NCBI GenBank assembly: GCA_000004985.1
Contig: GG739168.1
Source of the DNA: Naegleria gruberi
Lineage: Eukaryota
Length of the DNA: 5,100 nt
Reading direction: 5' to 3' (one strand)
Shown here: one piece after another, positions 1 through 5,100 of the stretch
Position numbering within the stretch: the stretch's first letter is position 1
Layout: each line of letters starts with the position of its first letter
Position numbers and translations under genes: made by a program
Notes under the pieces: model-generated
Database searches by the model: none
Seen by the model: the letters and a program-made list of their open reading frames with translations, nothing else
What the model was told of the DNA's origin: nothing

Positions 1-1238
1 TATGTTGCAACCTTGCTTTGCTAGCTTCCCCAACTGGATTAGCACAAGGAGTAGATTCCAATTTGATTTATTTTGCTGATTCAAGTAATAATAGAATCAG
101 AGTAGTAACTGGTGCCTCAACTTTGACATCATTAATAATGACAAAAGCTGGAACAGGAGATCAATCAGCTTCTTCAGATGATTTACTGATAGATCCACTG
201 AAGGCCAAGTTCAATACTCCAAGATTAGTGTCTAGGTTAAGCAATGGAAATATTCTGATTGGAGACACTCTCAACTATCGAATTCAGATGATTTCGAATA
301 CTGAAAATGGCGAGAAATTACGAACCATAGTCAATATAGCAGACTCATATGGAAGTTCAGTAATTACAGACATGGTTGTCACCGAGCAAAATACAATTCT
401 CGTCTCCACTATGGATGCAATTTACAACCTGGTGCCCCTTTGTGATATGGGTTATCAACTTGTGAATAACAATACTGAATGCCTTCCTATTTGTTTTGGA
501 TCTCTTGGGCAATTTTCCTGTTCAGGCAGAGGCAAATGTGTAGAGCCAGATAATTGCTCATGCCTTCAGGGACTCTACACAGGAAGTCAATGTGAAATTC
601 CAATATGTTATGGAATTGCTGCAAATGAATCAAGCGTTTGTTCTTATATGAATGGTACTTGTGGAATCAATAATCAGTGTACATGCAAGGATGGATTTTA
701 TGGCAACATGTGTGAGAATCCAATTTGCTTCTCACAAATAGTTGGAGAATCATGCGGAGGTAGTCTCAGAGGAACTTGTATTCATAAGGATAGATGCTCA
801 TGCAATCAACATTTTACTGGAGAGCGTTGTGAATTAAGAATTTGTTCAGGAAAAAGTGAGAATGACACTGAAGTGTGTAATGGACATGGTAAATGTGTGG
901 AAAATGGAAGATGTACCTGTGATGCATTATATTCTGGTTTAGATTGTTCAGATATGAGTCAAATATATGCCTTAGGTATTAGTGCTTCTATTGTTCTATT
1001 GATATTGACTGTATTGGCTGTGGTTTCTATTATATTAGGATTAGTTGTTCATAGAAAGAATAGAAAAGAAAGAAAAATATTGGAAACTGAGCTTTCTCTT
1101 GATGAGAGGTTGCTATCAACTACTGAAGCATATGAATTGTCTATTTCTTCTGCTTCTAGTAATGTTCATTCAACTAATGATGATCCTTCCTCTTTTGTTA
1201 TTCCTCTCCATAAAATTGGAATGGATAAACCAATCAAG
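1..1238 (+). CDS. Exon 1 (5'-partial; reading frame runs open to the window edge, first complete codon at nt 3) of a receptor-like protein kinase gene. It encodes the extracellular NHL repeats, the tenascin-type EGF-like repeats, the TM helix and the juxtamembrane segment. It ends at the splice donor AAG|GTAAGT.
   Basis: About 412 stop-free in-frame codons. The position-18 'M' of the ORF track is really TTG Leu, and the frame stays open upstream to nt 3. Recognisable domain motifs are present (see sub-features). Perfect consensus donor at 1239. Splicing to 1286 continues the frame into the kinase Gly-loop. Confidence 0.85.
3..293 (+). other. NHL-repeat (six-bladed beta-propeller family) segment of the ectodomain. 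At least two repeats are in the window, and more blades probably lie upstream.
   Basis: The protein segments LASPTGLAQGVDSNLIYFADSSNNRIRVV and LIDPLKAKFNTPRLVSRLSNGNILIGDTLNYRIQMI match the NHL consensus (P-x-G-[IV]-A-x-D-x-x-G-x-[IL]-[YF]-[VI]-[AT]-D-x-x-N-[NH]-R-[IV]-[QR]-[VM]-[FIV]). Confidence 0.6.
441..947 (+). other. Cysteine-rich region: an N-terminal Cys cap followed by 4 tandem tenascin-type EGF-like repeats at about 495..608, 609..728, 729..845 and 846..947. The first three are separated by P/R-I-C junctions. Four N-glycosylation sequons (NNT, NES, NGT, NDT) are present.
   Basis: Repeating pattern C-x5-7-C-x5-C-x-C-x2-G-[FY]-x-G-x2-C-E-x-[PR]-I-C with 6 Cys per unit of 34-40 aa. 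Example: CSGRGKCVEPDNCSCLQGLYTGSQCEIPIC. Periodicity is about 114-120 nt. Confidence 0.75.
978..1049 (+). other. Single transmembrane helix (ISASIVLLILTVLAVVSIILGLVV) followed by the basic stop-transfer patch HRKNRKERK (1050..1076). This implies type-I topology with the ectodomain outside and the kinase cytosolic.
   Basis: A 24-residue uninterrupted hydrophobic stretch flanked on the C-terminal side by a Lys/Arg cluster (positive-inside rule). Glycosylation sequons and Cys-rich repeats lie only on the N-terminal side. Confidence 0.8.
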
Positions 1239-1285
1239 GTAAGTTTACTTTCGAATATAACAATGATTTAACAATTTTAATACAG
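1239..1285 (+). other. Spliceosomal intron, 47 nt, phase 0 (GTAAGT...TAATACAG).
   Basis: The donor GTAAGT at 1239..1244 directly follows AAG. The acceptor AG is at 1284..1285, preceded by a T/A-rich tract. The intron is AT-rich and contains the in-frame TAA (1269..1271) that ends the unspliced ORF. Its removal joins ...KPIK to RLGEGGIGSVF (GxGxxGxV) in frame, restoring kinase subdomain I, which neither ORF contains alone. Confidence 0.8.
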
Positions 1286-2191
1286 AGACTGGGAGAAGGT
1301 GGAATAGGAAGCGTATTCATGTCAAAATATAATGGAATGATCGTGGCAGTTAAAGTATTTGATTTAAATAACTTGAACATTTCGGAAGAAGATTTCAAAA
1401 ATGAGGCTATTCTATTAAGCAAACTTCGTCATCCTAATATTATCAATTTTTACGGAGTTTCTACATCACCAACGAAACGTTACATAATTATGGAATGTTT
1501 GGATCAGAGTATGGAGAAGGTGATTGCCAAATTAGAGTTTAAACAATTAACTCTCTCATTGGATCAAAAATTGAAAATGATTCTTAATATTGCTAATGGA
1601 ATTGAATATTTACACAGCTTGAAACCAAGAAAAATCATCCATCGTGATCTAAAACCACAAAATATTCTATTGGATTCGAATGGAAATTGTAAATTGTGTG
1701 ATTTTGGATTGAGCAAATCCATTTCACAAGCAACTGTTTCTGCACTTACTAATCAGTTGGGTACACATTTCTACATGAGTCCAGAAATGTTTGATATTAA
1801 TGCTGTTGATCCTACCTATGCTACTGCAGTTGATATTTACAGTTTCTCAATAATCATGTGGCAATTATTATTCGAAATCAAAGATCCCTACCTCTTTAAA
1901 TCGTCAGAATTATTCCACAAATTGAAAACGAAATCACTTGAACAAGTCTCATCCTATCAGCTTACCAAAATGATTTGTGAAAATAATTATAGACCTTCTA
2001 TTCCATTCCAATCTATCAACGAATGTACAGATTGGTGTACCGAATTTATGAAGTCAGAACTAGGAAATACTTCAACAATTTTCAAATTGGGCCAATTGAT
2101 TAAAGAGTGTTGGCAAGCAGATCCAAAACTCAGACCAAGTATTGAACAAGTTGTAGATCAATTACAATCACTAGAGAATGAGCTTGTATAA
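1286..2191 (+). CDS. Exon 2 (terminal) of the same gene. It encodes the Ser/Thr (TKL-like) protein kinase catalytic domain and a short C-terminal tail. Stop TAA at 2189..2191.
   Basis: In-frame continuation from exon 1 (1286 is 33 nt upstream of the ORF-track ATG at 1319, same frame). Motifs: GEGGIGSV (Gly loop), AVK (subdomain II Lys), E in helix C (FKNEAILL), HRDLKPQN (1640..1648 = HRD), DFG (1700..1708), GTHFYMSPE (activation segment/APE), DIYSFS (subdomain IX), CW..DP..RPS (subdomain XI). Confidence 0.85.
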   Translation, partial: RLGEGGIGSVFMSKYNGMIVAVKVFDLNNLNISEEDFKNEAILLSKLRHPNIINFYGVSTSPTKRYIIMECLDQSMEKVIAKLEFKQLTLSLDQKLKMILNIANGIEYLHSLKPRKIIHRDLKPQNILLDSNGNCKLCDFGLSKSISQATVSALTNQLGTHFYMSPEMFDINAVDPTYATAVDIYSFSIIMWQLLFEIKDPYLFKSSELFHKLKTKSLEQVSSYQLTKMICENNYRPSIPFQSINECTDWCTEFMKSELGNTSTIFKLGQLIKECWQADPKLRPSIEQVVDQLQSLENELV

Positions 2192-2465
2192 TATACTATG
2201 AAACGTGTTGGAAATTGTATCCACCTCTTTGGGTTTGGTTAGGATTCAGAGTTGATTTATTTGGGTTATTTAAGAGATTACTTTGTGAAGATTTATATCA
2301 TTGATTATATTTCTTATCATCTATTAATGATGTAAATTTGATGTTTTCATTTCTTATATTGATAGATATTTAAAGGTCAGGTCAGAACTAACTTTTGAAA
2401 TATGGACTTTGAGAAGTCAAATGTTTGGGACGTGAATCTACTCGTTAGATTGAACAGGTATTGCT

Positions 2466-2471
2466 AATAAA
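2466..2471 (+). promoter_or_regulatory. Candidate polyadenylation signal AATAAA for the kinase gene, 275 nt past the stop.
   Basis: This is the first AATAAA hexamer downstream of TAA 2189..2191. The hexamer is frequent by chance in AT-rich DNA, so the call is weak. Confidence 0.3.
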
Positions 2472-2718
2472 GAAACATTTCATTGATTTATTGATTATAA
2501 CGGTCAAATTGAGTTGAATGGAAGTGAATCTAATGTTGATTGATCGTGGATGGGTAGTTTCGCCACGAAGTGGTGCAACCACCAACCACTACCAACCTTT
2601 GTAGATTGAATCAGGTTGATTTGCATGCAATCTGAAATATGTAGCATGATTCAAGTGATTATTCACCAATTCAATGATCAATATTCAATAATCGGTTTGA
2701 TTTCAATCAATAGCTTAT

Positions 2719-2735
2719 AGCTTGATCATCAAGCT
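2719..2735. repeat. Perfect 8-1-8 inverted repeat AGCTTGAT-c-ATCAAGCT.
   Basis: Direct reading. The arms are exact reverse complements around a single central base. The upstream neighbour TAGCTTATAGCTTGA repeats TAGCTT. Confidence 0.5.
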
Positions 2736-3882
2736 TTGAATTAATATTCCAGTAATTAACGGCAGTCTATTTTTAAATTTAATCAAAGACCATATATAGT
2801 AGCTTGACTTTTATGATATGTACACTATCTAGATGTGTTCTATATTGAATAATCTATTTGAAAATGAGAAGAATTAACTCTTCTATTGAGTTTGGTATTG
2901 CAAGGTATTACGATTATAATAATCTACACAGAAATCACTCTTGAAATATAAACTGTACTACAATGTAAGAGAAACATAATGGTGGTTGAATTAATCAATA
3001 ACTCGTTGAAATGACTGAGATGGAATGTAAACTATGGTCTATTTGTTATGTAATGGTGACTAGACAGTGTCAATTTCATCAAATTATTTCAAACTGATTA
3101 CAATCAATAAAAAAACCACTCTATACACCAAATATACCATACAGAATGAGTTTCAATATTTAATATTGTGAACTGACTCTGTTGGATACCATCTCTATAA
3201 ATATAACAAGATGAAAAGTGTCAACATTCAATTTCACATGCATGTTACTTTGTAGAGTCATCATTATATCATCTAGATAGGTAATATTTCAAGTTTCAGT
3301 GGAATTGACTGTCTAGATATTGAGATATGTTTACTAAGGTTGATGAAGTGTCACCTTCACTGAATCCTGACATGAATATAACAATTGATCATATGATTCT
3401 TGTATAAGTATTTCATTATTCAATAACTGTGATATGATGGTAAAATTTAATTTTGAATTAAGATTCTTCCTAATTGATTTCCTTAGATGTTCCTTAGTTG
3501 ACTTGAAGATACAGAGCCATCAATATGAAACTGTTCCAGATTGTTATCCACATAAAGAGGAGTGTATTCATATTTTACACTAATATGATATTTTGCAAAA
3601 TGAATGGGATGGAGTGTGATCTTTGTGATGAAAGCTGACTTTTTGGAAGAATGATATTATTATCATACTGAATATAATTCTAACAGACTGTAAATGATAC
3701 CATATAATTAATAAAGTGATTTAATATATATGGTAAAGTTATATATTGATTGAACCTACTTTCATTGAGATAGAGAGTTCACTAGGATATAAATACTGTT
3801 GACATTGAACATGAACCGATTGGTTGAATGAAAGTATCATGAATTGTTTCTAAACTTGTTTATATATACTTAAATGATGTCT

Positions 3883-3908
3883 GGGGGTTGGGGTTGGGTT
3901 TGGGTTAG
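3883..3908 (+). repeat. Interstitial telomere-like G-rich tract GGGGGTTGGGGTTGGGTTTGGGTTAG (a mix of TTGGGG, TTTGGG and TTAG units). It has four G-runs and could form a G-quadruplex.
   Basis: Direct reading gives G5-TT-G4-TT-G3-TTT-G3-TTAG. It is the only G-run tract of its kind in the window and sits in otherwise 70%+ AT DNA. Confidence 0.6.
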
Positions 3909-3940
3909 ACGAAAACCCATCGACGACTAACGAACGGCCA
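3900..3940 (+). other. Foldback plus CpG-dense block: TGGGTT-agacgaa-AACCCA (6-bp stem) followed by atcgacgactaacgaacggcc and CCAAT.
   Basis: TGGGTT (3901..3906) and AACCCA (3914..3919) are exact reverse complements. There are 6 CpG in about 30 nt (3909..3937), whereas CpG is otherwise sparse across 2192..5100. Confidence 0.5.
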
Positions 3941-3984
3941 ATATTGAGTATCTGAATTTCATATATGTCATTCAAATATAAATA
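3936..3984 (+). promoter_or_regulatory. Candidate Pol II core-promoter module: CCAAT (3936..3940), then 36 nt of spacer, then TATAAATA (3977..3984). It lies immediately downstream of the GC/CpG-rich block and predicts a rightward TSS near about 4005..4015.
   Basis: Motif order and spacing are classical. No ORF of 60 aa or more follows, so if the module is functional the product would be a non-coding RNA or a gene with tiny exons. TATAAATA also occurs by chance elsewhere (3196, 3788, 4126). Confidence 0.2.
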
Positions 3985-4594
3985 AAAAGCTTATATTGTA
4001 ACGAAGCAGTCATATCTCAAAGTAGTTATAGAGATAATCAACTCTGAAAAAATAAAAGTTAGGTTTTCCCGGTATTACTCTATGAATATGGAGATCGCCG
4101 GTCTGGATTAAATATATGTAGTAGATATAAATATGAGTTGACTATATTCGCAAATAAATTTGAAAAATATCATTGCGTTCAAAAATAATAAGGCACTGCC
4201 TGAAATATTAAGGTTTTTACCCTAGTAGGTCTAAAATTTCAAAGTTGGGTTGAAATGTAAATTTTAATATATTGTAGATATATAGATGAATAGATGATAT
4301 TATGAATTAATCATGTTGAATCGGTGTATTTAATAAGTTACAACATGTTTAAAAATTAACTTTCTAACATTTATTGTACTATTATATGAATGTTATTACA
4401 ATCATCACTAATCTCATATATATGATGTACAATGATGATATTCACATTGTAGAAGTGTTGAAAGTATAATATATAATATCCTTAGTAAACTGTACTCATT
4501 CTACTTTAATTGACCAAGATATTGAGCCATACTATGGAAACACTATACCAATTTATTAAACTTGTTAATATTGTAATAAACATCAAATATAATC

Positions 4595-5068
4595 ATATAT
4601 AATTGAAATAATTATTATTGGATCCATATTCAGACTGTAGGAAGTCAACTTGTGTGAAAATGACAATATCGGTTATTGAAGGATGAATATCTTACATGAC
4701 TTAATTCCACTCATTGATACATGTCTAACTATCATGTTTTATGATATGTAATTGAAATAATTGAAATCTATCATATATATAGGTAGATAACCAATTAGGA
4801 TGAGAGTAGGGGAAGTTACGCTCACTATTTACCAGGTAAACACTTTCAATAGGGACCCATATATTTTATTTGATTATATCGTACATCTATGCATTTTATC
4901 GATAAATAATTGGTTTCATGATTGTATTTTCTATATTTCCAATTTGGGAAGTGTTGCAATGTCAATACTCAATTGAAATATTGCCATAATACCAATTATT
5001 GATTATATTTCATGAAACTGATATTACAGGCTCTAATTGATGTATATATGAATATATAATTGAAATAA
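4595..5068 (+). repeat. Cluster of a recurring AT-rich motif. The exact 17-mer ATATATAATTGAAATAA occurs at 4595..4611 and 5052..5068. TAATTGAAATAATTGAAAT (an internal 9-nt tandem duplication) is at 4749..4767. AATTGAAATA also occurs at 4971..4980.
   Basis: Four copies of AATTGAAATA within about 470 bp and none elsewhere in the window. Two of the copies share an exact 17-mer. Confidence 0.5.
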
Positions 5069-5100
5069 GTGATTTTAGACATTTCTTAATGACATGGATA

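What the first reader, a model, noticed from the sequence alone, without database searches (positions are those of the whole stretch)
1..2191. The two annotated ORFs are one split gene, a receptor-like kinase interrupted by a 47-nt intron
The ORF at 18..1271 ends at a TAA that lies inside a sequence bounded by a perfect AAG|GTAAGT donor (1239) and a TAATACAG| acceptor (1285). The ORF at 1319..2191 begins with MSKYNGMIVAVKVF, a kinase missing its Gly-rich loop. Removing 1239..1285 joins ...DKPIK to RLGEGGIGSVF MSKYNGMIVAVKVF in frame, which recreates GxGxxGxV plus the VAIK lysine. A prokaryote-style ORF caller therefore splits the gene and mis-assigns both termini.
Basis: partly seen in the sequence, partly recalled or inferred. 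Interest (0 to 1): 0.55.

Follow-up and report, generated by a model that had tools for sequence, protein, structure and literature searches.

The report
Split protist kinase gene, 47-nt intron
The two "genes" are one ordinary eukaryotic (amoeba-like protist) membrane receptor kinase gene interrupted by a normal 47-base spliceosomal intron, which a bacterial-style gene caller cannot see and therefore splits in two.

Summary
A GT-AG element at 1239-1285 (AAG|GTAAGT ... TAATACAG|, 47 nt, 21% GC) holds the TAA that ends ORF 18-1271. Removing it joins ...DKPIK to RLGEGGIGSVFMSKYNGMIVAVKVF in frame. The Pkinase match then starts at profile position 4 instead of 21 and runs as one stretch. Of 47 GT..AG pairs in the gap, 15 keep the frame open, and 1239-1285 scores best against two homologue HMMs.

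A close relative in an ENA metagenome contig (L001) has an intron at the same codon boundary. Its length (60 nt) and sequence differ, and it has stops in all three frames. Its flanking exons differ mostly at third codon positions. A more distant relative (L002) and a Naegleria lovaniensis homologue encode the same stretch without interruption.

Two corrections apply. The TTG at 18 is not the start, because the frame is open to the window edge. L001 gives a 1,560-aa protein after four short introns are removed, so the window holds only the 3' part of the gene. No transcript data could be found.

This is a routine eukaryotic gene in a prokaryote-style annotation, and interest is low.

The parts
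3..1238 (+). Exon, cut at its 5' end by the window edge. It encodes the end of the NHL-repeat region, the EGF-like Cys-rich repeats, the TM helix and the juxtamembrane segment ending ...DKPIK.
   Evidence: The frame is open from base 3. Pfam finds NHL, EGF_2, EGF_Teneurin and EGF_TEN. Coding potential is positive in frame 3 only. It is colinear with L001.
21..104 (+). NHL repeat (aa 7-34 of the 713-aa product). It is the last recognisable blade of a larger NHL region that lies upstream of the window.
   Evidence: Pfam PF01436, E 8e-7 on the unspliced ORF. In L001 this region is preceded by about 850 aa containing further NHL-like YxADxxNxRI repeats.
432..950 (+). Array of EGF-like, teneurin-type Cys-rich repeats (aa about 144-316).
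   Evidence: Pfam EGF_2, EGF_Teneurin, EGF_TEN and JAG1-like_EGF2. There are 26 Cys in aa 140-320. The Cys columns are invariant across 5 homologues.
963..1049 (+). Single transmembrane helix IYALGISASIVLLILTVLAVVSIILGLVV, followed by the basic stop-transfer segment HRKNRKERK.
   Evidence: It is the only Kyte-Doolittle 19-residue peak above 1.6 (maximum 3.25) in the product.
1236..1244 (+). 5' splice site AAG|GTAAGT.
   Evidence: Sequence. AGGTAAGT occurs only here in the window, with 0.09 expected.
1239..1285 (+). Phase-0 GT-AG spliceosomal intron, 47 nt, 21% GC. It contains the TAA (1269-1271) that truncates ORF1. YTNAY branch-point-like motifs place the putative branch A 14 and 5 nt upstream of the 3' splice site.
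   Evidence: The intron position is shared with L001:4038-4097.
1278..1285 (+). 3' splice site TAATACAG|.
   Evidence: Sequence. L001 has TTAACACAG| at the same place.
1286..2191 (+). Last exon, which encodes the whole kinase domain bar two residues and includes the TAA stop at 2189-2191.
   Evidence: Pfam Pkinase covers aa 411-703 in a single stretch. The best PDB matches are TKL kinases, and the CTR1 alignment starts at KRLGEGG across the junction.
1292..1315 (+). Gly-rich loop GEGGIGSV (G415-V422). It lies upstream of the ATG that the ORF caller chose.
   Evidence: G417 and V422 are invariant in the 5-sequence alignment.
1352..1354 (+). Catalytic-site lysine of VAVK (K435).
   Evidence: Invariant column K435.
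1640..1663 (+). Catalytic loop HRDLKPQN (H531-N538).
   Evidence: Invariant H531, R532, D533, K535 and N538.
1700..1708 (+). DFG motif (D551-G553).
   Evidence: Invariant columns.
2192..5100 (.). AT-rich (28.5% GC) non-coding DNA downstream of the gene (3' UTR plus intergenic). It is not part of the gene model.
   Evidence: No ORF of 60 aa or more. No coding potential in any of the six frames. No tRNA or Rfam match.

Best explanation
Window bases 3-2191 are the 3' part of one nuclear gene of a microbial eukaryote. The organism is most likely a heterolobosean amoeba related to, but distinct from, Naegleria and Acrasis.

The gene encodes a type I membrane protein. Its extracellular part has NHL repeats and teneurin-type EGF repeats. 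A single TM helix and an approximately 60-aa juxtamembrane segment follow, and then a complete, apparently active TKL-group Ser/Thr protein kinase.

A canonical U2-type GT-AG intron of 47 nt (1239-1285, phase 0) lies two codons before the Gly-rich loop region. The spliceosome removes it and joins AAG(K) to AGA(R).

A prokaryote-style ORF caller reads into the intron and stops at its TAA. It then restarts at the first ATG inside the kinase, losing the Gly loop.

Shown: sequence anatomy, frame restoration, domain continuity, and conservation of the intron position in a relative. Inferred: actual splicing in vivo, the receptor function, and the taxonomic origin.
For: - Sequence and frame.
- Pkinase profile coverage 4-259 in one stretch after splicing, against 21-259 for ORF2 alone.
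- Best score among the 15 open-frame GT..AG alternatives with two independent HMMs.
- L001 has an intron at the identical codon boundary. It is 60 nt, GTTAGT...ACAG, with stops in all frames, and only 38 of 62 aligned columns are identical, with 15 gap columns.
- In L001 the last 54 nt of exon 1 encode 18/18 identical aa, and all 9 nucleotide differences are at codon position 3. In the first 600 nt of exon 2, 77 of 106 differences are at position 3.
- Removing four GT-AG introns of 42-60 nt from L001 fuses four prokaryote-style calls into one 1,560-aa ORF with a hydrophobic, signal-peptide-like N-terminus.
- L002/P0003 and N. lovaniensis P0004 encode K(K/Q)LGxGxxxxV contiguously and align with the spliced product across the junction. 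The N. lovaniensis gene has a 45-nt intron between VVH and RDLK and further breaks in its tblastn exon map.
- Coding potential switches from frame 3 to frame 2 at the element.
- The closest named homologues are Naegleria gruberi (E 2.5e-136) and N. lovaniensis (E 2.8e-106), which share the EGF-TM-kinase core; NHL repeats are recorded only for N. lovaniensis. Acrasis kona proteins match the ectodomain.
- A. kona introns are reported as 9-95 bp (PMC11589745).
- The code is standard: 0 in-frame TAA/TAG, with Gln encoded by CAA/CAG.
Against: - There is no transcript or cDNA evidence. The spliced junction was not found in JGI metagenome contigs, and the window's own proteins are not in the protein collection.
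- The intron position is shared only with one close relative. It is absent from L002 and N. lovaniensis, so it is a lineage-specific intron.
- Taxonomic placement rests on 32-37% identical Naegleria proteins and shared architecture only.
- The branch point could not be identified with confidence.
Confidence: 0.93

Rival explanations
1. Two independent genes, as annotated: a membrane-anchored NHL/EGF protein ending ...KVSLLSNITMI, and a separate soluble kinase starting at M1319 without a Gly-rich loop.
For: This is what a table-11 ORF caller returns. The same split was called on the relative L001.
Against: - The Gly loop is encoded in frame immediately upstream of the ATG, and it is conserved with L001 under purifying selection.
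- The tail read from the intron is not conserved (VSLLSNITMI against VSFKLIILLTIES).
- Homologues carry both halves in one ORF.
- A kinase without subdomain I would lack its ATP-binding loop.
Confidence: 0.01
2. One gene joined by another route: a -1 ribosomal frameshift in 1229-1271 (the ORF2 frame is open from 1229), or a pseudogene or assembly insertion that broke the frame.
For: The ORF2 frame is open through the element, reading KFTFEYNNDLTILIQ.
Against: - There is no slippery heptamer at the site.
- In L001 the element is 60 nt with stops in all three frames, so no frameshift can bridge it.
- The read-through models (1164-1243, 1197-1243) score 6-12 bits lower than the splice model.
- Exact GT/AG ends at the same codon boundary in two diverged sequences are not expected of a random insertion.
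- Both exons are under purifying selection, so this is not a pseudogene.
Confidence: 0.02
3. A real intron with different boundaries, for example 1197-1243, 1243-1295 or 1243-1298.
For: These pairs are also GT..AG and in frame, and they score only 7-10 bits lower against the HMM built from the three heterolobosean homologues (P0002-P0004).
Against: - They delete residues that are 100% conserved with L001 (VIPLHKIGMDKPIK) or delete part of the Gly loop (RLGE).
- Their donors lack the GTAAGT consensus.
- L001 supports exactly the K|R junction.
Confidence: 0.03
4. The sequence is from a giant virus or a ciliate (alternative genetic code) rather than a heterolobosean-like nuclear genome.
For: The window has low GC (31%). 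A GGGGTT-type repeat lies at 3884-3906.
Against: - No relative was found in IMG/VR.
- The 2.9 kb of non-coding DNA and the multiple spliceosomal introns in the relative are unlike giant viruses.
- No in-frame TAA/TAG occurs in 713 codons, which argues against a ciliate code.
- By far the best named hits are Naegleria.
Confidence: 0.04

Closest known systems
Naegleria gruberi 'predicted protein' (P0002, 1064 aa) and Naegleria lovaniensis hypothetical protein C9374_014037 (P0004, 971 aa)
   Same: Both share the EGF repeat array, single TM helix and C-terminal TKL-type kinase; P0004 also has the NHL repeats. E-values are 2.5e-136 and 2.8e-106. The juxtamembrane to Gly-loop region is colinear. The N. 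lovaniensis gene also has short introns, including a 45-nt one between VVH and RDLK.
   Different: Identity is only 32-37%. They have no intron at the Gly-loop position. The numbers of EGF and NHL repeats differ. Both are functionally uncharacterised.
Metagenomic relatives L001 (ENA ERZ929261 k127_175875) and L002 (k127_28152)
   Same: L001 is 68% identical over the aligned protein and 175/200 aa identical at the start of the kinase. Its intron is at the same codon boundary and suffered the same annotation split. L002 is 42% identical and has the same architecture.
   Different: The L001 intron is 60 nt with a GTTAGT donor. L002 has no intron there, but probably has one in subdomain VIII, where the window has none.
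TKL-group kinases with solved structures: Arabidopsis CTR1 (3ppz), human ZAK/MLT, TAK1, plant CERK1
   Same: These are the best sequence matches for the kinase domain (E 1e-31 to 1e-26). The HRDLKxxN, DFG and Gly loop motifs are all present.
   Different: CTR1, ZAK and TAK1 are cytoplasmic MAP3Ks with no ectodomain. CERK1 is a plant LysM RLK. Similarity is at group level only, so no orthology is implied.
Teneurin and NHL-repeat ectodomains of animals (Pfam EGF_TEN, EGF_Teneurin, TEN_NHL)
   Same: The ectodomain matches the teneurin-type EGF profiles and the NHL profile.
   Different: EGF_TEN scores below its curated cut-off (about 43-44 bits against 65). No other teneurin domains are present. 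The cytoplasmic part is a kinase, which teneurins do not have.

Membership tests
U2-type (GT-AG) spliceosomal intron | 5' splice site GT with the extended consensus (A/C)AG|GTRAGT | tested here: met
   AAG|GTAAGT at 1236-1244. It is the only AGGTAAGT in the window, with 0.09 expected.
U2-type (GT-AG) spliceosomal intron | 3' splice site YAG preceded by a T/A-rich tract | tested here: met
   TTTTAATACAG| ends at 1285. Four introns in L001 end in TAG, AAG, TAG and CAG.
U2-type (GT-AG) spliceosomal intron | Branch-point motif upstream of the 3' splice site | tested here: inconclusive
   YTNAY matches place the putative branch A 14 and 5 nt upstream of the 3' splice site. The motif is frequent in AT-rich DNA, and one L001 intron has none.
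U2-type (GT-AG) spliceosomal intron | Removal restores a continuous reading frame and a colinear protein | tested here: met
   It is the best of the 15 open in-frame alternatives.
U2-type (GT-AG) spliceosomal intron | Evolves as non-coding sequence between conserved exons, with its position conserved in relatives | tested here: met
   L001 has the same position with 60 nt against 47 nt. The intron is 61% identical with indels. Exons are 82-85% identical, with differences mostly at third codon positions.
U2-type (GT-AG) spliceosomal intron | Absent from the mature mRNA | not testable with these tools
   No transcriptome of the source is available. The spliced junction is absent from JGI metagenome contigs.
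Eukaryotic protein kinase (Pfam PF00069 Pkinase) | Subdomains I-XI contiguous, scoring above the gathering score | tested here: met
   171 bits against a cut-off of 31.7. One stretch covers profile positions 4-259 of 263.
Eukaryotic protein kinase (Pfam PF00069 Pkinase) | Catalytic residues: GxGxxGxV, VAxK Lys, alphaC Glu, HRDxKxxN, DFG, (A/S)PE | tested here: met
   GEGGIGSV, VAVK, FKNEA, HRDLKPQN, DFG and SPE are all present. K435, E452, H531, R532, D533, K535, N538 and D551-G553 are invariant in the alignment.
Receptor (type I transmembrane) kinase architecture | Ectodomain, single TM helix, cytoplasmic kinase | tested here: met
   NHL and EGF domains, a single hydrophobic helix at aa 321-349 followed by basic residues, and the kinase at aa 411-703.
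Receptor (type I transmembrane) kinase architecture | N-terminal signal peptide | not testable with these tools
   The 5' end of the gene lies outside the window. The L001 relative starts MIRTRTLNFLCIVLPLALLFISSQW..., which looks like a signal peptide.
Plant RLK/Pelle family (the strict sense of 'receptor-like kinase') | Kinase domain groups phylogenetically with RLK/Pelle/IRAK | not tested
   No phylogeny was made. The PDB matches mix Raf-like MAP3Ks (CTR1, ZAK, TAK1) with CERK1, so only TKL-group similarity is shown.

The most novel reading that the evidence does not exclude
The gene belongs to an uncharacterised family of very large (about 1,500 aa) receptor kinases, so far seen only in heterolobosean-like sequences. 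An NHL beta-propeller plus a teneurin-type EGF array is coupled directly to a TKL kinase.

The intron sits exactly between the juxtamembrane segment and the kinase, and it has an early in-frame stop in both the window (after 10 codons) and L001 (after 13 codons). Regulated retention of it could therefore produce a membrane-anchored, kinase-less decoy receptor.
Probability: 0.1. Interest if true: 0.35.

Novelty: new member of a known kind. Interest (0 to 1): 0.1.

Why it matters
The value is mainly practical. Eukaryotic contigs in metagenomes that are annotated with prokaryotic gene callers yield split, mis-terminated ORFs. Here one receptor kinase was called as two genes. In the relative L001, one 1,560-aa protein was called as four genes. 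Such fragments enter protein databases: P0001 is one of them. Biologically, the window adds one more member to a little-studied family of NHL-EGF transmembrane TKL kinases in Naegleria-like amoebae. Nothing about the intron or the kinase is mechanistically unusual.

Tried and rejected
- I searched for the spliced junction (degenerate for the window and L001) in JGI metagenome contigs as a proxy for cDNA. Nothing was found.
- I looked for relatives of the protein in JGI metagenome contigs and IMG/VR. There were none.
- I searched for an exact 36-mer of the window in IMG/VR and in GTDB genomes. It was not found, so the source contig was not identified.
- An exact-protein look-up of ORF2 is not on record. 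The look-up of N. gruberi P0002 is also not on record.
- A literature look-up of the ENA project PRJEB11402 found no paper.
- tRNA, Rfam, repeat and tandem-repeat scans of the window found nothing related to the finding.
- A self-splicing (group I/II) intron is rejected. The element is only 47 nt and has no Rfam hit.
- A ciliate genetic code is rejected. There is no in-frame TAA or TAG in 713 codons, and reading through the TAA would still end at a TGA without giving a kinase.
- A -1 frameshift is rejected, because the L001 element has stops in all frames.
Full report
**Observation**

The window was read in full and ORFs were listed. GT is at 1239-1240 in the context AAG|GTAAGT. AG is at 1284-1285 in the context TAATACAG|. 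The element is 47 nt with 21% GC, against 36% and 33% in the flanking coding DNA. The TAA that ends ORF1 (1269-1271) lies inside it.

Deleting 1239-1285 joins codon AAG (1236-1238) to AGA (1286-1288). The product reads ...IPLHKIGMDKPIK|RLGEGGIGSVFMSKYNGMIVAVKVF... in one frame down to the TAA at 2189-2191.

One detail is wrong. The reading frame is open from window base 3, so the TTG at 18 is an artefact of the ORF caller and the gene continues upstream of the window. The window holds 713 codons of it, or 708 counted from the TTG.

**Is it more than chance?**

An open frame after removing a GT..AG pair is weak evidence on its own. Of 47 GT..AG pairs of at least 20 nt that bridge the two ORFs, 15 give an open in-frame product. 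I scored all 15 with two HMMs. One was built from the three homologues that have no intron here (P0002-P0004). The other was built from the kinase domains of the more distant hits (P0005-P0120). The 1239-1285 model is the top scorer in both: 437.6 and 320.7 bits, with runners-up 6-7 bits lower.

AGGTAAGT occurs once in the window on both strands, exactly at the ORF break. The shuffles predict 0.09 occurrences. A codon-usage log-odds scan trained only on the relative L001 is positive in frame 3 up to about 1200 and in frame 2 from about 1350 to 2100. That is the shift a 47-nt intron requires.

**Domains**

Pfam on the spliced product gives Pkinase at 171 bits as one stretch, covering protein residues 411-703 and profile positions 4-259 of 263. 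ORF2 alone starts at profile position 21 and scores 160 bits. So splicing restores subdomain I, the loop GEGGIGSV. The other catalytic motifs are present and sit in invariant alignment columns: VAVK (K435), E452, HRDLKPQN, DFG and SPE.

Upstream there is an NHL repeat, then an array of teneurin-type EGF repeats with 26 Cys in 180 residues. A single strongly hydrophobic helix follows (aa 321-349), and after it HRKNRKERK.

The kinase is most similar to TKL-group kinases with solved structures: CTR1, ZAK/MLT, TAK1 and CERK1. The CTR1 alignment begins at KRLGEGG, so it runs across the splice junction.

**Comparative evidence**

A protein search found four strong relatives. Two are from an ENA metagenome assembly (P0001 and P0003). 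The other two are Naegleria gruberi (P0002, E 2.5e-136) and Naegleria lovaniensis (P0004, E 2.8e-106), which share the EGF-TM-kinase core; NHL repeats are recorded for P0004 but not for P0002. Acrasis kona proteins match the ectodomain.

P0001 ends ...IPLHKIGMDKPIKVSFKLIILLTIES, so the same annotation split happened there. On its contig (L001) the DNA reads AAG|GTTAGT...TTAACACAG|AGACTTGGAGAAGGTGGAATGGGA. This is an intron at the identical phase-0 position, but it is 60 nt long and has stops in all three frames.

The substitution pattern separates exons from intron:
- In the last 54 nt of exon 1, the two sequences encode 18/18 identical residues, and all 9 nucleotide differences fall on third codon positions.
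- In the first 600 nt of exon 2, 77 of 106 differences are at third positions and 175/200 residues are identical.
- Between the splice sites, only 38 of 62 aligned columns match, with 15 gap columns.

This is the signature of a non-coding spacer between exons under purifying selection. It also rules out a frameshift or read-through mechanism.

In L001, removing four GT-AG introns of 45, 42, 46 and 60 nt fuses four prokaryote-style gene calls into one 1,560-aa ORF. That ORF begins with a hydrophobic, signal-peptide-like N-terminus. The window therefore holds roughly the 3' 46% of such a gene.

The more distant relative L002/P0003 encodes ...KLDLGKMKKLGSGGYGSVYQSQWIGTEVAIKVF... without interruption. 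The N. lovaniensis genomic locus does the same for ...DVKLIAQLGEGSYAKVF.... Both are colinear with the spliced window product across the junction. The N. lovaniensis gene carries a 45-nt intron between VVH and RDLK, and its tblastn exon map shows further breaks. The Acrasis kona genome paper reports introns of 9-95 bp (PMC11589745). A 47-nt intron is therefore typical for this group.

**Origin**

The best named matches and the shared architecture point to a heterolobosean amoeba. At 32-37% identity it is not a sequenced Naegleria species. The code is standard, with no in-frame TAA or TAG in 713 codons. No relatives were found in IMG/VR or in GTDB genomes. This placement is an inference, and I put it at roughly 0.65.

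**Rivals**

- Two separate genes: rejected, because the Gly loop is encoded and conserved just upstream of the chosen ATG, and the intron-derived tail is not conserved.
- A -1 frameshift: the ORF2 frame is open from 1229. It is rejected because the L001 element has stops in every frame and the read-through models score lower.
- Other splice boundaries: these would delete residues fully conserved with L001.
- Giant virus or ciliate origin: this does not fit the multiple spliceosomal introns, the 2.9 kb of non-coding DNA or the codon usage.
- Regulated intron retention giving a kinase-less, membrane-anchored isoform: this cannot be tested here and is kept as the most novel reading.

**Not shown**

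No transcript evidence could be obtained. The spliced junction is absent from JGI metagenome contigs, and the window's proteins are not in the protein collection. Splicing in vivo, ligand binding and receptor function are inferred.

**Verdict**

This is an ordinary eukaryotic gene with an ordinary short spliceosomal intron, seen through a prokaryotic ORF caller. It is a new, uncharacterised member of a known kind. Interest is low (0.1).

Noticed in passing
window 3884-3906: A short telomere-like tract, (GGGGTT) x 3.5 (GGGGTTGGGGTTGGGTTTGGGTT), lies inside non-coding DNA about 1.7 kb downstream of the gene. It could be an interstitial telomeric repeat or chance.
   Followed up: no
window 2192-5100: This 2.9-kb stretch has 28.5% GC, no ORF of 60 aa or more, no coding potential in any of the six frames, and no tRNA or Rfam hit. 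That is a long gene-free stretch if the source genome is as compact as Naegleria.
   Followed up: partly
window 4595-4615, 4744-4764, 5052-5072: An ATATRTAATTGAAATAA motif is repeated three times in the AT-rich downstream region (family D1). Its meaning is unknown.
   Followed up: no
L001 122-4997: Four prokaryote-style gene calls on this ENA contig are exons of one 1,560-aa receptor kinase gene with four GT-AG introns of 45, 42, 46 and 60 nt. The database protein P0001 is therefore a fragment carrying an intron-derived tail.
   Followed up: yes
L002 about 4810-4860: The P0003 ORF stops right after ...FYYM at ATGAG|GTAGAG. This is probably an intron in kinase subdomain VIII, where the window gene has none, and the contig ends soon after.
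   Followed up: partly
L003 (N. lovaniensis PYSW02000007.1), P0004 residues about 875-940: The public gene model diverges from all relatives after ...GTFFYMA (EIIAPKSNAINMKIP...) and lacks the usual PE motif and subdomain IX. This suggests a mis-set splice site in the deposited annotation.
   Followed up: no

Follow-up and report, generated by a model that had tools for sequence, protein, structure and literature searches.

A probable heterolobosean type-I receptor kinase gene that places NHL blades and an EGF stalk before a TKL-group kinase domain

Most of what is understood about single-pass receptor kinases comes from animals and plants. Teneurins, which join EGF repeats and an NHL domain in one polypeptide, are type II proteins in which the EGFs precede the NHL domain. 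In Mycobacterium tuberculosis, the receptor Ser/Thr kinase PknD uses a six-bladed NHL propeller as its sensor (PDB 1RWL; Good et al. 2004, cited in PMC6107167 and PMC3322341). In protists, receptor kinases are lineage-specific, and Pfam annotation is missing for about 40% of the non-kinase domains (Yin et al. 2023, PMC10463195); the main text of that survey has no mention of Heterolobosea or of NHL or EGF ectodomains. We analysed a stretch of 5,100 nt of DNA (the window), in which positions 3-2191 most probably hold the last two exons of a gene that encodes a heterolobosean single-pass type-I receptor protein kinase.

The predicted spliced product of the window is a partial protein of 713 aa that is encoded by the two 3' exons of the gene, the first of which lies in frame 3, open from nt 3 to 1271 in the ORF listing. 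From outside to inside, the protein comprises NHL blades, a stalk of four EGF units, one transmembrane (TM) helix, a juxtamembrane segment of ~60 aa and a TKL-group kinase (Table 1). A preliminary description of the DNA, made from its letters, had proposed the order NHL, EGF, TM and kinase together with the reading frame and the splice, and the Pfam scan of the spliced product, hydropathy and motifs all placed these features at the same positions. Downstream of the gene lie 2.9 kb of AT-rich, gene-free DNA, in which we found no tRNA, no credible Rfam match and, on its five longest ORFs, no Pfam match; repeats in this part are only short and of low identity.

Table 1. Positions of gene and protein features in the 5,100-nt window.
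Feature	Position (nt)	Strand	Basis
C-terminal three blades (4-6) of the putative membrane-proximal six-bladed NHL beta-propeller	3-431	+	Pfam NHL, alignment to P0001
NHL core motif LIYFADSSNNRIRVV	63-107	+	
NHL core motif ILIGDTLNYRIQMI	252-293	+	
NHL core motif ILVSTMDAIYNLV	396-434	+	
Two-cysteine cap/linker, C147...C160, joining propeller to EGF stalk	441-482	+	cysteine map
Four tandem six-Cys EGF units, tenascin/teneurin type	492-947	+	Pfam, Cys register
Spans of the EGF units	492-593, 606-713, 726-830, 843-947	+	
Single TM helix IYALGISASIVLLILTVLAVVSIILGLVV (aa 321-349, 29 residues)	963-1049	+	top Kyte-Doolittle window 3.25
Cytosolic juxtamembrane segment, ~60 aa	1050-1238	+	coordinates; conservation with L001
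Basic stop-transfer HRKNRKERK, kinase side of TM helix	1050-1076	+	
Conserved juxtamembrane stretch DPSSFVIPLHKIGMDKPIK	1182-1238	+	
Spliceosomal intron, 47 nt, GTAAGT...TACAG, phase 0	1239-1285	+	GT..AG; L001 intron at same site
Predicted TKL-group protein kinase catalytic domain and C-terminal tail	1286-2188	+	Pfam Pkinase, PDB phmmer, family profile
G-loop GEGGIGSV	1292-1315	+	
VAVK	1343-1354	+	
Helix-C Glu (FKNEA)	within 1394-1417	+	
HRDLKPQN	1640-1663	+	
DFGLS	1700-1714	+	
GTHFYMSPE	1760-1786	+	
CWQADPKLRP	2108-2137	+	
Stop codon TAA	2189-2191	+	ends exon 2

The NHL propeller that the preliminary description had named is present in part: NHL-type blades do occur, but the gene runs past the 5' edge of the window, which leaves three of them (aa ~10-143) instead of a complete propeller. 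Only the first exceeds the Pfam NHL threshold (aa 7-34, 26.6 bits against a GA cut-off of 20); blades two and three are degenerate, fall below it and became apparent when aligned with the paralog P0001, whose residues 149-290 correspond to the window blades. For the window protein itself, a 5-row alignment yielded an AF2 model with a mean pLDDT of 52.5, too poor for a fold search, which was therefore run on the model of P0001. This model has six four-stranded blades (pLDDT ~65-90 over residues 100-450) and matched NHLRC2, SOQ1, Pizza6, Thin/TRIM-NHL and teneurin NHL structures in the PDB (Foldseek, E 1e-14 to 1e-11). The Pizza6 designs, among the best of these matches, derive from the PknD propeller. 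Four to six Pfam NHL matches were obtained for P0201 and P0004. At the level of the family, the modelled structure fits a six-bladed NHL propeller, three blades of which lie in the window itself. Full-length paralogs carry ~1,100 aa of NHL-type repeats, ~18 blades by motif count and hence roughly three propellers; the model covers the one nearest the membrane.

The cysteines of the ectodomain follow a register of 2 + 4x6 (aa 147-315), and C147 as well as all 24 EGF cysteines are invariant in alignment A1. Each of the Pfam models EGF_Teneurin (E 2e-12) and EGF_2 (E 3e-12) matches four stretches of the 713-aa product, whose EGF region is modelled by AF2 with a pLDDT of 65-82. The four EGF units form a rigid, disulfide-rich stalk; five N-x-S/T sequons lie within aa 156-289. 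The TM region, which is modelled as a helix over residues 320-352 (AF2), separates ectodomain from kinase and is followed by positively charged residues towards the kinase; no second hydrophobic segment was found in the 713-aa product. A type-I receptor, as already suggested in the preliminary description, is supported by this basic stop-transfer sequence and by the apparent signal peptides of paralogs: the N-termini of L001 (MMIRTRTLNFLCIVLPLALLFISSQ) and L002 (MKQHLPFQSVIALVLFACCFF) are hydrophobic and signal-like (by eye, no predictor). A rebuilt full-length paralog of 1,561 aa, with ~1,100 aa of NHL-type repeats, likewise has an apparent signal peptide at its start. Since the 5' end of the window gene lies beyond the window, we infer both its signal peptide and its number of propellers from paralogs, which are 57% and 40% identical.

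Pfam Pkinase covers aa 411-703 of the product (E 4.4e-50). The Hanks catalytic core is complete (G-loop, VAIK Lys, helix-C Glu, HRD, DFG, APE and subdomain XI Arg), which bears out the earlier claim that all catalytic residues are present, and these residues are invariant in the 11 family members of alignment A3, where HRD and N of the catalytic loop are invariant and K is nearly so. The kinase is of the RD type, with a Ser/Thr-rich activation segment of 29 residues and a family-specific insert between subdomains IX and XI. In a single-sequence search of the PDB (phmmer), CTR1 was the best match (8e-31), and ZAK, TAK1, CERK1, DLK, Roco4, TNNI3K and B-Raf were also ahead of non-TKL kinases; CDK1 (3e-25) and tyrosine kinases (~2e-24) ranked below the TKL matches. 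With a family profile, CTR1 scored 207 bits, TAK1 185, ZAK 181 and TNNI3K 179, and the best single-domain tyrosine kinases, the Src/Abl ancestor and EphB1, ~175, about 30 below CTR1. The top profile row, EGFR (9p9u_A, 225 bits), was discounted, as this chain holds two kinase copies of ~104 bits each. Judged by best-match ranking and motifs, the kinase thus appears closest to the TKL group, and the HRDLKPQN catalytic loop, unlike the HRDLAARN or HRDLRAAN of tyrosine kinases, predicts a Ser/Thr-type enzyme. Both points agree with the initial assignment to Ser/Thr or TKL-type kinases instead of tyrosine kinases.

Every relative that has the EGF-stalk/TM/kinase core comes either from Heterolobosea (Naegleria gruberi, N. 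fowleri, N. lovaniensis, Percolomonas) or from metagenomes, and single genomes or samples contain several paralogs, a distribution in keeping with the lineage-specific expansion in an AT-rich protist that had been suspected from the DNA. They include N. lovaniensis C9374_014037 (P0004), N. gruberi D2VB11/NAEGRDRAFT_66049 (P0163), N. fowleri FDP41_013523 (P0208/P0270) and the metagenomic P0201, P0003 and L001, all of them uncharacterised. No relative has a name or a studied function: homologs are annotated throughout as 'predicted' or 'hypothetical protein', and in the literature on Naegleria/Acrasis receptor kinases, kinomes and NHL/EGF proteins we found no description of this family, so that the combination still belongs to no named family, as first noted. 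The Naegleria and metagenomic relatives share the order NHL, tenascin-type EGF stalk, TM helix, conserved juxtamembrane segment and kinase, and also the kinase insert between subdomains IX and XI. Their kinase identity is 35-81%, but the window gene is only 32-57% identical to them overall, and their propeller and EGF numbers vary. In some relatives an RCC1 propeller, PMP repeats or a REJ domain replaces the NHL propeller or is added to it, such as the extra REJ domain of P0163. These architectures suggest that the family retains its EGF-stalk/TM/kinase core and exchanges the distal sensor among NHL, RCC1 propeller, PMP repeats and REJ. Relative to the nearest paralog, identity is 44% in the NHL part, 63% in the EGFs, 46% in the TM helix and 80% in the kinase, and the sensor end therefore diverges much faster than the kinase (44% vs 80%). 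The juxtamembrane segment is 71% identical to that of L001, above the EGFs and the TM helix. Giant multi-EGF proteins, which dominated the exhaustive search, were excluded from the family by local architecture screening, as they have only an EGF array in common with it. A scan of metagenome contigs with the ectodomain gave 199 pattern matches and 0 confirmed relatives.

The gene structure could be read differently, as two genes without splicing and without a receptor kinase: a membrane-anchored NHL-EGF adhesion protein ending at the stop codon 1269-1271, and a cytosolic kinase starting at ATG 1319. Two mechanical ORFs (18-1271 and 1319-2191) fit this reading, as do a related ENA contig that prokaryote-style gene calls split likewise and the N. 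gruberi model P0153, which consists of the kinase only. A product starting at ATG 1319 would, however, begin past the glycine loop and be devoid of strand beta-1, whereas removal of a canonical GT..AG intron of typical size, which contains an in-frame stop and at 47 nt is not a multiple of 3, joins ...IGMDKPIK to RLGEGGIGSVF... and puts GEGGIGSV back in frame. The same junction is occupied in L001 by an intron of 60 nt at identical site and phase, and is crossed by uninterrupted coding sequence in L002, P0004 and P0201; the gene call of P0001 runs into the intron and then terminates. P0153 itself looks like a truncated model, because its start, MDKPIKRLGSGG, includes residues that are encoded 5' of the window's junction. 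We thus regard two separate genes as extremely unlikely. Only slightly more credible, and still very improbable, is a decayed or non-signalling copy, either a pseudogene or a pseudokinase that serves only as adhesion scaffold. Such a fate might be expected for one member of a multi-copy family with two of three NHL blades degenerate and 2.9 kb of gene-free AT-rich DNA behind it, but the reading frame is intact across 2.1 kb, all 26 ectodomain cysteines and all catalytic residues are conserved, and the 80% kinase identity to the nearest paralog points to purifying selection.

Pairing of NHL and EGF modules by common descent with metazoan teneurins would make the protein a teneurin homolog or a teneurin-like adhesion protein, and the Pfam models EGF_Teneurin, EGF_TEN and TEN_NHL do match the window protein and its relatives, just as teneurin and 'teneurin-like protein' chains occur among the Foldseek matches. 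Yet EGF_TEN reaches only 42.8 against a gathering cut-off of 65 in the window protein, NHLRC2, SOQ1 and the designed Pizza propellers match as well or better (Foldseek), and no YD/RHS shell or toxin domain (Tox-GHH) match was obtained in the window protein or the relatives scanned at the thresholds used. The teneurin order of TM, EGF x8, NHL, YD shell and toxin-like C-terminus is replaced here by NHL, EGF x4, TM and kinase in a type-I protein with the NHL part N-terminal to the EGFs. Both architectures set EGF repeats of the same subtype beside the membrane and the NHL propeller farther out, but polypeptide order and membrane orientation are opposite, and the cytosolic part here is a kinase. 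Teneurin descent is accordingly scarcely credible; the teneurin-like ectodomain of the preliminary description holds for the common modules and fails for topology, domain order and the YD-shell/toxin region. As for specificity, Dictyostelium and Entamoeba TKL kinases can phosphorylate Tyr. That the window kinase has dual specificity, or is effectively a tyrosine kinase, appears rather unlikely: the family-profile scores of the Src/Abl ancestor and Eph receptors (~175 bits) come near the TKL range of 179-207, and the subdomain XI signature CW..DP..RP is common to tyrosine kinases, but HRDLKPQN and GTHFYMSPE are loop and P+1 motifs of the Ser/Thr type, not HRDLAARN or PxxWxAPE, and Ser/Thr MAP3K-like TKLs lead the single-domain matches.

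Among described receptor kinases, PknD is likewise a Hanks-type Ser/Thr kinase joined through one TM helix to a six-bladed NHL propeller outside the cell, and for both proteins the working idea is a kinase regulated by engagement of its sensor. Unlike the protein described here, PknD has an N-terminal kinase, which is bacterial and PknB-type instead of TKL, and a C-terminal sensor without an EGF stalk. We rejected a PknD-type identity in view of the reversed order, the TKL kinase, the spliceosomal introns and the heterolobosean relatives; the resemblance looks like an independent assembly of similar parts. Plant RLKs and WAKs are also type-I single-pass proteins with a TKL-group Ser/Thr kinase and lineage-specific, fast-evolving ectodomains. 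WAK, LecRK, CRK and LRR-RLK proteins were among the homology matches in the kinase only (~26-31% identity), and WAKs differ by calcium-binding-type EGFs, a GUB_WAK domain and the lack of an NHL propeller. Against the window kinase, plant RLKs score below CTR1/MLK-type kinases (single-sequence bits: CTR1 110, CERK1 97, SOBIR1 91, with ZAK also above these RLKs), and none is in the top 60 of the family-profile PDB search; this score ranking argues against membership in RLK/Pelle (IRAK). A TGF-beta type receptor Ser/Thr kinase (STKR) was rejected too, since its three-finger ectodomain and GS region are not found: there was no activin-receptor or GS-domain Pfam match and no STKR chain in the top 60 PDB matches. 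Protist TMKs (Entamoeba EhTMKs; amoebal and oomycete clades of Yin et al. 2023, PMC10463195) are comparable as single-pass S/T/Y kinases with group-specific, often Cys-rich ectodomains and lineage expansions.

We propose that the distal propeller or propellers bind an extracellular ligand, for instance a molecule on the surface of prey or bacteria, part of the matrix or a partner at the cell surface. The EGF stalk would hold this sensor off the membrane. Ligand-driven dimerisation or rearrangement might then bring the kinase domains together, so that they could phosphorylate each other on activation loop and juxtamembrane segment and would signal on Ser/Thr, possibly also on Tyr.

The gene and its relatives represent a receptor family that is specific to Discoba and whose sensor, the NHL propeller, can be recognised. 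This unnamed family, found only in heteroloboseans or metagenomes, is real, yet it is no new kind of system: it adds a further case of convergent propeller-plus-kinase receptor assembly, comparable to mycobacterial PknD, and carries a familiar theme into a lineage that has been little studied, with general principles unchanged. The evidence is evenly balanced as to whether Heterolobosea have a modular receptor-kinase system of their own, in which a constant EGF/TM/juxtamembrane/TKL-kinase chassis, including the family-specific kinase insert, carries shuffled and rapidly diversified NHL/RCC1/PMP/REJ sensors. If so, plant RLKs and animal receptor kinases would have an independent and hitherto undescribed counterpart in one of the deepest eukaryotic branches, and this system could serve the recognition of prey or bacteria, or self-recognition. 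Its members in the pathogen Naegleria fowleri would then be exposed surface proteins, and the family offers a starting point for understanding how Naegleria, both free-living and pathogenic, perceive their environment.

The single-pass receptor Ser/Thr kinase is already well known as a kind of protein, and the domain architecture found here is new to it. The preliminary description had read this architecture as NHL repeats, tenascin-type EGF modules, a transmembrane helix and a Ser/Thr kinase; Pfam matches, the cysteine map, hydropathy and motifs of the spliced protein confirm that this order is real, and a domain scan of that protein detected Pkinase, EGF_Teneurin, EGF_2 and NHL. The DNA is AT-rich overall, with GC falling from 37% at the 5' end of the window to 24-30% downstream, and the long reading frame is confined to the first 2.2 kb. 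Since frame 3 is open from its first codon, the receptor gene extends past the 5' edge of the window. Intron excision fuses ...PLHKIGMDKPIK with RLGEGGIGSVFMSKYNGMIVAVK, which restores the kinase's beta-1 strand and glycine loop and yields a partial product of 713 aa.

Coordinates of features in the window (nt) and in the spliced protein (aa)
Feature	Position	Strand	Remarks
ORF 1	nt 3 to stop 1269-1271	+	frame 3, open from nt 3
Intron	nt 1239-1285	+	47 nt, phase 0, GTAAGT...TACAG, in-frame stop inside
ORF 2	nt 1319-2191	+	frame differs from ORF 1
Terminal TAA	nt 2189-2191		
AT-rich tail	nt 2192-5100		2.9 kb, GC 24-32%
Telomere-like G-strand run	nt 3884-3908		GGGGTTGGGGTTGGGTTTGGGTTAG, interstitial
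Repeat family D1, three copies	nt 4595-4615, 4744-4764, 5052-5072		ATAT(A/G)TAATTGAAATAA
NHL repeat	aa 7-34		26.6 bits, cut-off 20
Cap and EGF units	aa 147-315		2 + 4x6 cysteines
Hydrophobic segment	aa 321-349		followed by HRKNRKERK
Pkinase	aa 411-703		E 4.4e-50

The predicted splice is supported by the nearest relative, the metagenomic paralog locus L001, which carries a 60-nt GT..AG intron at the identical codon boundary and whose gene-caller product, P0001, runs into that intron and then terminates. Support also comes from more distant relatives (paralog locus L002, N. lovaniensis P0004 and metagenomic P0201), in which coding is uninterrupted across the same position. A kinase-only N. gruberi model of 303 aa (P0153, XP_002679619) begins with MDKPIKRLGSGG, the sequence spanning the exon junction, and probably represents a receptor kinase that was annotated in truncated form, without its ectodomain exons.

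In the tail beyond the stop codon no ORF exceeds 58 aa, the five longest lack Pfam matches, tRNAs are absent and Rfam gave nothing credible. The tail is far longer than the spacers on the L001 and L002 contigs, which genes fill almost entirely. The telomere-like run, not expected by chance (200 shuffles), could be a relic of telomere addition or a mobile-element fragment, and the D1 repeat could represent either a dispersed element of low complexity or a motif with a regulatory role.

In the ectodomain, EGF_Teneurin (E 2e-12) and EGF_2 (E 3e-12) each match four stretches, and EGF_TEN reaches E 6e-11, under its gathering score. A two-cysteine cap precedes four six-cysteine units, connected by the C-E-x-P-x-C linkers of the tenascin/teneurin subtype, and none of these cysteines varies across the family alignment. 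The basic stretch directly behind the sole strongly hydrophobic segment indicates that the C-terminal part is cytosolic. The NHL beta-propeller proposed earlier is present in part: the window holds three blades (LIYFADSSNNRIRVV, ILIGDTLNYRIQMI and ILVSTMDAIYNLV), only the first of which scores as NHL, rather than a whole propeller. Residues ~10-143 align with blades 4-6 of the P0001 propeller. As the window protein's own model was of too low quality, the fold search used the AlphaFold model of P0001, which spans the last propeller to the transmembrane helix and forms six four-strand groups (pLDDT 65-90 across residues 100-450). Foldseek matched it to the NHL propellers of NHLRC2, SOQ1, Pizza6 designs, Thin/TRIM71/TRIM2 and teneurin (E 1e-14 to 1e-11).

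Full-length paralogs lie on two contigs of one ENA metagenome assembly (ERZ929261). Rebuilt with four short GT..AG introns (42-60 nt), L001 encodes 1,561 aa with a signal-peptide-like N-terminus and ~1,100 aa carrying 15 NHL-type motifs (regex) spaced 40-60 residues apart. This would correspond to about 18 blades, roughly three six-bladed propellers of which the N-terminal one is degenerate. Cap, four EGFs, transmembrane helix, juxtamembrane segment and kinase follow as in the window protein, and the L002 product is organised likewise, with a signal-peptide-like N-terminus of its own. Two of the four L001 introns (1662-1706 and 2256-2301) fall in phase 1 at the codon joining A and D in the 'YIAD/YVAD' motif of the NHL repeats, which suggests that they were duplicated together with the repeats. 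A JGI metagenome locus labelled 'Bud32' (L003; 3300050380, contig Ga0506620_003941, 277-2706) encodes a compact, intronless protein of 809 aa in which six nearly perfect NHL repeats are combined with four EGFs, a transmembrane helix and the kinase.

The kinase also matches PK_Tyr_Ser-Thr (E 7e-46) and, as proposed earlier, appears catalytically complete: GEGGIGSV, VAVK, the helix-C Glu, HRDLKPQN, DFGLS, DIYSF and CWQADPKLRP were all located, and the 11 family members aligned show no variation at the catalytic positions. The activation segment of 29 residues terminates in GTHFYMSPE. Against solved structures, the single sequence matched CTR1 best (8e-31), followed by ZAK/MLT, TAK1, CERK1, DLK, Roco4, TNNI3K and B-Raf, with CDK1 at 3e-25 and tyrosine kinases at ~2e-24. 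A profile of 11 family kinases likewise favoured CTR1 (207 bits), TAK1 (185), ZAK (181) and TNNI3K (179) over the Src/Abl ancestor and Eph receptors (~175) and B-Raf and MLKs (~166). An EGFR chain, nominally first in the profile search, was rejected as a tandem two-kinase chain with just 104 bits per domain. This ranking, together with HRDLKPQN and G-T-x-x-Y-M-S/A-P-E, places the predicted kinase in the TKL group and bears out the reading as Ser/Thr rather than tyrosine kinase; dual specificity is conceivable. By score, its nearest kinases are neither plant RLKs nor TGF-beta receptors, and RLK/Pelle membership is disfavoured.

Word-indexed and exhaustive HMMER searches concordantly found few matches covering ectodomain, transmembrane helix and kinase. 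Their named sources are Naegleria gruberi, N. fowleri, N. lovaniensis and Percolomonas, the remainder being metagenome contigs; the best match in a named species is 32-40%, which points to a source among Heterolobosea that the protein collection does not cover. All are annotated as 'predicted protein', 'hypothetical protein' or with a generic kinase label, and our literature search found no description of the family, in line with the earlier view that it is not a named one. The receptor family is heterolobosean-specific, present in databases yet undescribed. About 20 representative clusters share the kinase subtype (33-54% identity), most with an upstream transmembrane helix. NHL and EGF ectodomains occur in P0004, P0201, L001, L002 and N. 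fowleri P0208, with an additional REJ domain in the N. gruberi kinase P0163, and P0002 and P0158 have EGFs only. An RCC1 propeller with EGFs precedes the kinase in Percolomonas P0250; Acrasis kona P0011, a partial model, combines RCC1 with window-type EGFs and lacks a kinase; N. fowleri P0235 joins Chlamydia-PMP-type repeats to the same kinase subtype with no EGF match. These differing ectodomains point to a common stalk-and-kinase core with exchangeable sensors, and the last three proteins and P0163 indicate, at the sequence level, sensor-domain shuffling within Heterolobosea. Identity to L001 rises from 44% in the blades through 63% in the EGFs and 71% in the juxtamembrane segment to 80% in the kinase, a pattern expected of a receptor with a diversifying sensing surface.

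The likeness to teneurins stood as far as module types are common to both, but their defining features are lacking: the orientation is not type II, and neither a YD shell nor a toxin domain gave a hit in the window receptor or the relatives scanned. Mycobacterium tuberculosis PknD (1RWL; cited in PMC6107167 and PMC3322341) shares the logic of an NHL propeller sensor with a Ser/Thr kinase, whereas our receptor has reversed polarity, an extra EGF stalk and another kinase class, so that the resemblance looks like convergence. In mode of working it would resemble plant RLKs and Entamoeba TMKs; the true relatives are uncharacterised Naegleria proteins. A survey of transmembrane kinases across kingdoms, published in 2023, emphasises that the ectodomains of protists are specific to their lineages and ~40% unannotated; its main text mentions neither Heterolobosea nor NHL/EGF receptors (PMC10463195).

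Composition, order, predicted topology and apparent catalytic competence of the receptor can be read directly from its modules and motifs, and the mechanistic steps follow by analogy with receptor kinases generally. The distal propellers may bind a ligand, projected off the membrane by the disulfide-rich, putatively N-glycosylated EGF stalk. Ligand-induced association would then switch on the RD kinase via trans-phosphorylation of its Ser/Thr-rich activation segment, and the unusually conserved juxtamembrane segment could serve in regulation or docking. Should this sensor-swapping family prove to be a major receptor system that Heterolobosea evolved independently, the finding would be of greater importance.

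What the first reader, a model, noticed from the sequence alone, without database searches (positions are those of the whole stretch)
3883..3940. Interstitial telomere-like G-quadruplex motif fused to a foldback and the window's only CpG cluster
GGGGGTTGGGGTTGGGTTTGGGTTAG mixes ciliate-type (TTGGGG/TTTGGG) and TTAGG(G)-type units and has four G-tracts that could form a G-quadruplex. It runs directly into an exact 6-bp foldback (TGGGTT/AACCCA) and a 30-nt block carrying 6 CpG in DNA otherwise depleted of CpG. Possible readings include a relic of telomere healing or chromosome fusion, the terminal structure of a mobile element, a replication or recombination hotspot, or a GC-box-like promoter element (see the next finding). 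A heterogeneous repeat argues against a recent perfect telomere and for an old or functionally constrained element.
Basis: seen in the sequence. Interest (0 to 1): 0.6.

Follow-up and report, generated by a model that had tools for sequence, protein, structure and literature searches.

The report
Short internal telomere-type repeat, amoeba genome
A 24-base stretch of telomere-type repeats sits inside gene-free DNA of a Naegleria-like amoeba, and it matches the telomere repeat proposed for that lineage, so it is most likely a small scar of past telomere-related DNA repair and not a new kind of element.

Summary
The motif is real. GGGGGTT-GGGGTT-GGGTTT-GGGTTA lies at 3883-3908 and is the window's only G-quadruplex-capable tract (G4Hunter 2.16). 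A run of 3 or more such units appeared in 0 of 5000 composition-matched simulations. The adjacent block has 5 CpG, not 6; this is still unusual (p about 0.003). The 6-bp foldback is at chance level as a hairpin, but its 3' arm is the only AACCC on the + strand, that is, one inverted telomere unit.

The upstream gene (NHL + EGF + transmembrane + kinase, standard code, one 47-nt intron) places the window in a heterolobosean related to Naegleria. TTTGGG is the published candidate telomere repeat for Naegleria gruberi, so the "ciliate-type" units are the host lineage's own type.

The motif lies in 2.9 kb of ORF-free, 28% GC DNA. I found no Rfam match, tRNA, significant fold, repeat partner or copy in the searchable collections.

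Best reading: a short interstitial telomeric sequence left by telomerase at a break, by an end fusion, or in a subtelomere. Present function is unproven. The source genome was not available, so copy number, chromosomal position and the host's own telomere remain untested. This is an ordinary member of a known kind and of low to moderate interest.

The parts
3883..3908 (+). Telomere-type G-strand run: G-GGGGTT-GGGGTT-GGGTTT-GGGTTA. It has four G-tracts and is the only G4-capable tract in the window.
   Evidence: TRF period 6, 3.5 copies; 0 of 5000 simulations gave >=3 units. G4Hunter 2.16. TTTGGG is the candidate N. gruberi telomere repeat (PMC3622300).
3901..3919 (.). Exact 6-bp inverted repeat TGGGTT / AACCCA with a 7-nt loop. 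The 3' arm (AAACCC, 3913-3918) equals one telomere unit in inverted orientation.
   Evidence: As a hairpin it is at chance level (25 observed against 19 expected; fold z not significant). However, AACCC at 3914 is the only one on the + strand of the window, giving about 0.006 by composition for one falling within 20 nt. That estimate is post hoc.
3907..3940 (.). GC-richer block (53% GC) with 5 CpG, ending in GGCCAAT.
   Evidence: >=5 CpG per 30 nt in 0.32% of simulations. The whole 3883-3940 block is 57% GC, against 27-28% in the 300-nt flanks.
2228..2243 (+). Second, degenerate telomere-like patch TTTGGGTTTGGTTAGG. It has the same orientation and starts 37 nt after the kinase stop codon.
   Evidence: Its connection to the main motif is inferred only.
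1..2191 (+). Context: the 3' part of a receptor-like kinase gene (NHL repeats, EGF-like repeats, transmembrane helix, protein kinase). It has a 47-nt GT..AG intron at 1239-1285 and a TAA stop at 2189-2191.
   Evidence: best named homologs are Naegleria gruberi and N. lovaniensis at 32-40% identity, and Acrasis kona; the metagenome relative L001 is 75% identical in nucleotides and has its intron at the same position.
2192..5100 (.). Context: 2.9 kb of AT-rich (28% GC) DNA with no ORF. The motif lies about 1.7 kb into it.
   Evidence: longest stop-to-stop frame is 64 codons; no Rfam family or tRNA; no tandem periodicity.

Best explanation
This is a short interstitial telomeric sequence (ITS). 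It consists of four units of the host lineage's own telomere-type repeat (TTGGGG/TTTGGG, ending in GGGTTA), embedded with about 34 nt of GC-richer, CpG-bearing DNA in an AT-rich, gene-free spacer of a Naegleria-related heterolobosean.

Shown: the tract exists and is far beyond chance. The host is a heterolobosean. The lineage's only proposed telomere repeat is TTTGGG. The tract is internal to the window and flanked by unique AT-rich DNA. The 58-nt block is a compositional island.

Inferred: the block was laid down in one repair event. There are three candidate routes.
- Telomerase added a few repeats to a broken end, which was then rejoined with filler DNA.
- Two eroded chromosome ends fused, leaving four units facing one inverted AAACCC unit.
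- The tract is an internal repeat of a subtelomere whose telomere lies to the right.

The recurring G4T2/G3T3 mix looks more like variable synthesis by telomerase, as in Paramecium, than like independent point mutations. That too is inference. Whatever it does now (G-quadruplex formation, binding of telomere-repeat proteins) would be incidental and has not been demonstrated.
For: - The sequence and its statistics.
- Host assignment from the neighbouring gene.
- TTTGGG is reported as the candidate telomeric repeat at N. gruberi scaffold ends: PMC3622300.
- The G-strand reads 5'->3' on the + strand. A second, degenerate patch (2228-2243) has the same orientation.
- The block is 57% GC against 27-28% in the flanks, as expected for inserted or filler DNA.
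- The only + strand AACCC of the window lies 7 nt after the run.
- The tract sits in 2.9 kb without ORFs. By contrast, intergenic gaps in a 23.6-kb N. lovaniensis locus (L007) are mostly 100-400 bp, and L001 and L002 are also densely packed with gene calls. This fits former or present chromosome-end DNA.
- Such runs are rare: none of >=2 units in 66 kb of heterolobosean DNA.
- Nothing points to a gene product: no Rfam family or tRNA, and no fold better than shuffles on either strand.
Against: - The host's own telomere repeat is unknown. The TTTGGG assignment is for another genus and is itself only a 'candidate' taken from scaffold ends.
- No orthologous empty site, genome copy count, chromosomal position or read support could be examined, because the source genome is in none of the searchable collections.
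- The three origin routes cannot be told apart.
- The CpG cluster could indicate selective constraint, which a neutral scar does not predict.
- Slippage of a chance GGGTT seed could in principle produce a similar tract.
Confidence: 0.6

Rival explanations
1. Chance or slippage-grown G/T microsatellite with no link to telomere biology. The resemblance to the lineage's telomere repeat would be coincidental.
For: The tract is only 24-26 nt and heterogeneous. TRF scores it low (35-37). No other copies were found.
Against: A run of >=3 units never arose in 5000 simulations. No comparable run occurs in 66 kb of related genomes. The unit matches the lineage's proposed telomere repeat. An inverted unit and a second same-orientation patch lie nearby.
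Confidence: 0.1
2. Functional cis-element. Under this reading it is a telo-box-like or G4 element, bound by a telomere-repeat (Myb-type) protein, that acts as a promoter, insulator or origin element for a nearby transcription unit. The CCAAT box at 3938 and TATAAATA at 3977 would form the core promoter.
For: The CpG cluster and GC island lie in CpG-depleted DNA. CCAAT and TATAAATA lie 40 nt apart, downstream of the tract.
Against: No ORF longer than 64 codons lies within 1.2 kb downstream or 1.7 kb upstream. There is no Rfam family. CCAAT occurs 23 times and TATAAATA 4 times in the window. Conservation could not be tested.
Confidence: 0.1
3. Telomerase RNA gene on the minus strand. 5'-CUAACCCAAACCCAACCCCAACCCCC-3' would be a long template encoding both repeat variants. 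The UGGGUU/AACCCA helix would be the template boundary element, and the CpG-bearing block would be the constrained 5' domain.
For: Internal telomere-complementary tracts are how telomerase RNA genes are usually found (own knowledge). A helix abuts the 5' side of the would-be template. Such tracts are rare in related DNA. The held literature describes no heterolobosean telomerase RNA.
Against: Four repeat units is far longer than the usual 1.5-2 unit template (own knowledge). There is no match to Rfam telomerase families at E <= 1. Minus-strand folds of 206 and 350 nt are no better than shuffles (z -0.2 and -1.1). The sequence 3' of the template is about 25% GC with no evident pseudoknot. A UUUU run lies just 5' of the template.
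Confidence: 0.03
4. Assembly artefact: a telomere-ended contig was wrongly joined to unrelated sequence at 3906/3907.
For: The G-strand orientation is what a right-hand chromosome end would show. Composition changes abruptly at 3907.
Against: Only 24 nt of repeat are present, far shorter than a real telomere and shorter than usual assembly overlaps. The DNA beyond the 34-nt block returns to the same 27-28% GC character as the left flank. This could not be tested with reads.
Confidence: 0.04
5. Terminus or target site of a mobile element, for example a telomere-repeat-primed retroelement or a foldback element.
For: Some retroelements carry or target short telomeric repeats (own knowledge). The flanking DNA is non-coding and could be a decayed element.
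Against: There is no inverted or direct partner of the block in the window. The flanks show no coding remnant and there is no target-site duplication. An exact 22-mer from the block found no copy in JGI metagenome or viral contigs.
Confidence: 0.05

Closest known systems
Short interstitial telomeric sequences (short ITSs) of vertebrates and other eukaryotes, ascribed to telomerase action during double-strand-break repair
   Same: A few tandem telomere-type hexamers at an internal, unique, non-coding site, in a single orientation, with no flanking repeat family.
   Different: The units are heterogeneous (G4T2, G3T3, G3T2A) and not perfect copies. They are fused to a 34-nt CpG-bearing block and an inverted unit. 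The host's telomere repeat is inferred from another genus. No empty orthologous site was available to show insertion.
Head-to-head telomere fusion relics (for example human 2q13)
   Same: G-strand units are followed closely by a C-strand unit (AAACCC), in gene-poor DNA on both sides.
   Different: There is only one inverted unit against four, separated by 7 nt, and no extended degenerate arrays. The significance is about 0.006, estimated post hoc.
Paramecium-type variable telomeres (a random mix of TTGGGG and TTTGGG)
   Same: The same two repeat variants are intermixed in one tract.
   Different: The host is not a ciliate. The flanking gene uses the standard code with a TAA stop and has no in-frame TAA or TAG in 713 codons. 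Its homologs are heterolobosean.
Plant telo-box / yeast Rap1-site promoter elements
   Same: A short telomere-repeat-like sequence outside telomeres that could bind a telomere-repeat protein.
   Different: Those elements are 1-1.5 units long and lie close to the start of defined genes. Here there are four units with no gene within 1.2-1.7 kb.

Membership tests
Short interstitial telomeric sequence | Tandem units identical to the host's telomere repeat | tested here: inconclusive
   The units are TTGGGG and TTTGGG. TTTGGG is the candidate telomere repeat of N. gruberi (PMC3622300). The host is a Naegleria relative, but its own chromosome ends were not available.
Short interstitial telomeric sequence | Internal position with unique flanking DNA on both sides | tested here: met
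   3882 nt lie to the left and 1194 nt to the right within the window. The flanks have no repeats. Distance to the chromosome end is unknown.
Short interstitial telomeric sequence | Arose by insertion: an empty orthologous site exists in relatives | not testable with these tools
   The only close relative (L001, 75% nucleotide identity) ends 190 nt after the stop codon. The metagenome scans found no orthologous spacer.
Head-to-head telomere fusion site | G-strand array abutting a C-strand array | tested here: inconclusive
   Four G-strand units are followed after 7 nt by a single AAACCC. This is the only AACCC on the + strand. One unit is too little to call an array.
Canonical G-quadruplex motif | Four tracts of >=3 G separated by loops of 1-7 nt | tested here: met
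   Regex match at 3883-3904 and G4Hunter 2.16. Actual folding in vivo or in vitro was not tested.
Telomerase RNA gene | Template of about 1.5-2 repeat units within a structured, conserved RNA (boundary helix, pseudoknot) | tested here: not met
   The run is 4 units long. No Rfam telomerase family matches at E <= 1. Minus-strand folds are not better than shuffles. Only a 6-bp helix lies next to the tract. Conservation is not testable.
Telo-box-type promoter element | Lies within the proximal promoter or 5' UTR of a gene | tested here: not met
   No ORF longer than 64 codons in 2192-5100 on either strand and no known RNA gene.
CpG island | A stretch of >=200 bp with high GC and CpG o/e > 0.6 | tested here: not met
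   The cluster spans 27 nt inside a 58-nt GC-rich block. The flanks return to 27-28% GC.
C/D box snoRNA | C box and D box brought together by a terminal stem that encloses both | tested here: not met
   AUGAUGU lies at 3874 and CUGA at 3952. The predicted stem (3866-3873 with 3944-3951) leaves the D box outside it. These box motifs are common in the window, and there is no Rfam match.
Mobile-element terminus | Multiple copies, or terminal repeats or a target-site duplication | tested here: inconclusive
   None in the window. There were 0 exact hits in metagenome and viral contigs. The host genome itself could not be searched.

The most novel reading that the evidence does not exclude
The minus strand of 3883-3940 is the template region of the first heterolobosean telomerase RNA. 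Under this reading an unusually long, roughly 24-nt template encodes both G4T2 and G3T3 repeat variants and is bounded by the UGGGUU/AACCCA helix. The CpG-bearing block would be its conserved 5' domain.
Probability: 0.03. Interest if true: 0.8.

Novelty: new member of a known kind. Interest (0 to 1): 0.25.

Why it matters
Telomere biology in Heterolobosea is almost uncharted. In the held literature there is only a 'candidate' TTTGGG repeat from N. gruberi scaffold ends (PMC3622300), and no telomerase RNA is described.

If the host's telomeres do prove to be a TTGGGG/TTTGGG mix, this tract would be a small fossil of telomerase output. It would show Paramecium-like variable synthesis in an unrelated lineage. 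It would also mark a past break, fusion or chromosome-end region useful for reconstructing karyotype change.

As it stands, it is a single short ITS with no demonstrated function, which is a common kind of feature in eukaryotic genomes.

Tried and rejected
1. Known RNA: an Rfam scan of the whole window at E <= 1 gave only a chance miRNA-like hit at 4951-5029. ARAGORN found no tRNA.
2. Hairpin or cruciform: DNA and RNA folds of 3860-3960 on both strands, and of 206 and 350 nt on the minus strand, were no better than shuffles. Six-bp hairpins are at background frequency.
3. Coding potential or decayed transposon in 2192-5100: the longest stop-to-stop frame is 64 codons.
4. Satellite or tandem structure of the spacer: autocorrelation and self-BLAST found only a 17-25 nt motif in three copies.
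5. Source contig: the 290-aa kinase ORF is not on record, and no identical protein is in the 5.8-billion-protein database.
6. Dispersed copies: the exact 22-mer GACGAAAACCCATCGACGACTA had 0 hits in JGI metagenome contigs and in viral contigs. An exact-match search would miss diverged copies.
7. Orthologous spacer: a protein-guided scan of metagenome contigs returned only kinases of 29-35% identity on unrelated ciliate-like mini-chromosomes.
8. N. gruberi locus for P0002: not on record.
9. Literature on Naegleria or Acrasis telomeres, subtelomeres and telomerase RNA: only PMC3622300 was informative.
10. C/D snoRNA reading: rejected on box and stem geometry.
11. The sigma-70 promoter and terminator scan is not applicable to a eukaryote and was at background.

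Full report
**Observation**

The window reads ...gatgtct GGGGGTT GGGGTT GGGTTT GGGTTA GACGAAAACCCATCGACGACTAACGAACGGCCA atattgag... at 3883-3940.
- The G-rich run (3883-3906, continuing to GGGTTA at 3908) has four G-tracts with loops of 2, 2 and 3 nt.
- It is the only canonical G4 motif on either strand and the only place where |G4Hunter| reaches 1.0 (maximum 2.16).
- Tandem Repeats Finder reports period 6, 3.5 copies.
- In 5000 first-order Markov simulations of the window, a run of three or more G3-5T2-3 units never arose. Two units arose in 0.36% and a G4 motif in 0.18%. The tract is therefore not chance composition.

- The CpG block has five CpG (3910, 3921, 3924, 3931, 3935), not six. It is still the window's only cluster: the next best is 3 per 30 nt at 2541-2566, and five or more per 30 nt arose in 0.32% of simulations.
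- The exact hairpin TGGGTT/AACCCA (3901-3906 and 3914-3919) is unremarkable as a hairpin. The window holds 25 exact 6-bp hairpins against about 19 expected, and folds of 3860-3960 as DNA or RNA on either strand do not beat shuffles.

One point about the hairpin does stand out. Its 3' arm contains the only AACCC on the + strand of the whole window. That is one telomere unit in inverted orientation, 7 nt after the run. By composition, the chance of one falling within 20 nt is about 0.006, but this estimate was made after seeing the data.

**Whose DNA this is**

Positions 1-2191 encode the C-terminal 713 residues of a receptor-like protein with NHL repeats, EGF-like repeats, a transmembrane helix and a protein kinase domain. 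The gene has one 47-nt GT..AG intron (1239-1285, phase 0) and a TAA stop.

The reading frame has no in-frame TAA or TAG, so the host does not use the ciliate code. The best named homologs are Naegleria gruberi and N. lovaniensis proteins of the same architecture (32-40% identity), followed by Acrasis kona proteins. The best hit overall (57% identity) is on a 5.2-kb contig of an ENA metagenome. That contig is 75% identical in nucleotides over 1.47 kb and has its intron at the same position.

The window therefore comes from a heterolobosean that is not itself in the protein collection.

**Why that matters**

A survey of eukaryotic telomeres reported TTTGGG as the candidate telomeric repeat at scaffold ends of N. 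gruberi (PMC3622300). I found no other source on heterolobosean telomeres in the held literature.

The 'ciliate-type' units are therefore the type proposed for the host's own lineage. The tract is best described as an interstitial telomeric sequence. Comparable runs are rare in related DNA: none of two or more units in 66 kb from the metagenome relative, N. lovaniensis and A. kona.

**Surroundings**

After the stop codon, the remaining 2.9 kb of the window is 28% GC.
- The longest stop-to-stop reading frame is 64 codons.
- There is no Rfam family at E <= 1 apart from a chance miRNA-like hit, and no tRNA.
- There is no tandem periodicity.

By contrast, a 23.6-kb N. lovaniensis locus has genes separated mostly by 100-400 bp. 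L001 and L002 are also densely packed with gene calls. The tract therefore sits in unusually empty DNA for this kind of genome.

The 58-nt block 3883-3940 is a compositional island: 57% GC against 27-28% in the 300 nt on either side. A second, degenerate telomere-like patch (TTTGGGTTTGGTTAGG, 2228-2243) lies in the same orientation 37 nt after the stop codon.

CpG depletion (o/e 0.43 overall, 0.37 in the coding part) matches what has been reported for Naegleria despite very low 5mC (PMC12695648). A short CpG cluster here therefore need not mean a methylation-free island.

**Mechanism**

The best-supported reading is a short ITS laid down in a single telomere-related repair event, together with the adjoining GC-richer DNA. 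Three routes fit the data and I cannot separate them.
- Telomerase adds a few repeats to an internal break, which is then rejoined with filler DNA. This predicts a single copy and an empty site in relatives.
- Two eroded chromosome ends fuse. This would explain four units facing one inverted unit, and gene-free DNA on both sides.
- The tract is an internal repeat of a subtelomere whose telomere lies to the right. This would explain the shared orientation of the two patches and the empty DNA.

The same T-to-G difference recurs in successive units. That looks more like variable synthesis by telomerase, as known for Paramecium (own knowledge), than like independent mutation. This is inference.

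G-quadruplex formation is plausible from sequence alone. It is untested, as is any binding by telomere-repeat proteins.

**Rivals**
- **Pure slippage microsatellite.** Possible but poorly supported, given the match to the lineage's repeat, the rarity of such runs and the inverted unit.
- **Promoter or telo-box reading.** It has no gene to serve within 1.2-1.7 kb. It rests on CCAAT (23 occurrences in the window) and TATAAATA (4 occurrences), which are non-specific here.
- **Mobile-element terminus.** No repeat partner, coding remnant or target duplication is present. An exact 22-mer from the block has no match in JGI metagenome or viral contigs. That search would miss diverged copies, and the host genome could not be searched.
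- **Assembly join.** Unlikely with only 24 nt of repeat and matching composition on both outer flanks, but untested with reads.
- **Telomerase RNA gene on the minus strand.** This is the most novel reading. In its favour, internal template-like tracts are rare, and a helix abuts the 5' side of the would-be template. Against it: the tract is four units long where 1.5-2 is usual, no Rfam telomerase family matches, the minus strand shows no excess structure (z -0.2 and -1.1), the downstream sequence is about 25% GC, and a UUUU run lies just 5' of the template. I put this reading at about 3%.
- **C/D snoRNA reading.** Rejected because the predicted terminal stem leaves the D box outside it.

**Verdict**

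It is an ordinary short interstitial telomere-type repeat, made more interpretable by recognising that the host is a heterolobosean whose lineage uses this repeat type.

It is a new member of a known kind and of low to moderate interest. Access to the source genome (scaffold ends, copy number, spanning reads, orthologous spacers) would settle the open points quickly.

Noticed in passing
L003-L006 (whole loci, 1.8-2.3 kb): The distant kinase relatives from the JGI metagenome scan lie on gene-sized contigs with (CCCCAAT)n / (GGGGATT)n-type repeats at one or both ends. These look like ciliate-type macronuclear mini-chromosomes with a 7-nt telomere unit. They are unrelated to the window's host.
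   Followed up: no
window 4595-4615, 4744-4764, 5052-5072 (partial copy near 4972): A 17-25 nt motif, ATATATAATTGAAATAA, recurs three times in the same orientation at spacings of 149 and 308 nt. No wider tandem periodicity was detectable.
   Followed up: partly
window 2228-2243: A degenerate telomere-like patch, TTTGGGTTTGGTTAGG, starts 37 nt after the kinase stop codon, in the same orientation as the main tract. TTTGGGTTA recurs at 2260.
   Followed up: partly
window 2540-2600: A small GC-richer patch (about 38% GC over 2401-2700) holds the window's second-densest CpG group (3 in 30 nt) and a C/A-rich tract, CAACCACCAACCACTACCAACC (2576-2598).
   Followed up: no
window 2192-5100 versus L007: The 2.9 kb without any ORF contrasts with the mostly 100-400 bp intergenic spacing in a 23.6-kb N. 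lovaniensis locus. The region may be subtelomeric, a decayed element or a non-coding transcription unit.
   Followed up: partly
window 3949-3978: An imperfect 30-nt palindrome (TATCTGAATTTCATATATGTCATTCAAATA, 84% complementary) lies immediately right of the CpG block. In addition, ATACTTAA (3866-3873) and TTGAGTAT (3944-3951) form a 7/8 inverted pair bracketing the GC-rich block.
   Followed up: no
window 1239-1285 and L001 4038-4106: The single short intron, just before the kinase glycine loop (K|RLGEGG), is at the same position in the metagenome relative. Its length differs (47 against about 69 nt).
   Followed up: partly
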